Of a stretch of 64,000 nucleotides of DNA, positions 1 through 64,000 are shown one piece after another. The stretch is taken from contig JBDRLN010000040.1 of NCBI GenBank assembly GCA_043812955.1, forward strand, positions 685-64,684, in the 5' to 3' direction. The number at the start of each line of letters is the position of its first letter. Positions within the stretch are counted from its first letter, which is position 1. Source of the stretch: Candidatus Omnitrophota bacterium. Its GTDB lineage: Bacteria; Omnitrophota; Gorgyraeia; Gygaellales; Profunditerraquicolaceae. The notes under the pieces are model-generated. The model was not told the DNA's origin, searched no databases, and saw only the letters and a program-made list of their open reading frames with translations. The position numbers were made by a program, and so were the translations under genes.

Positions 1-159
1 AAGATGCAAAAGTTGTGTTTTGTTCTTAAGCATCAAAATAGTTTAAGTAATGCCGAGATCTCCCGGACTTTAAATTGCAGCCTGGCTACGGTAAAGGTAC
101 ATCTTTTCCGGGCAGTTCATAGTCTTCAAGATAAGCTCTGCGCCTATCTTGAAAAATAG
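1..159 (+). CDS. ECF-type RNA polymerase sigma factor, C-terminal fragment (region 4 HTH), truncated by the window edge
   Basis: Frame-1 translation ...LSNAEISRTLNCSLATVKVHLFRAVHSLQDKLCAYLEK*, matching the sigma-70 region-4 HTH. Stop TAG at 157-159. It lies directly upstream of a zf-HC2 anti-sigma gene. Confidence 0.6.
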   Translation, partial: KMQKLCFVLKHQNSLSNAEISRTLNCSLATVKVHLFRAVHSLQDKLCAYLEK

Positions 160-169
160 GAGGCCTAAG

Positions 170-664
170 ATGTTTAAGTGTATGCTTATAAAAAGAAAAT
201 TATACGATTATTTGGAAGGTGACCTTCGGGAAAAGCAGAGATGCCAGGTTAAGCAGCACTTGGATGTCTGTAGCTCTTGCCGCGCGAGATTTAATCAGGC
301 AGCCGAATTAATAAAGGCAGCCGCAGATAAAACCATACCCTCTCTATCCCAGCGTTTTTGGGATGATTTTAGGGTTGGGCTTGACGATAAACTTAACCGC
401 CGTTTGGTAGCTCCCTTTAAATTTAAGCCTGTTAGGGCCTGGAATTTAAAGCCGGTAATGGCCCTGGCTTTAATTTTGATGTTTATTTTAGGAGGCGGTA
501 TTTATAAGCATTACTCTAAGAGCTATTTTTATGCCGATGTTGATGCGCAACTTATTGCCGAAGCTGTTCTTTTAGCTGAGCTAGACCCGGGATCAGACTT
601 AAACATCGATGATGACGGTATCCTTAATTATCTAGACCAGCTTTCTAACCCAGGCGCTCTTTAA
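170..664 (+). CDS. Anti-sigma factor, zf-HC2 (HxxxCxxC) type with a C-terminal TM segment
   Basis: Motif HLDVCSSCRARF plus one predicted TM helix. ATG at 170 follows RBS AGGAGG (158-163). The ORF track starts at TTG 149. Confidence 0.6.
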   Translation: MFKCMLIKRKLYDYLEGDLREKQRCQVKQHLDVCSSCRARFNQAAELIKAAADKTIPSLSQRFWDDFRVGLDDKLNRRLVAPFKFKPVRAWNLKPVMALALILMFILGGGIYKHYSKSYFYADVDAQLIAEAVLLAELDPGSDLNIDDDGILNYLDQLSNPGAL

Positions 665-718
665 AAACCAAAAATACGGCACTTCTAATTTGGCTTGGGA
701 CAGATATCAAAATAATAT

Positions 719-746
719 TTGACAAATCTCCAAAGTATGTTAGAAT
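719..746 (+). promoter_or_regulatory. Sigma-70-like promoter for cspA: TTGACA, 16-nt spacer, TAGAAT
   Basis: TTGACA at 719-724 and TAGAAT at 741-746, about 125 nt upstream of the cspA start. Confidence 0.5.
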
Positions 747-781
747 CAATACGTAGTAAATAAGGGATGAAAAGTCAAAGC

Positions 782-821
782 CGTGTAAGGTTTAGATGGA
801 TCTAACCTTTACGGTTTTTTT
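782..821 (+). promoter_or_regulatory. Hairpin plus U-tract in the cspA 5' UTR (candidate transcription attenuator)
   Basis: CCGTGTAAGGTTTAGATGGATCTAACCTTTACGG followed by TTTTTTT, inside a roughly 125-nt leader. Cold-shock genes typically have long structured leaders. Confidence 0.4.
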
Positions 822-871
822 CATTTCTGCGATGTTTACTATAATGCGAGAAGGAAGGAGGTAGTACAAGA

Positions 872-1072
872 ATGGCAAGAGGTAAAGTAAAGTGGTTCTC
901 GAACCAAAAGGGTTATGGATTTATAACTCCTGAGTCAGGAAGTGACGTATTTGTGCATCATAGCGCAATCCAGGGTGATGGTTATAAAACATTAGACGAG
1001 GGTCAGGAAGTCGAATTTGAGATTGAAAAAGGTCCCAAAGGCGAACAAGCCACCAAAGTAGTCAAGTTATAA
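872..1072 (+). CDS. cspA: Cold-shock protein (CspA family)
   Basis: [34 protein letters not shown]..., carrying the canonical RNP1/RNP2 cold-shock domain motifs. 66 aa. Confidence 0.95.
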
Positions 1073-1086
1073 CCCGCAATTAAATA

Positions 1087-1141
1087 CCCCGCCCTTTTGG
1101 TTTAAGCTGTATTAAATTACGCCAAAAGAGCGGGTTTTTTT
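1087..1141 (+). terminator. Rho-independent terminator after cspA; it may also attenuate the second csp gene
   Basis: Stem CCCCGCCCTTTTGG ... CCAAAAGAGCGGG followed by a T7 run. Confidence 0.7.
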
Positions 1142-1159
1142 AAAACAAGGAGAAGATAA

Positions 1160-1366
1160 ATGCATAAAGGCAAAATTAAGAAATTGGTCCGCGAAAGAGG
1201 TTTTGGTTTCATTAGCGATACTGACGGAAACGAAGTATTCTTTCATCAGTCCTCGCTCATTGATGTAAAATTTGAGGCTTTAAGCGAAGAGCAGGCAGTC
1301 GAGTTTGAGGTAGAAAAGTCGCCTAAAGGCCCACGGGCAATTAACGTTAAGGTCATTGCCGCTTAA
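1160..1366 (+). CDS. Cold-shock domain protein (second, divergent Csp)
   Basis: KGKIKKLVRERGFGFISDTDGNEVFFHQSSL. 68 aa with a cold-shock domain. Confidence 0.9.
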   Translation: MHKGKIKKLVRERGFGFISDTDGNEVFFHQSSLIDVKFEALSEEQAVEFEVEKSPKGPRAINVKVIAA

Positions 1367-1381
1367 AAACAGTTTCAAATA

Positions 1382-2677
1382 ATGAAAATAGTATTAATTG
1401 AACCGGCTGCGACAGAGGCGAATGTATATAGTAAATTACGTCTGCCTTTATTAGGCCCGGTATACTTGGGGACTATTCTTAAATGTCGCGGCCACCAGGT
1501 TGAAATTTTTAATGAGGATATTTACCAGCCTGATTATTCCCTTTTGGATGCCGATCTGATTGGTATCTCCGTTCTTACGTCCACATCCCGGCGTGGCTAC
1601 GAGATTGCTAAGAAATTTCCCAAAGAAAAGATAATTATGGGCGGAGTGCATGCCAGCCTTTTACCTGAAGAATCACTTAAGTTTGCTCGCCAGGTAGTGA
1701 TTGGTGAAGCTGAAGATGTGATTATCGACATAGTCGAGGGCAGGCTTAAAGACAAGATTGTCCAGGGCAGGCCGGTTCAGGATTTAGATAAATTACCCTA
1801 CCCGGATTTTTCTTTAATCAAAAACTACAAACCTGGTTCATTTTCTGTCGTTCCGGTTTCTACTTCCCGGGGCTGTCCTTTTGACTGCACATTTTGCGCG
1901 GTAACTAAGGTTTTTGGCCGCGAATACCGTTTCCGCAGCGCGGAAAACGTGATGCGGGAATTGTCATCCCGCGGCGAGAGGCCGCTGTTCTTTTGTGATG
2001 ATAATTTTGCCGCTCATCCTGCGCGGGCCAGGGACTTATTAAAGCTGATGTTAAGAAATAAGACCGGTAAATGGGCTTGCCAGGTGCGCTGTGACGCAGC
2101 TCGCGACAAGGAGTTGTTGGGTTTAATGTCTGAAGCTGGTTGTTCAGTAGTCTGCATTGGATTTGAATCAGTGAATAGTAAAACTCTACAGTTTTATAAG
2201 AAAAAGCAGACCGTCGATGATATTGTGAATGCCATCAGGTCTTTTCATAAAAAAAAGATCAAAGTCCATGGTATGTTTGTTTTAGGCGGCGATGATGATA
2301 CCCGTAAGACAGTTTGGGATACTTTAAAATTCGCCATAAAACAGAAGATAGATACCATACAGATGATGATTCTGACTCCTTTGCCCGGGACAAAAGTTTA
2401 CGATGAATTAAAAGCTCAAAGAAGGATTTTTAATTTTGATTGGTCGCTTTATGATGGCCAGCATGTGGTTTTTAATCCCAAATTGCTTTCCGCCAAACAA
2501 CTCCAGCTGGATGTGATCAAGGCCTATACTAAATTTTATTCCCTATCTAGGCTATTCTCCCTCCTTTTAAAGTTTCGTTTCCGCAATGTTCTATTCCGTT
2601 TTATGGGTTATCGCATCGTAAAAAAATGGAAGCGGAACAATCATAAAATGCCCTGGCTGATCCTAAAATCGGCTTGA
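1382..2677 (+). CDS. B12-binding domain radical SAM protein
   Basis: N-terminal cobalamin-binding-like domain (MKIVLIEP...GISVLTS) and radical SAM motif CPFDCTFCAV. 431 aa. Confidence 0.85.
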   Translation: MKIVLIEPAATEANVYSKLRLPLLGPVYLGTILKCRGHQVEIFNEDIYQPDYSLLDADLIGISVLTSTSRRGYEIAKKFPKEKIIMGGVHASLLPEESLKFARQVVIGEAEDVIIDIVEGRLKDKIVQGRPVQDLDKLPYPDFSLIKNYKPGSFSVVPVSTSRGCPFDCTFCAVTKVFGREYRFRSAENVMRELSSRGERPLFFCDDNFAAHPARARDLLKLMLRNKTGKWACQVRCDAARDKELLGLMSEAGCSVVCIGFESVNSKTLQFYKKKQTVDDIVNAIRSFHKKKIKVHGMFVLGGDDDTRKTVWDTLKFAIKQKIDTIQMMILTPLPGTKVYDELKAQRRIFNFDWSLYDGQHVVFNPKLLSAKQLQLDVIKAYTKFYSLSRLFSLLLKFRFRNVLFRFMGYRIVKKWKRNNHKMPWLILKSA

Positions 2678-2709
2678 ACAAAATCCAGATATAACATATA
2701 ATAAAGCGG

Positions 2710-3813
2710 ATGAAAAACTCTTCAGCTTTAATTTTCGCTATAATCATTCTCTTCGGTTTAATTGGTTTTTCTATTTTGCTGCCGGACATCCTGGCCCAGA
2801 CTCAGCCTAAAGAAGCGCTCTACTATCAAAAATTAGATAAAAAATCAGTACAGTGTCAGTTATGCCCCAGAAACTGTGTTATATCAGCGGGGAAGCGCGG
2901 GTTTTGCGGGATAAGAGAGAACCGGGACGGTAAATTATACGCGCTATCTTACTCTAAGCCGGTAGCTATTCATGTCGACCCCATTGAGAAAAAACCATTA
3001 TTTCACTTTCTGCCTGGTTCCCGGGCATTTTCAGTTGCTACAGCCGGGTGTAATTTAAAGTGTAATTTTTGCCAGAATTGGGAGATCTCCCAAAAAATAC
3101 CCGAAGAGGTTAATTTTGTTTATATGGCTCCGGAAGAGCTGGTACGTCAGGCAGCTGCTTCAGGGGCTAGGAGTATTGCTTATACTTATACGGAGCCGAC
3201 TATATTCTATGAATACATGCTGGATACGGCCAGGCGAGCCAAGTTGCAGGGCCTAAAGCATGTCATGCATTCCAGCGGTTATATTAATGAAGAGCCCTTA
3301 AAGGAATTATGCCTTTATCTTGACGGGGCTAATATAGACTTAAAAGGATTTAGCGAAGAATTCTACGCTAAAATGTGTCAGGGGGCTCTTGAACCGGTTT
3401 TAAAAAGCCTGAAAGTCTTAAAAAACGCCGGCGTGCATCTTGAGATCACTAATTTGGTAATTCCCGGAGCAAATGATGACCCGGAATTAATTAAGAAGAT
3501 GTGTTTATGGATAAAAGATAATTTAGGGGCTGACACGCCCCTGCATTTTTCCCGTTTTTATCCTTTGTATAAATTAAGCAGCCTTAGCCCTACTCCTTTA
3601 GAGGCCTTGGAGAGAGCCAGGCAGATAGCAATAGATGCGGGATTGAAATATGTATATATAGGTAACTTGGCCGGCCATCAGGCGGAGAATACAAATTGCC
3701 CGAAATGTTTGAAGCAAGTTATCGGGCGCCAAGGCTACATTATAACTGAAAATAACCTGGAAAAAGGTAGGTGTAAATTCTGTGGAGAAAAGATTGAAGG
3801 CATATGGGAATAA
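2710..3813 (+). CDS. amrS: AmmeMemoRadiSam system radical SAM enzyme (PFL-activase-like)
   Basis: Radical SAM CNLKCNFCQNW, an N-terminal Cys cluster CQLCPRNC...FCG, and a C-terminal CPKC...CKFCGE. The architecture matches the TIGRFAM AmmeMemoSam_rS family. Confidence 0.85.
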   Translation: MKNSSALIFAIIILFGLIGFSILLPDILAQTQPKEALYYQKLDKKSVQCQLCPRNCVISAGKRGFCGIRENRDGKLYALSYSKPVAIHVDPIEKKPLFHFLPGSRAFSVATAGCNLKCNFCQNWEISQKIPEEVNFVYMAPEELVRQAAASGARSIAYTYTEPTIFYEYMLDTARRAKLQGLKHVMHSSGYINEEPLKELCLYLDGANIDLKGFSEEFYAKMCQGALEPVLKSLKVLKNAGVHLEITNLVIPGANDDPELIKKMCLWIKDNLGADTPLHFSRFYPLYKLSSLSPTPLEALERARQIAIDAGLKYVYIGNLAGHQAENTNCPKCLKQVIGRQGYIITENNLEKGRCKFCGEKIEGIWE

Positions 3814-5368
3814 TGCGGAATTAAATGGCGTAGCAATGGGATTAATCCGGATAATCTTTATTTTTACTCTGTGCTCTGTGCTCTGTGCTCCTAGCTCATG
3901 GGCTGAAGAAATCAAGCAGCCGAATGTTGCCGGTAAATTCTATCCTGATAATTCCCGGGAATTATCAGGCCAAGTAGATAAATACCTCACTGAGGCAGAG
4001 CCTGAAACTATTAACGGAGAAATATTCGCCTTAGTTGTCCCTCATGCTGGTTATGATTTCTCCGGGCCAACCGCGGCTTATGCCTACAAATTAGTCAAAG
4101 ATTTACCTTATAAAACTGTAATTATTATTGCTCCCAGCCATTATTATGGATTCCGGGGAGTTTCAGTATATCCTTCGGGATTTTTCCGGACTCCTTTAGG
4201 CGATATTGAAATCGATAAGGATTTTGCTTCTAAATTGCTTTATCGGGATCCGGAGATATTGTTTGAGCCTCAGCCTTTTGCCCAGGAACATTCCGTAGAG
4301 GTCCAGCTTCCGTTTTTGCAGAGAAGTCTTTCTGACTGGAAAATCGTTCCTATTATTATGGGTGATTGCACTCTGTTAACCTGTAAAAAACTAGCTGGCT
4401 TAATTAAAGAAGCAGTTGGCCTGCGTAAAGATGTTTTGGTGGTAGCTTCCACTGATATGTATCATGGCCATGATTATCAAGAATGCCCGATAGTTGATAA
4501 CCTAACCAGCTCTTTATTAAATAATCTGGATGACGAAGGACTGTATTATGGTTTGCGCGAAGGTAAATTACAACTTTGCGGAGGCCTGCCGGTTGTAACT
4601 ACTTTGATTTTGGCCAAAAGCCTGGGACATATTGAGTCCAAGCTTTTAAAATATACCAATTCAGCTGAAGTAACCGGAAACAAAATTAAAGGGGTTTGGA
4701 CAGTAGGGTATTCCAGTTGGGCTATTGATGCTTCGACAGAGCAGGGCATCGACCCTGAGCAGGGTCGAAGGGTCGATCAGAGTCAAAATAAGGGGGAGGC
4801 AGGGATGTTTAATCTAAAACAAAAGAGGAGATTAATAGAGATTGCCCGTTCTTCAATAGAGGCCTATTTAAAAACCGGCAGAAGGCCGGAGGTTAAAGAG
4901 TCTGATCCGCAGTTGCTTAAATCAATGGGGGCTTTTGTAACTTTAAATGAACACGGCCAGTTACGCGGCTGTATCGGTAACCTTATCGGAAACCAGCCGT
5001 TATATCTTACAATTAGAGATATGGCAGTAGAGGCAGCAGTAAGCGACCCGCGTTTTTTGCCAGTCAAATTAATTGATTTGGCAAATATTGAAATTGAAAT
5101 TTCAGCGCTTTCTCCTATGGAAAGGGTTGATTCTGCGGATAAGATTATTTTAGGTAAGCACGGAGTATTGGTAAGAAAAGGTTTTAAGAGCGGAGTATTT
5201 CTTCCCCAGGTAGCTACTGAAACCGGATGGTCAAAAGAGGAATTTCTGGCTAATTTATGCAGCCATAAAGCAGGGTTAGCGCCAGATGCCTGGAAGGATA
5301 AATTGGTTGAACTTTATATTTTTAATGCCGAGGTTTTTTCCGAGAAAGAATTAAAGGCCGATGAATAA
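3782..5368 (+). CDS. Fusion of Memo-like protein (AmmeMemoRadiSam protein B) and AMMECR1-domain protein (protein A), with a signal-peptide-like N-terminus
   Basis: Memo motif VVPHAGYDFSGPTAAYAY in the N half and AMMECR1 motif GAFVTLNEHGQLRGCIGN in the C half. The N-terminus MGLIRIIFIFTLCSVLCAPSSWA-EE has an alternative start at 3836. Confidence 0.8.
   Translation: MEKRLKAYGNNAELNGVAMGLIRIIFIFTLCSVLCAPSSWAEEIKQPNVAGKFYPDNSRELSGQVDKYLTEAEPETINGEIFALVVPHAGYDFSGPTAAYAYKLVKDLPYKTVIIIAPSHYYGFRGVSVYPSGFFRTPLGDIEIDKDFASKLLYRDPEILFEPQPFAQEHSVEVQLPFLQRSLSDWKIVPIIMGDCTLLTCKKLAGLIKEAVGLRKDVLVVASTDMYHGHDYQECPIVDNLTSSLLNNLDDEGLYYGLREGKLQLCGGLPVVTTLILAKSLGHIESKLLKYTNSAEVTGNKIKGVWTVGYSSWAIDASTEQGIDPEQGRRVDQSQNKGEAGMFNLKQKRRLIEIARSSIEAYLKTGRRPEVKESDPQLLKSMGAFVTLNEHGQLRGCIGNLIGNQPLYLTIRDMAVEAAVSDPRFLPVKLIDLANIEIEISALSPMERVDSADKIILGKHGVLVRKGFKSGVFLPQVATETGWSKEEFLANLCSHKAGLAPDAWKDKLVELYIFNAEVFSEKELKADE
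3867..3890 (+). repeat. Heptanucleotide tandem repeat (CTCTGTG)x3 inside the 5' coding region
   Basis: Three exact direct copies of CTCTGTG encode LCSVLCSVLC of the signal-like segment. The unit length is not a multiple of 3. Confidence 0.8.
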
Positions 5369-6026
5369 ACATTTTATTCTGAATATGTTTTTAACCGGCT
5401 TATTATTCGGCTCAGGCCCTTGCTTAGCCAGCTGCGGCCCCATCCTGGTAACTTATATTGCCGGGACTAAAAAGAATATAGCTAAAGCCGTAATCAGTTA
5501 TGTTTTATTTTCTTTAAGTCGAATATTGGTATATCTGGTTTTAAGCCTGGCAATTTTTTTTATCGGGGCATTAAGCGTTGAGAAGATTAGCCTTAATTAT
5601 TCCGGGCTGGTATATAAAATTGGAGGCGGTTTTATTGTTTTGATCGGATTATTTATGGTTTTAGGGAAAAGAATAGGGTATCCGCATTTTTTAAATAGCC
5701 TGAGCAAAGGGCTCTTAGAAAAAGATAAGAAAAGTGTTTGTTTATTAGGTTTAATAGTCGGGCTGCTTCCTTGCGCGCCGTTATTAGCGGTATTTTCATA
5801 TATTGCCCTGGCAGCTAAGTCTACTCTTGAGAGTTTAGTTTATGGCCTATCTTTTGGAATAGGCACGATTCTTTCTCCTTTGATTTTATTAGTAATAGCC
5901 AGCGGGGCATTATCCGGTTTTATCCGCAAAAAAGAAGAGGTATATCGGCGGGTATTTAGTCTGGCCTGTGGATTAATTATTATTTTCTTAGGTCTACAAT
6001 TGATATTAAGAGGGATTAATGGTTAG
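5361..6026 (+). CDS. Polytopic membrane protein, DsbD_2/UreH-like family (CxxxC in the first TM)
   Basis: About 6 TM helices, GSGPCLASCGPIL and LLPCAPLL motifs. The family call is from memory and unverified. Confidence 0.45.
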   Translation: MNKHFILNMFLTGLLFGSGPCLASCGPILVTYIAGTKKNIAKAVISYVLFSLSRILVYLVLSLAIFFIGALSVEKISLNYSGLVYKIGGGFIVLIGLFMVLGKRIGYPHFLNSLSKGLLEKDKKSVCLLGLIVGLLPCAPLLAVFSYIALAAKSTLESLVYGLSFGIGTILSPLILLVIASGALSGFIRKKEEVYRRVFSLACGLIIIFLGLQLILRGING

Positions 6027-6753
6027 GGTTTTTTGTTTAAGCAAGGATATTTCGGGGAACAGAATTACGCTTACTGATAAGGATCAGATCCATCATTTAA
6101 GAGATGTTCTAAGGCTAAAAAAAGATGAGAAAATTGTTGCCTGCGATGAAAAAGGAGATGAATATATTACTCTGATCGATAGTATTAAACCGGGGGATAT
6201 GGTCTTAAGGATTAAAGAGAGAAAAGTATTGGTTATGGATAATAAGCCGAAGATCACTATTGCCTGCGCTATTCCTAAGAAATCCAATATGGATGATATT
6301 ATTGACAAATTGACTCAAGTGGGAGTGGATAGGATAATTCCTTTACAGACCGAAAGAGTTATTGTCAGGATCGGGCAGGATAAAAAGATATTCCGCCAGG
6401 AGCGCTGGAATAAGATTGCGCTTAATGCCAGCCGGCAAAGCCTGAGAAAGTTCCTGCCGGTAGTGGATCCGATTAAGGATATAAAAAAGGTTTTAACTGA
6501 TTTGGATGAGTTTGATTTAAGATTAATACCCACGCTTGAAGGCAAAAGAATTACCATAAAAGAAACCTTAAAAAATCCAAACTTGAAGAATATTATTGTA
6601 TTTATCGGTCCGGAGGGAGATTTCACGCTTGAGGAAATAGCCTGGGCCAAGAAATCAGGCTGTATCCCGGTTACCTTGGGAGATTTGGTTTTGAGGGTTG
6701 AGACCGCGGCTGTTGCGGTTGCCGGTTTCCTGAGGTTTTATGAAAACCGCTAA
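6019..6753 (+). CDS. rsmE: 16S rRNA (uracil1498-N3)-methyltransferase RsmE
   Basis: PUA-like N-terminus and a C-terminal SPOUT fold with IGPEGDFT...LG motifs. Confidence 0.85.
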   Translation: MVRVFCLSKDISGNRITLTDKDQIHHLRDVLRLKKDEKIVACDEKGDEYITLIDSIKPGDMVLRIKERKVLVMDNKPKITIACAIPKKSNMDDIIDKLTQVGVDRIIPLQTERVIVRIGQDKKIFRQERWNKIALNASRQSLRKFLPVVDPIKDIKKVLTDLDEFDLRLIPTLEGKRITIKETLKNPNLKNIIVFIGPEGDFTLEEIAWAKKSGCIPVTLGDLVLRVETAAVAVAGFLRFYENR

Positions 6754-8101
6754 CCCTTCGACTGGGCTTAAGGGTAATGGAGAGCGTAGTCGAAGAGTTA
6801 GGCTAATCACCCTGGGATGTAAAGTAAATCAATATGAGACCCAGGTAATCCGGGAAAATCTTCTTAAGGCCGGATTCAAAGAATCAGAAAAAAACCTTCC
6901 CGCTGATATCTACGTTATTAATACCTGTACAGTTACTCATAAGGCTGATCAGGAATCGCTTTATTATATTAATCGATCAAGGCGTCTTAACCCCAAAGCG
7001 AAAATTATTGTAACCGGATGCCTGGCTGAATTGGATAAACGGATTATTTCCCGCCAAAAAGGAATAAGCCTCATTGTTAAGAATAAAGATAAATATAGAA
7101 TAGCTAAGTTGCTAAAAGGTTCAGGCTCTAACAATGGCTCAAATATAACCGGTTTTCATAAACATACCCGGGCATTTCTTAAGATCCAGGATGGCTGTGA
7201 TAATTTTTGTACTTATTGCAAGGTTCCGCTGGTCCGGGGCGCTTCCCGCAGCCGGCCATTAAGCGAAATACTGGAAGAAGCCCAGGCTTTAGTGAAAAAT
7301 GGTTTTAAAGAAATAGTCTTGACCGGAATATGCCTAGGGTCGTATGGAAAAGATGTGGGTAGAGGTAAAGGTAGAGGTAAAGGTAGAGGTAAAGGCATAG
7401 ATTTAGTTGGGTTAATTAAAGAGCTGGAAAAAATAAAGGGGTTAATCCGGATTCGCTTGAGTTCTATTGAGGCCAAAGATGTAACGGATGAGCTTATTGG
7501 CAGGATAGCTAAATCTAAAAAATTATGCCGGCACCTGCATATACCTATTCAAAGCGGAGATAACCAGATCTTAAAGGCGATGAACCGTAAATATTCCCGT
7601 CAGGATTACCTGGGCCTGGTCAGAAAGATTAAAAATAATATTGCGGATATTGCTATTACTACCGATTGTTTAGTCGGTTTTCCCGGGGAAAGAGAAGATA
7701 ATTTTCAGAATACCGTGGATTTAGTTAAAGAGATAGTTCCTCTAAAAGTGCATATATTTCCTTATAGTGAAAGAAAAGCCACTTCGGCCTATAATTTAAA
7801 AGATAAGATCCCATCCAATATTGTCAGGGACAGGATGATTTACCTTAAAATAATTGCTAATAAATGCGCTTTAGAGTTCCGGAAGAAATTTCTCGATAAG
7901 AGGATGGATGTTTTAATTGAAGGGATGGTCAAGGGTAGCCAAGGTCTTTGGCAGGGCCATACTGATAATTACCTTAAAGTCATGGTAACATCTGATAAGG
8001 ATATCCGCAATCGCATCCTATTGGTTAAGTTAAAAGATATAAAAAGGGACAGCGACTATTTTCTTGCGTCAAAAAGGAAACGGGGTCAGAATTATTTTTA
8101 G
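6740..8101 (+). CDS. mtaB: MiaB-family methylthiotransferase (MtaB-like), carrying an internal (GRGK)3 insertion
   Basis: N-terminal MTTase domain (ITLGCKVNQYETQ), radical SAM CDNFCTYC and a TRAM-like C-terminus. The 3' end reads into the left REP half. Confidence 0.85.
   Translation: MKTANPSTGLKGNGERSRRVRLITLGCKVNQYETQVIRENLLKAGFKESEKNLPADIYVINTCTVTHKADQESLYYINRSRRLNPKAKIIVTGCLAELDKRIISRQKGISLIVKNKDKYRIAKLLKGSGSNNGSNITGFHKHTRAFLKIQDGCDNFCTYCKVPLVRGASRSRPLSEILEEAQALVKNGFKEIVLTGICLGSYGKDVGRGKGRGKGRGKGIDLVGLIKELEKIKGLIRIRLSSIEAKDVTDELIGRIAKSKKLCRHLHIPIQSGDNQILKAMNRKYSRQDYLGLVRKIKNNIADIAITTDCLVGFPGEREDNFQNTVDLVKEIVPLKVHIFPYSERKATSAYNLKDKIPSNIVRDRMIYLKIIANKCALEFRKKFLDKRMDVLIEGMVKGSQGLWQGHTDNYLKVMVTSDKDIRNRILLVKLKDIKRDSDYFLASKRKRGQNYF
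7358..7393 (+). repeat. In-frame minisatellite (GGTAGAGGTAAA)x3 inside mtaB
   Basis: Three exact 12-nt copies encoding GRGKGRGKGRGK. Related GGTARAGGTA repeats occur in intergenic DNA at 16231-16261 and 58713-58807. Confidence 0.85.
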
Positions 8102-8852
8102 TTAGATTTTCCCTTCTTATACGTCTATTAATATTAGAAGGGAGGATTTTATGGCTAGAAGACCGCGTTTATTTGTATCTGGTATACCCTACCACGTTGT
8201 TCAGCGAGGCAATAATAAAATTCCTATTTTTTTATCTGATCAGGATTACCGTTTCTTTTTAGATGTACTTCAAGAAGCCAAATCTAAACACCCATGTTTT
8301 ATTTATAGTTATTGTCTGATGCCTAACCATTTTCATTTACTTATTGAACCCAAGGAAGAAAATAATGTCAGTCTATTAATAAAGTTATTGGGAGCTAAAT
8401 ATGTGAGATATATCAATAAAAACTATGAACGTTCAGGCACTCTATGGGAAGGCCGCTTCAAATGCTCATTGATTGATAAGGAGTTATATTTTTTAACCGT
8501 TCTTCGTTATATTGAAATGAATCCGGTAAGGGCTGGCATAGTTAATTCTCCGGAGTTGTATCGGTGGTCGAGTTATCGGGTCAGGGCAATTGGTGAAAGA
8601 AGTTTTATTGTAGATATGGATCCTTGGTATGATAACCTAGGTTCTAATACAGAAGAACGTCAAAATAAATATCGGCAATTCTTCCAAAATTTAATACCTG
8701 ATCCCGCTTTGCACCTTCTAAGAGAAATGACAAATAAGAATGGTATCGTAGGCAGTATAAATTTTAAATCACGGATTGAACAATCTATTCATAAAGAAAT
8801 TGTTATAAGGTCAGCTGGTAGGCCAAAGAACGAAAAATAATTCTGACCCCAT
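8082..8852 (+). mobile_element. REP-associated tyrosine transposase (RAYT) flanked by the two halves of a REP palindrome
   Basis: GGGGTCAGAATTATTTTT at 8082-8099 and AAAAATAATTCTGACCCCA at 8834-8852 are reverse complements. The same palindrome occurs uninterrupted at 13897-13938 and 44418-44474. Confidence 0.8.
8151..8840 (+). CDS. rayT: IS200/IS605-like Y1 transposase of the RAYT type (Transposase_17)
   Basis: HUH motif NHFHLLIEP and catalytic Tyr region YVRYINKNYERSGTLWEGRF. 229 aa. The stop codon lies inside the right REP half. Confidence 0.85.
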   Translation: MARRPRLFVSGIPYHVVQRGNNKIPIFLSDQDYRFFLDVLQEAKSKHPCFIYSYCLMPNHFHLLIEPKEENNVSLLIKLLGAKYVRYINKNYERSGTLWEGRFKCSLIDKELYFLTVLRYIEMNPVRAGIVNSPELYRWSSYRVRAIGERSFIVDMDPWYDNLGSNTEERQNKYRQFFQNLIPDPALHLLREMTNKNGIVGSINFKSRIEQSIHKEIVIRSAGRPKNEK

Positions 8853-8857
8853 TAAGG

Positions 8858-9028
8858 ATGGGTGTTTTGATTGAAGGCATGATTAAGGGTAGCCTTAAGT
8901 TTTGGCAGGGCTATACCGATAATTACCTTAAGGTCAGGATTGAGTCTAATAAGGATATCCACAATTGTATTTTAGCGGTTAAGTTAAAAGATATAGAGCG
9001 GGATTATTTCATAGGTCAGAGGAAATAG
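8858..9028 (+). pseudogene. Diverged duplicate of the mtaB 3' end (C-terminal TRAM-region fragment)
   Basis: Translates MGVLIEGMIKGSLKFWQGYTDNYLKVRIESNKDIHNCILAVKLKDIERDYFIGQRK, about 65% identical to MtaB residues MDVLIEGMVKGSQGLWQGHTDNYLKV...LVKLKDIKRD. About 70% nt identity to 7908-8060. Confidence 0.6.
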
Positions 9029-9083
9029 GGGACGTCTCTATTTTCCTTAAATCCGAGGGGGCGAGAAAATAGAAACGTCCCCT
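9028..9083. repeat. Palindromic element GGGGACGTCTCTATTTTCC ... GAAAATAGAAACGTCCCC (family copy 1)
   Basis: Perfect 19-bp arms. The same family occurs at 13788-13842. Confidence 0.6.
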
Positions 9084-9090
9084 ATTAATA

Positions 9091-9127
9091 AAAAAACCCT
9101 GATGTATTTCGCATCAGGGTTTTTTTA
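9091..9127. terminator. Bidirectional rho-independent terminator shared by the convergent genes
   Basis: An A-run, then the stem CCCTGATG..CATCAGGG, then a T-run. It sits between the + strand unit and the - strand SBP gene. Confidence 0.75.
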
Positions 9128-9143
9128 TTAGAAAATACTTTGA

Positions 9144-10106
9144 TTATTCGATGATCTCCTTGGCAATTGACAGGACTGGTCCGGGAATTTTTATTCCCGC
9201 TGCTATAGCTGATTTTTTATTAATGGTTATATCGTATGACTTTAATAGCTCAATCGGAATATCCGATGGGCTCTTGCCGTTTAAGATCTGGATTGCTTTT
9301 TTAGCGGCTAATTGTCCGAGCATATAGGAGCTAGAGGATACGCATAACAGGACTCCTTTTTTTGCCCGATCAGCCATGTGCGCGGCAGTCAAAAGCTTAT
9401 TATTATTTGCTACAGTTGTGATATCTGTAAGCGCCTTGGAAACTGTTGTGCCGCCGGTTACAAATATAGCATCAACTTTTCCGACCAGGGAATTAGTTAC
9501 GGAAACAGTATCTTCTACTTTAGCCAGATTTACCGGCACAACGGTGATTTTGCTGGTTTCCTGGATTTTCTTGAATGCCTCTAATTGTTGCACTGTATTA
9601 TCTTCTGTTTCAGTGTAGATAACGCCAATCCGGGCAACCTTAACTATTTTTCTCATAGCGTTGACAATTGCAGCCATGTCTACCATGGTAGAGGTGCCGG
9701 TGTTATTATTTCCTGACGATTCCCAACTCTTGGCAATCTTGGAGCTGATCGGGTCAAATACCAGGCTAAACACAATAGGTATATTTTTTTCTGCTTTAGC
9801 CGTAGCTATGGCTGCGACGGTTCCTACCGGAATAATAACATTTACCTTATTAGCCGAGAATTCGTTAACAATTGCCGTAATTTTTTCCTTATCATTCTCG
9901 CCATTTTTAAGGGTGAAGTCTACCTTGTCTTTTCCATATCCGGATTTTTCAAATTGATCAACACTGCCTTTTTGGGCTTCCAGGTAATGCGCGGCATCCG
10001 AAGTGATAACTATTCCGATCTTGATCTTTTCCTGGGCCAGCCCGATAGAACCAAGGCCAAGGCATATTGCTAAGACAATAACTACAACTATTCCTTGCTT
10101 AAACAT
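9144..10106 (-). CDS. Orphan ABC-type substrate-binding protein (ABC_sub_bind / COG2984-like) with a signal peptide
   Basis: Signal peptide MFKQGIVVVIVLAICLGLGSIGLA. The overall periplasmic-binding fold resembles PF04392 proteins. There is no adjacent permease or ATPase. Confidence 0.7.
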   Translation of the reverse strand: MFKQGIVVVIVLAICLGLGSIGLAQEKIKIGIVITSDAAHYLEAQKGSVDQFEKSGYGKDKVDFTLKNGENDKEKITAIVNEFSANKVNVIIPVGTVAAIATAKAEKNIPIVFSLVFDPISSKIAKSWESSGNNNTGTSTMVDMAAIVNAMRKIVKVARIGVIYTETEDNTVQQLEAFKKIQETSKITVVPVNLAKVEDTVSVTNSLVGKVDAIFVTGGTTVSKALTDITTVANNNKLLTAAHMADRAKKGVLLCVSSSSYMLGQLAAKKAIQILNGKSPSDIPIELLKSYDITINKKSAIAAGIKIPGPVLSIAKEIIE

Positions 10107-10201
10107 GTCTACCTCCCTTTTATAATATGGTTTCTTTCAACCTATTGTATTATAGTAAAAATAAAAAAATATGTCAAGGATTTTCGGGAATTTATATTTT
10201 A

Positions 10202-10231
10202 TTGACAATCCCGAGTTTTTAGGAGTAAAAT
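10202..10231 (+). promoter_or_regulatory. Sigma-70-like promoter: TTGACA, 18-nt spacer, TAAAAT
   Basis: Upstream of the first Cache-paralog gene. Confidence 0.5.
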
Positions 10232-10380
10232 AGATACCAATACGAAAAGGATTCTAGATTTAAAAAAAATAAAATCTACGATCAGGTTTTTTGTCAGAAG
10301 ATTTTTTTGTTTAAAACACTATTTTTACCGTTTGCCTGACGGTAAGTCAGGGCAGGTAAGATTAATAAAAAGGTTTAAAA

Positions 10381-10986
10381 ATGAAAAAGTTTATGCCGGT
10401 GAATTTCGCAGTTGCCGGTGTTTTAGTTCTAACCGCAGTTTTAGGCATAAGTTATGCCCAGAAAAATGAATTTATTCCTGCGGAGCAGGTTTTATTTGAG
10501 CAAATAGTAGTTACAGCACAGTCCTGGGGAAAAGACCCTAAAATAGTTTCTTTTGTCAAAGCTAAGAACGCCTCCGGAGAAACCTTAGACCAGGCAAAAG
10601 AGCAAGATAAGGCCTGGATCAGTACCCCCGGAATAGACGTATTTATGAAAAGTATATTGGAGAATGGTTGTTCCAAGTATCTGCGGGAGCTGAGAAAGAC
10701 AGCGCAGGTTATCGGAGAATTTTATGTGATGGATTTAAACGGGGCCTTGGTCGGCGCAACTAATAAAATCGCTGATTATTGGCAGGGAGATGAGGATATG
10801 CATATTAAGACTTGTCAGGTTGGAGGGGCAGGCGCGACCTTTATTGATATAATAAAATTCGATCAAAGTTCTCAAAAATTTCGCCGGCAGATAAGTGTCC
10901 CGGTTATAGACCTTGCCACCGGCAATGCTATCGGCGCGATAACCGTGGGTGTTGACCTGGATAAATTAACCAAACTTTCTAAATAA
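10381..10986 (+). CDS. Secreted single-Cache (PDC-fold) domain protein, paralog 1
   Basis: Signal peptide ending SYA-QK and a Cache-like C-terminus ...RQISVPVIDLATGNAIGAITVGVDLDKL. 201 aa. Confidence 0.6.
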   Translation: MKKFMPVNFAVAGVLVLTAVLGISYAQKNEFIPAEQVLFEQIVVTAQSWGKDPKIVSFVKAKNASGETLDQAKEQDKAWISTPGIDVFMKSILENGCSKYLRELRKTAQVIGEFYVMDLNGALVGATNKIADYWQGDEDMHIKTCQVGGAGATFIDIIKFDQSSQKFRRQISVPVIDLATGNAIGAITVGVDLDKLTKLSK

Positions 10987-11016
10987 ATGTTTGCATAAAA
11001 AAATGTGTGTTTCTTA

Positions 11017-11044
11017 TTGACAAATCAGCGAGCAGTAGTAAAAT
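11017..11044 (+). promoter_or_regulatory. Sigma-70-like promoter: TTGACA, 16-nt spacer, TAAAAT
   Basis: Upstream of the second Cache-paralog gene. Its architecture mirrors the promoter at 10202. Confidence 0.5.
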
Positions 11045-11094
11045 AATAAAACAGTAAGTGGAATGTAGGTCGCGAAAAAAAGGAGACGTAAGAA

Positions 11095-11703
11095 ATGAAT
11101 AAATATAGGGCATTGGGGTTAGTGTTAGGTTGTGTTTTGGTTTTAACCGTGGTGTTAGGCGTAGGTTACGCTCAGCAAAAAAAAGAACTTACTCCTGCAG
11201 AACAAGCATTATTTGATAAAACAGTGGCTATAGTGCAGAACTGGGGAAAAGATCCTAAAATAGTTGCTTTTGTCAAAGCTAAGAATGCCTCCGGAGAGAC
11301 CTTAGGTCAGGTAAAAGAGCAAGATAAAATATGGATCGCTACTCCTGGACTGAGCGCATTCATGAAAAGCATATTAGAAAATGATTGCTCCAAGTATCTA
11401 CTCGAACTAAGAAAGTTGACTCCGGCGGTTGGAGAATTTTTTCTTATGGATTTAAACGGGGCCTTGGTCGGCGAAACTAATAAAACCTCTGATTATTGGC
11501 AGGGCGATGAAGATAAGCATATTAAGACCTGCCAGATTGGCGGGCAAGGTGCAACTTTTATTGATAAAATCAAATATGATGAAAGCTCTCTAAAATTTAG
11601 CCGGCAGGTAAGCGTTCCGGTTATAGACCCTGATACCGGCAACGCTATCGGCGCGATAACCGTGGGTGTTGACCTGGATAAATTAATCAAACTTTCTAAA
11701 TAA
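11095..11703 (+). CDS. Secreted single-Cache (PDC-fold) domain protein, paralog 2 (tandem duplicate)
   Basis: About 65% aa identity to the 10381 product. Signal peptide ending GYA-QQ. 202 aa. Confidence 0.6.
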   Translation: MNKYRALGLVLGCVLVLTVVLGVGYAQQKKELTPAEQALFDKTVAIVQNWGKDPKIVAFVKAKNASGETLGQVKEQDKIWIATPGLSAFMKSILENDCSKYLLELRKLTPAVGEFFLMDLNGALVGETNKTSDYWQGDEDKHIKTCQIGGQGATFIDKIKYDESSLKFSRQVSVPVIDPDTGNAIGAITVGVDLDKLIKLSK

Positions 11704-11726
11704 GGGTTTAATCAATAGACATTAAG

Positions 11727-13784
11727 TTGAGGAGGATGGCAATGGCAGGAGAAACAGCCAAAGTTAAGATGGCAGAGAGTTTGCGTTTTAGGTTGATACT
11801 TTATTTTATTTTAATTACTTTTATCCCTTTAGTTGTTTTGAGCGTCATTGCCTACAATATTACCAAGTCTAGGCTGCAAACTCAGATTGCTGGTTCTCTG
11901 GAAGTTGTGGCTAAGGAAACATTAGACAAGGTGGACCGTTTTGTCTATCAGCAGATATCCGATGTTAAATCTTGGAGTAAAAATCCGATTTTAAAAGGGG
12001 CTCTTTTTTTCGGCACCGCGGATATGGTAGATACATTGTTCAATAATACCCTTGATTCTTTTAGGGAATATGATTCGCTGGCCCTATTTGACCGTAACGG
12101 AGATGAGGTTATATCTAAGGGCGAGAGTGTGTTATATGAAAAAGGCCAGAATCAATCTCGGGCAGACTGGTTTGAGGGCGCTACAAGGGCTAATTTTTAT
12201 ATTACCGAGGTGACTAAAAATGGAAATAAAATTCATGTAGGGATATCTTCTGCAGTTGTGGATAGCGAGACTGGGGAGACCAGCGGAGTGCTGTTTGCAG
12301 AGTTTAATTTTTTGACTATCAATGAAATCATTGCTCCGGTTCAGGTAACGGCAAATATTAAAGACCAGGGTATCAGCATCATTAATAATGAAGGGCTGAT
12401 TATATTTGATTTGGATAAAGGTGCCATATTTAACAAGAATTTGATTAAGGAGGATTATATAAGTGCCAAGCAAGTCCTCTCAACCAAGGGTAGCGGCTAT
12501 GTAGTTGATCTTGATACGGGCCGGCTTACCGGGTATGCTTACAGCAAGGGTTATAAGGATTTCAAAGGTGGGATGTGGAGCCTTTTATTGGGGGTTCAAA
12601 ATAAGACTATCCTGGCCCCGGTATTGCGCTTGCGCCAGTTATTTGTGACGATTATTCTTATAACGCTGGTTATTGTTACTATTATCTCTATATTTATCAG
12701 CCGCAGGATTACTAATCCGATTAGTATTGTTACGAACGCTATTCTGGATATTGCGGAGAGGGAGGCGGATTTAACCCATAAAATTGATTATACTTCTAAA
12801 GATGAAATAGGGATGTTGGTAATGGCCTTTAATAAAATCATAGATTCAATTTATATTTTGATTAAGCAGGTTAAAAATACTGCCAACACGGTAGTTGCTT
12901 CTACTCAAACTATGTCTGCAACCACCCAGGAGATGAATGCCTCTACCCAGGAAGTATCATCGGCGATTTTACAGGTAAGTAAGGGCGCTACTTCCCAGGC
13001 AGATCATTTGTCCAGAACTTTTGATATTATAGAAAAGTCAGCGGCAAGCCTGCGCCAGGTAGTGGATAATGCCCAATTAGCTAACCAGACCTCAGATAAG
13101 ACCAGCTTGGGAGCTGAAGAGGCCTATGTTGCTGCTCAAGAAGCAGTGGAGAAGATTGAGACCTTGAATAGTTCGGTTAAGGTAGCTGCCGATGTTATCC
13201 AGGAATTAGGTGAAACATCTAAACAAATAGGCGTGATTACCGATACAATTACTTCTATTGCTGACCAGATTAATCTGTTGGCTTTAAATGCCGCTATTGA
13301 GGCTGCTCGGGCTGGCGAGGCTGGCCGGGGTTTTGCTGTTGTTGCCGAAGAGGTGCGTAAGTTAGCTGAGGGGTCTGCTGAAGCAGTGCGTAAAATCAGC
13401 GGGTATATCCGCTCGATCCAGAACGGAACCAATAAGGCAGTCAGCGCTATATTGTCAAGCTCGGAGGCAGTTAAGGAAGGCAAGGCCCGGGTAGTTAAGA
13501 TCGCCCTGACCCTGCGCGATATCAATACATCTATTAAAGAGGGCGCTGGTTTAATCAGCCAGATCGCGGCCTCCGGAACTGACCGTGTATTAGAGACCGA
13601 GAAGATAGTTAAGGCAATTAATGAGGTAGCTGATATTGCCAAACAGTCTGCCGCAACTGCCGAACAGGTATCTTCGACCAGCGAAGAGCAAACCGCGTCT
13701 ATGCAGGAAGTGTCTGCCTCTTCTCAGGAGCTTGCCCGTTTGGCAATGGATTTAAGGGAGGTAGTTAATAGGTTTAAGATTTAA
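11727..13784 (+). CDS. Methyl-accepting chemotaxis protein with a periplasmic double Cache-like sensor, HAMP and MCP signalling domain
   Basis: TM1, a roughly 250-aa periplasmic region, TM2, then HAMP. The highly conserved MCP signalling hairpin [32 protein letters not shown] is present. Confidence 0.9.
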
Positions 13785-13787
13785 AAA

Positions 13788-13842
13788 AGGGGACGTTTCT
13801 ATTTTTTCGTTTGGGCAAATCTAAAAAATAGAAACGTCCCCT
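13788..13842. terminator. Palindromic element / bidirectional terminator (GGGGACGTTTCTATTTTTT ... AAAAAATAGAAACGTCCCC)
   Basis: 19-bp arms flanked by an A-run and a T-run. Same family as 9028-9083. Confidence 0.6.
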
Positions 13843-13896
13843 TTTTAGTTTCTGATTGACACCTGCCTAAAACAGTGGTATATTACACAACACTAT

Positions 13897-13938
13897 TGGG
13901 GTCAGAATTATTTTTTCTAAAATATAATTCTGACCCCA
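13897..13938. repeat. Intact REP palindrome of the RAYT-associated family
   Basis: GGGGTCAGAATTATTTTTT, a 9-nt loop, then AATTCTGACCCC. Confidence 0.75.
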
Positions 13939-13966
13939 TTTTAAGACAGGAAAGGAGATGATATTA

Positions 13967-14134
13967 GTGCCGGAGATCGAGATTAAAAAAGGTGAGTCTT
14001 TTGAAGGGGCAATGCGCCGTTTTAAGAGAAAGATCGAAGAGGAGGGGATCTTAAGGGAAGTAAGAGACCGCAAACATTATGAAAAGCCCAGCGAGCGGAA
14101 AAGAAAGAAAGCGAAGCAAAGCAAGAGAAGATAA
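13967..14134 (+). CDS. rpsU: 30S ribosomal protein S21 (GTG start, missed by the ORF track)
   Basis: [67 protein letters not shown] lies 6 nt upstream of GTG. Stop TAA at 14132-14134. Confidence 0.85.
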
Positions 14135-14378
14135 TGGGTTGCGCTCTTTCTACTTCCAGGAACGCCTTTCGGTATTCCCGTGGTTTAAGATTAATTCAGG
14201 AGATAAAATCCTTAGGCCTTGATTGGGTAGAATCTAGTTTTAACCTTACCTGTTCAATGTTTGAGGAGATCGAAGATTTAGTTTAAAAAAAGATTTATAC
14301 AAGCTGCCAGTCTGCACAACTTTTGCCCTATGCTGCGGGGCGTAGAAAGAGAAAAGGCCCTTCCCGATTATTCTTGGT

Positions 14379-15212
14379 TTGACTCGATATATGGAAAAGA
14401 ACAAGATAAGAAAAGCTGTAGTCGCCGGGCAATTTTACCCTTCTTCAAAAGAAAATATTATAAGTCAGATAGAAGGCTGTGTTGGTAAACAGGCGGGTGT
14501 ATCCAATTGTTTGGCCTGTATGCTTCCTCATGCCGGGTATATGTATTCCGGAAGGGTAGCTATGGAAACAATCTCCCGGATAAAAATCAGAAGAAAGATT
14601 ATACTCTTAGGGCCTAATCATAGAGGATATGGCCCGCAGTTCAGCTTGATGGGGGAGGGGATTTGGGAAACCCCATTAGGCGGGATTAAGATTAATACTG
14701 ATTTAGCTAAAGATTTACTTCAGTCTTCAAAATACTTTAAAGATGATTATCTGGCCCATACTTATGAGCATTCTTTAGAAGTAGAGTTGCCGATATTGCA
14801 ATATTATAATCCTGATTTTGAAATTGTCCCGGTTACAATACTATCTCAGGATAAAGCTGCTTTAAAAGAGGCGGGCCGGGAGATCGCAGATGCCGTTAAA
14901 ACTTCTGATAACCGGCAAGAGATAATGTTAATAGCCAGTTCTGATATGACTCATTATGAGCCTCAAAAAGAAGCAGAATATAAAGATAAAGAAGCTATAC
15001 AGGCTATCTTAGATTTAGATGAAGACAGGCTTTACGATTTAGTAAAAAAGATGAATATTACAATGTGCGGCCTTGGTCCGGTGATAACTATGCTTAGCGC
15101 TGTTAAATTGTTAGGGGCGAAATCTGCCAAATTAATCCGGTATGAAACCAGCGGCCAAGCCAGCGGGGACTATGAAAACGTGGTGGGTTACGCCGGGATA
15201 ATAATATTTTAA
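14379..15212 (+). CDS. Memo-like protein (AmmeMemoRadiSam protein B family), second paralog
   Basis: MLPHAGYMYSGRVA motif, and the overall Memo fold is conserved (LGPNHRG...HSLEVELP). Confidence 0.8.
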   Translation: MTRYMEKNKIRKAVVAGQFYPSSKENIISQIEGCVGKQAGVSNCLACMLPHAGYMYSGRVAMETISRIKIRRKIILLGPNHRGYGPQFSLMGEGIWETPLGGIKINTDLAKDLLQSSKYFKDDYLAHTYEHSLEVELPILQYYNPDFEIVPVTILSQDKAALKEAGREIADAVKTSDNRQEIMLIASSDMTHYEPQKEAEYKDKEAIQAILDLDEDRLYDLVKKMNITMCGLGPVITMLSAVKLLGAKSAKLIRYETSGQASGDYENVVGYAGIIIF

Positions 15213-15224
15213 AGGAAGACATAT

Positions 15225-15572
15225 ATGGATGAGAAAGAAAAGAGCATTGATGAGAGTTGGAAAGAGACTGTTGCCAAGGAAAAAAAATCATTAAAGGATG
15301 GCGAGGGTTTTATTCCTCCTGAGCCGGATTTTTCTTTTTTTATCACTACCTTATCCCTGCAAGCATCTATTGCCCTGGGAAAGATACCTAACCCCGGGAC
15401 TAATCAAAAGGAAGATAATCCTGAGCAGGCAAAATTCATTATTGATACCTTGGCTATGTTAAAGGAGAAGACCAAAGGGAATTTAAATAAGGAAGAAGAT
15501 GGGCTATTAGATAACCTGCTTTATGAACTAAGGATGGAGTATGTTTCCTTGTCGAAAGAGAGGCCAAAATGA
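15225..15572 (+). CDS. DUF1844 domain protein
   Basis: FFITTLSLQASIALGKIPNPGTNQKEDNPEQAKFIIDTLAMLKEKTKGNL matches the DUF1844 signature, recalled from memory. Confidence 0.65.
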   Translation: MDEKEKSIDESWKETVAKEKKSLKDGEGFIPPEPDFSFFITTLSLQASIALGKIPNPGTNQKEDNPEQAKFIIDTLAMLKEKTKGNLNKEEDGLLDNLLYELRMEYVSLSKERPK

Positions 15573-15721
15573 TTGATAAAGAGCTTTTGGATATCCTGGC
15601 TTGCCCGGCTTGTAAAGGGGATGTGGAGTTAAAAGAAGAAAAAATAGTTTGTATCAAGTGCGCTAAGAGATACCCTATTAAAGACGGTATCCCGGTAATG
15701 TTGATTGACGAAGCCGAATAG
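15569..15721 (+). CDS. Trm112-like (UPF0434) small zinc-ribbon protein, under 60 aa and absent from the ORF track
   Basis: MIDKELLDILACPACKGDVELKEEKIVCIKCAKRYPIKDGIPVMLIDEAE. The ATG overlaps the previous stop (ATGA). Confidence 0.65.
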   Translation: MIDKELLDILACPACKGDVELKEEKIVCIKCAKRYPIKDGIPVMLIDEAE

Positions 15722-15778
15722 TTTCGGTGTTCGGGTTTCGGCCATAGGCCGCTAACAGCTAACAGCTAACTAAACCAT

Positions 15779-16210
15779 ATGAAAAGAATACTCGTAATAC
15801 ATGGGCCTAATCTAAACCTGCTTGGCCAGAGAGAACCGGCAATCTACGGCCGGGTGACCTTAAAAAGCATAAATCAGGCTCTAAAGAAAATAGCCGGGAA
15901 AAAGAAAGTTAGTTTGATTATTTTCCAGTCTAACCATGAAGGCGAAATAGTCGATAAAATCGCTGAGGCCGAAAATAAATATCAGGGGATATTAATAAAT
16001 CCCGCCGCCTATACCCATACCAGCGTAGCGATCAGGGACGCACTCAGCGCTTGCAGTAAACCGGCTGTTGAGGTCCATCTATCCAATATTTATTCCCGGG
16101 AAGAATTCCGGCAGAAATCATTAGTCAGTCCTGTAGTCAGAGGGACGATTATGGGATTTGGCAAGGATAGCTATCTGTTGGGATTAGAGGCCCTTTTGGA
16201 TATAATATAA
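15779..16210 (+). CDS. aroQ: Type II 3-dehydroquinate dehydratase
   Basis: [24 protein letters not shown] ... HLSNIYSRE. Confidence 0.9.
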
Positions 16211-16230
16211 TTAATCAAAAAACTTAATTA

Positions 16231-16261
16231 GGTATAGGTAAAGGTATAGGTAGAGGTAGAG
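16231..16261. repeat. GGTATAGGTAAAGGTATAGGTAGAGGTAGAG microsatellite-like repeat, intergenic copy
   Basis: Same GGTARAGGTA unit as the mtaB in-frame repeat. Confidence 0.7.
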
Positions 16262-16281
16262 ATTTATTCAATAGGCAGAGT

Positions 16282-17316
16282 ATGAATAGCAAGCTAAAAG
16301 ATATTTATCGGAAATTAGATCAAGAAGGTCTGGACGCCTTGTTGGTTATTTCTGCGGCCAATATCTCTTATCTGGCTGGTTTTCCAGCTCAGGATGCTTA
16401 TCTTTTGATTTCAGTAAAGAAGAATATCTATTTTACTGATAGCCGATATCTTAACTCAGCCGCAAAGAATTTATTGGGTTGCGGCCTTAAAGAGATTAAT
16501 ACCGATGCCTTTGACAGGATTATTAATACTTGCGCTAAGTTGGGATTAAAAAAGGTGGGATTTGAAAAAGATTATTTGACTTTCACGAGATACCAGGAAT
16601 TGAGGGGAGGGCCAGGGATAGAACTGACCCCGGTTTGCGGTTTTGTAGAGGAATTAAGGCAGGTAAAGGATGCGGAAGAGTTAAGGAAAATCCGTATTGC
16701 CGCTGACCTAGCCAGAAAAGCCTTAAAATATATTAAAGATATTATAGTTCCCGGCAAAAGGGAGATCGAAGTGGCCGGGGAATTAGAGCGTATCTTGCGT
16801 TATGCGGGGGCTTCTAAATCCTCTTTTGATATAATAGTAGCTTCAGGCCCTAATTCCAGTTTTCCGCATTATATTACTGGCAAGAGAAAGATCCGGGATA
16901 ATGAGCCGGTGTTAGTGGATGTTGGGGCAGATTATCTGGGGTATAAATCCGACTTGACAAGGGTTTTCATCTCAGGTAAAATAGACACTCTTTACAGGAA
17001 GATACAGGAAATAGTTTTCAAAGCCCGGGATCTGGCTATTCAGCAGATAAGGCCGGGTAAGAAGGCTCAAGATATTGATTCTGCTAGCCGTTCTTATATA
17101 GCTAAAAAAGGGTTTGGGAAGTATTTTGTCCATAGTTTAGGCCATGGCCTAGGTTTAGAGGTTCATGAGGGGCCGCGCTTATCCCCAAAAAATGGGAATG
17201 TTCTGAAGGCCGGAATGGTATTGACGGTTGAGCCGGCTATATATATACCGGGAAAATTCGGGTCAAGAGTAGAAGATATGGTTATAGTTACCAGGAATGG
17301 ATGCGAGGTGCTTTAG
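16282..17316 (+). CDS. pepP: Xaa-Pro aminopeptidase / M24 family metallopeptidase
   Basis: Creatinase-like N-terminus and M24 fold with HSLGHGLGLEVHE metal ligands. Confidence 0.85.
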   Translation: MNSKLKDIYRKLDQEGLDALLVISAANISYLAGFPAQDAYLLISVKKNIYFTDSRYLNSAAKNLLGCGLKEINTDAFDRIINTCAKLGLKKVGFEKDYLTFTRYQELRGGPGIELTPVCGFVEELRQVKDAEELRKIRIAADLARKALKYIKDIIVPGKREIEVAGELERILRYAGASKSSFDIIVASGPNSSFPHYITGKRKIRDNEPVLVDVGADYLGYKSDLTRVFISGKIDTLYRKIQEIVFKARDLAIQQIRPGKKAQDIDSASRSYIAKKGFGKYFVHSLGHGLGLEVHEGPRLSPKNGNVLKAGMVLTVEPAIYIPGKFGSRVEDMVIVTRNGCEVL

Positions 17317-17879
17317 TGGGATTTTCCATCAATGAAATTAAAAATGGCTTGACTTTGTTGATCGATAAAGAAGCTTATGTAGTTATTGATTGTCAACAGG
17401 TCAAGCCGGGAAAAGGCGCTGCCTTTGTCCGGATTAAAATACGTAATCTTAAAACCGGCAATGTCCAGGAAAGGACATTCAGGGGCGATGAAAAGATCGA
17501 GGAGGCTTATATTGAGGAACGCAAACTCCAGTATCTTTATGCCTCGGGAGAGATGTATCATTTTATGGACCAGGAGAATTATGAAGAGCTGGCTATTGCT
17601 AAAGATGTTTTAGGTGATAAGGCTAAATTCCTTAAGGACAATCTGGATATTATCGCCTCTCAATATAAAGAAAAGATTTTAAACGTGAGTCTCCCTAATT
17701 TTGTTGAGTTTAAGATTGTTCATACCGAACCGGGTATTAAGGGTGATACTGCTAAGAGCGGAACTAAACCCGCGGAGATTGAGACCGGGGCAAGTATCCA
17801 GGTCCCGCTTTTTATCAATACCGGGGACAGGATTAAAGTTGATACGCGCTCGGGTAGTTATATTGAAAGAGCGGCCTAA
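17301..17879 (+). CDS. efp: Elongation factor P
   Basis: GLTLLIDKEAYVVIDCQQVKPGKGAAFVRIKIRNLKTGN. The true start may be GTG at 17319. Confidence 0.9.
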   Translation: MRGALVGFSINEIKNGLTLLIDKEAYVVIDCQQVKPGKGAAFVRIKIRNLKTGNVQERTFRGDEKIEEAYIEERKLQYLYASGEMYHFMDQENYEELAIAKDVLGDKAKFLKDNLDIIASQYKEKILNVSLPNFVEFKIVHTEPGIKGDTAKSGTKPAEIETGASIQVPLFINTGDRIKVDTRSGSYIERAA

Positions 17880-17980
17880 TCATAACCAAGGAAGGGCAGG
17901 GGCGAACCCGGCACCTTCTTTAAAATTCAATCATTATAATACAAAAACCTTAGATTCATGAACTAGAAGGAAGGTGCGGG

Positions 17981-18442
17981 ATGAATATCAAAGAAATTAA
18001 AGAGATGATTAATCTCATGAATGAAAATGAATTAGTGGAATTGGAAGTAGAGAAAGATGGTATGCGTATAAGATTAAAGAAGACCATGACTGACTCTGCG
18101 GGTTTTAACGGTCCGGTGGTTATAGACAGGCAAAAGATGCCTGAAAGTACGCATCCCAGAGAAGTCAATGCCCAGGCAATAACTGAGAAGCCTCAAGTAA
18201 GGACGGTAGAGGTAAAGGCCCCGATGGTCGGGACATTTTATCGCGCGCCTTCTCCGGAAGCCCCTCCCTATATTGAAGTAGGCCAGGTTCTCGAATCCGG
18301 CCAGGTAGTCTGTATTATCGAGGCCATGAAATTGATGAATGAGATTAAATCTGAAATCCGAGGTAAGGTTGTGGAGATCTTAGTTGATAATGCCGAGCCG
18401 GTAGAGTTTGGCCAGCCGATGTTTATCATAGAACCTTTCTAA
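17981..18442 (+). CDS. accB: Acetyl-CoA carboxylase biotin carboxyl carrier protein
   Basis: Biotinyl-lysine motif EAMKLMNEI. Confidence 0.9.
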
Positions 18443-18447
18443 AAAAT

Positions 18448-19809
18448 ATGTTTTCCAAAATACTAATAGCTAACCGCGGCGAAATAGCCTTAAGGATAAT
18501 CCGGGCTTGTAAAGAATTAGGCATCCGTACGGTAGCGGTATATTCGGAGGCCGACAGAAATTCATTACATGTGCGTTTTGCCGATGAGGCTATTTGTATC
18601 GGCCAGCCAGCCAGCAATAAAAGTTATCTTAATATTCCCTCTATTATCAGCGCGGCTGAAATTACCGACGTTGAGGCGATCCATCCCGGTTATGGTTTTT
18701 TAGCTGAAAACCCCCATTTTGCCGAAATATGCGAGTCTTGTAATATAAAATTCATCGGCCCGACAGCGGAGAATATCCGTCTTATGGGCGATAAGATGAA
18801 TGCCCGTAATACTATGCAAAGAGCGGGCTTGCCGATTATCCCGGGGAGCATCGGAATTATTAAGAATAAGGATGAGGCGGTCAAGGTCGCTAAAAAAATC
18901 GGTTATCCGGTGATAATAAAAGCCTCCGCAGGCGGCGGCGGCAAGGGGATGCGCATCTGCCATAATGATATAACTTTGGCCTCCAGTTTTATGACCGCCC
19001 AATCAGAGGCCGAGGCGAATTTTGGCAACCCGGCTGTATACATCGAAAAATACCTGGAAAAACCCCGGCATATTGAAATCCAGATTTTAGCTGATAATCA
19101 CGGGCATGTTTTGCATTTAGGGGAAAGAGATTGCAGTATTCAAAGAAGGCATCAAAAATTATTGGAAGAATCTCCGTCCTCGGCAGTGGATTCCAAATTA
19201 CGTAAACGTTTAGGAGAGTTAGCGGTCAAGGCGGCTAAAGTTGTAAATTACACTAATCTGGGGACGATGGAATTTCTCCTGGATAAACATAATAATTTTT
19301 ATTTTATGGAGATGAATACCCGGATCCAAGTCGAGCATCCGGTAACCGAATTAGTAACCGGCCTTGACTTAATCAAAGAACAGATATTCGTAGCTTCCGG
19401 GGGAAAGCTTAAAATCCGGCAGGATGACATCAAGTTCAAGGGGGCGGCTATAGAATGCCGGATCAATGCTGAGGATTATGAGAATAATTTTATGCCTTCA
19501 CCCGGCAAAATTGAAATGCTAAATTTGCCCGGAGGCCCGGGGGTGCGGGTGGATACCCATATTTATCCCGGTTACGAGATACCTCCTTATTATGATTCTT
19601 TAGTGGCAAAATTGATAGTCCATGGCAATAACCGGGAAGAGGCGATCAGGATAATGCGCCGGGCTTTAAATGAGTTTATTATTAGTCCGGTAAAGTCAAC
19701 CGTAAATTTTCATATCCGTCTTCTGGATAATCCCCTGTTTCTTAAGGGCGACATTTCTACTCATTTTGTTCAGGAGATGTTCTCTGATGTTTTGGATAAA
19801 ACAGAATAG
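18448..19809 (+). CDS. accC: Acetyl-CoA carboxylase biotin carboxylase subunit
   Basis: [26 protein letters not shown]... ATP-grasp fold. Confidence 0.95.
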
Positions 19810-19819
19810 GAATTAAATT

Positions 19820-20176
19820 ATGTTAGATAAGCAGGATTCGCGGACTGATCTGGGAATAATCAAAATACATAAAAATGCCATTGCCTCTATTACCTCAATC
19901 GCCGCCGCTGAGATAGAGGGGGTGAGTTCTTTGGGAGATAGTTTTAAATTAAGTTGGAACCTTTTTTTAGGTCAAAAAGAAAGCCGTTCGATCAGAGTCG
20001 AGATCGATAAAAACCAAGAATTAAGGATCACTGTTCCCTTGATTGTAAAATACGGGTATAATATACCGGATATCGCGTCCAGGGTTCAAGAGAATGTGCG
20101 GCAAGCCTTGGAAAAGAGCACTAATTTATCCTTGAAAGATATAAATATCGTGGTCAAGGGAGTCAAGAAAGATTAA
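19820..20176 (+). CDS. Asp23/Gls24 family envelope-stress protein
   Basis: GIIKIHKNAIASITSIAAAEIEGVSSL. Confidence 0.8.
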   Translation: MLDKQDSRTDLGIIKIHKNAIASITSIAAAEIEGVSSLGDSFKLSWNLFLGQKESRSIRVEIDKNQELRITVPLIVKYGYNIPDIASRVQENVRQALEKSTNLSLKDINIVVKGVKKD

Positions 20177-20190
20177 CCCGAGGAGGCGTT

Positions 20191-20799
20191 ATGAGAATAT
20201 TAACGGTTATATTTTATACGGTTATACTTATTTTTATCGGTATCAGCATGGTATTATTTTCTCTGGCGCTTACTTTTAATTTTCTTGATATCGAAGGCGT
20301 CAGTAAGATTATTAGCTATATACATTCTGACATGAATATCCGGCTTATTCTCGGCGGATCTGGATTGGCCCTGATATTAATCAGTATTTCTTTTGCCCAG
20401 GTTATCCTGGGTCGTTTCCAGCGGGAAAAAACCATTGCTTTCTCTACTGCCAGCGGCGAGGTAACTATAGCCCTTTCAGCAATAGAAGACCTGCTCAAAC
20501 ATTTTATTTATATTATGCCCGAAATTAAGGAATTGAAACCGGATGTTATTGCCGGAAAAAAAGGGATTCTGGTAAACTTGAGGATAGTTTTAAAATCCGA
20601 GGCTAATCTGCCGGACCTAACTGCCCGTTTGCAGGAGATGACTAAGTCTAAGATCCAGGAAGTTTTGGGGGTTGAGGAGGAAATAATCACCAGGATACAT
20701 ATAGCAAAAATTATCTCGCATGATGATAAAGATAAAAAAAGAAGAGAACCTGAAAAAGAAGAAACTGCTATTCCCTTTGGGGGGTATGGCAGGGCCTAA
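20191..20799 (+). CDS. Membrane protein, probable Asp23 membrane-anchor partner (AmaP-like)
   Basis: Two N-terminal TM helices and a charged C-terminal tail, immediately downstream of asp23. Confidence 0.45.
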   Translation: MRILTVIFYTVILIFIGISMVLFSLALTFNFLDIEGVSKIISYIHSDMNIRLILGGSGLALILISISFAQVILGRFQREKTIAFSTASGEVTIALSAIEDLLKHFIYIMPEIKELKPDVIAGKKGILVNLRIVLKSEANLPDLTARLQEMTKSKIQEVLGVEEEIITRIHIAKIISHDDKDKKRREPEKEETAIPFGGYGRA

Positions 20800-20816
20800 A
20801 AAGAGGAGAGTCGAGC

Positions 20817-21842
20817 ATGAAGATCGGTATTCTGACAGGCGGCGGGGATTGTCCGGGTTTAAATCCGGTGATCCGGGCAGTTGTGCGCAAGGCTAATTAC
20901 GAAGGCTATGAAATAGTAGGCATAAAGAATGGCTGGAAAGGGTTGATTGAAAACGATACCCTAAAATTAGACCTAAACGCGGTTTCCGGAATCTTACCTA
21001 AGGGCGGCACTATATTAGGAACCAGCCGGACTAACCCGTATAAAAAAGAAGGCGCTGTTGAAAAAGTAAAACAGAATTATATAAAGATGGGGTTAGATGC
21101 CTTAATTGCTGTAGGCGGCGAGGATACCCTGGGAGTAGCCTCAAAATTGGTCAAAGACGGTTTGGCGGTAGTGGGAGTGCCTAAGACAATCGATAATGAC
21201 CTTTCCTGTACTGACTATACTTTTGGTTTTGATACAGCCATTAATACCGCGATGGAATGTATTGACCGGTTGCATACTACTGCTGAAAGCCATCATCGGA
21301 TAATTGTTGCCGAGGTAATGGGCAGGCATGCGGGCTGGATTGCTATAGAAGCCGGCCTGGCTGGAGGAGCGGATGTAATCCTTATTCCGGAAATACCTAT
21401 AGATATGGAAGAGGTTTGTTCTATAATCAAGAAAAGGCATCTTCGAGGAAAGACATTTAGTATTGTGGTAGTCGCTGAGGGGGCCCAGTTTAAAGATAAG
21501 GATTTAATTACTCAGGAAGAAAAACTGGATGAATTTGGCCACATCAGATTGGGCGGTATCGGCGAGCTCTTGGGCAGAGAGATAGAAAAAAGAACCGGTT
21601 TTGAAACCCGGGTAAGCGTGCTCGGACATATTCAAAGAGGCGGAACTCCTACGGCTTTTGACCGGATTTTAGGCACCCGGTTTGGGGTAAAGGCCGTAGA
21701 GTTAGTTAAAAACAAAAAATTCGGCAGGATGGTTGCCTTAATGGGGAATAAGATAGTCGATGTTCCTCTGGAAGAGGCAGTTAAGGCCTTAAAGACCGTG
21801 GACGATGAGCTATATGATATAGCTAAAGTATTTTTCGGGTGA
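20817..21842 (+). CDS. pfkA: 6-phosphofructokinase (ATP- or PPi-dependent PfkA family)
   Basis: MKIGILTGGGDCPGLNPVIRAVV ... GGEDTLG ... PKTIDND. Confidence 0.9.
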   Translation: MKIGILTGGGDCPGLNPVIRAVVRKANYEGYEIVGIKNGWKGLIENDTLKLDLNAVSGILPKGGTILGTSRTNPYKKEGAVEKVKQNYIKMGLDALIAVGGEDTLGVASKLVKDGLAVVGVPKTIDNDLSCTDYTFGFDTAINTAMECIDRLHTTAESHHRIIVAEVMGRHAGWIAIEAGLAGGADVILIPEIPIDMEEVCSIIKKRHLRGKTFSIVVVAEGAQFKDKDLITQEEKLDEFGHIRLGGIGELLGREIEKRTGFETRVSVLGHIQRGGTPTAFDRILGTRFGVKAVELVKNKKFGRMVALMGNKIVDVPLEEAVKALKTVDDELYDIAKVFFG

Positions 21843-21845
21843 AAT

Positions 21846-22412
21846 ATGAGAGAGAGAATAAAAGAGATATTATTAGAGAGTATTCAGATTAAGGAAGATA
21901 CCCTGCATCAGCGTATCGATCAGATTATTGAAATAACTAACCTGGTTATTGATTGCCTGAAAAAAAACGGCAAGGTGATCTTTTTCGGTAATGGCGGCTC
22001 GGCCAGTGATAGCCAGCATTTAGCCGCTGAATTAGTAGGCCGGTTTAAAAAGGAGAGACTGGCCTTGCCGGCGATCTCCCTGACTACTAATACGTCGATC
22101 TTAACCGCTCTGGCCAATGATTATGGGTATGAGATAGTTTTTTCCCGGCAGATCGAGGCCTTAGCAAACAAGAATGATTTAGCCGTTGGCATATCAACCA
22201 GCGGAAAGGCTAAAAATGTGGCCATGGCTATAAAGCAGGCCAAGAAGATGGGGCTTAAGACAGTCGCTTTTACCGGCGGAGATGGCGGAGAATTAGTAAA
22301 GTTGGCTGATGTGGCTTTAGTAGTAAATTCCGTAGTAACCGCCCGGATTCAGGAGGCCCATATCACTGTCGGGCATATTATATGCGAATTAGTGGAAGAG
22401 ACGCTGGGTTAA
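21846..22412 (+). CDS. gmhA: SIS-domain phosphoheptose isomerase
   Basis: SIS domain with GNGGSASDSQHLAAEL. Confidence 0.85.
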   Translation: MRERIKEILLESIQIKEDTLHQRIDQIIEITNLVIDCLKKNGKVIFFGNGGSASDSQHLAAELVGRFKKERLALPAISLTTNTSILTALANDYGYEIVFSRQIEALANKNDLAVGISTSGKAKNVAMAIKQAKKMGLKTVAFTGGDGGELVKLADVALVVNSVVTARIQEAHITVGHIICELVEETLG

Positions 22413-22885
22413 ATAGAAAGATAAAGCCTTTAGTTGAATTAAAGCGGATAATACTCTCGCTTAAGGCCCGAGGTAAAACAATAGTATTTACCAATGGCTG
22501 TTTTGATTTATTGCATTATGGCCATGTTAAGTATTTAGAAGATGCTAGGCAGAAAGGCGACTGTTTGATAGTAGCCCTGAACAGCGATTCTTCGCTAAGA
22601 CGGATAAAGGGGAAGAAAAGGCCTATTGTTAAAGAGCTTGACCGAGCCAGGGTCCTGGCCGGATTAGAGAGTGTTGATTATGTGGTTATTTTTAGCCAGG
22701 ATACTCCTCTTAAAGCTATAAAATATCTCAAGCCTGATATCTTAGTTAAGGGGGCGGATTGGGGCCTTAAAGATATAGTGGGAAGAGAGGTAGTTTTTAA
22801 ATACGGAGGCAGGACCGCGGTAATAAAATTCTTAAAAGGCTATTCTACCACCAATCTTATAGATAAAATTGCCAAGAAATTCTAA
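22382..22885 (+). CDS. D-glycero-beta-D-manno-heptose 1-phosphate adenylyltransferase (HldE domain II / RfaE-like cytidylyltransferase)
   Basis: TNGCFDLLHYGHVKYLEDA nucleotidyltransferase HxGH motif. Confidence 0.8.
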   Translation: MRISGRDAGLNRKIKPLVELKRIILSLKARGKTIVFTNGCFDLLHYGHVKYLEDARQKGDCLIVALNSDSSLRRIKGKKRPIVKELDRARVLAGLESVDYVVIFSQDTPLKAIKYLKPDILVKGADWGLKDIVGREVVFKYGGRTAVIKFLKGYSTTNLIDKIAKKF

Positions 22886-23312
22886 AAGCAAAGGAATAGA
22901 TAGGATTATTGACGCCAACTTAAACCGGATTAAGGAAGGCTTACGGGTCCTGGAGGAGATATCCCGTTTTGTCCTGGTAAACCGCTACCTTACCTCGGAA
23001 TTAAAAAAGTTCAGGCATCGGTTGGATTCAATAATCAAAATTCTTCCCCAAAGGGGAGTTCTGTTGAAAGACAGAAACAGCCTTAAGGATATCGGCAAAA
23101 CCATTTATATGAATGAGCTGCGCCGGAACGATTGCCGGGATATTTTTTCTGCCAATATACAGAGGGTCAAAGAATCTTTAAGGGTATTAGAGGAATTTTC
23201 TAAATTAAAAGATACTCGCGCGGCAATAAGATTTAAAGAGGCCAGGTACTACATCTATGAATTGGAAAAAAAGATCGATCAAAGACTGTCGTCTTTACGC
23301 TATCTTAGATAA
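22869..23312 (+). CDS. Conserved hypothetical protein with an internal two-fold repeat, overlapping the thiE start in a different frame
   Basis: Internal duplication NLNRIKEGLRVLEEISRF / NIQRVKESLRVLEEFSKL. It overlaps thiE by 56 nt in the +1 frame. Confidence 0.4.
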   Translation: MPRNSKSKGIDRIIDANLNRIKEGLRVLEEISRFVLVNRYLTSELKKFRHRLDSIIKILPQRGVLLKDRNSLKDIGKTIYMNELRRNDCRDIFSANIQRVKESLRVLEEFSKLKDTRAAIRFKEARYYIYELEKKIDQRLSSLRYLR

Positions 23313-23895
23313 AGATGTTTTACTAAAAAGTTCCTTGTTTGATGTCGTACGGATGCTCATCCGCAGCGGTGTTGATATCGTTCAATACCGGGATAAGACG
23401 TCAGATAAAAAAACCATCCTCAAAGATTGCCTGTTATTAAAAAGACTATTCTTTAAAACTAAAACCATATTCATTATCAACGATCATGTTGATATTGCCT
23501 CCTTTGTAAATAGCGATGGAGCTCATCTGGGGCAGGCAGACCTTCCGATTAAAGCTGCCCGTAAATTATTAGGCAGCCGTAAGATTATCGGTATATCCTG
23601 CGAGAATTTAAAACAGGGCTTAATTGCCCAGGAAAGCGGAGCTGATTATTTAGGGTTGGGTCCGGTATTTGCCACCCCTATAAAGCAGGACAGTCTTCCG
23701 GTAGGACTAAATTTAATCAAAGAGTTTAACGCGAAGATCCGTATACCTTATTTTGTAATCGGGGGTATTAATTGTCATAATTTAGGCCAAATAAAAGCAG
23801 CCGGAGCTGATCGGGTGGCGATCTGCCGCGATTTATGTTTAGCTAAGAATATACTCAAGCAAGCCCGGAAGATCCGCGAAATTTTAAATAATTGA
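23257..23895 (+). CDS. thiE: Thiamine-phosphate synthase
   Basis: LYAILDKD N-terminus and the IINDHVDIASFVNSDGAHLGQ.DL active-site region. Confidence 0.85.
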   Translation: MNWKKRSIKDCRLYAILDKDVLLKSSLFDVVRMLIRSGVDIVQYRDKTSDKKTILKDCLLLKRLFFKTKTIFIINDHVDIASFVNSDGAHLGQADLPIKAARKLLGSRKIIGISCENLKQGLIAQESGADYLGLGPVFATPIKQDSLPVGLNLIKEFNAKIRIPYFVIGGINCHNLGQIKAAGADRVAICRDLCLAKNILKQARKIREILNN

Positions 23896-25184
23896 TTATA
23901 ATGACCCAATTAGAATACGCCAGGAATAATATTCTTACCCCAATAATGAAGAAGATCGCTTCATTAGAAGGAATGCCTGCAAAAATATTTTTAGATCGCT
24001 TAAGCCTGGGTAAGATCGTCATCCCCTTAAATAAAAATCATAAGTTAAAAAACCCCTGCGCAGTTGGTTTAGGCCTAAAAACTAAAATCAACGCTAATAT
24101 CGGCACTTCTCCGGATAAGGATAAAACCGGCGATGAATTGGAAAAATTAGCTGTAGCTATTAAATACGGCGCGGATACGGTTATGGATCTGAGCGTAGGT
24201 GGTGATATCGTCGATGTCCGGCATAAGATATTAAAGGCTTCAACCGTTCCGGTTGGCACCGTGCCAATTTACGAAATAGCGCTGGAAGCTCAAAAGAAGA
24301 AGAGAGATCTGCTTAAATTCGATATTTTTGGTATTTTAGATTGTTTAGAGAAGCAGGCGAGCGAGGGGGTTGATTTTTTTACTATTCATTGCGGAGTTAC
24401 CCGAAAGAGCCTGGAGGCCCTAAAAGGAAGTAGAAGGCTGATGGGGATTGTCTCCAGGGGCGGGGCGATAATTTCCGCTTGGATAAAGAAGAATAAAAAA
24501 GAAAACCCTTTTTATGAATATTTTGATAAGATCCTGGATATCGCTTATCGTTACGATGTAACCTTAAGCCTGGGCGATGGGTTGCGCCCGGGTTCAATAT
24601 TCGATGCTACTGATAATGCCCAGATCGCCGAGTTGAAGATTTTAGGGGAACTTTGTCTTAGGGCCAGAAAGAGGAATGTCCAGGTGATGGTCGAAGGCCC
24701 GGGGCATGTCCCTTTAAATCAGATCAAAGAAAATATTCTTCTGGAAAAAAAAATTTGCCGAGGCGCGCCCTTTTATGTGCTTGGCCCTTTAGTTACTGAT
24801 GTTGCTTGCGGATACGACCACATTACGTCTTCTATCGGAGGGGCCCTGGCAGCTAGTTATGGGGCGGACTTTTTATGTTATGTGACCCCTGCGGAGCATT
24901 TGCGCCTTCCTACGGTTGAAGATGTTCGGGAAGGGGTGATAGCCTCGCGGATTGCCGGACATGCGGCGGATATTGTCAAAGGTTTGCCTTCGGCTTTAGC
25001 CTGGGATAAAAAAATGTCCTTGGCCCGTAAAAAACGTAATTGGAAAGAGCAGATCAGGTTATCTATTGATCCGGATAAGGCTATGGCTTATCGTTCGTCT
25101 TCCCGTCCGGACTTATCTGATGTTTGCACTATGTGCGGAGAATACTGTTCAATCAAAATAAGTGAGAAGTGTTTTAAAAGATAA
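23892..25184 (+). CDS. thiC: Phosphomethylpyrimidine synthase
   Basis: Highly conserved ThiC core and a C-terminal CTMCGEYCSIK Fe-S motif. Confidence 0.95.
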   Translation: MIIMTQLEYARNNILTPIMKKIASLEGMPAKIFLDRLSLGKIVIPLNKNHKLKNPCAVGLGLKTKINANIGTSPDKDKTGDELEKLAVAIKYGADTVMDLSVGGDIVDVRHKILKASTVPVGTVPIYEIALEAQKKKRDLLKFDIFGILDCLEKQASEGVDFFTIHCGVTRKSLEALKGSRRLMGIVSRGGAIISAWIKKNKKENPFYEYFDKILDIAYRYDVTLSLGDGLRPGSIFDATDNAQIAELKILGELCLRARKRNVQVMVEGPGHVPLNQIKENILLEKKICRGAPFYVLGPLVTDVACGYDHITSSIGGALAASYGADFLCYVTPAEHLRLPTVEDVREGVIASRIAGHAADIVKGLPSALAWDKKMSLARKKRNWKEQIRLSIDPDKAMAYRSSSRPDLSDVCTMCGEYCSIKISEKCFKR

Positions 25185-25189
25185 ATATT

Positions 25190-25471
25190 GCGGGTGTAGT
25201 TTCCCGCCGGGCTATAGAATTGTGGGCGGGATCCCGACTGTTCAAAGTCAAGGTCGGGACATCGGTAGAGCACCAGCTTCCTCCCGGCGCAGACATGAAT
25301 TGGGGTCGGGATCACGACTATCCAGAAATAAGTGTCGTGTCAAGCTGTATGATAATTTGCGGGTGTAGTTCATCGGTAGAACACCAGCTTCCTCCCGACG
25401 CAGACATGAATTGGGGTCGGGATCACGCCTAGGCTCAGGTGGGTGGCGTGTCAAGCTGGTGAATACGATCT
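25190..25471 (+). repeat. Two tandem degenerate copies of the tRNA-Gly 5' half, each interrupted by GC-rich hairpin inserts
   Basis: GCGGGTGTAGTT...CCAGCTTCC recurs at 25190 and 25357, identical to the 5' half of the downstream tRNA. Inserts: TCCCGRCGCAGACATGAATTGGGGTCGGGA, plus a 60-nt double hairpin in copy 1. Confidence 0.65.
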
Positions 25472-25542
25472 GCGGGTGTAGTTCAATGGTAGAATGGCAG
25501 CTTCCCAAGCTGTATATGGCGGTTCGATTCCGCTCACCCGCT
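25472..25542 (+). tRNA. tRNA-Gly (anticodon CCC)
   Basis: Manual fold: acceptor GCGGGTG/CACCCGC, D-arm GTTC..GAAT, anticodon stem GCAGC/GCTGT with loop TTCCCAA, T-arm GGCGG-TTCGATT-CCGCT. No encoded CCA. Confidence 0.85.
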
Positions 25543-25605
25543 AAGAAATACAGTAGGTAGCCTGCCTGCCGGTAGGCAGGTAGGTAGTAGATAGGAAAGA
25601 AAAAG

Positions 25606-26307
25606 ATGCATAAAATAAGGGAATATGTATTAAGAAACAGAAAAAGAATAGCCTACATACTATATGCTACATGCTATATACTGTTCTTCGCAGGCTGTGC
25701 CAGTGTGCCGATGGTTGTGCCTACCCAGCAGATCCCGTTTAAGCCCGGTGGAGTTTATCACCGGGTAGAAAAAGGAGAAACCCTCTGGGCCATCTCCAAG
25801 AAATATTCACTAGGTGTTGATGATTTAGCCAGGGCAAACCATATCTTTGATGCTACCCGCGTGGAAATCGGGCAGTTACTATTTATACCCGAAAACAAGA
25901 GGTTTTTGCCGGTAAGGGTTTCCGCAAACGATGATTTTATCTGGCCTTTAGAAGGAAAAGTCATATCTGGTTTTGGCCAGAGTTTTAATAATATGGTCAA
26001 TAAGGGGTTGAATATTCAGCCTTTTAGCTCTAGGAATGTCCTGGCCTCGCGCAGCGGCAAGGTAGTTTTTTATAGCCATAATTTTCTTTCTTTTGGCAAG
26101 ACCTTGATTATCGATCACCAGGATGGTTTTCTGACGGTTTACGCCGGGGCCTCTGAGATCCTGGTAAAGACCGGAGATAATGTTTTAAAAGGAAATCTTA
26201 TTGCCCGGACTGACGCGGTTAATAACACAGCCGGGGATAAATCGTATTTACATTTTGAGATCAGGAAGGGCCATTTAGCTCAAAATCCTTATTTTTATCT
26301 GCCATGA
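25606..26307 (+). CDS. LysM domain and M23 peptidase domain protein (NlpD-like murein hydrolase or activator), lipoprotein-like
   Basis: Lipobox FFAGCAS. LysM YHRVEKGETLWAISKKYSLGVDDLARAN. C-terminal M23 fold. Confidence 0.85.
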   Translation: MHKIREYVLRNRKRIAYILYATCYILFFAGCASVPMVVPTQQIPFKPGGVYHRVEKGETLWAISKKYSLGVDDLARANHIFDATRVEIGQLLFIPENKRFLPVRVSANDDFIWPLEGKVISGFGQSFNNMVNKGLNIQPFSSRNVLASRSGKVVFYSHNFLSFGKTLIIDHQDGFLTVYAGASEILVKTGDNVLKGNLIARTDAVNNTAGDKSYLHFEIRKGHLAQNPYFYLP

Positions 26308-27896
26308 ACGAGTATAAAATTTTCGGAAGACAGCATTATTTAGATATCCTGGAAAAGCGAATCAATGATTTTAAAGAAGGATACCGTCAGAATATCGCTA
26401 TTATAGGCGATGAATCCATCGGTAAGACTTCCCTGATTTTTGAATTCTTGCGTAAATTCTATGATAATAAGGTCGTTGCGGTATATCTTGAGGTAAGGCC
26501 TGAATCCTTAACTGTTTTCGGTAGAAGGTTTATCGGAGTACTGCTATATAATTTTCTGGTCAATAGCAATATTAATCTCAAGGAAGACCTCGATTTTTTA
26601 ATCAATAAATCCTATTCCTATATCCCTAAGACTTGCGGAAAAATACGTTCTATCCTCAGTGACCTGGAAAAAAGGAAAAAAGAGGATATTTTTTCCGATC
26701 TACTTTCGCTATTCGATCTTATATATCAGGAGACCGGAAAACTAAGCCTGGTGATCATGGATGAATTTCATAATTTTGACAATTCCGGGGCAAAGAAAAT
26801 ATATAGCGAATGGTCTAAGGGCCTGATGGTCGGAAAAAATACAATGTATATAATTTTAAGCTCCGCTGTCTCCCGGGCCAGGGCCTTGCTCTCTAAGGAG
26901 CTTTCGTTATTATTTGGTAATTTTCAGGTAATTGAGCTGGAGCCTTTTGACGCCCGGACAACTGAAGAATACCTCTCCTATAAATTGGAAGGGGTGAATA
27001 TCGAACCGGGGTTAAAGAATTTTCTGGCCCATTTTACGGCGGGTCACCCCTTTTACCTAGCGATCATAGCTGATCTTTTATTGAAATCTCCCGAGGCTAA
27101 TCCGGTGGATCTCTTAGAGGATATTCTTTTTGAATCCCCGGGTATATTAAATCAGCGATTTTATAATTATATTAAACGTTTTGAATCCGTCAAACACGGC
27201 AATGATTATATCTCTATTCTTTATTCAGTCTCCCGCGGACAGAATAAAATCAAAGATTTAATCCATATTACGCATAAGCCTAAAAAAGAACTGGAATCCC
27301 GGATAAATTATTTATTTAGCGTTGATGCCTTAAGCCGCAATGGAGATTTTCTTAGATTAAATGATAGGGTATTTAGTTTCTGGTTGAGGTATGTTTATCA
27401 GGAGAAGATGCGTTCCTTTACTTTTGACGCCCAGAATCAGAAATCGGTATTCCGGAAGAATATAGATGATATGGTTAGGGAATTCTTGGATAGCGCAGCA
27501 AAAAGCGTATCCCAAAGAATAAAAGAGTTGTTGAACCTTTTTGCCGATGATTCAATACAGGTTGAAAAAAAGAGGCTTAAACTTATCCATTTCCGCGAAA
27601 TAAAAAAGGTAGAGTTTAATAATTCCGGGATCAGGGAGGGCTTGATCTGCCGTTCCAGCGACAGTCTCTGGATAGTCGCGTTTAAACCCGGCTCTTTAAA
27701 TGAAATGGATATAAGTGAATTCGCCAGGGAATGTAAAAAGTACCGCTATAAACTCCAGAAAAAGATTATCATTACCTTGCGGGATATGGACGCCAACAGC
27801 CGTTTAAGGGCCTTAGAGGAGAAGATCACGACCTGGGATTTAAATAATTTAAACCAGATACTGGATCTGTATTCCCGGCCAAGGATAGTGGTATAA
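26304..27896 (+). CDS. AAA+ ATPase of the archaeal/Orc-Cdc6-like ATPase_2 type with a C-terminal extension of unknown function
   Basis: Walker A IIGDESIGKTS and Walker B LVIMDEFH, followed by a roughly 130-aa C-terminal domain. Its start overlaps the M23 peptidase stop (ATGA). Confidence 0.55.
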   Translation: MNEYKIFGRQHYLDILEKRINDFKEGYRQNIAIIGDESIGKTSLIFEFLRKFYDNKVVAVYLEVRPESLTVFGRRFIGVLLYNFLVNSNINLKEDLDFLINKSYSYIPKTCGKIRSILSDLEKRKKEDIFSDLLSLFDLIYQETGKLSLVIMDEFHNFDNSGAKKIYSEWSKGLMVGKNTMYIILSSAVSRARALLSKELSLLFGNFQVIELEPFDARTTEEYLSYKLEGVNIEPGLKNFLAHFTAGHPFYLAIIADLLLKSPEANPVDLLEDILFESPGILNQRFYNYIKRFESVKHGNDYISILYSVSRGQNKIKDLIHITHKPKKELESRINYLFSVDALSRNGDFLRLNDRVFSFWLRYVYQEKMRSFTFDAQNQKSVFRKNIDDMVREFLDSAAKSVSQRIKELLNLFADDSIQVEKKRLKLIHFREIKKVEFNNSGIREGLICRSSDSLWIVAFKPGSLNEMDISEFARECKKYRYKLQKKIIITLRDMDANSRLRALEEKITTWDLNNLNQILDLYSRPRIVV

Positions 27897-27908
27897 GGAA
27901 GGTGTGGG

Positions 27909-28403
27909 GTGAGGATCGGAGTAATCGCGGATACACACATACCGGATAGGGCCGCAAAGATACCGGATGATATTTTAAATGCCTTTATAGGCGTGGACAT
28001 AATTATCCATGTTGGCGATCTGACTGTCTTAAGCGTATTAGAAGAACTTAAAAAAATATGCTCTGATGTTAGGGTTGTCTCCGGCAACATGGATTGTATT
28101 CAGGTTTGTAATAAATTTCCGGAAAAAGAATTAATCAAGGTAGGCGAGGTTAAAATTGGAGTTATGCATGGGGCCGGGCCGCCGGACGGTTTAGTGGGTA
28201 TTTTAAGTGAGGCTTTTAAGAAAGATAAACCGGACCTGATCATATTCGGGCATTCGCACGCAGCGTTTAATGAAAAAAAAGGCAATATTATTTTTTTTAA
28301 TCCCGGAAGCCCAACTGACAAAGTATTTTCTTCCTACAATTCTTATGGTATGATAGAGATTAAGGGTAAGAATATTGACGCCAAGATCATTAAGTTAAAT
28401 TGA
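27909..28403 (+). CDS. YfcE-like metallophosphoesterase (calcineurin-like phosphodiesterase), GTG start
   Basis: MRIGVIADTHIP...GD...GHSHAAFN...NPGS metal-ligand pattern. Confidence 0.8.
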   Translation: MRIGVIADTHIPDRAAKIPDDILNAFIGVDIIIHVGDLTVLSVLEELKKICSDVRVVSGNMDCIQVCNKFPEKELIKVGEVKIGVMHGAGPPDGLVGILSEAFKKDKPDLIIFGHSHAAFNEKKGNIIFFNPGSPTDKVFSSYNSYGMIEIKGKNIDAKIIKLN

Positions 28404-28411
28404 ACCTGTGT

Positions 28412-28463
28412 CCACCCCGTAGGTGGAGCCCACCTACGGGGTGGAGCCCACCTACGGGGTGGA
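28412..28463. repeat. Tandem palindromic element CCACCCCGTAGGTGGAGCCCACCTACGGGGTGGAG (about 1.5 copies)
   Basis: GC-rich perfect palindrome. A related copy at 54472-54508 overlaps the panB stop. Confidence 0.65.
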
Positions 28464-28490
28464 AATGGTTCCGTTAACCGAGTTAAATAA

Positions 28491-28973
28491 ATGGATAAAC
28501 TTTGGGCGCCCTGGCGGGTTAATTACGTGCAATCAAAGAAGGGTAGGGGGTGTGTGTTCTGTCAGGGATTAAAAAATCCAGACAAAAATTACGTTGTTTT
28601 TAAAACCGGGTATTCATTTTGTATTTTGAATATATATCCTTATAATAACGGGCATTTAATGGTTGGGCCTCTTAGGCATGTAGCGGATACCTCCCGGTTA
28701 AAGGAAGATGAGGCGTTGGATTTATTCCGGTCGCTAAACCAGGCAAAAAAGATATTGGATAAGATATTAAAGCCCCAGGGGTATAATCTAGGTATTAATT
28801 TAAAGGCTGTGGCTGGCGCCGGGGTTGCCGGGCATCTGCATATCCATATAGTGCCCCGCTGGAAAGGGGATACTAATTTTATGCCGGTGTTGGCAAAAAC
28901 CAAAGTGATATCCCAGTCGCTAAAGGAATTATATAAACAGTTAAAAGATGAGTACAAAAAAACAGGCAGTTGA
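28491..28973 (+). CDS. HIT family protein (histidine triad nucleotide hydrolase/transferase)
   Basis: HLHIHIVPRW histidine triad. Confidence 0.7.
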   Translation: MDKLWAPWRVNYVQSKKGRGCVFCQGLKNPDKNYVVFKTGYSFCILNIYPYNNGHLMVGPLRHVADTSRLKEDEALDLFRSLNQAKKILDKILKPQGYNLGINLKAVAGAGVAGHLHIHIVPRWKGDTNFMPVLAKTKVISQSLKELYKQLKDEYKKTGS

Positions 28974-30102
28974 TTTTGAAGAAAGTTTTTTAGCGCCTTA
29001 CGCGATGAAAAGCGTAAATTCTAAGGGCAGGGTTTATACAGAAGTTGCCCATTCTTACCGTTCTGCTTATCAGAGGGATAGGGATAGGATTATCCATTCT
29101 GCCGCTTTCAGGAGACTGGAGTATAAAACTCAGGTATTTGTCAACCATGAAGGCGACTATTACCGGACCAGGTTAACCCATACTATAGAAGTAGCCCAGA
29201 TAGCCAGGACAATCGCTTATGCCCTGCGTTTGAATTTTGATTTAACCGAGGCTATTGCCCTGGCCCATGATTTAGGGCATACTCCTTTCGGCCATTCCGG
29301 AGAAGACGCCCTTAATGAATTAATGTTAAAATACGGTGGCTTTAATCACAACCTGCAGGGTTTAAGGGTTGTGGATATCCTGGAAGAGCGGTATCCGGAT
29401 TTTCCCGGGCTTAATTTGAGCTGGGAAGTAAGGGAAGGTATAGTCAAGCACTCTACTGCTTTTGATGTTGCCGCGCGAATAAATGATTTAGCGCCCGGTG
29501 AGATGCCTACCCTGGAGACCCAGATTGTTGATATTGCCGATGAAATTGCTTACGATAATCACGATATCGATGACGGCCTTACTTCCGGGCTTTTAAAAGA
29601 GGCGGATTTACAGGGGTTAGCGCTATGGAATAATATATCTAAGGATATTTCCCGAAAATATGCTAAAATAGAACCGGCAATAAAAAAATATCTGATTATC
29701 CGTTCATTGATCAATATACAGGTTACTGATCTTATCGAGCAGACTAAAGCTAATATAGGCCGGTTAAGGCTTAAATCTCATAAAGATGTAAAAAGGGCGG
29801 ATAAAAAAATAGTATCGTTTAGCCAGGGTTTGAATGAATTGCGGTTGCCTTTAAGGGATCTTTTAATTGATAAGCTCTACCGGCATTACCGGGTAGTCAG
29901 GATGAGCGATAAGGCCAAGCGTTTTATCAAGGAATTATTTAAAGTTTACATCTCCCGGCCGCAGGCCCTGCCGACAAATATTCAGAAACGTATCCCCAAG
30001 GATAACACCAGAAGGGCTATCTGCGATTATATCGCGGGGATGACAGACAGGTACGCATTAGATGAATACAAAAAATTATTTGACCCATACGAAAAGGTAT
30101 AA
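28948..30102 (+). CDS. dgt: dGTP triphosphohydrolase-like HD protein
   Basis: RLTHTIEVAQIARTIA...AHDLGHTPFGHSGE HD motif. Confidence 0.85.
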   Translation: MSTKKQAVDFEESFLAPYAMKSVNSKGRVYTEVAHSYRSAYQRDRDRIIHSAAFRRLEYKTQVFVNHEGDYYRTRLTHTIEVAQIARTIAYALRLNFDLTEAIALAHDLGHTPFGHSGEDALNELMLKYGGFNHNLQGLRVVDILEERYPDFPGLNLSWEVREGIVKHSTAFDVAARINDLAPGEMPTLETQIVDIADEIAYDNHDIDDGLTSGLLKEADLQGLALWNNISKDISRKYAKIEPAIKKYLIIRSLINIQVTDLIEQTKANIGRLRLKSHKDVKRADKKIVSFSQGLNELRLPLRDLLIDKLYRHYRVVRMSDKAKRFIKELFKVYISRPQALPTNIQKRIPKDNTRRAICDYIAGMTDRYALDEYKKLFDPYEKV

Positions 30103-31123
30103 GACCTTAATCTCGTCTATACATAGCATATACCGGCTGGTAAATTCTACTTTTGAATTAAAGGATCTGATCATGCGCCTCGCCCGGCTTATCTGTCAGA
30201 TTTTCAATGCCAGGTTTTGCATGATCATGATCCTGGATCCCGGAAAAAAATATTCGGTTTTTAAGTTCACGATCAATAATAAAAAAAAGACCATCGTAGA
30301 TAAAAAACATAAAGTCTCCGGTGGGCTGGAGAAGAGGATCATCGTCAAGCTCTCAGCTGTGCGCAAGGATTATTGTTTAGGCCTGCCACTGATTGGAGAT
30401 GATATCGTTGGCGTACTTGTTCTAAAACGCTCTAAGAATGGAACTGTGTTTGATAACTACGACCAGGAGATATTAATGACTCTCCTGGAACAGGCGATGA
30501 TCGCTATTAAAAATCTGCAATTATACGAAGAACAGCAAAAGACTGTATTTGGCTCTATTAAGAGCTTAGTTACGCTTTTAGATATGCGGGTTCCCCAGGA
30601 GTACACCCACTCTCCTTATTTTAGCCGTTTAGTAGCGGCTATTGCCAGCCAGTTAGACTTGGACTTAAAACAGATAGAATCTCTAAAATACGCCAGCCTC
30701 TTGCATGATGCCGGAAAGATGGATATCCCCGTGGAGATTTTAACCAAAACCTCTAAGCTTACGCCTGAGGAGTATACGATTATTAAACGCCATCCGGTTA
30801 TGGGGGCGCAGATTTTAAGGCCTTTACAAATCTTAAGGCCGGCTATACCGATTATTATGCATCATCATGAAAAATATGACGGCACAGGGTATCCTTCTAA
30901 GCTGAAAAAAGGGCAGATCCCTCTGGGCGCCCGGATTATGGCGGTTGCCGATGCTTTTGAAGCTATGGTTTATGGCAGGCCTTACCGGGAGAGGATGAAT
31001 ATAGACTTGGCTATCCGAGAGATCAGAAAGAAGAGCGGTACTCAGTTTGACCCCAAGATAGTCGAGGCTTTTTTAAAAATATCCAAGAAAATCTCAAAAA
31101 AATACTTGCAATTTAACCGATAA
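30062..31123 (+). CDS. GAF domain HD-GYP phosphodiesterase (c-di-GMP signalling)
   Basis: HD...HHHEKYDGTGYP HD-GYP signature, with a GAF-like N-terminal domain. Confidence 0.8.
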   Translation: MNTKNYLTHTKRYKTLISSIHSIYRLVNSTFELKDLIMRLARLICQIFNARFCMIMILDPGKKYSVFKFTINNKKKTIVDKKHKVSGGLEKRIIVKLSAVRKDYCLGLPLIGDDIVGVLVLKRSKNGTVFDNYDQEILMTLLEQAMIAIKNLQLYEEQQKTVFGSIKSLVTLLDMRVPQEYTHSPYFSRLVAAIASQLDLDLKQIESLKYASLLHDAGKMDIPVEILTKTSKLTPEEYTIIKRHPVMGAQILRPLQILRPAIPIIMHHHEKYDGTGYPSKLKKGQIPLGARIMAVADAFEAMVYGRPYRERMNIDLAIREIRKKSGTQFDPKIVEAFLKISKKISKKYLQFNR

Positions 31124-31146
31124 AGGATATATAATCTAAGTTTAAG

Positions 31147-31812
31147 ATGGAGAAGAATCGATCGTCACAGCTGGAATTATTTTCTCAAGGCAGAGACGCC
31201 TTAACTGATGGTGCCCCGCGCTGCGATGGATTTTTAGCCAGGATACATAATTACGAAAAGGTTATAATCGGAATAATAGCTTTTATTATTTCCGGAGCCA
31301 TTATTTTCTGTATTGGCGTGGAAAAAGGTAAAGCAATAGGCAGGGCTAATAGTTTTAAACGCTGGGATGTAGTTAGTAAGACTGCCGGCTTCACCCTGCC
31401 TGACCGGCAGGCAGTCGGCAAGCAGGCCTCAGCGGCAGTCAGGTCCGCTTTGCCTGTAGGTAGGCAGACCTTGCCGCTTAAGCCGCAAGAAACCTTAATC
31501 AAACCGGCCGCCCTTGAGAACGTAGCCCCTGCGCCGCAGCCAGTGATAAAGAAAGAAGAGTCGGCTGTTGCCTTAGAGTCAAAATCCACTGAATCTTATA
31601 CGGTTCAAGTCGCTTCTTACAAGAATAATATCACGGCTCAAAAAGAGGCTCAGAGGCTGCGTAAATCAGGATTAGAGTCTTTAGTTTTAGCCAAAGGGAA
31701 ATATTCAGTAGTCTGCATCGGCAGTTTTACCGAGAAGAACAAGGCCCAGGAAGTACTGTTAAAATTAAAAACCAAAAAACAATACCAGGATTGCTTATTA
31801 AGGAGGTTGTAA
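31147..31812 (+). CDS. SPOR domain protein (membrane-anchored, peptidoglycan-binding, possibly divisome)
   Basis: N-terminal TM segment and a C-terminal SPOR YTVQVASYKNNITAQKEAQRLRKSGLESLVLAKGKYSVVCIGSF. Confidence 0.7.
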   Translation: MEKNRSSQLELFSQGRDALTDGAPRCDGFLARIHNYEKVIIGIIAFIISGAIIFCIGVEKGKAIGRANSFKRWDVVSKTAGFTLPDRQAVGKQASAAVRSALPVGRQTLPLKPQETLIKPAALENVAPAPQPVIKKEESAVALESKSTESYTVQVASYKNNITAQKEAQRLRKSGLESLVLAKGKYSVVCIGSFTEKNKAQEVLLKLKTKKQYQDCLLRRL

Positions 31813-31816
31813 GCTT

Positions 31817-32092
31817 ATGTCTATTCATCCGTCATTGAAGATTTCGGATCAGGATAATAAACAAAGGTCGGTATTAAAGCGTATTGAGCGGATTAAATTA
31901 ATGAAAGATAAAGGGCAGTGGAAAGAAGGCGATGAAGTTTTCGGTTTACCTAAGATCAAGACCTTAAGGATTAAGATCAAGAAAGAGAAGGTTGAGAAAA
32001 CCGAAACCACTGCCGCTCCCGGAGCAGATCCAGCTGCTGCTCCTATAGCTAAGGAACAGGCCTCATCAAAAGCACCCGCCGCCAAGGCTTAA
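31817..32092 (+). CDS. Hypothetical small protein with a low-complexity Ala/Pro-rich tail
   Basis: The only evidence is an ORF with an RBS-like AGGAGG upstream. I recognise no domain. Confidence 0.3.
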   Translation: MSIHPSLKISDQDNKQRSVLKRIERIKLMKDKGQWKEGDEVFGLPKIKTLRIKIKKEKVEKTETTAAPGADPAAAPIAKEQASSKAPAAKA

Positions 32093-32112
32093 GGAAAAGA
32101 AATAGGTATTCT

Positions 32113-32727
32113 GTGCAGATAGTAGGGTTTTTAATATCTTTCGGGTTATTGATCATTGCTATGGTTGCGCATGAATATGCCCATGGCTGGATGGCCAACC
32201 GACTGGGAGATCCTACTGCTAAATATTCCGGAAGGCTTACCCTTAACCCCTTGGCTCACATCGATATTTTCGGTACCATTATTTTACCTTTAGTGCTTTT
32301 TATTTCTACCAACGGTGCGTTTGTTTTCGGAGCGGCCAAGCCCGTGCCGGTTAATTTCGCGGCCTTAAGAAACCCCAAGCGGGATATGATCTGGATAGGG
32401 GCCAGCGGGCCTTTGGCAAATCTGATTTTTGCTTTTATTCTGGCTTTGGTTTTAAAAATATTACCCGCTCCGGCACTCCTGGTTTTATTGTTAAGGAATC
32501 TGCTTATGATCAATGTGGTATTAGGAGTTTTTAATCTTATACCTTTGCCTCCATTGGATGGTTCGCGTATTTTGATGGGGCTTTTGCCTAAGGATCTGGC
32601 TTATAGTTATTCCCGGATAGAGCCTTACGGATTTATAGTTATTATCCTTTTATTAAGCCTGGGGTTTGTTGATTTTCTAATCTGGCCGCCGATAAATTTC
32701 ATAATCAATTTACTTTTTAGGCTATGA
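32113..32727 (+). CDS. Site-2 protease family (M50) membrane metalloprotease, small form
   Basis: HEYAHG zinc motif in TM1 and 5 to 6 TM helices. Confidence 0.75.
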   Translation: MQIVGFLISFGLLIIAMVAHEYAHGWMANRLGDPTAKYSGRLTLNPLAHIDIFGTIILPLVLFISTNGAFVFGAAKPVPVNFAALRNPKRDMIWIGASGPLANLIFAFILALVLKILPAPALLVLLLRNLLMINVVLGVFNLIPLPPLDGSRILMGLLPKDLAYSYSRIEPYGFIVIILLLSLGFVDFLIWPPINFIINLLFRL

Positions 32728-33809
32728 GAAATATAAGAGTTAATCTTAAGGAGCGTTCCTATAATATCCGCATAGGTAGAGGCATATTATCCTCTCTGGG
32801 TATATATCTTAAGCGCCTGCATATCGGCAGGGACTGTTACATTATTACCAATGCCAGGCTCAAGAAAAAATATTCAAAATCTTTGGATCATCCCCTTACG
32901 CATTCAAGTTTTTCTTTAAGGTATAGGCTGATCCCGGATAGTGAAAAAAGTAAATCTCTGAAGTCAGCCTACGCAATACTTAAAGATCTGGCTGTTTTTG
33001 ATAAGAAGAAAAATATTTTTATCCTTAGCTTTGGGGGAGGGGTGATTGGAGATCTCTCTGGTTTTGTGGCCTCTATTTACCGCAGAGGGATTCCCTATGT
33101 TCAAATACCCACGACCTTACTGGCCCAGGTAGATTCCAGTATCGGAGGAAAGACCGCGGTTGATATGAGCGCGGCTAAGAATTTAGTCGGCGCGATTTAT
33201 CAGCCAAAAGGGGTAATTACCGATACCAGTCTTTTAAAAACTCTCTCCCAGCGCCAGATCAGATCCGGACTGGCTGAAATCATTAAATACGCTGTTATTA
33301 AAGATTCATTATTGTTTGATTATCTGGAAAAAAATAATAATTCCCTGCTCTCCTTAAAGAGCCCGGGCTTAGAATTTGTGATTGGCCGCTGCGTCAAGAT
33401 CAAGGCAGGCATCATTGAGAAGGATGAGTTTGAAAAAAAAGGTATTCGGACTATCCTGAATTTCGGGCATACTATCGGCCATGCTATTGAGACAGCCGGT
33501 GGCTATTCTAGGTATAATCACGGAGAAGCTATATCCTTAGGAATGCTGGTGGCTATGGATATAAGCCAGATGTTAGGCCTTACCTGTAAGTCAACAGTTA
33601 GTAAAATAGAGGCCCTGATTCAGAAAATTGGACTACCTTACCGGATTGAGAAGCTCAAGGCTAACGCTATTATCAATGCCCACTATCATGATAAGAAATT
33701 CCAAGGGAGCAAGAACAGGTTTGTGCTGGTTAAAGATATAGGTAAAGTAATGGTAGTAGAAAATGTGCCCTTGCCTGTAATCAGGAAAGCAATAAAGAAT
33801 AGATTTTAG
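32724..33809 (+). CDS. aroB: 3-dehydroquinate synthase
   Basis: GGGVIGDLSGFVAS...IPTTLLAQVDSSIGGKTAVD. Confidence 0.9.
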   Translation: MRNIRVNLKERSYNIRIGRGILSSLGIYLKRLHIGRDCYIITNARLKKKYSKSLDHPLTHSSFSLRYRLIPDSEKSKSLKSAYAILKDLAVFDKKKNIFILSFGGGVIGDLSGFVASIYRRGIPYVQIPTTLLAQVDSSIGGKTAVDMSAAKNLVGAIYQPKGVITDTSLLKTLSQRQIRSGLAEIIKYAVIKDSLLFDYLEKNNNSLLSLKSPGLEFVIGRCVKIKAGIIEKDEFEKKGIRTILNFGHTIGHAIETAGGYSRYNHGEAISLGMLVAMDISQMLGLTCKSTVSKIEALIQKIGLPYRIEKLKANAIINAHYHDKKFQGSKNRFVLVKDIGKVMVVENVPLPVIRKAIKNRF

Positions 33810-33975
33810 AAGCTTTCCTAGCTTTGCAGCAAGTATTTTCTGCCACTAATTTGTTTGTAATGAATTTGGGTAAATTCCTTTACATTGGTTTAAATTTTAT
33901 AGGGAAAGCTTCTGATTACAGAGATTAAATGCAGATTACACAGATTAATTAGCGACGAAGAATCGCTGGAATCTT

Positions 33976-34046
33976 TTTTCCCGCCATGTTAATTAAAATA
34001 GCTACCGGGATCCCGCCGGCTATAAGATTTGCTTGGCGGGAAAAAT
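33976..34046. repeat. Structured double-hairpin element TTTCCCGCC..CCGGGATCCCGCC..GGCGGGAAA (family copy 2 of 3)
   Basis: Shares the stem sequences TTTCCCGC / GCGGGATCCCG / CGGGAAA with 25199-25260 and 37049-37120, while the loops differ. Confidence 0.5.
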
Positions 34047-34195
34047 CTCCGTAATCAAGTTCTTTCCCTTTTGCTACAAACTTAGGAAAGAACTCTATTT
34101 AAGATTACACAGATTCCTTCGACGCGATTTTAATCTTTTAATCAGAGATTGCTGTATTATTTAGGAATATTTCAAACAATCTCAGATTCAAGGGT

Positions 34196-34224
34196 TGACA
34201 AAAAACAAATATTGTTATAAAATT
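34196..34224 (+). promoter_or_regulatory. Sigma-70-like promoter: TTGACA, 17-nt spacer, TAAAAT
   Basis: About 80 nt upstream of the IMPDH-like gene. Confidence 0.45.
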
Positions 34225-34303
34225 AAACCTTAAATAAACACAGAAAAGGGAATTTAAGTTATAACATATTGATATATAATAGTTTAAGTAAAAAGGAGCG
34301 ATA

Positions 34304-35464
34304 ATGGGTGAATGGATAGGGATGGCCAGAAGGGCTCGCAGGTGTTACGGGTTTGACGAGATTGCTTTAGTTCCGGGTACGCAAACAGTGAATCCGAATG
34401 AAGTTGACACTAGTTTTGAGATTGCCGGGAAGAAATTTAAAGTTCCGATTATGGCCGCAGCTATGGATGGCGTTGTGGATGTCAAATTCGCCGTGGAGAT
34501 GTCCAAACTCGGTGGGATAGCGGTTTTAAACCTGGATGGGATACAGACCAGGTATGTTAATCCGGACCTGGTTCTGGAAAAAATAGCTAAAGCCTCTCCT
34601 CAGGAAGCTACCGAATTAATGCAGGCAGTATATACCAAGCCGATCAAGGATAAATTGATCTCCAAGAGAATCTTAGAAATTAAAAGAAATAAAGGGACAG
34701 CTGTAGTCAGTTGTATACCGGCGCATGCTGAAAAGTTCGCCAAGATTGCTCAAGGCTCCGGAGTAGATATTTTTGTGGTTCAGTCAACAGTTACTACGCC
34801 TAAGCATGTGGCTCGTGAATATAAAAGCCTGGATCTGTTTAAATTCTGTAAATCCTTAAAAGTTCCGGTAATCCTGGGAAACTGTGTTACTTATGAGACT
34901 ACTTTGGATTTGATGGATACCCAGGCCTCCGGCTTATTAATTGGCGTAGGCCCTGGCGCAGCCTGCACTACTCGCGGGGTATTGGGTATTGGTGTGCCTC
35001 AGGTTACCGCTACAGTGGATGCTGCTGCTGCCCGGGATTTCTATTTTAAACGCACCGGCAGGTATGTCGCTATTATTACTGATGGCGGCATGAACCGGGG
35101 AGGAGATATCTGCAAGGGCTTTGCCTGCGGAGCAGACGCAGTAATGATCGGATCTAGTTTTGCTCGGGCAATAGAGGCTCCGGGAAGAGGGTATCACTGG
35201 GGCATGGCTACATCGCATGTAAATCTACCTCGGGGTACCCGGATTTACGTAGGTTCGACCGGCAGGCTTAAAGAGATACTCTTTGGCCCGGCAAAAGTCG
35301 ATGACGGTTCCCAAAATCTCATGGGCGCTTTAAAAACTTCCATGGGTTCTTTAGGGGTTTCTAATATTAAACAGATGCATGATGTGGAGATAATTATCGC
35401 TCCTACTATACAGACTGAAGGCAAGATCTTTCAGGTGGGCCAGAAAGTAGGGATGGGAAAATGA
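34304..35464 (+). CDS. IMP dehydrogenase-family protein lacking the CBS subdomain (GuaB3-like)
   Basis: IMPDH/GMPR TIM barrel with GGIAVLNLDG and the catalytic Cys loop, but only 386 aa with no CBS pair. Confidence 0.75.
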   Translation: MGEWIGMARRARRCYGFDEIALVPGTQTVNPNEVDTSFEIAGKKFKVPIMAAAMDGVVDVKFAVEMSKLGGIAVLNLDGIQTRYVNPDLVLEKIAKASPQEATELMQAVYTKPIKDKLISKRILEIKRNKGTAVVSCIPAHAEKFAKIAQGSGVDIFVVQSTVTTPKHVAREYKSLDLFKFCKSLKVPVILGNCVTYETTLDLMDTQASGLLIGVGPGAACTTRGVLGIGVPQVTATVDAAAARDFYFKRTGRYVAIITDGGMNRGGDICKGFACGADAVMIGSSFARAIEAPGRGYHWGMATSHVNLPRGTRIYVGSTGRLKEILFGPAKVDDGSQNLMGALKTSMGSLGVSNIKQMHDVEIIIAPTIQTEGKIFQVGQKVGMGK

Positions 35465-37002
35465 CCAGGGAAATTGTATTAATACTGGATTTCGGATCGC
35501 AGTATACGCAGTTAATCGCCAGGCGGGTAAGGGAGAACCGGGTTTTCTCTAAGATCGTTCCTTATAATATTTCAGCTAAAGAGATAGCCGCTAGCGCTCC
35601 TAAGGGGTTGATTTTATCGGGTGGGCCGGCATCGGTAGTGGTTAAAAAAAGCCCTCTGCCGGATAAGGGTATTTTTAAACTGGGTATACCGATTTTAGGC
35701 ATATGTTATGGTATGCAGGCTATTTCTCAAATGCTCGGCGGTAAAATCAGGCATACTAAGGATCGGGAATACGGAAAAATCGAATTATTTGTGGATGATA
35801 ACCGGATGCTTTTTGCCGGACTGCCGGGTAATCTTACCTGTTGGGCTAGCCACAGCGATTATGTGATTAAGCCGCCTCCTGGATTTAGAATTAGCGCGCA
35901 CAGCCTGAATTCTCCGGTTATGGCTATCGGCAATAAAGCGAAAAAGATATATGGAGTTCAATTTCACCCGGAAGTAACCCATACTGAGAAAGGCACCCAG
36001 TTATTAAGTAATTTTTTATTTAAAGTCTGTGATTGTACCGGCCGCTGGACTATGCGTTCATTTATTAAGGAGACTGTGGAGGGGATCAAAAAAACAGTTG
36101 GCAAAGATAAGGTAGTTTTAGGCTTAAGCGGCGGCGTAGATTCTTCCGTAGCCGCCGTACTAATGCACAGGGCAATAGGCAGGAATTCCCGCTGTATTTT
36201 TATTGATAATGGCTTAGTCCGCAAAGATGAAGCCCTGCAGATAAAGAATATTTTCCGCCAAGGTTTTCATCTTAACCTGGATTATGTGGACCGCAGCCGC
36301 AGGTTTTTAAACGCCCTTAAAGGAATAACTGATCCCGAAGAGAAAAGAAAAATAATCGGCAGGGAATTCGTTAAGGTTTTTGAGGAAGAGGCCAAAAAGG
36401 TCAGGGGTGTGAAATATTTAGCCCAGGGCACGCTTTATCCTGATGTCATTGAATCGATTTCCGCGACAGGTTCTCCTACCAGTAAGATAAAAAGCCACCA
36501 TAATGTCGGAGGGCTTCCGGAGCATATGCGTTTAAAGTTGATTGAGCCATTGCGGGATTTATTTAAGGATGAGGCCCGCCAGATTGCCAAAGAACTTGGC
36601 CTTCCGGAAAGCATAGTTTATCGTCAACCTTTTCCCGGGCCAGGCTTAGCCATCAGGATAATCGGAGAAGTGACTGATGAACGCCTGAAGATCTTGCGGG
36701 AAGTGGATAACCGGGTAATCGAAGAGATCAGGAAAGAGAATCTTTATAACCAGGTCTGGCAGTCATTCGCCATATTATTGCCGATTAAAACAGTCGGGGT
36801 TATGGGCGATGAGCGGACCTATGACTGTGTCGCGGCTATTCGCTGTGTATCCAGCGTTGACGGCATGACAGCTGACTGGGTTAAACTTCCCCATGAAGTA
36901 TTAGAGAAAATATCCAACCGGATAGTCAATGAAGTAAAGGGTATTAACCGCGTAGTCTACGATATAACCTCCAAGCCTCCGGCGACCATTGAGTGGGAAT
37001 AG
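35461..37002 (+). CDS. guaA: GMP synthase (glutamine-hydrolysing)
   Basis: GATase ILGICYGMQ, ATP-PPase SGGVDSSV, C-terminal dimerisation domain. Confidence 0.95.
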   Translation: MTREIVLILDFGSQYTQLIARRVRENRVFSKIVPYNISAKEIAASAPKGLILSGGPASVVVKKSPLPDKGIFKLGIPILGICYGMQAISQMLGGKIRHTKDREYGKIELFVDDNRMLFAGLPGNLTCWASHSDYVIKPPPGFRISAHSLNSPVMAIGNKAKKIYGVQFHPEVTHTEKGTQLLSNFLFKVCDCTGRWTMRSFIKETVEGIKKTVGKDKVVLGLSGGVDSSVAAVLMHRAIGRNSRCIFIDNGLVRKDEALQIKNIFRQGFHLNLDYVDRSRRFLNALKGITDPEEKRKIIGREFVKVFEEEAKKVRGVKYLAQGTLYPDVIESISATGSPTSKIKSHHNVGGLPEHMRLKLIEPLRDLFKDEARQIAKELGLPESIVYRQPFPGPGLAIRIIGEVTDERLKILREVDNRVIEEIRKENLYNQVWQSFAILLPIKTVGVMGDERTYDCVAAIRCVSSVDGMTADWVKLPHEVLEKISNRIVNEVKGINRVVYDITSKPPATIEWE

Positions 37003-37195
37003 ATAAAGCGAAAAACGAAAAGCGTAAAGCGAAAAGTTGAAGTTAAAAGATTTCCCGCTTGGAATCTGATATTTGTAGGCGGGATCCCGTTTTGTGGCTT
37101 AAGCGTTGGACGGGAAAAACTTTTAGTTTTTCGCTTTCACTTTATTTTTTCGTTTTTCACTTTTAGCTTTGCGCTTTTAACTTTTAACTTTTCAG
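37003..37195. repeat. MITE-like element: roughly 45-70-bp low-complexity inverted arms (AAAGCGAAAA-type) around a double-hairpin core
   Basis: The left arm is purine-rich (AAAGCGAAAAACGAAAAGCG...) and the right arm is its approximate reverse complement. The core at 37049-37120 is family copy 3. It fills the whole guaA-dnaE spacer. Confidence 0.45.
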
Positions 37196-40100
37196 ATGCC
37201 TCACAGCGATTTTATCCACCTGCATTTACATACCCAATATAGCCTGCTGGACGGCGCCTGCCGCTTACCGGATTTATTAAATTTAGCCAAACAGTATAAG
37301 ATGGACTCACTGGCTATTACCGACCATGGTAATATGTTCGGGGCTATAGATTTTTATCTGGAAGCCTTAAAGCAAGGAGTCAAGCCTATAATCGGAGCTG
37401 AGGTTTATGTTGCGCCCAAGAGCCGTTTAGATAAAAGTAGTTCTAGAATTGAAGAGGCCGCTTTTCATTTAATATTATTAGCCAAAGACGAAACAGGTTA
37501 TAAAAATTTGGCTAAGCTTGTTTCTATAGGTTACCTGGAAGGATTTTATTACCGTCCCCGTATAGATAAAGATGTATTAAGCGTTTATCATGAAGGGCTT
37601 ATTGGTCTGACTGCCTGCCTTAAAGGGGAAGTACCGTCGCTATTACAGGAGGGAAGGTTTAATGACGCCTTAAAAACCGCTGATGAATACCTGAATATAT
37701 TAGGTAAGGATAATCTATACCTGGAGATACAGGTTAATAAGATACCTGAACAGGTAACAGTAAATCAAGGCTTGATTAGAATATCCCGCGAACTTAAAAT
37801 TCCCTTAGTAGCTACTAATGACGTGCATTATCTTCAGAAATCTCATGCCCGGGCCCACGAAGCCCTATTGTGTATTCAGACCCAAAATACATTGGATAAT
37901 CCTAATAGGATGCGTTTTCAGACCGATGAATTTTATTTTAAATCGCCGGAGGAGATGAAAGAACTTTTTAAGGAAGTGCCTGAGGCAATCGCCAATACCT
38001 TAGAAATTGCCCGGCGCTGTAATTTAGAATTGGATTTTAATCAGATTCACCTGCCTAAATATGAGCCTCCACTAAATTCAACCAAAGATGGTTTTTTAAG
38101 GCAGCTCTGCGAAAAAGGCTTAACCCAGAAGTATCCTGACGCAGATGCCCAGATAAAAGAAAGACTGGAGCATGAATTAAAAGTTATTAAGGATATGGGT
38201 TTTACCAGCTACTTTCTGATTGTGTGGGATTTTATTCATTATGCCAAGAGTCATCAGATACCTGTCGGCCCGGGCAGGGGCTCAGCTGCCGGAAGCATAG
38301 TCAGTTACTTATTAGGGATAACTGATATCGATCCTTTAAAATATAAGTTATTATTTGAACGCTTTCTTAATCCTGAAAGGACGGGCTTGCCGGATATAGA
38401 TATAGATTTCTGTTATGAGAGGCGGCAGGAGGTTATTGATTATGTAACTAAAAAATACGGACAGGAGAACGTAGCCCAGATTATTACTTTCGGAACCATG
38501 CAGGCCAGGGCAGTAGTCAGGGATGTGGGCAGGGTTATGGGGATAGCCTACGCTGATGTGGACCGGATCGCAAAAATGATACCTCCTGATGCGTCAATTA
38601 ATCTCAAAGATGCTTTAGAGGCAGAGCCGCAATTAAAGAACCTTTATAAAAATGACCCCCAGATAACCAAACTAATCGATATAGCTTTGATATTGGAAGG
38701 GCTTAACCGGCATGCTTCTATTCATGCCGCTGGCGTGGTGATTGCGGATAAACCCCTTAATGAATATATGCCTTTATTTAAAAGTCAGGATGATCAGATC
38801 ACTAGCGGTTATGGGATGAAAGTTCTGGAAAAAATAGGTTTATTAAAAGTTGATTTTCTGGGTTTAAGGACATTAACCGTAATAGACCAAGCTATAAAAA
38901 TAATCAAAGAAACCAAGGGTTTAGATATTGATATCGAGAAGATTTCGCTGGATGATGCCAAGACGTATAATTTGCTTTCAACGGCTCAGACTATCGGAGT
39001 ATTCCAGGTAGAAAGTTCCGGGATGCGGGACTTATTAAAGAAGATGGAGCCGGAGGAATTTGAGGATTTGATTGCTCTTTTAGCTTTATATCGTCCGGGG
39101 CCTATGGGCTCAGGGATGCTTAGCGATTTTATCCAGCGCAAGAGGAATAAAACTCCTATTAGATATGATAATAAAAGGTTAGAGCCGATTCTAAAATCTA
39201 CTTACGGGATTATGGTTTATCAGGAACAGATTATGCAGATTGCTTCGAGCCTGGCAGGTTTTACCCTGGCTCAGGCTGACCTTTTGCGCCGGGCAATGAG
39301 CAAGAAGATTCCTGAAGTTATGGAGCAACAGAGAAAGAGTTTTGTAGTCGGCGCTCTTAAACAGGGGGTAAGCGAGGCTGTGGCTTCTAAAATATTCGAT
39401 CAGATTGAGTTTTTTTCGGGATACGGGTTTAACCGCAGCCATAGCGCAGCCTATGCCTTAATATCTTTTCGTACTGCTTTTCTTAAGGCAAATTATCCGG
39501 TGGAATTTATGTGCGCTCTTTTGACCTCAGAACGCGATAATACCGATAAGATCGTGGAATATATAAATGAATCCGAACGCATGGGCATAGAGATTCTTTC
39601 CCCGGATATTAATGAAAGTGCGGCTTTATTTAAGGTAGTGGATGATAACAAAATAAGGTTTGGGTTGTTAGCTATAAAAAATCTGGGAAGAGGCGCGATA
39701 GATTCTATAATCTCTAACCGGGATAAAGGCGGAAATTTTACTTCTTTAGAAGATTTATGCCAGAGAGTTGATTTAAGGCTGGTTAATCATAAGGTCCTGG
39801 AGAGCCTGATAAAGTGCGGAGCGCTAGATTGTTTTAGGGTGCATCGCGCACAGATGTTTGTTTCTCTGGATAAGATATTGGAATTTTCTTCAAATGCCCA
39901 GAAGGATAAGGCTAAGGGCCAGATTTCATTCTTTGATAATGAACAAAGCGGCAACGGATTCAGCGATAAGTCTGTAGCCTCAACGCTATTGATCAAAGAA
40001 TGGCCTGAACCGCAGTTATTGGCTTTTGAAAAAGAAATGCTGGGTTTTTATATCAGCGGCCACCCGCTAGCCCGCTATGCCAGGCAATTAAAACGTTTTA

Positions 40101-40636
40101 CCGCACTTTCCATTAAAGACCTTAACCAGTGTAAAGATGAAGAGATGATAAAAATAGTCGGGATGATCACCAAGGTTAAGCATACTACTACCAGGCTCAA
40201 ACAGGAGAAGATGGCTATTTTGAAACTGGAGGATTTAGGCGGTATAGTTGAGGTCTTGGTTTTTCCGCAGGCATTTCAGAAGGTCTCTCGCTATATACAG
40301 CCTAATCTGGTGGTATTGGTAAAGGGGAGGCTTAATTTAAAGGAAGATGTACCTAAGATCATAGTTAATGATATGTTTCCTATGGATGAAATCTATAAAT
40401 TGATCACAACAGTTAATATCAATCTTACCAGTATGAGGGAGAATCTATTTGAAAGCCTCAAAGAATTATTAGGAACTTCCTCCGGGCGGATTCCGGTTTA
40501 TTTGCATCTGGATACTCCGGCTAAATCCCGGGTAAAAGTAATCGTAGGCGATAATCTTTTTGTCTCGCCTTCTGAGAAATTGATCGAGGATATTACTAAC
40601 CTTTTGGGAGAGGATAGGTTATCCCTAATCATTTAA
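37196..40636 (+). CDS. dnaE: DNA polymerase III alpha subunit
   Basis: PHP N-terminus HLHLHTQYSLLDG, polymerase core, OB fold. 1146 aa. Confidence 0.95.
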   Translation: MPHSDFIHLHLHTQYSLLDGACRLPDLLNLAKQYKMDSLAITDHGNMFGAIDFYLEALKQGVKPIIGAEVYVAPKSRLDKSSSRIEEAAFHLILLAKDETGYKNLAKLVSIGYLEGFYYRPRIDKDVLSVYHEGLIGLTACLKGEVPSLLQEGRFNDALKTADEYLNILGKDNLYLEIQVNKIPEQVTVNQGLIRISRELKIPLVATNDVHYLQKSHARAHEALLCIQTQNTLDNPNRMRFQTDEFYFKSPEEMKELFKEVPEAIANTLEIARRCNLELDFNQIHLPKYEPPLNSTKDGFLRQLCEKGLTQKYPDADAQIKERLEHELKVIKDMGFTSYFLIVWDFIHYAKSHQIPVGPGRGSAAGSIVSYLLGITDIDPLKYKLLFERFLNPERTGLPDIDIDFCYERRQEVIDYVTKKYGQENVAQIITFGTMQARAVVRDVGRVMGIAYADVDRIAKMIPPDASINLKDALEAEPQLKNLYKNDPQITKLIDIALILEGLNRHASIHAAGVVIADKPLNEYMPLFKSQDDQITSGYGMKVLEKIGLLKVDFLGLRTLTVIDQAIKIIKETKGLDIDIEKISLDDAKTYNLLSTAQTIGVFQVESSGMRDLLKKMEPEEFEDLIALLALYRPGPMGSGMLSDFIQRKRNKTPIRYDNKRLEPILKSTYGIMVYQEQIMQIASSLAGFTLAQADLLRRAMSKKIPEVMEQQRKSFVVGALKQGVSEAVASKIFDQIEFFSGYGFNRSHSAAYALISFRTAFLKANYPVEFMCALLTSERDNTDKIVEYINESERMGIEILSPDINESAALFKVVDDNKIRFGLLAIKNLGRGAIDSIISNRDKGGNFTSLEDLCQRVDLRLVNHKVLESLIKCGALDCFRVHRAQMFVSLDKILEFSSNAQKDKAKGQISFFDNEQSGNGFSDKSVASTLLIKEWPEPQLLAFEKEMLGFYISGHPLARYARQLKRFTALSIKDLNQCKDEEMIKIVGMITKVKHTTTRLKQEKMAILKLEDLGGIVEVLVFPQAFQKVSRYIQPNLVVLVKGRLNLKEDVPKIIVNDMFPMDEIYKLITTVNINLTSMRENLFESLKELLGTSSGRIPVYLHLDTPAKSRVKVIVGDNLFVSPSEKLIEDITNLLGEDRLSLII

Positions 40637-40641
40637 ATGCA

Positions 40642-40716
40642 GGGACGGTTATTAAAGACATAAGCTAAAGTGTCCCCTAAAAGGGGACACTTTAAGATCA
40701 GTTTCAGAACCGTCCC
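40642..40716. repeat. Nested palindrome (outer GGGACGGTT..AACCGTCCC, inner AAAGTGTCCCCT..AGGGGACACTTT), terminator-like
   Basis: Same architecture as the copy at 55867-55943. Lies immediately after the dnaE stop. Confidence 0.6.
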
Positions 40717-40791
40717 GGAGTTATAATAACCTGTTGCTGTATATAAAGTTTTGCTAAAAGTGCCGTAAAATAAAAATAATTCGGTTTTTAT

Positions 40792-40820
40792 TTGACGTTT
40801 GCTGCTTTTTGTGCTATATT
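40792..40820 (+). promoter_or_regulatory. Sigma-70-like promoter: TTGACG, 17-nt spacer, TATATT
   Basis: About 75 nt upstream of the HU-family gene. Confidence 0.45.
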
Positions 40821-40895
40821 AAGTTCATTAATTATACCTGATTATTAATCTAACGTTTTGTTAATATTATAGTTACATATTGGAGGAGGTGAATA

Positions 40896-41168
40896 ATGAC
40901 AAAAAAGGATATTATTCTCAAAATCTCTGACGACACAAGTTTAAAACAGACTGATGTCAAAAGAGTGGTCCAAAAGGCATTTGACTTCATGATTGAGGCT
41001 TTGGTTAGGGGGGAGAAGATAGAGCTGCGTAATTTTGGCGTTTTTAAGATCAAAGAACGTAAAAGCAGGACCGGACGAAATCCCCGGACCGGTGAGGTAG
41101 TGCCAGTCCCTCCGAGAAAGGTAGCAGTTTTTAAACCGGGCCTAGAGATGAAGATGAAGATAAGATAA
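40896..41168 (+). CDS. HU/IHF family nucleoid-associated DNA-binding protein
   Basis: LRNFGVFKIKERKSRTGRNPRTGEVVPVPPRKVAVFKPG arm region. Confidence 0.85.
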   Translation: MTKKDIILKISDDTSLKQTDVKRVVQKAFDFMIEALVRGEKIELRNFGVFKIKERKSRTGRNPRTGEVVPVPPRKVAVFKPGLEMKMKIR

Positions 41169-41169
41169 G

Positions 41170-42429
41170 TTGTGGAATATGTTCAAGAAAGTACCCGGTA
41201 CTAAGGATATCTTGCCAGGTGAAATAGCCTGGTGGTTAAAAATAGAAGAGTCAAGCCGCAGGATTTTCTCGCTGTATAATTATCAAGAGATACGCCCGCC
41301 ATTGATTGAAGATGTTGGTTTATTTAACCGCTCTTTAGGTGAATCCGCTGAGATAGTTCAGAAGCAGATGTTTTTAATCAGGAATAACCAGGATACCTAT
41401 GCCTTAAGGCCCGAAGGTACAGCATCAATAGTCAGGGCCTACCTGGAAAATAACTTAGATAAGACAAATAGTTTTAGCAAATTATATTACACGGGTGCGA
41501 TGTTTCGTTTGGAAAGGCCGCAAAAAGGAAGGTTGCGGCAATTCCATCATTTAGGCTGCGAAGTGATCGGTTCTTATCAGCCGCAGGTTGATGCGGAAGT
41601 AATATCCTTAGGCGATAGGATTTTAAAAGAAAGCGGGATAAAAGGTTATAGAATTAAGATAAATACGTTAGGTTGCAGCCAGGATAAAAAAGAATTATCA
41701 TCTAGTTTGAGAAAGGGCCTTAAAGATAAACTAGGGCAACTGTGCCGGGAGTGCCTGGTTCGTTATGAACGTAATATTCTCAGGGTATTAGATTGTAAAA
41801 ACGAGAGTTGCCGGGAAGTTGTCCGTAGTTTAAACCTTTCCAGTAGTCATATCTGCAAGGAATGCGCTGACCATTTTAAGCAGGTCAGGGAGGTTTTAGA
41901 TTCATTAAAAATTAATTATGAAGTTTCTCCTTACTTAGTCAGGGGATTAGATTATTACACCCGAACGGTTTTTGAATTTGTGCATCCGGATTTAGGGCCT
42001 CAGCAGGATGCCCTGGGCGCCGGCGGGAGATATGATAATTTAGTCAAAAATTTAGGCGGGCCGGAAAAGGGGGCTGTAGGATTTGCTTTTGGCCTGGAAA
42101 GGCTGGCCTTAATTCATCAGACACCAGGACACCAGGACACCGGGACACCGGGTAATTTAGTCTATATCGTAACTATGGGAGAAGCGGCTAAGAAAGAGGG
42201 GACTAAATTGCTGGATTATTTACGCCTGTCCGGGATTTGCGCTGATACTGATTATGAAGGCCGGACTTTAAAGGGGGCGATGCGCCTGGCAAATGATCTA
42301 AAGGCAAAATTTGTTATAATAATCGGCGACGACGAACTCAAGAAGAACGTGGTAACTTTAAAAAATATGTCTTCGGGGGAGCAGAGAGAGGTCAAATCAG
42401 AAGACTTGTTAGGGGAATTAAAATGTTAA
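41170..42429 (+). CDS. hisS: Histidine--tRNA ligase
   Basis: Class II motifs, RVLDCKN region and a C-terminal anticodon-binding domain. It contains Cys clusters CREC / DCKNESC / CKEC and a short QTPGHQDTGTPGN low-complexity repeat. Confidence 0.9.
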   Translation: MWNMFKKVPGTKDILPGEIAWWLKIEESSRRIFSLYNYQEIRPPLIEDVGLFNRSLGESAEIVQKQMFLIRNNQDTYALRPEGTASIVRAYLENNLDKTNSFSKLYYTGAMFRLERPQKGRLRQFHHLGCEVIGSYQPQVDAEVISLGDRILKESGIKGYRIKINTLGCSQDKKELSSSLRKGLKDKLGQLCRECLVRYERNILRVLDCKNESCREVVRSLNLSSSHICKECADHFKQVREVLDSLKINYEVSPYLVRGLDYYTRTVFEFVHPDLGPQQDALGAGGRYDNLVKNLGGPEKGAVGFAFGLERLALIHQTPGHQDTGTPGNLVYIVTMGEAAKKEGTKLLDYLRLSGICADTDYEGRTLKGAMRLANDLKAKFVIIIGDDELKKNVVTLKNMSSGEQREVKSEDLLGELKC

Positions 42430-43808
42430 GGACGCATACTTGTTCAGAATTGAAAGCTATAGATGTGGGAAAAGAGGTTACCCTTTGCGGGTGGGTAGGG
42501 GCCAGGCGGGATCACGGCAAGCTTATATTTATTGATTTAAGGGATCGCAGCGGTATTACTCAAATTGTCTTTATACCCAAAGAATCAGGAGATGCTTATC
42601 AAAAGGCCCAGGAACTAAGAGATGAATTTGTCCTTAAGATAAAAGGGGTTGTTAATAAAAGGCCGGCTAATAACTTAAACCAAAAAATTCCATCCGGAGA
42701 GATAGAGGTTATTGTCCGGGATCTGGAAATTTTAAATCCCAGCCTTACTCCTCCTTTTGAGATCAAGGATGATCTGGAGGTAACTGAAGAGATGCGCCTT
42801 AAATACCGTTATCTTGATCTCCGGCGCAGGAAGGCACTGAATAATTTTGTTTTAAGGCCGAAGATGTATAAAATTATCCGCTCTTTTCTGGATTCCTTAG
42901 GATTTCTGGAATCGGAAACTCCGATTTTGACTAAATCTACTCCTGAAGGGGCCAGGGATTATTTGGTTCCTTCGCGGCTTAATCCCGGTCAGTTCTACGC
43001 CTTGCCCCAGTCGCCGCAGTTGTTTAAGCAGATATTGATGGTTTCCGGAATCGAGAAATATTATCAGATCGCCAAATGTTTCCGAGACGAGGACTTACGC
43101 TCTGACCGCCAACCGGAATTCACCCAGCTGGACCTGGAGATGTCTTTTATCCAGGAAGAGGATATCTTCTCTATTTTTGAGCAGATGATGCAACTGATAT
43201 TTAAAGAGCTAAAAAATATTGATATTAAGATTCCCTTTCCCCGCTTAAATTACAAAGACGTTCAGGAAAAATACTCGAGCGATAAGCCGGATTTGAGAAA
43301 AGAATTAAACCGAGATTTTGCTTTTGTCTGGGTAATAGATTTTCCTCTATTTAAATATAATCCGCAGGAAAAGCGCTGGGAGAGCGAGCACCATCCTTTT
43401 ACCGCCCCGGTTGACGCGGACATTGAAATATTGGAGAAGTCGCCGGATAAGGTAAAATCCCGTTCTTACGATTTAGTCTTAAACGGAATGGAGATAGGTT
43501 CAGGATCGATCAGGATCCATAACCCGAAACTCCAAGAGAGGATTTTCAATATTATAGGCCTAGACCGGGAAGATGCTTATAAACGGTTTGGATTTCTTTT
43601 AGAGGCTTTTCAATACGGGGCCCCGCCTCACGGAGGATTTGCTTTTGGTATTGACAGGTTATTGGCGATTTTAGCGGGTGAAGATAGTATCCGAGAGGTG
43701 ATTGCTTTTCCTAAAACTCAAAAGGCATTTTGCCCGCTTACCAATGCGCCTTCAAACGTTGATAAAAAACAATTAAGAGAATTAGGTATTGATATTAAAA
43801 AAGGTTAA
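42423..43808 (+). CDS. aspS: Aspartate--tRNA ligase, compact form without the GAD insertion domain
   Basis: N-terminal OB fold, LPQSPQLFKQ motif and class II motif 3 GGFAFGIDRL. 461 aa. Confidence 0.85.
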   Translation: MLRTHTCSELKAIDVGKEVTLCGWVGARRDHGKLIFIDLRDRSGITQIVFIPKESGDAYQKAQELRDEFVLKIKGVVNKRPANNLNQKIPSGEIEVIVRDLEILNPSLTPPFEIKDDLEVTEEMRLKYRYLDLRRRKALNNFVLRPKMYKIIRSFLDSLGFLESETPILTKSTPEGARDYLVPSRLNPGQFYALPQSPQLFKQILMVSGIEKYYQIAKCFRDEDLRSDRQPEFTQLDLEMSFIQEEDIFSIFEQMMQLIFKELKNIDIKIPFPRLNYKDVQEKYSSDKPDLRKELNRDFAFVWVIDFPLFKYNPQEKRWESEHHPFTAPVDADIEILEKSPDKVKSRSYDLVLNGMEIGSGSIRIHNPKLQERIFNIIGLDREDAYKRFGFLLEAFQYGAPPHGGFAFGIDRLLAILAGEDSIREVIAFPKTQKAFCPLTNAPSNVDKKQLRELGIDIKKG

Positions 43809-43810
43809 AA

Positions 43811-44404
43811 ATGTTAAGAAGGTTAAAGAGGGAGGAAAGAATGGGTCCTAAAAATGCAATTTCATTAGTTTTTCTATTTTTTGTTTTTATATTGTCGGGA
43901 TGCGCGACCAGAACTTATCAGGTAATCCGGGATAGGGTTGATCAGGATCTTCAGGGTAACCGGGGCTGTTTGCAGGGAAAGTGTGTACAGGAAGAAAAAG
44001 CGAGGGAAAAGACCCGCACTGTTCAGGTAGTGGAAATAGAGATTCCGTATTTATTCGGCAAAAATAAATCAACCTCTAAAATAAAACCCCAGGAGACTTT
44101 GATTAAAGACGCTGCTTCTCAAAAGACGCCTAATGTTGTCGATGTTGGTTTGGTAGAGCCTAAACCAGTTCCGGAAGTGAAGTTTGAGAAATATACGGTT
44201 TTAAAGGATGATACCCTGCAGAAGATTTCGGAAAAATTCTACGGTTCTTCCGGAGGTTGGAATAAAATCTATCAAGCTAATAAAGCTGTTCTTAAGTCTC
44301 CGGACAGGCTTTATCCTGGGCAGTCAATAGATATTCCTATAGAATTGGGAAAACCCGCTAAATCAACTTCAGAAAATAAAGAAGTCAAGGATAATATTAA
44401 ATAG
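43811..44404 (+). CDS. LysM domain lipoprotein
   Basis: Lipobox ILSGCAT and a C-terminal LysM YTVLKDDTLQKISEKFYG...IYQANK. Confidence 0.65.
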   Translation: MLRRLKREERMGPKNAISLVFLFFVFILSGCATRTYQVIRDRVDQDLQGNRGCLQGKCVQEEKAREKTRTVQVVEIEIPYLFGKNKSTSKIKPQETLIKDAASQKTPNVVDVGLVEPKPVPEVKFEKYTVLKDDTLQKISEKFYGSSGGWNKIYQANKAVLKSPDRLYPGQSIDIPIELGKPAKSTSENKEVKDNIK

Positions 44405-44417
44405 CAATGGGAGAAAT

Positions 44418-44474
44418 GGGGTCAGAATTATTTTTTCAAGTATTTAGACTAAAGAAAAAATAATTCTGATCCCA
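44418..44474. repeat. Intact REP palindrome of the RAYT-associated family, with a 17-nt loop
   Basis: GGGGTCAGAATTATTTTTTC ... AAAAAATAATTCTGATCCCA. Confidence 0.75.
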
Positions 44475-44484
44475 TTTACAGAGC

Positions 44485-45450
44485 ATGGAAGATATAATTA
44501 AGCTGGATAATTTATCTGCGGCCCAGGCGCTTTTCGGGCTTCATGATGAGAATATCCGGGCTATTGAGAGGGAATTCAAGGTTAGCCTTCATTTACATGG
44601 GGACCGATTAAAAATCAAGGGCCGGATTAATAATGTCAAAAAGGCGGCTGTCCTAATCAGTAGTATTTTAAATACCATCCGCCTTCAGGGAGACCAGTCA
44701 AAGGCTAAATCAGATATTTATTCCTTGATTAAAGAATCAAGGCAAAATAAGAGCACAGTAGCTTTTAATTCGGGCGCTAAGGCGATAAATAATATCCGCC
44801 CTTCTTCGCTAAGGCCCATAGAGCCTAAAACTAAGGGGCAGAGGGAATACGCAGAGGCAATCAGAAAATATGATATTGTATTCGGTATTGGACCGGCAGG
44901 AACAGGCAAGACTTATCTGGCAATGGCTAGCGCCGTAGAGTCTTTAAAAAATCAGGAGGTCCGCCGGATTATCCTTACCCGTCCGGCAATTGAAGCCGGA
45001 GAATCTCTGGGATTTTTACCCGGAGATATTTACGAAAAGATCTCTCCTTATCTGCGCCCGCTCTATGACGCTTTATATGATATGATGGATGCGGAGCGGA
45101 TTGAAAAATATATTGAAACCGGTATCATAGAAGTTGCGCCCCTGGCTTATATGCGGGGCAGGACCTTAAACGACGCCTTTATTATCCTGGATGAGGCTCA
45201 GAATTCCACAGCTGAACAGATGAAGATGTTTTTAACCCGTTTGGGGTTTGATTCCAAGGTAGTTATTACCGGGGATATAACCCAGAGTGATTTACCGGGC
45301 GGCAGGCCTATAGGCCTACTTCAGGCCCAGCAGATACTTAAGGATATCGAGGGGATAAAAATAGTAAAGTTTAGCAGAACTGACGTTGTCCGGCATGAAC
45401 TTGTGCAAAAGATTATTGAGGCCTATGAAAAAGCCAGTAGCGACAATTAA
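44485..45450 (+). CDS. phoH: PhoH-like ATPase
   Basis: Walker A GPAGTGKTYLA. Conserved phoH-7TMR_HD-ybeY operon context. Confidence 0.9.
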   Translation: MEDIIKLDNLSAAQALFGLHDENIRAIEREFKVSLHLHGDRLKIKGRINNVKKAAVLISSILNTIRLQGDQSKAKSDIYSLIKESRQNKSTVAFNSGAKAINNIRPSSLRPIEPKTKGQREYAEAIRKYDIVFGIGPAGTGKTYLAMASAVESLKNQEVRRIILTRPAIEAGESLGFLPGDIYEKISPYLRPLYDALYDMMDAERIEKYIETGIIEVAPLAYMRGRTLNDAFIILDEAQNSTAEQMKMFLTRLGFDSKVVITGDITQSDLPGGRPIGLLQAQQILKDIEGIKIVKFSRTDVVRHELVQKIIEAYEKASSDN

Positions 45451-46828
45451 ACTTAAATTTATTTTAGGGTTACTGCGTAAGCCAGGGCAAATTATAGCGA
45501 TCATCGGACTAATATTTACAGTCGGATTTCTCTTTTTTATAAGTTACAGTTTAGGGCTTAATCCGGTCATAATATTATTTTTATTTTCTCTGGTTATTTA
45601 TCTGAGGTTCCTTAGGATTACCCATTTTCTAAAAGGTTACCGGATAATTAACTTGATTTTATTATTAGTGATTATTTTTGTCCTGAGTTATTTTATCACT
45701 AACCTGGGCTGGTCGGTATACTGGATTCCGATTGCCGCGATCACCATGCTGGCTACTTTATTATTCGCTGAACCGGTTGTTTCTTTGTTAATCGCGATTG
45801 GAACGGCAGTTAGCGTAGCCTTTATTGAGAAAGGCGACCTTGGTTTAGGGTCTTTATTTTTAATCAGCGGGATGCTTTCTTCAGTGCTTGTTTTTGGCGC
45901 GCGCAGGCGCAGCGTGATTATCCGCAGCGGTTTTATAATAGGCCTAGTCCAGGCAGGTTCTTTATTACTCATCAACCGCTTTAATCTGATCAACTATACT
46001 GATTATGGCATACTTGTGGCTAACGGAATTTTATGTGGCATAGTTACCTTGGGTTCTTTGACTATATTTGAGTATTTGTTTAATACCATAACCAACGTAA
46101 GTTTATTGGAATTAGCTGATTTTAACCATCCGTTATTAAACCGGATGATATTAGAGGCGCCGGGGACTTATCATCACTCGCTTATTGTCGGTAATTTATC
46201 CGAGGCTGCCTGCGCCGCTATAGGGGCAAATTCATTATTAGCCAGGGTAGGGGCTTATTATCATGACTTGGGAAAACTCCAAAAGCCGGAGTATTTTAGC
46301 GAGAATCAGGCCTTGAACGGGAATAAACATGAGAGCCTTTCTGCGACCATGAGTAAACTAATAATTATTAATCATGTCAAGGAAGGCATTGATTTAGCCC
46401 GGGAATACAATATCAACCCCCGTTTAATCGATTTTATTCAGCAGCATCACGGCACCAGCTTAGTTTATTATTTTTATAAGAAGGCGGTGGAGACTTTAGA
46501 GGAGGATCAGGAAGTTAAAGAGGAGGGTTTTCGTTATGCCGGTCCAAAGCCGAATACCAAAGAAACCGCCGTAGTCCTTTTGGCTGATTCTGTAGAGGCC
46601 GCCACCCGGGCCTTAAAAGAACCCAGCGCGGCAAAAATCGAAGAGGTAGTGCATAAAATTATTAATAATAAGTTTATTGACGGCCAGCTTGATAAATGTG
46701 ACCTGACCTTAAAGGATTTGGAAAAAATATCGGGCCTATTCATCCATATATTAAGCGGCATATACCATACGCGGGTCAGTTATCCTGATGAAGAAACCGA
46801 TAGTAGTAATAAAAAATCTCCAAAATAG
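45425..46828 (+). CDS. 7TM receptor with intracellular HD hydrolase (7TMR-HD, YqfF-like)
   Basis: Seven TM helices, then an HD domain HHSLIVGNL...YHDLGK. The start at ATG 45425 overlaps the phoH end. The ORF track begins at 45386. Confidence 0.8.
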   Translation: MKKPVATIKLKFILGLLRKPGQIIAIIGLIFTVGFLFFISYSLGLNPVIILFLFSLVIYLRFLRITHFLKGYRIINLILLLVIIFVLSYFITNLGWSVYWIPIAAITMLATLLFAEPVVSLLIAIGTAVSVAFIEKGDLGLGSLFLISGMLSSVLVFGARRRSVIIRSGFIIGLVQAGSLLLINRFNLINYTDYGILVANGILCGIVTLGSLTIFEYLFNTITNVSLLELADFNHPLLNRMILEAPGTYHHSLIVGNLSEAACAAIGANSLLARVGAYYHDLGKLQKPEYFSENQALNGNKHESLSATMSKLIIINHVKEGIDLAREYNINPRLIDFIQQHHGTSLVYYFYKKAVETLEEDQEVKEEGFRYAGPKPNTKETAVVLLADSVEAATRALKEPSAAKIEEVVHKIINNKFIDGQLDKCDLTLKDLEKISGLFIHILSGIYHTRVSYPDEETDSSNKKSPK

Positions 46829-47234
46829 GATCTCCTTATACCCTCAGAATATAAAAAAAATAGTTTATAAAACACTATTCCTAAAATCTTTAAATAAAAT
46901 AGGCCAGGTGAGTATATGCCTGGTGGACGATAGATTAATTAAAGAGCTTAATCGTAAGTATCTGGGTAAGGATTATCCAACTGATGTCCTGTCTTTTGAT
47001 TTGAGCTTAAGAAAAGGCGATATTTCCTGCGAGATAGTAGTTTCTTGCGACAGGGCTTTTTATAACTCCAGGATTTATAAGACATCTGCCGTTTATGAAA
47101 CCTATCTATACCTGATTCACGGCCTTCTGCATATTCTAGGTTATGATGACCGGACCAAAGTAGAAGGGAGATTAATGCAGGAAAAAGCCGAAAAAATACT
47201 TTTAGAGCTCAAAGTCGGTCATTTTAAATCTTAA
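46788..47234 (+). CDS. ybeY: Endoribonuclease YbeY (rRNA maturation factor)
   Basis: HGLLHILGYDD zinc-binding H..H..H motif. Confidence 0.85.
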   Translation: MKKPIVVIKNLQNRISLYPQNIKKIVYKTLFLKSLNKIGQVSICLVDDRLIKELNRKYLGKDYPTDVLSFDLSLRKGDISCEIVVSCDRAFYNSRIYKTSAVYETYLYLIHGLLHILGYDDRTKVEGRLMQEKAEKILLELKVGHFKS

Positions 47235-47274
47235 CTCTTGAATCTTAATTCTTAACTCTTAACCCTGAAATATT

Positions 47275-48042
47275 ATGCCTATACACAAAGCCGAAGCAAT
47301 AGTCTTAAATAAGCGCGATTTTCGCGAAACTTCATTAATAGTTAATTTCTATACCCGGGAATTCGGGAAATTATCCGGTATATTAAAAGGTATCAGAAAA
47401 GAGCCGAATAAGTTTGCTAGCTCCCTAGAGCTTTTTTCGCTCAATGACATAGTATTTTATAAACATAGCACTACTACTTTACACCTGGTCAGCCAGTGCG
47501 ACCTGAAGAATAATTTTATTCCCCTCCGGCAAAATATGTTTAAGGTGGGCATGGCCAACATAGTCCTGGAGTTGATTGACGCTGTAATGCAGCCAGATGA
47601 CCGGAATGAGGATATATTTAATTTAGGGTTGGATACTCTGTCCGGATTGGTTTCTAGTAATAATCCGGACAAGATTACTACTATCTTTAAAATAAAAATG
47701 CTCTCTCTGTCGGGTTTTAAACCGAATCTGGATTCCTGCGTCATATGCGCGAATAAAATCCTAGGTGAGTCTAAATTCAGCCTTAAATTAGGCGGGTTGC
47801 TTTGTTTAAAATGCGCCCCTAAGGATTTGAATTCCCGGGCGATATTCAGAGGAACGATAGCCACGATATTACATATTGAAAAAAATGATTTTAAGGTTAA
47901 TCTAAACCTAGGGATCAATCCTCAGATTAAGAGAGAGCTGGATCTGGTATTGAATTCCTTTCTTAATTATCATCTGGAGAAAGAGCTCAAGTCTCAGAAG
48001 GTATTGAATAAGATTGAGAATTTTATCCCAGCAATCAGATAA
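47275..48042 (+). CDS. recO: DNA repair protein RecO
   Basis: An N-terminal OB fold and a C-terminal Cys4 zinc motif CVICANK...CLKC. Confidence 0.85.
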   Translation: MPIHKAEAIVLNKRDFRETSLIVNFYTREFGKLSGILKGIRKEPNKFASSLELFSLNDIVFYKHSTTTLHLVSQCDLKNNFIPLRQNMFKVGMANIVLELIDAVMQPDDRNEDIFNLGLDTLSGLVSSNNPDKITTIFKIKMLSLSGFKPNLDSCVICANKILGESKFSLKLGGLLCLKCAPKDLNSRAIFRGTIATILHIEKNDFKVNLNLGINPQIKRELDLVLNSFLNYHLEKELKSQKVLNKIENFIPAIR

Positions 48043-48054
48043 ATTAACAACCAC

Positions 48055-48232
48055 TAGGGGTCAGGTCCCTTTGATATAACCAATTGCAAGATATGTTGTT
48101 ACAAACAGCCACTTTGCACTTTTTTTATATTAGTCATATCTAATAAAAGTGATAATTGACTAGTCAGAACTTATTGTATCATATAGTGTTGGAGTAAGGG
48201 GACCTGGTCCCCAGTTTGGTCCCCAGTTTACT
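48055..48232. repeat. MITE-like element with about 18-bp imperfect terminal inverted repeats (CTAGGGGTCAGGTCCCTT ... AAGGGGACCTGGTCCCCAG)
   Basis: The two ends are reverse complements with 2 to 3 mismatches and flank a roughly 120-bp AT-rich core. A partial inverted relative lies at 61580-61659. Confidence 0.4.
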
Positions 48233-48245
48233 AATGGAGGCGCGG

Positions 48246-49181
48246 ATGAAAATAGGCATAGTCGGGCCCGGGGCAATGGGATGTTTATTCGCCGCCTATT
48301 TATCCAAGGCTGGCGCGGATGCGGATATCTGCTTAATAGATAACGATAAGGAAAGGGCTGCGAAAATCAGCCAGCAGGGTATATTAGTTGAAGGTATCTC
48401 CGGAAATTGGCAGGCTAATGTCAAGGTTACTGCTGATATACAGCAATTGGGTTTTTTAGATTTGATAATCTTTTGCGTAAAATCATATGATACTAAAATA
48501 GTCGCAGCCCATATCAAGCCTTTGGTAGGCGTTAATACCCTGGTGCTTACCCTGCAGAATGGAATCGGAAATATAGAAATTATCAGCGAGATTATCGGCC
48601 AGGATAAAGTGATCGCGGGTGTTACTAATCTCGGCTCAACCTTAATTAGCGATGGCCATATAAGGCATGCGGGCCTGGGAGAGACTTTGATCGGCAGGCT
48701 GGATGGAAAGCTGCCTGCCCAGATGCGCTCTTTAAGGGAGATTTTTAACCGGGTGGGTTTGGATGCCCGGATATCCCGGGATATAAAAAGCTGGTTATGG
48801 TCAAAGCTAGTGATTAATGCCGGCATAAATCCTCTTAGCGCCATAACTCGGTTAAATAATGGGCATTTGGTGGAGATAGAGACTGTGCGCAAGATAATGC
48901 GCGAGGCAGTTACAGAGGCCCTAAAAGTAATCAAGCGAAAAAGGATTAAGCTTATTTTTGATGATCCCTTAGCTAAGGTAGAAGCAGTATGCGAGGCAAC
49001 GGCAAATAATGTATCCTCGATGCTTCAGGATGTCTTAAGGAGCAAGCGCACCGAGATAGATTTTATTAACGGGGTAATTGTGCGCTTGGGCCAAGAGTTA
49101 GGGGTTTTAGTTCCGGTTAATTCACTTTTGGTTGACTTGGTTAAAACCATTGAAACAAGCTACCGCTTGCATTTAAAATGA
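48246..49181 (+). CDS. panE: 2-dehydropantoate 2-reductase (ketopantoate reductase)
   Basis: MKIGIVGPGAMGCLFAAYL Rossmann N-terminus. ApbA C-terminal domain. RBS GGAGG upstream of ATG 48246. Confidence 0.8.
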   Translation: MKIGIVGPGAMGCLFAAYLSKAGADADICLIDNDKERAAKISQQGILVEGISGNWQANVKVTADIQQLGFLDLIIFCVKSYDTKIVAAHIKPLVGVNTLVLTLQNGIGNIEIISEIIGQDKVIAGVTNLGSTLISDGHIRHAGLGETLIGRLDGKLPAQMRSLREIFNRVGLDARISRDIKSWLWSKLVINAGINPLSAITRLNNGHLVEIETVRKIMREAVTEALKVIKRKRIKLIFDDPLAKVEAVCEATANNVSSMLQDVLRSKRTEIDFINGVIVRLGQELGVLVPVNSLLVDLVKTIETSYRLHLK

Positions 49182-49561
49182 ACTTATTGCCCGGGAAAAA
49201 TATTTTAGTTATTGACGATAATATAAATAACAGCGATGTGCTAAAATTGTGTTTAGAAGATGCGGGCTATAGAGTATTTATCGTGGCCAGCGCACTCCAT
49301 GGCCTGGAAAAAATTAAGACTGAGAAAATAGATTTAATTATTTCAGATTTAGCCTTGCCGGGCCTGGATGGATTCGGGTTATTGACTATACTTAAGAGTG
49401 ATCCTCTGACTAAAGAAATACCGGTTTTAATCCTGACTAACAGGGATTCCAGGAGCGAGCTAGAGGAAGCGTTAAAATTAGGGGCAGTTGATTGTGTAGT
49501 AAGATATAGAAATCCCCCGGCAGCACTTTTGAAAATCGTAAACACGATCCTGAACATTTAA
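49178..49561 (+). CDS. Single-domain response regulator (CheY-like receiver)
   Basis: ILVIDDN...DLIISDLALPGLDG...K. Confidence 0.8.
   Translation: MNLLPGKNILVIDDNINNSDVLKLCLEDAGYRVFIVASALHGLEKIKTEKIDLIISDLALPGLDGFGLLTILKSDPLTKEIPVLILTNRDSRSELEEALKLGAVDCVVRYRNPPAALLKIVNTILNI
49512..49553 (+). repeat. 40-bp direct repeat, left copy (3' end of the first response-regulator gene)
   Basis: ATCCCCCGGCAGCACTTTTGAAAATCGTAAACACGATCCTGA, near-identical to 49997-50038. Confidence 0.8.
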
Positions 49562-49577
49562 AAAAAAGGAGGATACG

Positions 49578-49949
49578 ATGGCCAAAATAATTATGATAAT
49601 AGATGATAGTCCTCTCAGTCGGGAGATGAATCGGGTAAATTTGGTAAAGGCGGGTTATCAGGTAATTCTGGCCGAGGATGGCCTGCAGGCCATCGCTAAA
49701 TTAAAGGCAGATAATAATGTCGATCTAATTATTATGGACCTGGTGTTTTCGGGTTTGGATGGGATTAGCGTTCTTTCTGTTATTAGGGATGAGCTGGGGT
49801 TAAATAATATGCCAGTAATAATTTTTACCAACAGTGAAGATGAGGCGGATAAACAGGCGGCATTTAAATTAGGGGTGATAGAGTATATGGTTAAACATAA
49901 AGTATCCACAGATAGCCTGGTAAAATATATTAAGCAGTTGATACATTAG
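49578..49949 (+). CDS. Single-domain response regulator (CheY-like receiver), second copy
   Basis: IIMIIDDS...DLIIMDLVFSGLDG...K. About 30% identical to the first response regulator. Confidence 0.8.
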   Translation: MAKIIMIIDDSPLSREMNRVNLVKAGYQVILAEDGLQAIAKLKADNNVDLIIMDLVFSGLDGISVLSVIRDELGLNNMPVIIFTNSEDEADKQAAFKLGVIEYMVKHKVSTDSLVKYIKQLIH

Positions 49950-49996
49950 ATCTTTATATTTCTCTTATTCATTATCTTCTTCAGTGGTTGTTCCTA

Positions 49997-50038
49997 TTTC
50001 CCCAGGCAGAACTTTTGAAAATCGTAAACACGATTCTG
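49997..50038 (+). repeat. 40-bp direct repeat, right copy
   Basis: TTTCCCCAGGCAGAACTTTTGAAAATCGTAAACACGATTCTGA. Together with the left copy it brackets the second response-regulator gene. Confidence 0.8.
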
Positions 50039-50046
50039 AGCGCCAA

Positions 50047-50988
50047 ATGAAATTTATTAATTTCAAAAAATCCCTGACCCGACCTACTACCTACTATCTA
50101 CTATCTACTGTTTTGTTCTGCGGTTGTTCTTCCCCTCATCTTTATAAAGAGAACAGGATTTTGCTGGGTACTTTTGTTGAAGTAACCTCTCCTTATAAGG
50201 AAGCAGCGAATACTGCTTTTGAGGAAATATCTAGAATTGAAAAGTTATTGAGTAAATATGACCCGGAGAGCGAAATATCCAGGTTAAATAGATCCGGCGA
50301 ATTGGCTGTCAGCGACGATACATTATATATTTTAAAGAAGGCCGAGGAATTTTGGAAGCTTACTGACGGAATTTTTGACGTAACTGTTGGACCGTTAATG
50401 GACCTCTGGGGTTTTAGCGATAAAAAATATATTCTGCCTAATCCTGAGGATATCCAAAAAACACTGGAAGGGGTTGGTTTTGATAAAATAATTTTTAATA
50501 ATCAAAATAATGTGATAAAATACAAAACTTCCGGAGTAAAAATTGACCTGGGCGGGATTGCCAAGGGCTTTGCTATTGAGATGGCCGTAAAGAGGTTAAA
50601 AGAAAAAGGAATAACCAGCTGCCTGATTAATGCCGGCGGTCAGGTTTATTGCCTGGGAGATAATTCCGGGAGGCCCTGGAGAGTGGGCATAAAGAATCCG
50701 CGCAAACCGGGTATTGTTGATTATCTAGAATTAAAAGATAAAGCGGTATCTACCTCCGGGGATTATGAGCAGTATTTTATTGTAAATGGCAGGCGTTTTA
50801 CTCATATAATTAATCCTGAAACAGGCTATCCTGTTGACGCCGGGATTATATCAGTAACCGTAATTGCCGATGATTCTACAATTGCGGATTGCCTATCTAC
50901 ATCTATTTTTGTCTTGGGTAAAGCTAAGGGTTTAGAACTGGCCAAGGCAATAGCGAATGTCCAGGTAAAGGTGGTAAGCGAGAGATGA
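50047..50988 (+). CDS. apbE: FAD:protein FMN transferase (ApbE family lipoprotein)
   Basis: Lipobox VLFCGCSS and the GGIAKGFAIE signature. ATG at 50047; the ORF track starts at 49984 inside the repeat. Confidence 0.8.
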   Translation: MKFINFKKSLTRPTTYYLLSTVLFCGCSSPHLYKENRILLGTFVEVTSPYKEAANTAFEEISRIEKLLSKYDPESEISRLNRSGELAVSDDTLYILKKAEEFWKLTDGIFDVTVGPLMDLWGFSDKKYILPNPEDIQKTLEGVGFDKIIFNNQNNVIKYKTSGVKIDLGGIAKGFAIEMAVKRLKEKGITSCLINAGGQVYCLGDNSGRPWRVGIKNPRKPGIVDYLELKDKAVSTSGDYEQYFIVNGRRFTHIINPETGYPVDAGIISVTVIADDSTIADCLSTSIFVLGKAKGLELAKAIANVQVKVVSER

Positions 50989-52304
50989 GCGTTAATTTTA
51001 ATCCGATGTTTGTTTATTTCTCCCAGCTTTTGGATAAACCGGTCATTGATTCTAGCGGCCAGGAAGTGGGAGCATTGTATGATATAATAGTAAAGGCTAC
51101 GGAGGTTTATCCTCAGTCCTCGCATCTGATAATCCGCAAGGGGTCAATAAATCATCAATACGCGGTAGTGCCTTGGGCTAATGTAGCTGAGAGGGACAAT
51201 AAAGAAATAAGGCTTAATATTGGCGCCAGCGGGATCGTTTTTACTGAACATCACGATAATAAAGAAGAGCTTACATTACGCCGGGATATATTGGATCAGC
51301 AGGTGGTAGATACTTATAACCATAAAGCTATCCGGGTCAATGATATTCATCTTCTAGCAGTAGACCATTCTTTAATGATTGCCCATGTGGATATCAGCCT
51401 AAGAGGGTTATTCCGGCGTTTGGGATTTGAAGGAATCGCTGATTTTCTGGTAGGCCTATTTAATAAAAATGCCGGTTATCTTAAAACCGAGCATTTAATT
51501 TCTTGGAAGCATATCCAGCCCTTATCAGTCAATCCGGTAAGCAAGACTATTAAAGTTAATTTTCCGCAAAAGAAATTAAATTCCATCCCTGCCGCTGACC
51601 TGGGCGAGATTTTCCTGGATTTAAATATTAAGGATCAGATGGTATTATTTAAGTCCCTGGATTTAAATACCCGGGCTAAGATTTTTCTGGGAATCGATTT
51701 TAAATACCAAAGGTCATTGATCGAGGAATTACCGGATAATGATGTAGCTGCTATTTTAAACGCTATCCCTACCGATGAGGCCACAGATTTCCTGGAAAAA
51801 TTACCTAAGGACCAGGTTAACCGTTTCTTAGGGATAATGGAGAACAAACAGGCTAAAAAGCTTTCGCAATTATTAGGTTATTCCAGCGATTCTGCCGGGG
51901 GGCTTATGACCGCTGATTTTTTATCGGTGTTTAGGGATATGCCGGTAGAGGCGGTATTGGCCCAGATCAGGGAGAGGGCATTTAAGGTGGAACCTGCTCA
52001 ATTTGTATATATCGTTGATGAAAATAATAGGTTGGTCGGCGCGACTAATTTCAGGAGACTTATAATAGCCAATCCGGCTGATCCGGTATCTAAAACAACT
52101 TTTGCCAAGACTTATTTTGTGAATCTAAACTCTAGCGTAAAAGAAGTGGCTTATTTAATGGAGAAGTATAAATATTACGCGATCCCCGTAGTTGACGATA
52201 ATAATTCCCTGCAGGGGATTATTACGGTTGATGATATACTCAGTCAGGTTATTTCTATCGCCTGGCGCAGGCTCAAAAAAATAAAAGTTTTACCAAAGCA
52301 ATGA
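50985..52304 (+). CDS. Soluble PRC-barrel, MgtE N-terminal domain and CBS-pair protein with no transmembrane region
   Basis: N-terminal PRC-barrel-like segment, an MgtE_N helical domain (AADLGEIFLDL...EATDFLEKLP) and two CBS motifs (VYIVDENNRLVGATN / YAIPVVDDNNSLQGIITVDD). No TM helices. Confidence 0.7.
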   Translation: MSVNFNPMFVYFSQLLDKPVIDSSGQEVGALYDIIVKATEVYPQSSHLIIRKGSINHQYAVVPWANVAERDNKEIRLNIGASGIVFTEHHDNKEELTLRRDILDQQVVDTYNHKAIRVNDIHLLAVDHSLMIAHVDISLRGLFRRLGFEGIADFLVGLFNKNAGYLKTEHLISWKHIQPLSVNPVSKTIKVNFPQKKLNSIPAADLGEIFLDLNIKDQMVLFKSLDLNTRAKIFLGIDFKYQRSLIEELPDNDVAAILNAIPTDEATDFLEKLPKDQVNRFLGIMENKQAKKLSQLLGYSSDSAGGLMTADFLSVFRDMPVEAVLAQIRERAFKVEPAQFVYIVDENNRLVGATNFRRLIIANPADPVSKTTFAKTYFVNLNSSVKEVAYLMEKYKYYAIPVVDDNNSLQGIITVDDILSQVISIAWRRLKKIKVLPKQ

Positions 52305-52335
52305 TCCGGACAGCAAATATTTTTTCTTAAAAGGA

Positions 52336-52361
52336 GTAGGGGAGGTTTAAACCTCCCCTAC
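52336..52361. repeat. Perfect palindrome GTAGGGGAGGTTTAAACCTCCCCTAC
   Basis: 26-bp hairpin between the MgtE-N/CBS gene and the NRAMP gene, with no trailing T-run. Confidence 0.6.
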
Positions 52362-52396
52362 TATGGTGAATAAAATAGTCCAACCGAAACAATAAT

Positions 52397-53635
52397 ATGA
52401 ATAAGCTAAAGAAATATTGGAGAGAGCTGCTGATCTTTCTGTCCATAATGGGCCCGGGTATTATTACCGCTAATGTGGATAATGATGCCGGAGGCATCAC
52501 TACTTATTCCGTAGCCGGAGCCCATTTTGGGTATTCGCTGATCTGGTCTTTTGTCCCTATTATTATAGCCCTGATTATTATTCAGGAGATGTGCAGCCGC
52601 ATGGCTGTAGTAACCGGAAAAGGCTTGGCCGATTTGATCCGCGAAGAGTTCGGGGTCAGGGTTACCTTTTACGCTATGACTGTTTTGGTATTTTCGAATA
52701 TTTTTAATACTATATCCGAATTTGCCGGCATTGCCGCGGCGTCCGAGCTTTTTGGGATGAGTAAATATGCCTTGGTACCGGCCTGCGCGATATTTGTCTG
52801 GTGGCTAATAGTCAAGGGGACCTACAAAACAGTGGAAAAGGTTTTTTTAGCCGCCTGCCTTTTTTACCTGTCCTACATCTTTTCCGGATTTTTATCTAAT
52901 CCTGACTGGAATGAGGTGGTGGCTAGTTCTCTAAAACCCAGCATAAAATTTGATAAGGCTTATCTATTTATGCTCATGGGGATCATCGGGACCACTATCG
53001 CTCCCTGGATGCAATTTTACCAGCAGTCGTCAGTAGTGGAAAAGGAGATCAAACTAAAAAATTATAAGTATAGCAAAATGGATGTGATCATTGGTTCGTT
53101 TGTGGTGAATATCGTCGCTATTTTTATAGTGGTAGTCTGCGCCAATACCCTTTTTAAACACGGGATAAGGATAGATTCGGCTAAGGACGCGGCTTTGGCC
53201 CTTAAGCCCCTGGCCGGTAAATATTGTTTTTATCTTTTTGCCTTCGGGCTCTTAAACGCCTCAGTATTCTCGGCTTGTATCCTGCCGTTATCTACCGCTT
53301 ATTCGGTTTGCGAGGGCATGGGTTGGGAGGTAGGAGTGAATCGGCGTTTTCGAGAGGCGCCGCAATTTTATACTCTTTATACCGCAGTGATAATTATCGG
53401 GGCGGCGGTAATCCTGCTGCCGAATGTTCCGCTGATTACTGTTATGCTTATCTCCCAGGTGACCAACGGGCTTTTACTTCCTTTTGTTTTGATTTTCATG
53501 CTGCTGCTGGTTAATAATAAGCGCTTGATGGGTAACTATACAAATTCCCGGGTCTACAATATAATAGCCATAACTACAGTTGTTTTAATGATCGTGTTAT
53601 CGATAATGTTGATAGTTAGTTATTTTATCCATTAA
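52397..53635 (+). CDS. mntH: NRAMP family divalent metal (Mn2+/Fe2+) transporter
   Basis: GPGIITANVDNDAGGITTYS N-terminal signature and about 11 TM helices. Confidence 0.9.
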   Translation: MNKLKKYWRELLIFLSIMGPGIITANVDNDAGGITTYSVAGAHFGYSLIWSFVPIIIALIIIQEMCSRMAVVTGKGLADLIREEFGVRVTFYAMTVLVFSNIFNTISEFAGIAAASELFGMSKYALVPACAIFVWWLIVKGTYKTVEKVFLAACLFYLSYIFSGFLSNPDWNEVVASSLKPSIKFDKAYLFMLMGIIGTTIAPWMQFYQQSSVVEKEIKLKNYKYSKMDVIIGSFVVNIVAIFIVVVCANTLFKHGIRIDSAKDAALALKPLAGKYCFYLFAFGLLNASVFSACILPLSTAYSVCEGMGWEVGVNRRFREAPQFYTLYTAVIIIGAAVILLPNVPLITVMLISQVTNGLLLPFVLIFMLLLVNNKRLMGNYTNSRVYNIIAITTVVLMIVLSIMLIVSYFIH

Positions 53636-53637
53636 TA

Positions 53638-54483
53638 ATGAGCAAAATTACTCCTCAGGATATTTTAGGATTAAAGGGTAAGCGTAAAATTACTATGCTT
53701 ACCGCGTATGATTATCCTTTAGCTTTTTTGATTGATAAAGCAGGTATTGATATTATCCTGGTTGGTGATTCTCTGGCTAACGTGGTTTTAGGTTTAGAGT
53801 CTACCAAAGAAGTCGGGATGTCCGAGATGATTTATCATTCTAAGGCTGTTTCCCGGGCAGTTAAACAGGCCTTGCTGGTAGGGGATATGCCTTATGAATC
53901 TTACCAGGTAAATCCCGCAGAATCAGTTAATAATGCCTTAAGGTTTATTAATGAAGCTAAATGCGCTGCTGTAAAGCTGGAATGGTTTGACCAGTGTTTA
54001 GAAGTAACTGAAAAGATTATTAAATCCGGGATACCGGTAATGGGCCATATCGGGCTTACTCCTCAGACCGCGGATAAACTGGGCGGGTTTAAGGTTCAGG
54101 GCAAAGACGCGCAGGCCGCTAAGAAGTTAATCCAGCAGGCTAAAGATCTTCAAGGATTAGGTTGTTTTTCTATAGTCTTAGAATGTGTTCCGGACCGGAT
54201 AGCCCAAATCATTACCAAGGAACTTAAGATTCCTACTATTGGCATCGGGGCAGGTTTATTCTGCGATGGCCAAGTGCTGGTATCTCACGATATGCTCGGG
54301 CTATTTGATAGGTATAAACCGAAATTCGTTAAGCAATATGTGAATTTATCGGAAAGCATTTTGCAGGCGATAGAGGAATATAAGAGCGAGGTTATAAATA
54401 GCAAATTCCCGGATAAAGAACATAGTTTCAGTATTAGCCAGGAAGAGTTGGATAAGTTAAAGACTGATTTGTCCACCCCGTAG
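53638..54483 (+). CDS. panB: 3-methyl-2-oxobutanoate hydroxymethyltransferase
   Basis: ITMLTAYDYPLAFLIDKAGIDIILVGDSLANVVLG. Confidence 0.9.
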   Translation: MSKITPQDILGLKGKRKITMLTAYDYPLAFLIDKAGIDIILVGDSLANVVLGLESTKEVGMSEMIYHSKAVSRAVKQALLVGDMPYESYQVNPAESVNNALRFINEAKCAAVKLEWFDQCLEVTEKIIKSGIPVMGHIGLTPQTADKLGGFKVQGKDAQAAKKLIQQAKDLQGLGCFSIVLECVPDRIAQIITKELKIPTIGIGAGLFCDGQVLVSHDMLGLFDRYKPKFVKQYVNLSESILQAIEEYKSEVINSKFPDKEHSFSISQEELDKLKTDLSTP

Positions 54484-54508
54484 GTGGAGTCCACCTACGG
54501 GGTGGACA
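54472..54508. repeat. Palindromic element CCACCCCGTAGGTGGAGTCCACCTACGGGGTGGA overlapping the panB stop codon
   Basis: Same family as 28412-28463. It supplies the last codons (LSTP*) of panB. Confidence 0.65.
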
Positions 54509-54559
54509 AGGGGATAGGGATTGACAAGCCTGCCAATCTATGTTAAAAATAATAACTCT

Positions 54560-55861
54560 ATGAGCGATTTAATGGAAAAAATTGTTTCTTTGTGTAAGCG
54601 CCGGGGGTTGATTTTTCAGTCTTCTGAGATTTACGGCGGTTTAGCCAATACCTGGGATTACGGCCCTTTCGGCATCGAATTAAAGAATAATATTAAGTTC
54701 GCCTGGTGGAAGGCCAACGTCCATAATAGGTATGATATATTGGGTATGGATGCTTCTATACTTATGCATCCTAAGGTCTGGGAGGCTTCCGGCCATGTCC
54801 AGAATTTTTACGACCTGAAGAGCGACTGCAAGTCCTGTAAAAAACGTTTTAAAACCGCTGATCTGAAAAACAAACTTAAGTGCCCGGAGTGCGGTTCGGA
54901 ATTAACTGAGGGCCGGCAGTTTAATCTGATGTTTGAAACTCATCAGGGAGCTGTTGACGCAGAAGCGGATTTAATTTACCTCAGGCCGGAAACAGCCCAG
55001 GGGATGTTGGTAAATTTTGCCAATATCCTGGACTCCCGTCATCCCAAACTACCGTTTGGCCTGGCCCAGATCGGAAAATCATTTCGCAATGAAATAACCC
55101 CGGGTAATTTTATCTTCCGGACCCGGGAATTTGAACAGATGGAGATAGAATATTTTGTCCGGCCGCAGGATGCGGATAAGTATTATCAATCCTGGGTTGA
55201 AGAGAGGTTTAACTGGTATATCGGTTTAGGAATTAAAAAAGAGAATATCCGCAAGCGCGAACATGGCCAAGATGAGCTGGCGCATTATGCCCTGGCTTGC
55301 ACAGATATTGAATATAATTTTCCGATAGGCTGGTCAGAGCTGGAAGGCATTGCCAACCGCAGTGATTTTGACTTAAAGCAGCATTCCCAATTTAGCGGAA
55401 AAGAATTGAAATATTTTGACGAAACAACCAAAGAGAAATTTTATCCTTTTATCATTGAGCCTTCTGCGGGAGTAGATAGAAGTTTGTTGGCGTTTTTAGT
55501 TGATGCCTATCACGAGGAAAAAGTCAAAGAGGACACCCGGGTAGTTTTAAAATTAAATAAAGGGCTGGCTCCGGTAAAAGCGGCAGTGCTGCCGTTATTA
55601 AAGAACCGCAGCCCAATCGTGGAATTGGCTAAAAAAATAGCCGGGGATCTAAAAAAGGATGTTTACGCGGTTTATGATGATACCGCGGCTATCGGAAAGT
55701 TGTACCGCCGGCAAGATGAAGTAGGCACTCCTTATTGTATTACGGTTGACGTGCAGTCTTTAGAGGACCAGCAGGTAACAGTCCGGGACAGGAATACAAT
55801 GTTGCAGGAACGCATTAGGGTAGACAGAGTCAAAGAATATATTTTAGGTAAATTAAAATAA
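54560..55861 (+). CDS. glyQS: Glycine--tRNA ligase (alpha2 homodimeric type)
   Basis: MSDLMEKIVSLCKRRGLIFQSSEIYGGLANTWDYGPFG. ATG at 54560; the ORF track starts upstream at 54521. Confidence 0.9.
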   Translation: MSDLMEKIVSLCKRRGLIFQSSEIYGGLANTWDYGPFGIELKNNIKFAWWKANVHNRYDILGMDASILMHPKVWEASGHVQNFYDLKSDCKSCKKRFKTADLKNKLKCPECGSELTEGRQFNLMFETHQGAVDAEADLIYLRPETAQGMLVNFANILDSRHPKLPFGLAQIGKSFRNEITPGNFIFRTREFEQMEIEYFVRPQDADKYYQSWVEERFNWYIGLGIKKENIRKREHGQDELAHYALACTDIEYNFPIGWSELEGIANRSDFDLKQHSQFSGKELKYFDETTKEKFYPFIIEPSAGVDRSLLAFLVDAYHEEKVKEDTRVVLKLNKGLAPVKAAVLPLLKNRSPIVELAKKIAGDLKKDVYAVYDDTAAIGKLYRRQDEVGTPYCITVDVQSLEDQQVTVRDRNTMLQERIRVDRVKEYILGKLK

Positions 55862-55866
55862 AACTT

Positions 55867-55943
55867 GGGGACGGTTCTTTAGCGCAATCTTAAAGTGTCC
55901 CCTTTAAGGGGACACTTTAGCTTCAGCTTGAGAACCGTCCCCT
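55867..55943. repeat. Nested palindrome (outer GGGGACGGTTCT..AGAACCGTCCCC, inner AAAGTGTCCCCTTTAAGGGGACACTTT), terminator-like
   Basis: Second copy of the 40642-40716 architecture, immediately after the glyQS stop. Confidence 0.6.
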
Positions 55944-55976
55944 GATTCAAATTAAAAAAGGAGGGTTATAAAAGCA

Positions 55977-58712
55977 ATGGCAAAGAAGTACGTGTTTTCG
56001 TTTGGCGGCGGCAAAGCAGATGGTAATGAGAGCATGAAGAACCTCTTGGGTGGCAAGGGCGCCAACCTGGCGGAGATGGCCGGTCATAAAGATTTAAAAC
56101 TTCCGGTTCCTCCGGGATTTACCCTTACTACAGAGGTCTGTACATCTTATTATCAGAATAAAAAGAAATACCCTAAAGACCTAAAACCAGAAGTAAATAA
56201 GGCTTTAGAAAAGGTTGAGAAATTAATGAACAGGAAATTCGGCGACGCCAATAACCCGCTTTTAGTTTCGGTGCGATCAGGCGCCAGGAAATCTATGCCC
56301 GGAATGATGGAGACGGTTTTAAACGTGGGTTTGAACGAAAAGACTATTCCGGGGTTGGTTAAGCAAAGCAATGGCAATGCCCGTTTTGTTTATGACGCCT
56401 ACCGCCGCCTGATTATGATGTATTCCGACGTAGTCATGGAAAAGGCCGCTGGCATCGAGCCTAAAGATGAAGAGGGTATCCGTAAACAGTTAGAAAAGAT
56501 TATGGCCCAGATGAAAAGAGAAAAAGGCTATAAGGCGGATACGGATTTAAATGTGGAAGATCTAAAGAAACTCTGTTCGTTGTTTAAGAATAAGATCAAG
56601 GAAATTTTGGGTAAGGAATTTCCGGATGAGCCGATGGAACAGCTCTGGGGAGGGATCGGAGCAGTTTTTTCTTCCTGGAACGGCAAGCGGGCGATCAGCT
56701 ACCGCAGGATCGAAGGAATTCCTGATGAATGGGGCACGGCAGTTAATGTGCAGACTATGGTTTTCGGAAATATGGGGGATGATTCAGCTACTGGAGTTGC
56801 TTTTTCGCGTAATCCCGGAACCGGCGAAAATTATTTTTATGGTGAGTATCTGATTAATGCCCAGGGTGAAGATGTGGTTGCTGGTATCCGCACTCCGGCT
56901 CCGATTAATGGAGTATCACAATCTGAACACAATAAAGGCTTGTTGACTTTGGAAAAAGGCATGCCGGTATTATATAAAGAATTAGTCGGCTATCGTAACC
57001 GTTTGGAAAAGCATTATCGGGATATGCAGGATATCGAGTTTACCATTGAAAAAGGTAGGCTTTTTATGCTGCAATGCCGGGTGGGCAAACGTAATGGCCC
57101 GGCTGCTGTGCGCATGGCCATGGATATGATCAAAGAAAAACTCATTAGAAAAGAAGAAGCGGTAATGCGGGTTACTCCGGCTCAGTTAGATGAGTTATTA
57201 CATCCGATAATCAATCCTAAAGTAGAAATGGTGTCTAAACCTTTAGGTAAAGGTTTGCCTGCCGGACCTGGAGGAGCTAACGGCCAGGTAGTATTTTCGG
57301 CTAATGACGCTGTGGAATGGGCAAAGCAGGGTAAGAAAGTAATTTTAGTCCGCGAAGAGACTAATCCTGAAGATGTGGAAGGGATGCGCTCGGCCCAGGC
57401 TATTCTTACTGCCCGGGGTGGGATGACTTCTCATGCCGCATTAGTTGCCCGCGGCTGGGGTAAATGCTGTATTGTCGGATGCCCTGACTTGCATATTGAT
57501 TATGCTAAAAAAGAAGCTGTTTTAGGAAATGAGTCGCTTAAAGAAGGCGATTGGATTACTTTAAACGGCACTAAGGGCAGTGTTTATTCCGGGAAATTAG
57601 AGATGATCGACGCTTCGCAGGAGAATACGATTCTCTACGAATTCTTAAAAATCTGCGGTTCGATTAAGCAATTAGGTATTCGCACTAACGCGGATACTCC
57701 GGAGGATGCCCATAAAGCCAGGCAATTCGGCGCCGAAGGCATCGGCCTTTTCCGGACCGAGCATATGTTTTACGGTAAAGGTTCGGATGAGCCATTATTC
57801 CTCTTGCGCAAAATGATTATTTCTAAAACTCTGGACGAGAGAAATAAAGCTTTAGATGAGTTATTTCCCTATGTAAAAAAAGATATTAAGGCTACTTTAG
57901 AGGCGATGGATGGATATCCTGTAGTTATCCGTTTACTTGATCCTCCTTTGCACGAGTTTGTTCCCCGGGAGCAGGCCAAATTAGAAGAACTTGCTAAAGA
58001 TTTAAATATTGATATGGCTGAGTTGGCCCGCAGGGCAGAAGGCCTGCATGAGTCTAACCCGATGATGGGGCATAGAGGAGTGCGTTTGGGGGTTACTTAT
58101 CCGGAAGTCTCTACTATGCAGATCAAGGCTATTTTGGAAAGCGCTGCTGAATTGATCAAGGAAGGTAAAAAACCCTATCCGGAAATAATGATTCCGGTAG
58201 TCTGCGATGTTAAGGAATTGGATGACCAGCTGGTAATAGCTAAAAAAGTTTACCAGGACGTATTATATAGGTATAACCTTAAGAAAATCAAATATATGTT
58301 TGGCACCATGATTGAGATTCCTAGGGCAGCGTTTATGGCCGGTGAAATTGCCCGGGTAGCCCAGTTTTTTTCATTTGGCACCAATGATCTTACCCAAATG
58401 GGTTTTGGATTCTCTCGGGATGATATCGGCGGCTTTCTACTTGAGTATATTAAGAAAGGCATCTTGCCGGAAGACCCCTTCCAAAGCATTGATCAGAAAG
58501 GTATCGGTGAATTGATTAAGATTGCCATTGAGCGGGGGCGTAAGACTAAAAAAGAATTAGAGGTAGGGATCTGCGGTGAACACGGCGGTGACCCGCGTTC
58601 AGTAGAATTCTGCCATAATGTAGGTATGGATTATGTAAGCTGTTCGCCGTTTAGGGTGCCTATTGCTAAATTAGCGGCAGCCCAGGCAGTTCTTAGGGGG
58701 AAGAAAAAATAG
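55977..58712 (+). CDS. ppdK: Pyruvate, phosphate dikinase
   Basis: MAKKYVFSFGGGKADGNESMKNLLGGKGANLAEM, phospho-His GGMTSHAA, PEP-utilising C-terminus. 911 aa. Confidence 0.95.
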   Translation: MAKKYVFSFGGGKADGNESMKNLLGGKGANLAEMAGHKDLKLPVPPGFTLTTEVCTSYYQNKKKYPKDLKPEVNKALEKVEKLMNRKFGDANNPLLVSVRSGARKSMPGMMETVLNVGLNEKTIPGLVKQSNGNARFVYDAYRRLIMMYSDVVMEKAAGIEPKDEEGIRKQLEKIMAQMKREKGYKADTDLNVEDLKKLCSLFKNKIKEILGKEFPDEPMEQLWGGIGAVFSSWNGKRAISYRRIEGIPDEWGTAVNVQTMVFGNMGDDSATGVAFSRNPGTGENYFYGEYLINAQGEDVVAGIRTPAPINGVSQSEHNKGLLTLEKGMPVLYKELVGYRNRLEKHYRDMQDIEFTIEKGRLFMLQCRVGKRNGPAAVRMAMDMIKEKLIRKEEAVMRVTPAQLDELLHPIINPKVEMVSKPLGKGLPAGPGGANGQVVFSANDAVEWAKQGKKVILVREETNPEDVEGMRSAQAILTARGGMTSHAALVARGWGKCCIVGCPDLHIDYAKKEAVLGNESLKEGDWITLNGTKGSVYSGKLEMIDASQENTILYEFLKICGSIKQLGIRTNADTPEDAHKARQFGAEGIGLFRTEHMFYGKGSDEPLFLLRKMIISKTLDERNKALDELFPYVKKDIKATLEAMDGYPVVIRLLDPPLHEFVPREQAKLEELAKDLNIDMAELARRAEGLHESNPMMGHRGVRLGVTYPEVSTMQIKAILESAAELIKEGKKPYPEIMIPVVCDVKELDDQLVIAKKVYQDVLYRYNLKKIKYMFGTMIEIPRAAFMAGEIARVAQFFSFGTNDLTQMGFGFSRDDIGGFLLEYIKKGILPEDPFQSIDQKGIGELIKIAIERGRKTKKELEVGICGEHGGDPRSVEFCHNVGMDYVSCSPFRVPIAKLAAAQAVLRGKKK

Positions 58713-58807
58713 TAGGTATAGATATAGGTAAAGGTATAGGTATAGGTACAGAAGAGCACGATTTAATTTTTATGTTTTTCTCTACCCCTACCTTTTCCTC
58801 TACCTAG
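58713..58807. terminator. Long imperfect hairpin built from GGTAKAGGTA-type repeats (terminator-like)
   Basis: GTAGGTATAGATATAGGTAAAGGTATAGGTATAGGTACAG pairs with CTCTACCCCTACCTTTTCCTCTACCTAG. Confidence 0.5.
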
Positions 58808-58827
58808 ATCAATTTAGAGGGAAAAAC

Positions 58828-59640
58828 ATGGAAGCATTAAAGACTTACCTTAAAGAGGTTCGGCTTATCCCGCTTCTGACTCCGGCCCAGGAGATTGAAT
58901 TAAGCATAAAGATAAAAAAAGGCGATGAGCACGCCCGTAAGGCGATGATCCGGGCAAATCTGCGCTTAGTTATAAATATAGCCAAAAGGTATTATCATTT
59001 AGGCATACCTCTTCTGGACTTAATCGAAGAAGGTAATTTAGGCTTAATGAAAGCGGTGGATAAATTTAATCACCTTCGGGGATTTCGTTTTTCAACTTAT
59101 GCAGCCTGGTGGATCAGGCAGGGTATTATCCGGGCTATCAGCCAGCAGGGGAAGATGGTTCGCCTACCGGTTTATATGAACGAACGCATGACTAAATGGA
59201 AGAAGATCAGCGAGGTAATGTCCCAGAAGTTAAAACGCCTACCTTCCGATCAGGAGATTGCCAAAAAGATGAATTTATCAGTTGGCCATATGGATGAGGT
59301 AAAATTCTGGCTAACCTCTAAAACCTCGTCTTTGGAAGCTCCTATTGGCGATGAAGATGAGAGCCAGGTTTCCGACCTTCTGGAAGATGAAAAAGCTGTT
59401 GCCCCTGATGCTGGGGTTCTGCGCGTGTTGGATAAAGAGAGGATCGCTGGCCTCCTGGGGTTGATGACCCCAAGAGAAAAAGAGATTCTGGATATGCGTT
59501 TTGGTTTGGTTAAGGGCAGGTCATATACCTTACGGGAAGTTGCTAAAAAAATGGGAGTTTCCCGGGAGAGGATCCGCCAGATCGAAGAAGAGGCCTTAAG
59601 AAAGCTGCGCAGTTTTGTCAAAAAAGAGGAGAGCAAATGA
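58828..59640 (+). CDS. RNA polymerase sigma-70 family factor (RpoD/RpoS-like, regions 1.2-4, compact)
   Basis: Region 2 MIRANLRLVINIAKRY...DLIEEGNLGLMKAVDKFN...FSTYAAWWIRQ and a region 4 HTH. Confidence 0.8.
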   Translation: MEALKTYLKEVRLIPLLTPAQEIELSIKIKKGDEHARKAMIRANLRLVINIAKRYYHLGIPLLDLIEEGNLGLMKAVDKFNHLRGFRFSTYAAWWIRQGIIRAISQQGKMVRLPVYMNERMTKWKKISEVMSQKLKRLPSDQEIAKKMNLSVGHMDEVKFWLTSKTSSLEAPIGDEDESQVSDLLEDEKAVAPDAGVLRVLDKERIAGLLGLMTPREKEILDMRFGLVKGRSYTLREVAKKMGVSRERIRQIEEEALRKLRSFVKKEESK

Positions 59641-59716
59641 ATCTCGTACCTTCTGAAGAATTCAATCAATATAAGACAAAAGGTGTTGGGTTGATAAATG
59701 AGAAAGAAGGTGCGGG

Positions 59717-60247
59717 ATGAAAAAGGTAAATTTAGCTGATAGTATCAGGAGTATTCCCGGTTTTCCGAAAGAAGGGATAATCTTTCGCGACATCACTACT
59801 CTTATTAAGGATAAATCTGCGTTCAAACAATCTATAGACCTACTAGTAAAAAAGTATAAGAACAAAGGGATAGATGCTGTTGTGGGAGTTGAATCCCGGG
59901 GGTTTATTTTTGGCAGCGTTATCGCCTATAAAATTGGTGCGGGTTTTGTACTGGTGCGCAAAAAAGGAAAGCTTCCCGCCAAAACTATATCTGCTACTTA
60001 TCAGTTGGAATACGGCAGTGATACTTTGGAAATTCCTCAGGACGCGATTAAACCTGGTTCTAAAGTTTTAATTGTCGATGATTTATTAGCTACCGGCGGA
60101 ACAGTCAAAGCTGTAACTGGATTAGTTAATCAGCTGGGAGGAAAGATCGCGGGCATTGCTTTTGTGATTGAGCTGGTAGATTTAAAAGGTAAAGAAAAGC
60201 TTAAAGGTTACCCGATTTATTCTTTGATAAAATTTAAGGGCCACTAA
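59717..60247 (+). CDS. apt: Adenine phosphoribosyltransferase
   Basis: IPGFPKEGIIFRDITTL ... VLIVDDLLATGGT PRPP motif. Confidence 0.9.
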   Translation: MKKVNLADSIRSIPGFPKEGIIFRDITTLIKDKSAFKQSIDLLVKKYKNKGIDAVVGVESRGFIFGSVIAYKIGAGFVLVRKKGKLPAKTISATYQLEYGSDTLEIPQDAIKPGSKVLIVDDLLATGGTVKAVTGLVNQLGGKIAGIAFVIELVDLKGKEKLKGYPIYSLIKFKGH

Positions 60248-60252
60248 CCTTA

Positions 60253-60312
60253 TGTCAACCCCAGAGGTTGACATAAATACTGTTTACCGTTGTCAACCTC
60301 TGGGGTTGACAA
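60253..60312. repeat. Compound palindrome (GTCAACCCCAGAGGTTGAC ... GTCAACCTCTGGGGTTGAC)
   Basis: Two mutually reverse-complementary copies, each itself terminally palindromic, between apt and tRNA-Arg. Confidence 0.6.
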
Positions 60313-60329
60313 AGAGGGTTATAATATTT

Positions 60330-60403
60330 GCGCCTGTAGCTCATAAGGATAGAGCAGCAGTTTCCTAAACTGCGTGCGGCAGGTTCGATTCCTGCCAGGC
60401 GCA
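60330..60403 (+). tRNA. tRNA-Arg (anticodon CCU)
   Basis: Manual fold: acceptor GCGCCTG/CAGGCGC, D-stem GCTC/GAGC, anticodon stem GCAGT/ACTGC with loop TTCCTAA, T-arm GCAGG-TTCGATT-CCTGC, discriminator A. Confidence 0.85.
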
Positions 60404-60435
60404 TAAAATTAGAGATAAGGGATAAGAGTTAAGGG

Positions 60436-61098
60436 ATGGATTATATGTATAATTTGCACTGCCACTCATTATTAAGCGACGGAGACCTGCTTCCTTCGGA
60501 AGTAGCGGTCCGTTATATGGCCAAGGGGTATAAGGCGATCGCTATTACTGACCATAGCGATTACGGTAATATTGGGTCTAATATTCAATCGATAGTGGAA
60601 TTTTGCAAACACTGGCCGAAAAATTACGCTATTCGGGTTTTCCCGGGAGTGGAATTAACCCATATTCCCTTGGAACAGTTTGAACCATTAGCTAAATTAG
60701 CCAGGGCTAAAGGCGCAAAGATTATTGTGGCTCACGGCGAGACTTTGGTTGAGCCGATGATCAAAGGGACAAACCGGGCTGCCTTAGAAGCTGATATAGA
60801 TATATTAGCCCATCCGGGAAAAATTACGGATCAGGATGTAAAATTCGCCCGGGATAAAGGTATATTTTTAGAAGTCACTACCCGTAAAGGCCATTCGTTG
60901 TCTAATGCCTATGTGATTAAAAAAGCTATTAAATTCAGAGCGCGTTTAATCATTAACACTGACAGTCATTCGACCGAAGATATTATCAGTCCCAGTAAAG
61001 TTATCGCTCTGGCCAGAAAATCGGGCTTAAGCCTTAAGCAGATAGATAATATTTATAAAGACGTCGCGAGATTTTTAGCCGAAAGGGGGAAGGGATGA
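60436..61098 (+). CDS. PHP domain (polymerase/histidinol-phosphatase-like) metal-dependent phosphoesterase
   Basis: YNLHCHSLLSDGDL ... ITDHSDY ... HGETLVEP metal ligands. Confidence 0.7.
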   Translation: MDYMYNLHCHSLLSDGDLLPSEVAVRYMAKGYKAIAITDHSDYGNIGSNIQSIVEFCKHWPKNYAIRVFPGVELTHIPLEQFEPLAKLARAKGAKIIVAHGETLVEPMIKGTNRAALEADIDILAHPGKITDQDVKFARDKGIFLEVTTRKGHSLSNAYVIKKAIKFRARLIINTDSHSTEDIISPSKVIALARKSGLSLKQIDNIYKDVARFLAERGKG

Positions 61099-61577
61099 GG
61101 AGCATTTTAATTATTTTATTAGTGGGAATTTGTATTACCGGTTTTTTAGGCTGCGCCACTACTACTGATGATAAGCCAGGTATATCAAAAAATGAAGCTA
61201 TGCTGGAGCCATCGGCTCTTCTAAAATTTAATGATATTCCTATACCTACTGGATTTAAAAATTTGCCTCTCGATTCTTATTCTTTTGAAAGCGCGGGGGT
61301 AAGGGTTGGTTTATTAAAATATCAGGGTAAGGCTGATCCTGCCCAGGTGGTAAATTTCTATAAAGAACAGATGACAATGTATAACTGGAATTTGTTGAAT
61401 GCTGTTGAATACGGCGAAAAGATTTTGAATTTTGACCGGGAGAGCGAAAGCTGTATTATTACTATATCCGGCAAAGGTAATAATGTTGGTATTACTATTT
61501 GCTTAGGGCCAAAATCTCAACCGTTATCAACTAAAAGATCTTCCCGCGAAATCAGGGACAGAGACTTAGTTAAATAA
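61095..61577 (+). CDS. Hypothetical lipoprotein
   Basis: Lipobox GFLGCATT. I recognise no domain. Confidence 0.4.
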   Translation: MRSILIILLVGICITGFLGCATTTDDKPGISKNEAMLEPSALLKFNDIPIPTGFKNLPLDSYSFESAGVRVGLLKYQGKADPAQVVNFYKEQMTMYNWNLLNAVEYGEKILNFDRESESCIITISGKGNNVGITICLGPKSQPLSTKRSSREIRDRDLVK

Positions 61578-61915
61578 TGAAAAGTGCAAAGTGCCCTGAT
61601 GTAACTAGTATATACTTTATAGATTTAGGACTAAGGGACCTGACCCCTAGGGTATGGGGAAATTTTACTATTGGCTAATTTTAAAAAAATACTTGACAAA
61701 TATGCAAGTATATGATAAAAAAGAGAAAATACAGTGAAGTTATATACCGCAGGAGCTGATTAACTTAAGGCTAAGGAGGAGGTGAACAGGCTTAAGCGGC
61801 GCAAATCAGCTGAAGACGGTAAAAAGTAAATGTGAAAATCACCTGGAGGCTTAAAAGCCCCAGATACAATAGAAACGGTATATTTCTAATAAAATAAACA
61901 AAGGAGGAAAAAGAA

Positions 61916-63292
61916 ATGAGTAAACGTTTAATCTTAGTGTTAACGTTGGCTTTTGTGGTGGGCATCACAGTTGGTGCTTACGCCGAAGTTCAGAATGTTA
62001 AGGTAGGTGGCGAACTTTTGTTTCAGGCATTGCACCAGAGAAATTTTGGTTTAAGAAGTAGTGGTGATAGTGCTACCCGTGGCGATAAGGAAAATGATAT
62101 AAGCAATCGTTTGTTATCGCACGCGCAGATTAAAGTAAGTGCGGATTTAACTGATAACGTTAGCGTAGTAGTAAACTTATTAAATGAAAGAGCCTGGGGT
62201 TTAGAAAGAATTGCGAGCGACACTAACGGTGATGTTAGCAGCACTTCCGTTGATTTGGATTTAGCTTATGTTACCTTAAAGGAGTTTTTATATTCGCCTT
62301 TAACTTTAAGGATCGGACGTCAGGCAGTCAAGTTTGGTAATGGTTTGGTTATTGGTTCTGGTACATCCGCAACCAATTTAGCTAGTGGTGACACAGCTAG
62401 AGCCACCAACTATGCTAACGGCGTTCCTAGGGATCAGCGCTTAAGAAAAGCCTGGGATGCCATTAGGGCAACCTTAGACTATAATCCTTTGACAGTTGAT
62501 TTATTGTATGGCAAAATGGATGATGGTCCTAATTCTGACCGTGCAGACAACATCGATGTATATGCTGTTAATGCTGCTTATAAATTCAGCAAAAAAACCT
62601 CGGTTGAGGGTTATTTAGCCGCTAAAATTGATGGCAAAACCGCTGAGGCTGGTACTGTCCAAGGAAAAGCAAGCAAGGTCTATACCATTGGTATATTAGG
62701 TAGGACTGAGCCGATCAAAAACCTAAAGACATCATTAGAATTTGCTGGCCAGGTTGGAGAGCGTACGGTTACCAGTACTGATCCTGCTACAACTCGCCGG
62801 GCCTATGCAATTCAGGCTATGGCAGATTATGCGTTTAAGGGTAAAAAGTTCGACCCGATACTGGGAGCAACTTTTACACATTTATCGGGAGATAATCAAC
62901 GCAACGATAAAACTTATCGCAACTGGGATCCAATGCAAGAAGGACAGGCGCCCAACATAGTTACTAACTATTTTACCATGACTAGCACCCAGGTAATGAA
63001 TCTTAGGGGCAGCATGAAACCCGTGGAAGATATTACTTTGAGCGCTAACTATGGATATTATCATTTTACCCAGAAATTAAATGAAACTAGTTTGACTAAC
63101 AATTATAGTGCTGGAACCTTGAGTATGACCGAGAGCAAAGACGGTGGCAGCGCGCTGGATCTGTACGCTAAATACAACTACACCGAAGATGTGTTGATTG
63201 GTTTGGATATCGGCACATTCTTCCCTGGCAAAGCATTTGTAGATGCCAGAAGCGCAGTTTCAGTAATGCCATATCTAAAAGTAACCTTCTAA
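61916..63292 (+). CDS. Outer membrane beta-barrel protein (porin-like) with a signal peptide and C-terminal Phe
   Basis: Signal peptide ending AYA-EV, alternating amphipathic strands and the terminal motif YLKVTF typical of outer membrane proteins. Confidence 0.6.
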   Translation: MSKRLILVLTLAFVVGITVGAYAEVQNVKVGGELLFQALHQRNFGLRSSGDSATRGDKENDISNRLLSHAQIKVSADLTDNVSVVVNLLNERAWGLERIASDTNGDVSSTSVDLDLAYVTLKEFLYSPLTLRIGRQAVKFGNGLVIGSGTSATNLASGDTARATNYANGVPRDQRLRKAWDAIRATLDYNPLTVDLLYGKMDDGPNSDRADNIDVYAVNAAYKFSKKTSVEGYLAAKIDGKTAEAGTVQGKASKVYTIGILGRTEPIKNLKTSLEFAGQVGERTVTSTDPATTRRAYAIQAMADYAFKGKKFDPILGATFTHLSGDNQRNDKTYRNWDPMQEGQAPNIVTNYFTMTSTQVMNLRGSMKPVEDITLSANYGYYHFTQKLNETSLTNNYSAGTLSMTESKDGGSALDLYAKYNYTEDVLIGLDIGTFFPGKAFVDARSAVSVMPYLKVTF

Positions 63293-63310
63293 TAAAGATT
63301 CAATGTAAGC

Positions 63311-63348
63311 AAAAACCCCTGGGGGAGTAATTCCCCAGGGGTTTTTTG
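63311..63348 (+). terminator. Rho-independent terminator
   Basis: AAAAACCCCTGGGGGAGTAATTCCCCAGGGGTTTTTTG. Confidence 0.8.
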
Positions 63349-63364
63349 TTGCCGAAAGCAACCT

Positions 63365-64000
63365 ATGCTAAACCTCGCCTTTATCTTCCACATGCACCAG
63401 CCGTATTACAAAAATCTCCTGACTAAGGTTAGCGAGGTGCCTTGGGTGCGTTTGCACGGCTCCAAGGATTATTTAGATATGGTCTTGATCTTAAAAAATT
63501 ACCCCAAGATCCACCAGACCTTTAATCTGGTTCCTTGTTTAATCGAACAAACCGAAGATTATCTTAGCGGGAATATTAAGGATAAATTCCTGGAGCTGAC
63601 CCGCAAACCGGTTGCGGAATTAACTACTGAAGAAAAGAGCTTTATTATAAACAATTTTTTTAGCATTAATCCGGATAAAGTTATATCGGTTCACCCCCGT
63701 TATTATGAGCTTTATCTAAAAAAACAAACCGGTAAAGTTTTTAGCCCGCAGGATTTTTTAGATCTGCAGGTCTGGTTTAATTTATCCTGGATCGACCCCT
63801 TTTTTCGCAGCACAATAGCAGAATTAAAAAGAATAGAAGGCAAGGGGAGATTTTTTACGGAAGTTGAGAAGGGTATTGTTTTAGACAAACAGCTGGAGAT
63901 ATTAAAGGATATTATACCTACTTACCAGGAATTCATTAAAAATCAGCAGATTGAAGTAACTATGAGCCCTTATTATCATCCCATCCTGCCGTTGTTGGCT
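63365..64000 (+). CDS. Glycoside hydrolase family 57 protein (alpha-glucan branching or 4-alpha-glucanotransferase type), 5' partial to the window end
   Basis: N-terminal FHMHQPYY GH57 signature, with no stop inside the window. Confidence 0.75.
   Translation, partial: MLNLAFIFHMHQPYYKNLLTKVSEVPWVRLHGSKDYLDMVLILKNYPKIHQTFNLVPCLIEQTEDYLSGNIKDKFLELTRKPVAELTTEEKSFIINNFFSINPDKVISVHPRYYELYLKKQTGKVFSPQDFLDLQVWFNLSWIDPFFRSTIAELKRIEGKGRFFTEVEKGIVLDKQLEILKDIIPTYQEFIKNQQIEVTMSPYYHPILPLLA

Follow-up and report, generated by a model that had tools for sequence, protein, structure and literature searches.

The locus described here raises the question of why an intact tRNA-Gly(CCC) gene should be preceded by truncated tRNA copies that are themselves split by GC-rich hairpins. 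It lies in a 64,000-nt (64-kb) stretch of Omnitrophota DNA, hereafter the window, behind the genes thiD2, thiE and thiC and ahead of a LysM/M23 peptidase gene. On the plus strand, thiC (phosphomethylpyrimidine synthase, 23901-25184; Pfam ThiC_Rad_SAM, E = 4e-188) stops 5 nt before the first copy, and the peptidase gene (25606-26307, also plus strand; assigned with Pfam) is the conserved 3' neighbour based on synteny in relatives. Between the two, the tRNA 5' part GCGGGTGTAGTT is present three times, at 25190, 25359 and 25472 (repeat families D2 and D4), which far exceeds chance; TRF reported a period of 111 with 2.2 copies. The initial annotation had the first and third starts right and placed the second at 25357.

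Only the third copy (25472-25542, plus strand) is a functional tRNA-Gly(CCC) gene with a full cloverleaf, as had been claimed: ARAGORN and Rfam (RF00005, 68.6 bits) called this copy alone, and neither found another tRNA-like match within 25100-25650, even at Rfam E-values of up to 10. The existence of two partial copies 5' of it was confirmed using an exact parse together with ARAGORN and Rfam. These copies, units 1 and 2, span the 5' two-thirds of a tRNA (nt 1 to ~43-45), and the exact parse found neither a T arm nor a 3' acceptor strand in them. They had been described as 5' halves; they are 5' parts, but they also include the anticodon-stem 3' strand (CAAGCTGTAT in unit 1 and CAAGCTGG in unit 2) and end in the variable region.

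Unit 1 (25190-25350, plus strand, like all other parts of the array) is interrupted twice, its tRNA pieces being nt 1-12 (25190-25201), nt 13-35 (25260-25281) and nt 36-45 (25341-25350). The first interruption, between nt 12 and 13, is a double hairpin at 25202-25259 (25202-25231 and 25232-25259). A 60-nt double hairpin had been noted in the D-loop of this copy; the insert is a double hairpin, but it measures 58 nt and lies inside the 5' strand of the D-stem. The second interruption, between nt 35 and 36 in the anticodon loop, occupies 25282-25340 (hairpin A, 25282-25311; hairpin B, 25312-25340). Unit 2 (25359-25459; nt 1-35 at 25359-25392, tail at 25452-25459) has an insert at the same position, 25393-25451 (A, 25393-25422; B, 25423-25451). 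Both anticodon-loop inserts, previously read as a single 30-nt hairpin, are 59 nt long and made of two abutting hairpins. An 8-nt spacer (GATAATTT, 25351-25358) follows unit 1 and a 12-nt spacer (TGAATACGATCT, 25460-25471) follows unit 2. The reading frame encoding VEHQLPP..ADMNWGRDH was rightly regarded as spurious: it spans tRNA-derived sequence and hairpin loops that are wholly different in relatives. A scan of the array detected no promoter ahead of any unit. The sole 'terminator' in that scan was on the minus strand, where the acceptor strand pairs to the first clamp, and RNA folding of the whole array (z = -3.2) was uninformative.

Comparison with relatives revealed that the units do not derive from the gene they precede. 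With its insert excised, unit 2 was identical at 42/42 positions to an intact tRNA-Gly(CCC) gene in a sister genome (L045, GCA_041643395.1; thiC 93% identical to that of the window), compared to 36/42 for the window's own gene; unit 1 with its inserts excised matched the same type of intact gene at 42/44. The copies had been taken for 5' parts of the neighbouring gene, but they are 5' parts of a paralogue, which we call Y, rather than of the window's intact gene, X. A tRNA covariance check made no call in either unit, and the match to intact Y still stands once the inserts are removed. Both X and Y are tRNA-Gly(CCC) and share an anticodon, but they are different sequence types.

Which of the two is found at the locus varies between genomes. 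The sole tRNA there is Y in L002, L004, L008, L033, L048, L108 and L109 and X in L003, L005 and L052, while the gene in L107 is chimeric, its anticodon stem being of type Y and its T arm of type X. The sister genome L045 mirrors the window, having a truncated, hairpin-bearing X copy followed by an intact Y gene. In its truncated copy, hairpin A is nearly identical to that of the window, the stem of hairpin B has changed in a compensatory way, and tail and spacer are shared: the unit 1 tail plus spacer 1 (CAAGCTGTATGATAATTT) matches L045 (CAGGCTGTATGATATTAT) at 15/18 positions by hand count. L046 (thiC 87% identical) opens with an uninterrupted Y, and L037 contains checkerboard mosaics of X and Z in which the insert positions form the boundaries. 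Judged from these sequences, the surviving member of the X/Y pair differs even among close relatives. Based on the X/Y alternation among relatives and the mirror state of L045, the locus therefore appears to descend from a recombining tandem X/Y pair. In many relatives the thiC stop codon falls within tRNA nt 8-10 (..CTG CGG GTG TAA.. or ..CGG GCG TAG..), which indicates that thiC and the tRNA ancestrally overlapped by ~10 nt.

The synteny of thiC, tRNA-Gly(CCC) and M23 held in every Omnitrophota locus we fetched and was uninterrupted in ~30 relatives. Behind thiC in at least six Omnitrophota lineages, we found a composite like that of the window, namely a 5' pseudo-copy interrupted at nt 12/13, at nt 35/36 or at both (L009/L047; L016/L035/L039/L043; L037, with two units; L040; L041, with two units; and L045). 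Because related genomes hold the same arrangement at this position, and not an unrelated sequence, the array is real and recurrent. An assembly artefact was ruled out by identical structures in independent NCBI, JGI and Logan assemblies. The nt 12/13 insertion position is common to unit 1, L009, L037 and L041; L048 and L108 keep a tiny remnant of such an insertion (GCGGGTGTAATT, TCCCGC and ATGGCGAT.. in succession), which is the source of their thiC stop codon. In a poorly resolved ThiC tree, composite-bearing lineages were interspersed with composite-free ones. An exact-protein search with the window's ThiC and M23 proteins gave no match, though a 100% identical ThiC cluster exists. The relatives of its ThiC assign the window to Candidatus Omnitrophota.

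Related arrangements were also found ahead of another tRNA gene and in another group of bacteria. An IMG/VR contig (L096), which belongs to Omnitrophota (GyrA 82-84% identical to Omnitrophota MAGs), contains a 5' pseudo-half of tRNA-Glu with a clamp doublet after nt 13, followed by a duplicated spacer and an intact tRNA-Glu. It was one of 54 matches to the double clamp in a viral collection, most of which were chance matches in GC-rich contigs. The junction of tRNA and clamp had no match in that collection, and the D-arm junction pattern retrieved only ordinary GCGGGA..TCCCGC terminator-like hairpins there because the pattern is self-complementary. A contig assigned to Chitinophagaceae by TrmD matches has 9.8 tandem 127-nt units ahead of an intact tRNA-Gly(CCC), and in each unit one TCCCGCAWTGTGCGGGA hairpin lies between tRNA-Gly(CCC) nt 1-35 and nt 44-53. 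Whether this array is kin to those of Omnitrophota is uncertain because the search pattern itself selected that hit, and homology between its hairpin and hairpin A of L016 was non-significant after discounting the clamp. In a relative of the Chitinophagaceae contig, the tRNA was absent at that position.

The inserts in the window belong to a family of clamp hairpins with the form TCCCGNN-loop-NNCGGGA, in which a 7-bp stem contains a fixed TCCCG/CGGGA clamp and encloses a loop of 3 to ~20 nt. In Omnitrophota these hairpins always occur as directly abutting pairs. The 64-kb window contains five such doublets, all non-coding, with three of the five inside the 350-nt array. The other two are intergenic, at 33979-34041, with a T run on one side and an A run on the other, and at 37053-37115, 51 nt past a stop codon. 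The initial annotation had tied the D-arm insert to copies near 33976 and 37049, a connection that our analysis bears out. More intergenic pairs occur in L037 and L041, and doublets with the exact clamp away from the tRNA locus were seen only in composite-bearing genomes. These counts cover 64 kb of this genome and pieces of ~10 kb from relatives; REP/REPIN families number tens to hundreds of copies per genome. Dispersed doublets lie between co-directional genes, 15-170 nt past a stop codon, and have TT..AAAA flanks.

Pairing in the stems is maintained while sequence changes. With the 5-nt clamps left off, the loop core of hairpin A in unit 2 is identical to that of L045 and differs by 1 nt from that of unit 1; between the hairpins B of units 2 and 1, the entire loop differs and the stem shows a compensatory A-T to C-G change. 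Stem positions 6-7 covary (C-G, A-T, T-A), and lineages differ by a paired deletion within the stem (TCCCGCC/GGCGGGA versus TCCGCC/GGCGGA). In a loop-trimmed alignment of nine anticodon-loop inserts, stems were paired in 88.9% of cells compared to 79.5% in shuffles, 8 of 19 pairs changed on both sides, and the observed covariation was reached by 0/500 shuffles. Strand asymmetry between G-T and A-C mismatches, which bears on an RNA versus a DNA role, gave no signal, with too few cases.

We judged likeness between loops of different copies against a shuffled null. The first hairpin of the unit 1 D-arm insert resembles the dispersed copy at 34011-34041, and two dispersed copies in L041 are alike in inverted orientation, both above the null. 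In L040, reverse-complementing hairpin B gives a sequence like that of hairpin A (score 0.38, above 99.9% of the null). Folding gives one long hairpin above the anticodon stem for the inserts of both L040 (z = -5.75) and L041 (z = -2.4). For the doublets of the window, the fold is two separate hairpins with loops that are not inverted copies of each other, and unit 2 is predicted to fold as a three-way junction. Searching for loops that could act as guides or antisense sequences yielded just chance 10-11-mers in coding DNA.

Repeated, short, extragenic imperfect palindromes such as the clamp doublets are typical of REP/REPIN elements (PMC3116915, PMC3337134), and the sequence data suggest that the clamp hairpins behave like REP/REPIN palindromes and form a new lineage-specific REP-like family. 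A REP-associated tyrosine transposase (RAYT) gene is found 17 kb upstream of the array (8151-8840, plus strand; NCBIfam NF047646, 84 bits against a cutoff of 80; Pfam Y1_Tnp, 4.9e-17), which shows that this genome has REP-mobilising machinery. The gene is flanked by GGGGTCAGAATTATTTT inverted repeats (8082-8098 and 8834-8850), not by TCCCG clamps, and the same GGGGTCAGAATTATTTT palindrome also makes hairpins at 13898-13937 and 44418-44473. Because the RAYT is flanked by a different palindrome, no mobilising enzyme, such as a cognate RAYT bordered by the same repeat, is tied to the clamp family within the 64-kb window.

We favour, with a probability of roughly 55%, an explanation in which the locus is a decaying tandem tRNA array that arose by X/Y duplication and unequal recombination and was colonised by new REP-like repeats. 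X and Y would be old paralogues directly behind thiC, and a duplication across the 5' boundary of the gene, or decay of one tandem member, would leave a spare tRNA copy. Units 1 and 2 would then be Y-type pseudo-copies that lost all sequence 3' of the anticodon stem, with X, the last unit, alone staying a gene. The clamp doublets, which were probably mobilised as REPINs are, on single-stranded DNA, would land at stem-loop boundaries of tRNA genes (nt 12-14 and 35/36); the repeats may favour tRNA-gene stem-loops in single-stranded form, and insertions would survive only in spare copies. Once in place, the GC-rich three-way-junction spacer in the thiC-tRNA transcript might plausibly protect the 3' end of the thiC mRNA in the manner of REPs, and it would separate that end from RNase P processing of the tRNA.

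The X/Y alternation, the L107 chimera and the reverse state of L045 suggest that recombination within an array shaped the locus. That repeat insertion sites and 5'-only remnants recur may be put down to target preference and survivorship, both of which we presume. Among the three origins that the initial annotation had offered, a hotspot for small hairpin elements fits best, as most of the window's doublets are in the array and the same family occupies the same two tRNA positions in relatives and is inserted in the tRNA-Glu pseudo-half. What suggests otherwise for a relic is its conservation. Across the 34 Y-derived nt, identity is 33-34/34 among the window, L009, L040 and L041 (hand count), whereas the four-fold-site identity of thiC between the window and other genomes falls from 0.80 (L045) through 0.50 (L009) to 0.28 (L041), at which point these sites are saturated. 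If so near-invariant a sequence is a dead relic, intact Y must therefore have persisted until recently, as in L045 and L046, or exist elsewhere.

The conserved Y part, together with clamps and stems that are kept across lineages while the loops are unalignable, suggests constraint. It could be read as a sign that the truncated copy and its hairpins are a selected functional tRNA-derived RNA, either a cis-acting tRNA leader or a trans-acting small RNA, whose function would need the tRNA-like 5' segment (5' strand of the acceptor, D arm and anticodon stem) and whose hairpins would be modules attached to a tRNA scaffold. The adjacent intact gene is X and so cannot keep the Y-specific bases by gene conversion, and this, along with compensatory change that keeps the hairpins while their loops diverge, retention of the composite in at least six lineages and the ~10 units of the Chitinophagaceae contig, speaks for selection. 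Nonetheless, we consider such a function plausible but unlikely: unit number is 0, 1 or 2 among close relatives, with the L046 and L048 types having no full unit, the outermost anticodon-stem pair is broken in 6/9 units, the acceptor 5' strand in L040 and L041 mismatches the neighbour's 3' strand, and no Rfam family matches the units. Moreover, given the intact Y in very close relatives (L045 and L046) and gene conversion in the array, the pseudo-copies may be young in each lineage and not yet decayed. It is unlikely, in our estimate, though a modest chance exists, that 5' pseudo-halves with clamp hairpins constitute an undescribed class of tRNA-derived structured RNA, kept by selection in the leader of the parent tRNA (Gly or Glu) and amplifiable; such an RNA could act in cis on the maturation of the tRNA or on what becomes of the thiC mRNA, or be a small RNA with its specificity in the loops. 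At the other extreme, the units and hairpins may be functionless debris of a redundant tandem tRNA copy that was hit by selfish palindromes and is being deleted, with its seeming conservation due to recent origin and concerted evolution in the array. X and Y are redundant in sharing an anticodon, the state of the locus differs between genomes whose thiC genes are 93% and 87% identical, the mosaic units of L037 and the L107 chimera point to frequent recombination in the array, and the remnant in L048 and L108 is nearly erased. That nothing but debris is involved is, however, unlikely, as compensatory substitutions and paired deletions keep the hairpins paired across lineages with saturated neutral sites, and what remains of a copy is in every case a 5' part with inserts at the same positions and not a random fragment.

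Neither of the two remaining origins named in the initial annotation, decayed intron-like insertions and integration scars, is supported. Archaeal tRNA introns occur at the D arm and anticodon loop, the very sites of the inserts, and each acceptor 5' strand could pair with the single 3' acceptor strand, so that units 1 and 2 might be 5' exons of intron-containing tRNAs or 5' halves of split ones, which would lose their hairpins and be joined to a 3' half taken from the downstream tRNA or encoded elsewhere. This is hardly credible here: the host copies are incomplete and offer no T arm or 3' acceptor strand to splice into, no orphan Y-type 3' half or extra T arm was found within the 64-kb window, Rfam matched no group I or other intron, and the same type of hairpin doublet occurs in intergenic DNA outside tRNAs. 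The pseudo-copies of L040 and L041, moreover, mismatch the neighbour's 3' strand, and we know of no bacterial machinery for splicing of this kind. Serial integration and excision at an att site in the 5' part of tRNA-Gly(CCC), leaving attL/attR-type scars, would be a conventional origin, since the literature on tRNA fragments gives att-site and CRISPR origins only, with att sites the usual one in prokaryotes (PMC9897764), and tRNA-Gly(CCC) appears dispensable enough as a target. As in those cases, a partial copy lies near an intact gene; att-derived fragments, however, flank kb-scale elements with an integrase and are usually duplicated cores from the 3' part of the same gene (PMC9897764). Here, the units are separated by spacers of 8 and 12 nt and by no element, a search for an integrase or recombinase, near the locus and across the window, turned up just the distant RAYT, viral and phage contigs were without the junction, the order of thiC, tRNA and M23 is tight, and the copies are 5' parts of a distinct paralogue, all of which makes scars of this type very improbable. 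As a separate candidate, we considered integration of a cassette of hairpins, spacer and a new 5' half at the anticodon loop, and rejected it: the intact gene has 3' and 5' parts that match each other, and no 3' fragment displaced from it was found downstream.

These results present the decay of a redundant tRNA gene pair in an uncultured phylum, in which the paralogue that serves as the gene in one genome is the wreck in its sister, and the wrecks are always 5' parts with the same two positions held by new GC-clamped palindromic doublets. They also warn annotators that tRNA fragments like these are not att sites, add a REP-like family and a RAYT to what is found in Omnitrophota, and raise the idea that repeat elements specific for single strands may favour tRNA-gene stem-loops. 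If it were selection rather than recency that conserved the tRNA-derived part, the units would represent a new kind of tRNA-derived regulatory RNA.

Parts of the arrangement have counterparts in known systems. Unequal crossing-over in tandem tRNA arrays likewise leaves a 5' partial copy ahead of an intact gene when the 5' boundary is duplicated, and likewise yields chimeras and mosaics such as those of L107 and L037, but alone it fails to explain why the same repeat family sits at the same positions in every remnant. The family resembles REP/REPIN elements in consisting of short, imperfect extragenic palindromes, often in doublets that can fold as two hairpins or as one long one, in having copies that resemble one another within a genome, and in sharing the window with a RAYT gene. 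It differs in that just the 5-bp clamp is conserved, far less than in classical REPs, in that the doublets abut directly around a common CGGGATCCCG centre, in that the RAYT of the window is flanked by another palindrome family, and in the fixed positions of the doublets within tRNA-derived sequence, which to our knowledge have not been described for REPINs.

Archaeal split, tri-split and multi-intron tRNAs are found in Nanoarchaeum and Caldivirga, and the tri-split case involves tRNA-Gly(CCC). They, too, comprise separate 5' pieces with additional GC-rich helices in the D arm or anticodon loop, but the present array has a bacterial host and lacks a matching 3' half in the window, a bulge-helix-bulge motif and the context of a splicing endonuclease, and its inserts belong to a dispersed repeat family. 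Palindromic elements of Rickettsia occur in RNA and protein genes, and short repeats of cyanobacteria in the RNase P RNA gene and in hairpin loops. As at this locus, tiny repeats lie inside structured-RNA genes and the hairpin shape is kept; their insertions, however, are tolerated in functional genes, whereas clamp insertions were seen just in truncated spare copies. On the favoured reading, the locus is a variation on things already known, a tandem tRNA decay product together with a new REP-like family.

In unit 1, the first of the two truncated 5' pseudo-copies of tRNA-Gly(CCC), the 5' clamp of the first inserted hairpin, CCCGC, is complementary to the tRNA-Gly acceptor 5' strand, GCGGG, so an alternative GCGGG..CCCGC hairpin is possible within the unit (25190-25207); this hairpin is the site marked as terminator-like on the minus strand. 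More generally, the base pairs of the clamp stem are those of the tRNA-Gly acceptor stem.

At the thiC 3' ends of the relatives' loci L052, L109/L110, L004, L041, L037 and L048/L108, the thiC stop codon lies within nt 8-10 of tRNA-Gly, so that a coding gene and a tRNA gene overlap by ~10 nt. If the two were co-transcribed, RNase P cleavage would deprive the thiC message of its stop codon. Gene-strand bias in the window is extreme: of the 60 ORFs across the whole 64 kb that reach 100 aa or more, 59 are on the plus strand.

The window's genome harbours unusually many different families of palindromic repeats. A gene for a REP-associated tyrosine transposase (RAYT; 8151-8840) has on both sides perfect inverted repeats of 17 nt, GGGGTCAGAATTATTTT, which bound a segment at 8082-8850. 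This gene appears to sit inserted in a MiaB/RimO-like radical-SAM methylthiotransferase gene (6740-8101 and 8852-9028): the upstream ORF (6740-8101) runs across the left GGGGTCAGAATTATTTT repeat until it meets a stop, and a putative orphan TRAM-type C-terminus (containing GYTDNYLKVRIES), recognized by eye, is found 3' of the right repeat (8852-9028). Besides the clamp family there is a second family of palindromic repeats, with the form GGGGTCAGAATTATTTT-loop-AAAATAATTCTGACCCC, at 13898-13937 and 44418-44473. Its sequence is identical to that of the RAYT flanks, and this palindrome is probably the cognate REP (short extragenic palindromic repeat) of the RAYT. One copy is located just 5' of a gene for a small basic protein, ribosomal protein S21-like by eye.

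Two further hairpin repeat families follow genes, namely the GGGGACGTYTCTATTTT palindromes (9024-9086 and 13789-13845) and ACCCCGTAGGTGGAGYCCACCTACGGGGT (28416-28458 and 54477-54501). Word repeats of low complexity, in part palindromic (GATTACACAGATTA, AAAGCGAAAA/TTTTCGCTTT, GTTACGAATTATGAG and AGTTCGTAGTT/AACTATGAACT), also fill Omnitrophota intergenic regions, including window positions 33900-34130 and 37000-37190, 2680-3400 of the Omnitrophota sequence L010 and 11285-11362 of the sister genome L045. Clamp doublets, abutting pairs of the clamp hairpins, occupy the centre of both window regions. The window's other tRNA, tRNA-Arg(CCT) (60329-60404), is immediately preceded by two inverted-repeat blocks, TGTCAACCCCAGAGGTTGACA and TTGTCAACCTCTGGGGTTGACAA (60252-60312). 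These blocks resemble operator-type or hairpin sequences and have no relation to the clamp family.

Two Chitinophagaceae metagenome contigs (L038, 12294-13538; also L036) carry a tandem array of 9.8 units of 127 nt, extending past the contig end. Each unit comprises nt 1-35 and nt 44-53 of tRNA-Gly(CCC), with a TCCCGCAWTGTGCGGGA hairpin of 17 nt between them, and an A-rich spacer that contains TAnnTTTG motifs of the Bacteroidota type; spacer variation, judged by eye, has a three-unit periodicity. On L096 (IMG/VR UViG 3300018489_000264), viral by filing but Omnitrophota chromosomal DNA by gyrA, a tRNA-Glu(TTC) 5' pseudo-half bears a clamp doublet after nt 13, and a duplicated spacer and then the intact tRNA come after it (5778-5985).

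Follow-up and report, generated by a model that had tools for sequence, protein, structure and literature searches.

The window analysed here – the whole 64,000-nucleotide stretch of DNA – contains short palindromic structures in which two hairpins stand side by side, and the question they raise is what kind of entity they represent. The first-pass annotation had left two possibilities standing, a structured RNA or a transposition-competent hairpin. Empty sites, precise in-frame insertions and the size of the family support the second of these and not the first, and lead us to regard the double hairpin (DH) as probably a miniature palindrome of mobile DNA, non-autonomous and widely distributed in Candidatus Omnitrophota.

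The three double hairpins noted previously are indeed present in the window, each hairpin comprising a 7-bp stem (TCCCGnn/nnCGGGA) and a free loop. In copies 1–3 the two hairpins, of 28–32 nt each, abut, begin with TCCCG and end with CGGGA; their limits are those of Table 1, against the earlier 25199–25260, 33976–34046 and 37049–37120. The gene context given for them (tRNA-Gly repeat, IMPDH-like/guaA, dnaE) stands, but the count of three does not: there are five, the two additional ones having a second hairpin with TCACG/CGTG feet. All five are non-coding, and in the window they occupy positions between operons, ahead of IMPDH-like/guaA and of dnaE; the genes around the sites encode ThiC, tRNA-Gly, an M23/LysM peptidase, AroB, the IMPDH-like protein, GuaA, DnaE and a class II GlyRS. 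The pattern TCCCG-N15-25-CGGGATCCCG-N15-25-CGGGA matches the window three times, at copies 1–3 only, and not once in 100 dinucleotide shuffles. Every TCCCG..CGGGA hairpin with an interior of 8–40 nt that a search of the window returned is within the DH loci, and CGGGATCCCG itself, at up to one mismatch, occurs 10 times against an expectation of 1.55. A looser regular expression for single hairpins adds 25282–25311 and 25393–25422, each followed by a hairpin with TCACG/CGTG feet.

Table 1. Positions of DH copies, tRNA units and an empty site in the window, and arrangement of DHs at tRNA loci elsewhere (a bar marks the point of insertion)
Feature	Position	Strand	Details
Truncated tRNA-Gly unit A	25190–25348	+	tRNA positions 1–43 only; host of two DH copies
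DH copy 1, 58 nt	25202–25259	+	TCCCGCC-16-GGCGGGA + TCCCGAC-14-GTCGGGA; D arm of unit A, tRNA positions 12|13
DH variant, 59 nt	25282–25340	+	TCCCGGCGC..GGGGTCGGGA + TCACGAC..GTCGTGT; anticodon loop of unit A, 35|36
Truncated tRNA-Gly unit B	25359–25459	+	tRNA positions 1–43; host of one DH copy
DH variant, 59 nt	25393–25451	+	TCCCGACGC..GGGGTCGGGA + TCACGCC..GGCGTGT; anticodon loop of unit B
Intact tRNA-Gly(CCC)	25472–25542	+	adjoins the truncated DH-bearing units
DH copy 2, 63 nt	33979–34041	+	TCCCG(CC)-..-CCGGGA + TCCCGCC-17-GGCGGGA; T run before, A run after
DH copy 3, 63 nt	37053–37115	+	TCCCGCTT-..-AGGCGGGA + TCCCGTTT-..-GGACGGGA; guaA–dnaE spacer
Empty site in GlyRS gene	54865|54866	+	GATCTG|AAAAAC; filled in L008 and 12 other GlyRS
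L204/L205, tRNA-Gly			unit with DH at 12|13 and 35|36
L203, tRNA-Gly			unit with DH at 35|36 only
L080, tRNA-Gly(TCC)			MAG of 51% GC; layout as at the other tRNA-Gly loci
L009, tRNA-Glu			DH past the D stem and at 35|36
L073, tRNA-Gln			two 5′ pieces, DH at 12|13
L015 (Velamenicoccus), tRNA-Thr			fragments on either side of the gene
L044/L104, Ser-like tRNA			arrays

On folding, copies 1 and 3 form two adjacent hairpins; copy 2 favours one long hairpin, because the same 7-mer is present in all four arms. The folded hairpins are stable (z-scores of −2.6 to −5.1). G-T wobble pairs fall on the + strand in copy 3 and in 25282–25311, and the + strand carries nearly all genes of the window, the GC content of which is 41.6%. 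Copies 2 and 3 were considered as intrinsic terminators and rejected: a T run precedes and an A run follows the hairpins on both strands, and since neither strand offers a hairpin and then a U run these are not terminators. The earlier statement that the loops differ completely does not hold throughout: the first hairpin of copy 1 and the second of copy 2 have similar loops (GGGCTATAGAATTGTG versus GGCTATAAGATTTGCTT). The palindrome GGGATCCC, with its central CGGGA|TCCCG, is simply the junction between the feet of two abutting hairpins.

Scanning species-representative genomes with the bare DH pattern produced matches at 117 loci or more, and those listed fall into two classes, GC-rich chance matches and low-GC true copies. 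The GC-rich matches, from genomes such as those of Streptomyces and other Actinomycetota, have stems of only the 5 bp that the pattern demanded and were discarded as chance, as were matches on viral contigs (four distinct loci, one of them on two contigs), which are likewise GC-rich with 5-bp stems only. At least 36 low-GC loci have 6 bp or more, usually 7, in both stems. By label the 36 listed are 24 Omnitrophota, five Patescibacteria, three Planctomycetota, two ‘Gammaproteobacteria’ MAGs and two unclassified, with the proviso that MAG labels may err; the Omnitrophota loci include two from the complete genome of Velamenicoccus archaeovorus LiM and also Candidatus Undivivens. The window belongs to this phylum as well: its ThiC is 100% identical to that of an NCBI MAG labelled Candidatus Omnitrophota, on a contig of 67 kb. 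Across the family the DH measures 50–68 nt, and the loops of copies in one genome are mostly unrelated.

The anatomy of the stem was determined from 41 copies, each hairpin being cut to its first and last 10 bases and the pairs counted. Pairs 1–5 are invariant, yet these were required by the search pattern, and pair 6, being part of the selection filter, is uninformative. Pair 7, which was not selected, is paired in 35 of 41 and 36 of 41 copies, as CG, UA, AU or UG, whereas pairs 8–10 are paired in only about 30%; the stem is thus 7 bp long, with covariation at pairs 6 and 7, its last two. The covariation that the first-pass annotation had anticipated is therefore real at these two positions. 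A change on both sides of a stem is also seen in the variant of unit B, where TCACGCC/GGCGTGT in the window corresponds to TCCCGCC/GGCGGGT in the homologous copy of L203. Beyond the stems, neither loops nor junctions hold conserved nucleotides. In some copies the terminal inverted repeats TCCCGCC...GGCGGGA reach 10–11 bp.

A covariance model (R1) was built from the 41 copies, a step that had been suggested at the outset, and its use revealed further copies both in the window and in relatives. Scanned without filters, the window gave copies 1–3 at 47–58 bits together with the two variants, which were not in the seed (25389–25455, 20.4 bits, E = 1.5e-4; 25278–25344, 14.6 bits, E = 7e-3), and no site besides these five. 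In 619 kb of loci gathered for other purposes R1 found few sites: the tRNA-Gly-linked copies of L203, L204 and L205, L204 65–129, L142 2636–2702 and a weak mini-copy in L206. Near the window copies are sparse: apart from one degenerate copy (L204 65–129), the stretches of L203 and L204 that are syntenic with it hold the DHs of the tRNA-Gly locus alone.

Evidence that the DH is mobile comes from comparison of occupied sites with their empty counterparts. The guaA–dnaE spacer is 193 nt long in the window, where copy 3 forms the apex of inverted heptamer-like arrays; in L123, L124 and L127 it is unoccupied and no more than 13–25 nt long, and in L125 and L126 it is taken up by other palindromes. 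The aroB–IMPDH spacer measures 494 nt in the window versus 111 nt, free of DH, in L204. The block of ~380 nt that includes copy 2 (33810–34190) is absent from L204, and it is the window that has the extra ~380 nt, because the L204 spacer retains the shared promoter-like TTGACA..TATAAAAT. Between thiC and the M23 peptidase, relatives L207–L210, with a ThiC identity of 74%, carry a single tRNA-Gly(CCC), plain and intact.

The same comparisons define the ends of the element. At the D-arm site unit B of the window reads GTAGTT|CATCGG without interruption, while in unit A the 58-nt DH stands between GTAGTT and CATCGG; the insertion into unit A was therefore precise and without duplication. Deleting the anticodon-loop copies from units A and B gives back CTTCCCAAG exactly. 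In the GlyRS gene, L008 – syntenic with the window at 74–78% nucleotide identity – has exactly 60 nt more than the window, which begin with TCCCGCC and end with GGCGGGA; the unoccupied site is that of the window. No target-site duplication is evident among 43 copies, matching flanks being present in two at a length of 2 nt and in none at 3 nt. The flanks are nonetheless biased: T occupies position −2 in 32 of the 43 and A position +2 in 32, A is found at +3 in 28, and T or G at −1 faces A or C at +1, a symmetric preference exemplified by insertion sites such as TT|CA and TT|AA. The DH was thus inserted exactly from TCCCG to CGGGA, without target-site duplication, with T at −2 and A at +2/+3. 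A preference for the apices of larger hairpins was not detected: flank complementarity of 5 bp or more is present in 12 copies against 9.7 expected from permuted controls (p ~0.23). Apex placement does hold for copy 3 and for the tRNA loops, not for all copies.

Further evidence is provided by copies inside protein-coding genes of relatives. DHs lie within Pfam-confirmed open reading frames for LpxK, the HAD domain of a P-type ATPase, a GlgC-like nucleotidyl transferase, TatD, LeuRS, peptide deformylase (Def), a UPF0004 (MiaB/RimO-type) protein and GlyRS; the loci with in-frame copies are L008, L029, L033, L056, L075, L110, L111 and L117. Each of the three reading phases and both gene strands are represented among them. 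The nine copies situated in long open reading frames all measure 60 or 63 nt, whereas a multiple of three is found in only 7 of 32 elsewhere; at one in three, nine out of nine has a probability of ~5e-5. That the coding copies are multiples of three indicates that they are read through and translated, not removed. A single 30-nt hairpin was also seen inside a glycosyltransferase gene.

The GlyRS insert encodes a 20-residue peptide, SRQAILNEGGIPPAINSLAG (beginning SRQAILNEGGIPP...), which is common to 13 distinct proteins of 81–87% identity and absent both from the next 12 GlyRS and from that of the window. Among the carriers there are peptide variants and two shorter in-frame derivatives; the insert is old and inherited. 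In the DNA of three lineages about 2 of 28 stem bases have changed, as against about 9 of 32 loop bases. Other in-frame palindromes are present in the same GlyRS family, in L211 and P0132, and because this one family has gained them as well, the absorption of palindromes by proteins looks like a habit of the phylum.

A second feature of the distribution is an association with tRNA genes. Of 53 copies, 24 (~45%) are within tRNA genes or fragments or adjoin them, a fraction prone to ascertainment since the loci were selected for DH. The window itself displays, from 25190 to 25542, unit A (DH at 12|13 and variant at 35|36), unit B (variant at 35|36) and the intact tRNA-Gly(CCC); in unit B, 42 nt are 100% identical to the intact tRNA-Gly of L203. 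Elsewhere (Table 1) an intact tRNA gene has 5′ fragments on its upstream and 3′ fragments on its downstream side, with DHs at 12|13, 35|36 or 55|56. The fragments on the 3′ side of intact genes comprise positions 46–76 with a T-loop DH after TT, and are found with tRNA-Pro in L079, L099, L114 and L120 and with tRNA-Val in L050 and L072. Past the DH a fragment continues for just 7–10 nt (positions 13–21, 36–43 or 46–55), and it is separated from the intact gene by 6–60 nt. In L015 the short spacer taaGTAGATTTCAT before the intact gene repeats the caaGTAGATTTCGT that precedes the fragment, from which it follows that a segment from about −14 to 21 was duplicated in tandem, with the DH in the first copy. 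We considered and rejected a tRNA intron (of the archaeal BHB type or bacterial group I): the host units are without positions 44–76 and an uninterrupted gene stands alongside.

The tRNA-Gly loci contain two gene types, type I (CAATGG..GAATGGCAGC..GCTGT) and type II (CATCGG..GAACACCAGC..GCTGG), and a truncated unit is never of the same type as the intact gene next to it. In L203 the intact gene is type II and the truncated unit type I, whereas in the window and L204 the intact gene is type I and the truncated units are type II. L206 to L210 have a type II tRNA-Gly gene without a truncated unit, complete in L207–L209.

A critical issue is whether these facts could be accounted for without a mobile element. 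The tRNA loci suggest one alternative, namely that site-specific recombination acts at tRNA genes and that DHs are the scars it leaves or the sites it recognises, with the palindrome GGCGGGA|TCCCGCC as the recombinase-binding core. Anticodon and T loops are classical crossover sublocations for tRNA-targeting integrases, and integrative elements acting on these stem-loops, or on that of the D arm, would restore the gene and leave truncated copies next to it; the proportion of tRNA-associated copies (24/53), the fixed 12|13, 35|36 and 55|56 sites and the fact that truncated and intact tRNA-Gly have exchanged types between the window and L203 are all as this account would have it. Yet flank duplication is wholly lacking at coding and spacer copies, the fragments stand 6–60 nt from the intact gene with no element body in between, and a search of neighbouring reading frames found no integrase adjoining the copies. 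The L015 spacer, moreover, is a plain tandem duplication with no att junction, and the DH is situated inside the fragment loop and does not separate fragment from gene. We consider recombination scars improbable. The same must be said, with some emphasis, of a domesticated host motif – a protein-binding palindrome (GGCGGGATCCCGCC), an mRNA stabiliser or a processing signal, as proposed for some REP/BIME copies. Compensatory conservation of stems while loops drift is what such a role would produce, and the window copies are stable hairpins (z of −2.6 to −5.1) between operons; against it, spacer positions are unconserved in close relatives, there is no T run 3′ of the hairpins on either strand, and the same element is present in unrelated coding sequences and in pieces of pseudo-tRNA.

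It is very unlikely that the DH encodes a small structured RNA or a regulatory RNA that acts in cis. This reading is invited by a pair of covarying helices, the loops of which are free, and by G-T wobbles (copy 3 and 25282–25311) on the + strand, that of nearly all window genes; the covariation, however, is not specific to RNA, since it fits equally well a DNA hairpin recognised as single-stranded DNA. A search of the window with Rfam returned, at gathering thresholds, the two tRNAs alone, and nothing relevant to the DH up to E = 1. Conserved nucleotides in loops or junctions are lacking beyond the stems, the DH is in frame in at least eight protein families, orthologous sites are empty and presence varies among close relatives; being nearly its own reverse complement, the DH therefore has no defined strand. 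The likelihood that the copies are independent chance GC-rich palindromes is negligible. Matches to the bare pattern do arise by chance in GC-rich genomes, but these are missing the extension of the stem to 7 bp seen in true copies, the family is centred on one phylum, and three matches in the window stand against 0 in 100 shuffles. The first-pass annotation had named coincidence, with no more copies and no covariation, as the result that would speak against it; what we found was extra copies, covariation and shuffles devoid of matches.

The mobile palindrome is the simplest account, because it covers at once the copies in spacers, at palindrome tips, in pseudo-tRNA loops and in frame in coding sequences. 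The unit consists of two abutting hairpins of ~25–35 nt, with five fixed pairs, pairs 6–7 free to covary and unconstrained loops, and would be mobilised in trans, by an enzyme for which the feet of the hairpins in single-stranded DNA serve as the recognition signal. It persists only where tolerated: in spacers, at the tips of palindromes, in the loops (D, anticodon, T) of truncated, redundant tRNA copies and at multiple-of-three coding sites. In its D arm, anticodon loop and T loop an intact tRNA gene presents ideal targets (GTT|CA, YTTYY|CAA and GGTT|CRA, respectively); such a gene could not withstand an insertion, which a redundant partial copy can. The copies in the window are most likely passengers, with no demonstrated host function. 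That stems outlast loops possibly reflects descent from copies that remained mobile, arm-to-arm correction in hairpins, or selection; pure junk would not show such retention, and in this respect the preservation of stems counts against the account given here. Loops that are mostly unrelated within a genome, unlike those of a recently amplified MITE, also count against it, as does the low density of copies near the window.

The nature of the mobilising enzyme is a central issue. No transposase or recombinase is enriched, by Pfam, among the 146 open reading frames within 2.5 kb of copies, nor is any among 10 reading frames beside near-identical DH copies of Uhrbacteria. Queries for IS608, IS200 and RAYT gave with tblastn only two loci, both in other phyla and both devoid of a true DH copy, and neither the 64-kb window nor ~300 kb of loci bearing DHs yielded a RAYT or Y1 gene. 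Small GIY-YIG reading frames occur three times near copies; they lie beside tRNA-Pro genes and their adjacency to DH is inconsistent, making them a lead only. The lack of duplication together with terminal hairpins leads us to suggest an HUH/Y1-type mechanism, and hence a transposase of the IS200/IS605–RAYT type, although because no candidate enzyme was seen we advance this class as a tentative and rather doubtful assignment. Symmetric ends, the lack of a fixed target tetranucleotide and the lack of such a gene in the loci searched run counter to it.

Simple transposition, whether of the cut-and-paste or the peel-and-paste kind, does not predict that DHs should regularly accompany tRNA genes duplicated partially and in tandem, and this too speaks against the mobile-element account. 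A speculative and, on balance, unlikely extension of the mobile-element account is that DHs and their sister hairpin pairs are tRNA-parasitic mini-elements, in which loop insertion is coupled to a tandem duplication that regenerates the intact gene. The suggestion is prompted by the recurring geometry (the 7–10 nt tail of the fragment and the spacer that repeats upstream sequence), by insertion positions that recur in Gly, Glu, Gln, Thr, Pro and Val genes, and by the swapping of tRNA-Gly types between truncated and intact positions. The route could be a single-stranded mini-circle of DH plus tRNA piece that integrates by homology; the outcome would resemble the tRNA segment carried by an integrase, but with a length of ~100–170 nt and no recombinase gene.

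If our interpretation is correct, then Omnitrophota – a large and almost uncultured phylum – has its own family of ultra-small mobile palindromes, which rewrites spacers, scars the surroundings of tRNA genes and adds peptides of 20–21 residues to essential enzymes, GlyRS, LeuRS and peptide deformylase among them. Selfish palindromes taken into proteins would then be known from a second case, independent of that in Rickettsia. The chief interest lies in the in-frame insertions in essential enzymes and in the tRNA-linked duplications, the latter because they could reveal an undescribed mechanism of insertion or repair. For practical purposes model R1 is a compact annotation marker that guards against false calls of small RNAs and pseudogenes, and the fixed 5-bp foot with its free loop is a clean substrate for identifying the mobilising enzyme. 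Literature on Omnitrophota repeats, on Velamenicoccus and on MITEs in tRNA loops, including a 2026 survey of complete Omnitrophota genomes, yielded no description of the DH; it is apparently previously undescribed, and common in Candidatus Omnitrophota.

Several known systems nonetheless invite comparison. Integrases that target tRNA genes leave partial tRNA copies at att sites, with breakpoints at the anticodon and T stem-loops; DH loci also have partial copies, but no integrated element, and the DH lies within the loop of the fragment. The SDRs of Nostoc, which Elhai et al. are said to have described in 2008 (Genome Res) as tiny mobile repeats that form hairpins and nest within repeats of other kinds, differ by that account in sequence, in phylum and in size (~21–27 nt). 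Classical MITEs (DDE) are, like DHs, small and non-autonomous with terminal inverted repeats; they are larger, however, and make target-site duplications, of which the DH has none. Insertion by the IS200/IS605 family occurs without target duplication, and in this the DH matches the miniatures derived from that family; these have asymmetric ends and a specific tetra- or pentanucleotide target, whereas the two ends of the DH are alike and its flank signal is symmetric.

Two comparisons are closer. REPINs are non-autonomous hairpin doublets with conserved arms, a less conserved interior and a predicted single-stranded DNA hairpin; they are extragenic, with a spacer of ~70–110 bp between two inverted REPs and a RAYT gene adjoining (PMC3116915). 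The DH shares with REP doublets, REPINs and BIMEs the hairpin-doublet unit, the conserved arms, the freer interior and the lack of autonomy. It departs from REPINs in that its hairpins abut, one 7-mer is present in four arms, there is no GTAG-type 5′ tetranucleotide and some copies are coding: the strictly extragenic distribution by which REPs and REPINs are recognised does not apply to an element found in Pfam-confirmed coding sequences. Rickettsia palindromic elements (RPEs), which measure ~100–150 bp and are known from Rickettsia alone, populate spacers and, in frame, unrelated housekeeping genes, where they are translated and inherited (PMC10969869). Like DHs – those of relatives, not of the window, where coding sites are concerned – they are short gene-less hairpin-forming palindromes of spacers and in-frame coding sites, from which the DH is set apart by its description: 50–68 nt, two hairpins, an invariant 5-bp foot, residence in Omnitrophota and a link to tRNA fragments. 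Rickettsia palindromic elements and REP/REPIN doublets are the nearest counterparts of the DH.

The genome from which the window derives is unusually rich in palindromic repeat elements. Besides the double-hairpin (DH, or TCCCG) family, a palindromic element of ~60 nt with TCCCGnn/nnCGGGA stems and free loops, the window holds at least five palindromic repeat families: GGGGACGTTTCTATTTT; TGGGGTCAGAATTATTTT, found also in the guaA-dnaE spacer of a relative (L126); TAAAGTGTCCCCTAAAAGGGGACACTTTA, nested in GGGACGGTTCT; TGTCCACCCCGTAGGTGGAG; and GGGGTCAGGTCCC. The ~380-nt block surrounding the DH copy of the aroB-IMPDH spacer, which is missing in the relative L204, contains direct repeats of GATTACACAGATT together with a further, nested imperfect palindrome (AGCGACGAAGAATC ... 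GATTCCTTCGACGCG), and its end, CAATCTCAGATTCAAG, is similar to the sequence preceding its start, GAATAGATTTTAG. Many spacers consist of short tandem units of 6-7 nt (AAAGCGA, GGTAKA, CTAACAG, TAGTTCA) followed by their reverse-complement units, the two together forming long inverted repeats of low complexity; these units differ in sequence between spacers and, at the same position, between species.

Coordinates of repeats, spacers and genes in the window and in loci of other genomes (prefix L)
Feature	Sequence	Positions
Other palindromic families	window	9030-9085 + 13785-13850; 8081-8110 + 13897-13946 + 44417-44482; 40640-40720 + 55862-55945
Other palindromic families (continued)	window	28409-28463 + 54470-54506; 48057-48075 + 48195-48215 + 61640-61660; 60250-60310
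Block around DH copy	window	33810-34190
Direct repeats within block	window	33944-33956 and 34104-34116
Inverted-repeat spacers	window	37003-37050 + 37120-37195; 7345-7405; 16230-16266; 58713-58810; 15745-15775
Inverted-repeat spacers	L125	5540-5635
Inverted-repeat spacers	L203	11285-11365
Inverted-repeat spacers	L206	3590-3680
tRNA-Gly(CCC) locus	window	25190-25542
tRNA-Gly(CCC) locus	L203	11366-11548
tRNA-Gly(CCC) locus	L204	11290-11515
Truncated tRNA-Gly(TCC) units	L080 (minus strand)	3900-4200
GlyRS insert	L211	1132-1182
GlyRS frame change	L008	1904-2110
Cold-shock-protein-like genes	window	870-1070 and 1160-1365
Interrupted tRNA-Arg(CCU)-like gene	L120	5077-5795
GIY-YIG ORF	L120	4585-4902
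GIY-YIG ORFs	L112	5781-6068; 7057-7353

At the tRNA-Gly(CCC) locus two sequence types exchange roles among close relatives. In L203 the truncated unit that bears DH is of type I, whereas in L204 and the window it is of type II, the intact gene being in each case of the opposite type. This exchange points to recombination or replacement at this locus rather than to simple duplication. Truncated tRNA-Gly(TCC) units in L080 bear two paired hairpins from another family (TCACCGGAATTTT..AAAAATTCCGGTGA and CACTA..TAGTG) at anticodon position 35/36, and thus the behaviour extends beyond the TCCCG family; tRNA-Gly 3′-end fragments lie downstream of the intact gene in L080.

Additional in-frame inserts of other kinds occur in the glycyl-tRNA synthetase (GlyRS) of related Omnitrophota: STAGARLPDGQGSASGR in L211, whose coding DNA is a GC-rich palindrome, and NPALSRKNEQSEERKGG in the protein P0132. 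In L008 the N-terminal portion of GlyRS is out of frame with the remainder, probably through an indel error of long-read assembly and not a real frameshift. Elsewhere in the window stand two neighbouring small cold-shock-protein-like genes (motifs KGYGFI and RGFGFI), a pair with homologues in L120; under a 90-aa ORF filter their region appeared as part of a 717-nt gap.

Small GIY-YIG nuclease ORFs (95-105 aa) lie directly upstream of tRNA-Pro genes or overlap them, with DH copies within 1-2 kb. The anticodon loop of a tRNA-Arg(CCU)-like gene in L120 is split by ~650 nt containing an ORF, an interruption that looks like a putative group I intron carrying a homing-endonuclease gene.

Follow-up and report, generated by a model that had tools for sequence, protein, structure and literature searches.

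A direct repeat around a receiver gene in Omnitrophota: probable scar of recombination between two versions of the panE-apbE locus

The second of two CheY-like receiver genes between panE and apbE in this Omnitrophota genome lies between two copies of a 41-nt direct repeat. The repeat is probably the scar of one recombination event that spliced two natural versions of the same chromosomal locus. One version, type A, has the order panE-RR1-RR2-apbE, and the other, type B, has the order panE-RR1-apbE. In the window, the 64-kb stretch of DNA that was analysed, the locus reads as type A leftward from the apbE lipobox and, to the right of it, as type B, beginning within the RR1 tail some 50 nt short of the end of that gene. 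The genes around it all lie on the plus strand, in the order ybeY, recO, panE, RR1, RR2, apbE, a PRC/MgtE_N/CBS protein and Nramp. The features of the locus are the following, in window positions.

48246-49181, plus strand: panE (ketopantoate reductase; Pfam ApbA and ApbA_C); its TGA overlaps the RR1 ATG (ATGA)
49178-49561, plus strand: RR1, a single-domain CheY-like receiver (Pfam PF00072, E=1.4e-21, 77.2 bits)
49513-49553, plus strand: repeat copy 1, within the last 14 codons of RR1 (..PPAALLKIVNTIL..)
49562-49577, plus strand: type-A spacer with the AGGAGG ribosome-binding site of RR2, conserved in L142, L145, L148 and L001
49578-49949, plus strand: RR2, a canonical single-domain receiver (Pfam PF00072, 74.8 bits; 90% protein identity to the RR2 of L142)
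49950-49994, plus strand: dead type-A apbE 5' end, encoding the short signal peptide IFIFLLFIIFFSGCS; ATG mutated to ATC, out of frame with live apbE
49995-49998, no strand: illegitimate joint TATT, assignable to neither parent
49999-50039, plus strand: repeat copy 2, part of the dead RR1 3' end, with 3 differences from copy 1
49999-50050, plus strand: complete RR1-type 3' fragment (dead), RR1 frame PQAELLKIVNTILSAK and stop; its TGA overlaps the apbE ATG (ATGA), which is the type-B junction
50047-50988, plus strand: live apbE (FAD:protein FMN transferase lipoprotein; Pfam ApbE PF02424, E=2.2e-90, 303 bits, cut-off 25.6)
50122-50129, plus strand: second GGTTGTTC lipobox-coding octamer; the first, at 49986-49993, lies 136 nt upstream
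40-mer across the joint: TTCAGTGGTTGTTCCTATTTCCCCAGGCAGAACTTTTGAA
40-mer across the type-B junction of the window's lineage: AACACGATTCTGAGCGCCAAATGAAATTTATTAATTTCAA

The two receivers are distinct proteins. Both score far above the Pfam gathering cut-off for Response_reg (PF00072; 30.2 bits), and a protein comparison confirmed the earlier estimate that they are about 30% identical. RR2 has the canonical D, T and K phospho-site residues, while RR1 has the Asp but carries Arg at the Lys position. RR1 orthologues, which are 71-80% identical, follow panE in all members of the clade and in some outgroups. RR2, in contrast, was found only in the window's immediate clade, in the type-A relatives, and a protein search with it returned the window's own protein and that of L142 alone. 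RR1s share about 43% identity with the RR2s of L145 and L148 as against 26-29% with CheY, which argues that RR2 is an old paralogue in the receiver subfamily of RR1 and not a recent copy. The panE start at 48246 agrees with its orthologues, whose N-termini read MKIGIVGPGAMG.

The acceptor site of RR1 varies among the relatives. Orthologues in the clade and in L066 have Glu at the position of the CheY D57 phospho-acceptor (for example ISELALPGLDG and ILELVLAGLDG), and the window's RR1 alone has Asp (IISDLALPGLDG). At the position of CheY K109, Arg is found in all clade members including the window (VVRYR), and Lys is kept in L066. The genes compared lie at 49178-49561 in the window, 4154-4537 in L142, 1150-1533 in L144, 3238-3621 in L145, 147-530 in L148 and about 2853-3227 in L066. 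Judged from these residues, RR1 may be a pseudo-receiver in most relatives, with RR2 as the canonical one.

The live apbE begins at ATG 50047. The lipoprotein signal peptide that it opens (MKF...LFCGC) has its homologue in L144, and the start agrees with an identical, NCBI-labelled ApbE protein in the database that is also 313 aa long. What had appeared to be a 5' extension of apbE, from GTG 49984, is not coding. The signal peptide is of the long, type-B form, MKFINFKKSLTRPTTYYLLSTVLFCGC, and the G-C of the lipobox is invariant in an alignment of 12 ApbE N-termini. Within its coding region, a 7-nt tandem repeat, ACCTACT, occurs four times at 50082-50109 (TTYYLLST), and L144 has a comparable CTATCTAC-type repeat in the same place. 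Slippage at this tandem repeat may therefore vary the length of the ApbE h-region.

A repeat search of the 64-kb window found a single pair of direct repeats at the locus, 41 nt long, at 49513-49553 and 49999-50039, identical at 38/41 positions (93%) and separated by 486 nt from start to start. The earlier note had described the end of the RR1 gene as recurring almost exactly downstream, and these values bear it out. The perfect 23-nt core of the repeat, CTTTTGAAAATCGTAAACACGAT, occurs exactly twice in the window, even with up to 3 mismatches allowed; 0.01 occurrences are expected by chance, and two or more matches were found in 0/100 shuffles. The second copy lies 3' of RR2 and 5' of the real apbE start. 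That the arrangement is no simple gene duplication also holds, since the 41-nt tail is all that is doubled and the DNA 3' of each copy is unrelated.

Several simpler origins were considered and rejected. A simple tandem duplication fails because the spacer and RR2 that follow copy 1 are unrelated to the long signal peptide that follows copy 2. A tandem duplication followed by deletion fails because the two signal peptides, long and short, resemble each other too little and there is a single RR2. Copy 2 is not a remnant of a PolX gene, although the PolX C-terminus of L066 (..AELLKTIRK and stop) overlaps the apbE ATG: copy 2 runs on as the RR1-specific IVNTIL and matches the RR1 tail at 38/41 positions. 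An intragenomic donor, in the form of a paralogue of RR1 or apbE elsewhere in the window, was looked for and none was found.

Relatives of the locus present both architectures separately. Scans of genomes and metagenomes with ApbE gave 141 loci, none closer than 73% identity, and placed the window in Omnitrophota; the informative relatives came from a protein search and contig look-ups. Type A is found in four lineages (L142/L143, L145-147, L001 and L148). In it, RR1 is followed by a 16-nt spacer with AGGAGG and by RR2, whose stop directly abuts the apbE ATG, and apbE has the short signal peptide MFIFLLSVILFSGCS. Type B, which lacks RR2 and has the long apbE signal peptide MESISSRKSLILPAIYYLLSTIFFSGCS, is known from one 7,980-nt Logan contig, L144, and from the window's own right half. 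In L144 the RR1 stop overlaps the apbE ATG (TAATG) at the junction CTGGGTCTTTAATGG. The two types differ by about 395 nt (spacer, RR2 and new start) in type A against about 42 nt (the n-region of the signal peptide) in type B. Neither type contains a second copy of the RR1 tail, so the repeat is absent from both. These relatives settle two expectations of the earlier note: presence/absence polymorphism of the unit exists, with L144 lacking RR2, and the repeat is not an ancient fixed duplication, as no relative has it.

The ApbE of the window is 86% identical to that of L142/L143, 81% to L144, 78% to L145-147 and 73% to L001. At the nucleotide level the window, L142 and L144 are about equidistant (85-89% identity), and L145 and L001 lie outside this trio (74-82%). 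Type A is thus present in the outgroup L145/L001 and type B in L144, from which it follows that the alleles coexisted or were exchanged across lineages. By homology, the short type-A signal peptide corresponds to part of the long form, namely its h-region and lipobox (LLSxIxFSGCS), and lacks the n-region. Type B looks ancestral on three grounds: outgroup ApbE N-termini are long and positively charged, the upstream PolX stop overlaps the apbE start at L066 (the one outgroup junction examined), and the type-A peptide is without the n-region. Type A would then be an older swap of the n-region for the spacer, RR2 and a new ATG. In the type-A contig L148, apbE (995-1468) is called at just 157 aa, with a jump from about codon 140 (..GITKGLAVGQAVKKK) to the C-terminal ..ELAKKIPGTEVKIIDK and stop, suggestive of an internal deletion or of misassembly of this 1.9-kb contig.

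A base-by-base reading of the window, summarized in the list above, shows how the two types are joined. Directly after the RR2 stop, positions 49950-49994 read ATC TTT ATA TTT CTC TTA TTC ATT ATC TTC TTC AGT GGT TGT TCC. This fragment aligns codon for codon with the start of apbE in L142, ATGTTCATATTTCTCTTATCCGTTATCCTCTTCAGCGGTTGTTCC (MFIFLLSVILFSGCS), with 39/45 matches counted by eye. Homology to type A stops at TCC (49994), and homology to the RR1 tail begins at about 49997-49999. The switch at 49995-49998 is abrupt, and across it the similarity of the type-A sequence TCCCAGCAGCATCTTTA to the tail TCCCCAGGCAGAACTTTTG is patchy. Rightward of the joint, the dead RR1 3' end is positionally homologous to the RR1-apbE overlap of L144. 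Positions 49999-50136 align with L144 without gaps, matching at 33/41 positions of the RR1 tail and 73/97 of the next 97 nt, and the region of the long signal peptide matches at 69/87 nt. No type-B parent was found whose tail reaches 93% identity with that of the window, L144 being about 80% identical in that stretch.

The segment between the repeats had been described as about 485 bp of DNA carrying one receiver gene. RR2 does lie inside it, but the segment also ends in a 45-nt dead copy of the apbE 5' end. The presence of this copy argues that the unit was copied from an allelic version of the same locus and did not arrive as a mobile element. Deletion between the two lipobox octamers of the window would produce the type-A layout, and deletion of one repeat with the intervening DNA would produce exactly the type-B architecture. 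The scar has also made a 20-codon open reading frame with a TTG start (49988-50050, MFLFPQAELLKIVNTILSAK), which ends at the TGA that overlaps the apbE ATG. If translated, this frame could supply termination-reinitiation coupling to apbE, which itself has no obvious Shine-Dalgarno sequence. The panE stop likewise overlaps the RR1 start (ATGA, 49178-49181); given this overlap and the type-B overlap of RR1 and apbE, the ancestral operon is, as read from its junctions, translationally coupled from panE through apbE.

The differences between the copies bear on the age of the event. Copy 2 has 6-8 differences from the orthologous RR1 tails of L142, L144, L145/L001 and L148 and 3/41 from copy 1. The orthologous tails differ among themselves at 3-10 positions, those of L145 and L001 being the same. 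A non-coding copy as old as the lineage splits should exceed coding orthologues in divergence. The dead signal peptide, at about 6/45 differences from L142, is no more diverged than coding DNA. By this measure the duplication is recent, younger than the splits of the window, L142, L144 and L145, because the copies differ at 3/41 positions even though copy 2 is non-coding, and the orthologous coding tails differ at 5-10.

Divergence along the locus bears on direction. The mismatch rate between the window and L142 falls from 0.157 on the left to 0.091 on the right, with a maximum-likelihood change point at 49525, inside copy 1 (48246-49998; permutation p ~0.006). Relative to the L145 outgroup, divergence ratios are 0.36-0.40 for RR2 and for the stretch from the RR1 tail to the dead signal peptide, against 0.58-0.75 for panE and the RR1 body (Fisher p=0.03). 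At third codon positions, RR2 diverges from L142 by 0.130 and nine other genes by 0.20-0.31 (pooled 0.246; Fisher p=0.0024), the RR2 figure being that of 123 codons and of one gene picked among ten. Compared with the closest type-A relative, RR2 and the dead apbE fragment thus show roughly half the divergence of the flanking genes. Codon constraint could account for the low divergence of RR2. The pattern is suggestive, not conclusive, that the segment from copy 1 to the joint shares a more recent ancestor with an L142-type allele than the backbone does and was inserted from another genome. To the same degree it fits a type-B recipient that imported a type-A segment.

The probable course of events, as reconstructed from these alignments, is a transfer from a type-A donor to a type-B recipient through a homologous exchange in the RR1 tail at one end and an illegitimate joint at the other. 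A type-B chromosome would have acquired a fragment of a closely related type-A strain containing the RR1 tail, the spacer, RR2 and the first 15 codons of apbE. One end of the fragment would have entered by homologous recombination within the RR1 tail of about 41 nt, with copy 1 as the probable exchange site; the 41-nt repeat is the sole homology common to both borders of the inserted DNA. The other end would have been closed by the illegitimate joint at 49995-49998. Two routes lead to this product. In the first, a type-A fragment of about 486 bp would circularise, and a single crossover would integrate it (insertion-duplication). The second is homology-facilitated illegitimate recombination (HFIR) in which the illegitimate joint would fall upstream of the point where the homologous anchor ends. 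Both would double the RR1 tail and leave behind two fragments without function, the dead 5' end of an apbE and the dead 3' end of an RR1. We know of no competence or other DNA-uptake route for Omnitrophota.

The outcome would be a strain that gains the canonical receiver RR2 and retains its own apbE allele, which is no longer directly coupled to a full upstream gene. The 41-nt repeats would permit loss of RR2 by repeat-mediated deletion, returning the locus to type B. Two suggestions of the earlier note fit this reconstruction. The 486-bp unit does look like an insertion by recombination that duplicated its target, L144 representing the architecture without the unit, and the unit would be removable through its repeats, in that such a deletion would exactly restore the L144 form.

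Both routes have counterparts in systems studied elsewhere, with differences in each case. Ligated linear DNA that integrates in E. coli by a single crossover duplicates the homologous segment (PMC3240628). As in this Campbell-type insertion-duplication, the insert in the window is flanked by a direct duplication of a short homologous segment, requires one homologous exchange and one end-joining, and is reversible through the repeats. The homology is about 41-50 nt here in contrast to 109-950 bp in that study (PMC3240628), the 'vector' is a piece of about 486 bp of the allelic locus, and the process is here read from sequence alone. In HFIR, one end of the DNA is joined by homology and the other illegitimately, most often at 3-10 bp of microhomology, and deletions are the usual result (PMC3240628); the process has been reported in the naturally transformable S. 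pneumoniae, A. baylyi and P. stutzeri (PMC3240628; refs 41, 42 and 47 of PMC5361080). In the window too, incoming DNA would be anchored by homology in the RR1 tail at one end and by an illegitimate joint at the other, with allelic genes trapped beside the anchor. Classical HFIR usually deletes recipient DNA, however, whereas recipient DNA is duplicated here.

Displacement at T6SS effector-immunity, Rhs and CDI loci leaves orphan gene fragments (PMC5361080). There as here, a conserved upstream anchor gives entry to an allelic module, which displaces the resident downstream part without removing it, and the fragments left behind record the history of the locus. The window differs in having no toxin-immunity selection, in its 45-nt and 52-nt dead fragments in place of functional orphans, and in recording a single event and not an array. 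Small variable segments of the 'insertion coupled with deletion' kind distinguish E. coli strains (PMC3240628), and types A and B are likewise set apart by a single replacement, shorter than 500 bp, in a conserved backbone. Unlike these segments, the window also preserves a hybrid with both variable segments.

Transfer in the opposite direction yields a topologically identical product, but is unlikely. A type-A chromosome would have received a type-B fragment with the RR1 tail, the long signal peptide and part of apbE. The homologous exchange would then lie inside apbE, at the right-hand end of the fragment, and the lipobox would mark the illegitimate joint at its left-hand end. In favour of this direction, the first 120 or so nt of mature apbE are marginally nearer to L144 (0.92) than to L142 (0.90). 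Past about 50200, however, apbE is nearer to L142 than to L144 with no B-like tract seen, and sliding-window identity revealed no right-hand crossover inside apbE. Among the RR1 tails, the one that copy 2 most resembles is the window's own and not that of L144. The low-divergence segment, RR2, lies to the left of the joint with its boundary in copy 1, which fits imported type-A DNA better.

It is improbable, more so than the reverse transfer, that the window preserves an ancestral intermediate. Under this explanation, the RR2 segment was inserted once in a type-B ancestor; a deletion from one octamer to the other, over 136 nt, then produced type A, and a deletion across the 41-nt repeats brought type B back. 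The geometry of the locus allows both deletions, neither of which disturbs the reading frames, and the presence of type A in the outgroup of the window/L142/L144 trio leaves type B inside the trio in need of explanation. Yet only 3/41 positions separate the two copies, the second of which is non-coding, while orthologous coding tails whose split is no older than the supposed event show 5-10/41 differences. The dead peptide is an apbE signal peptide (LLSxIxFSGCS), so the segment came from a locus that already had RR2 before apbE, which places type A first. Parallel deletions would also be required in several type-A lineages.

An assembly artefact, a contig chimera of type-A and type-B strains co-occurring in a metagenome, is very unlikely. 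In its favour, the window belongs to a metagenome-assembled genome, its ApbE is listed in the database on one 67,379-nt NCBI contig, and the repeat copies differ by SNPs as strain variants do. The junction has no independent observation: exact-protein look-ups with the window's RR1, RR2 and ApbE found no contig, so the chimeric junction was not re-observed in an independent assembly. Against this, the sequences on each side of the joint share no long exact word, and graph assemblers join only at shared k-mers; the junction at 49985-50010 should therefore exist in reads. A repeat-induced loop, moreover, would yield neither the ATG-to-ATC change nor the TATT filler.

Least credible, with a single small gene between direct repeats and its presence/absence polymorphism in its favour, is a mobile gene cassette (integron, transposon or MITE) whose repeats are a target-site duplication or attachment sites. 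Transposons, IS elements and MITEs are marked by terminal inverted repeats and a short target-site duplication of 2-14 bp, and a 41-nt repeat is far longer than the target duplications of transposons. The cassette-like insertion proposed earlier does not fit, as RR2 occupies the same place in four other lineages without a flanking repeat, the unit holds a fragment of the neighbouring apbE, and no hairpin, terminal inverted repeat or recombinase accompanies it. For an attC-like hairpin, the DNA folds of the two copies gave -3.3 and -4.3 kcal/mol (z = -1.0 and -1.8) and the 121-nt junction gave z = -0.5, none of them significant. At the unit ends (49554 and 49998) there are no terminal inverted repeats, nor any relevant inverted repeats, and an Rfam search gave no match. 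An IntI integrase and attI are absent among the neighbours ybeY, recO, panE, apbE, the MgtE_N/CBS protein and Nramp. No recombinase or transposase gene lies nearby, and the unit contains no transposase open reading frame. The gene table of L142 adds PhoH, 7TMR-HD, PanB, a tRNA synthetase and PPDK as neighbours, and all the neighbours looked at are housekeeping genes.

The locus lies in a variable part of a conserved neighbourhood. The backbone ybeY-recO-panE and apbE-MgtE_N-Nramp, with a variable segment between panE and apbE, is conserved in about 25 genomes. Across Omnitrophota the panE-apbE interval (L003-L025, L066 and L094) is a gene-content hotspot that ranges from 70 bp in L015 to 3.6 kb in L018. 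Most often it holds a PolX-like gene of 569 aa, in some genomes together with a 273-aa gene of secreted or lipoprotein-like type, and in L022, L066 and L094 RR1 is followed by PolX. Downstream of apbE, the PRC-barrel, MgtE_N and CBS protein (50985-52304) is soluble, lacks the MgtE membrane domain and lies directly 5' of Nramp (52397-53635), and the pair is kept in most relatives. This protein may be a cytoplasmic regulator of the Nramp transporter.

The RR2 locus is a case of ordinary bacterial genome micro-evolution, with no new mobile element, regulatory mechanism or protein family, and the scar in the window adds a further example to a kind of event that is already known. It is a clean natural example, since both parental architectures and the hybrid can be aligned base by base. 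For annotation, it means that two features are pseudogene debris: what looks like an N-terminal extension of apbE, and the additional 'RR1-like' tail. It is a long shot that the repeat-flanked RR2 unit is a functional reversible module, in which excision restores the coupling of RR1 to apbE, re-acquisition from type-A neighbours reinserts the unit, and populations switch between the two. If so, the lineage would alternate between signalling architectures with one receiver and with two, and likewise between the long and the short ApbE signal peptide, and selection would keep the locus polymorphic. Under the preferred reading, transfer of a type-A segment into a type-B chromosome, the gene-content polymorphism between panE and apbE in Omnitrophota would be exchanged between close relatives by recombination anchored on a few dozen bases, and the two vestigial fragments would record the addition of a gene to a conserved operon in an uncultivated phylum.
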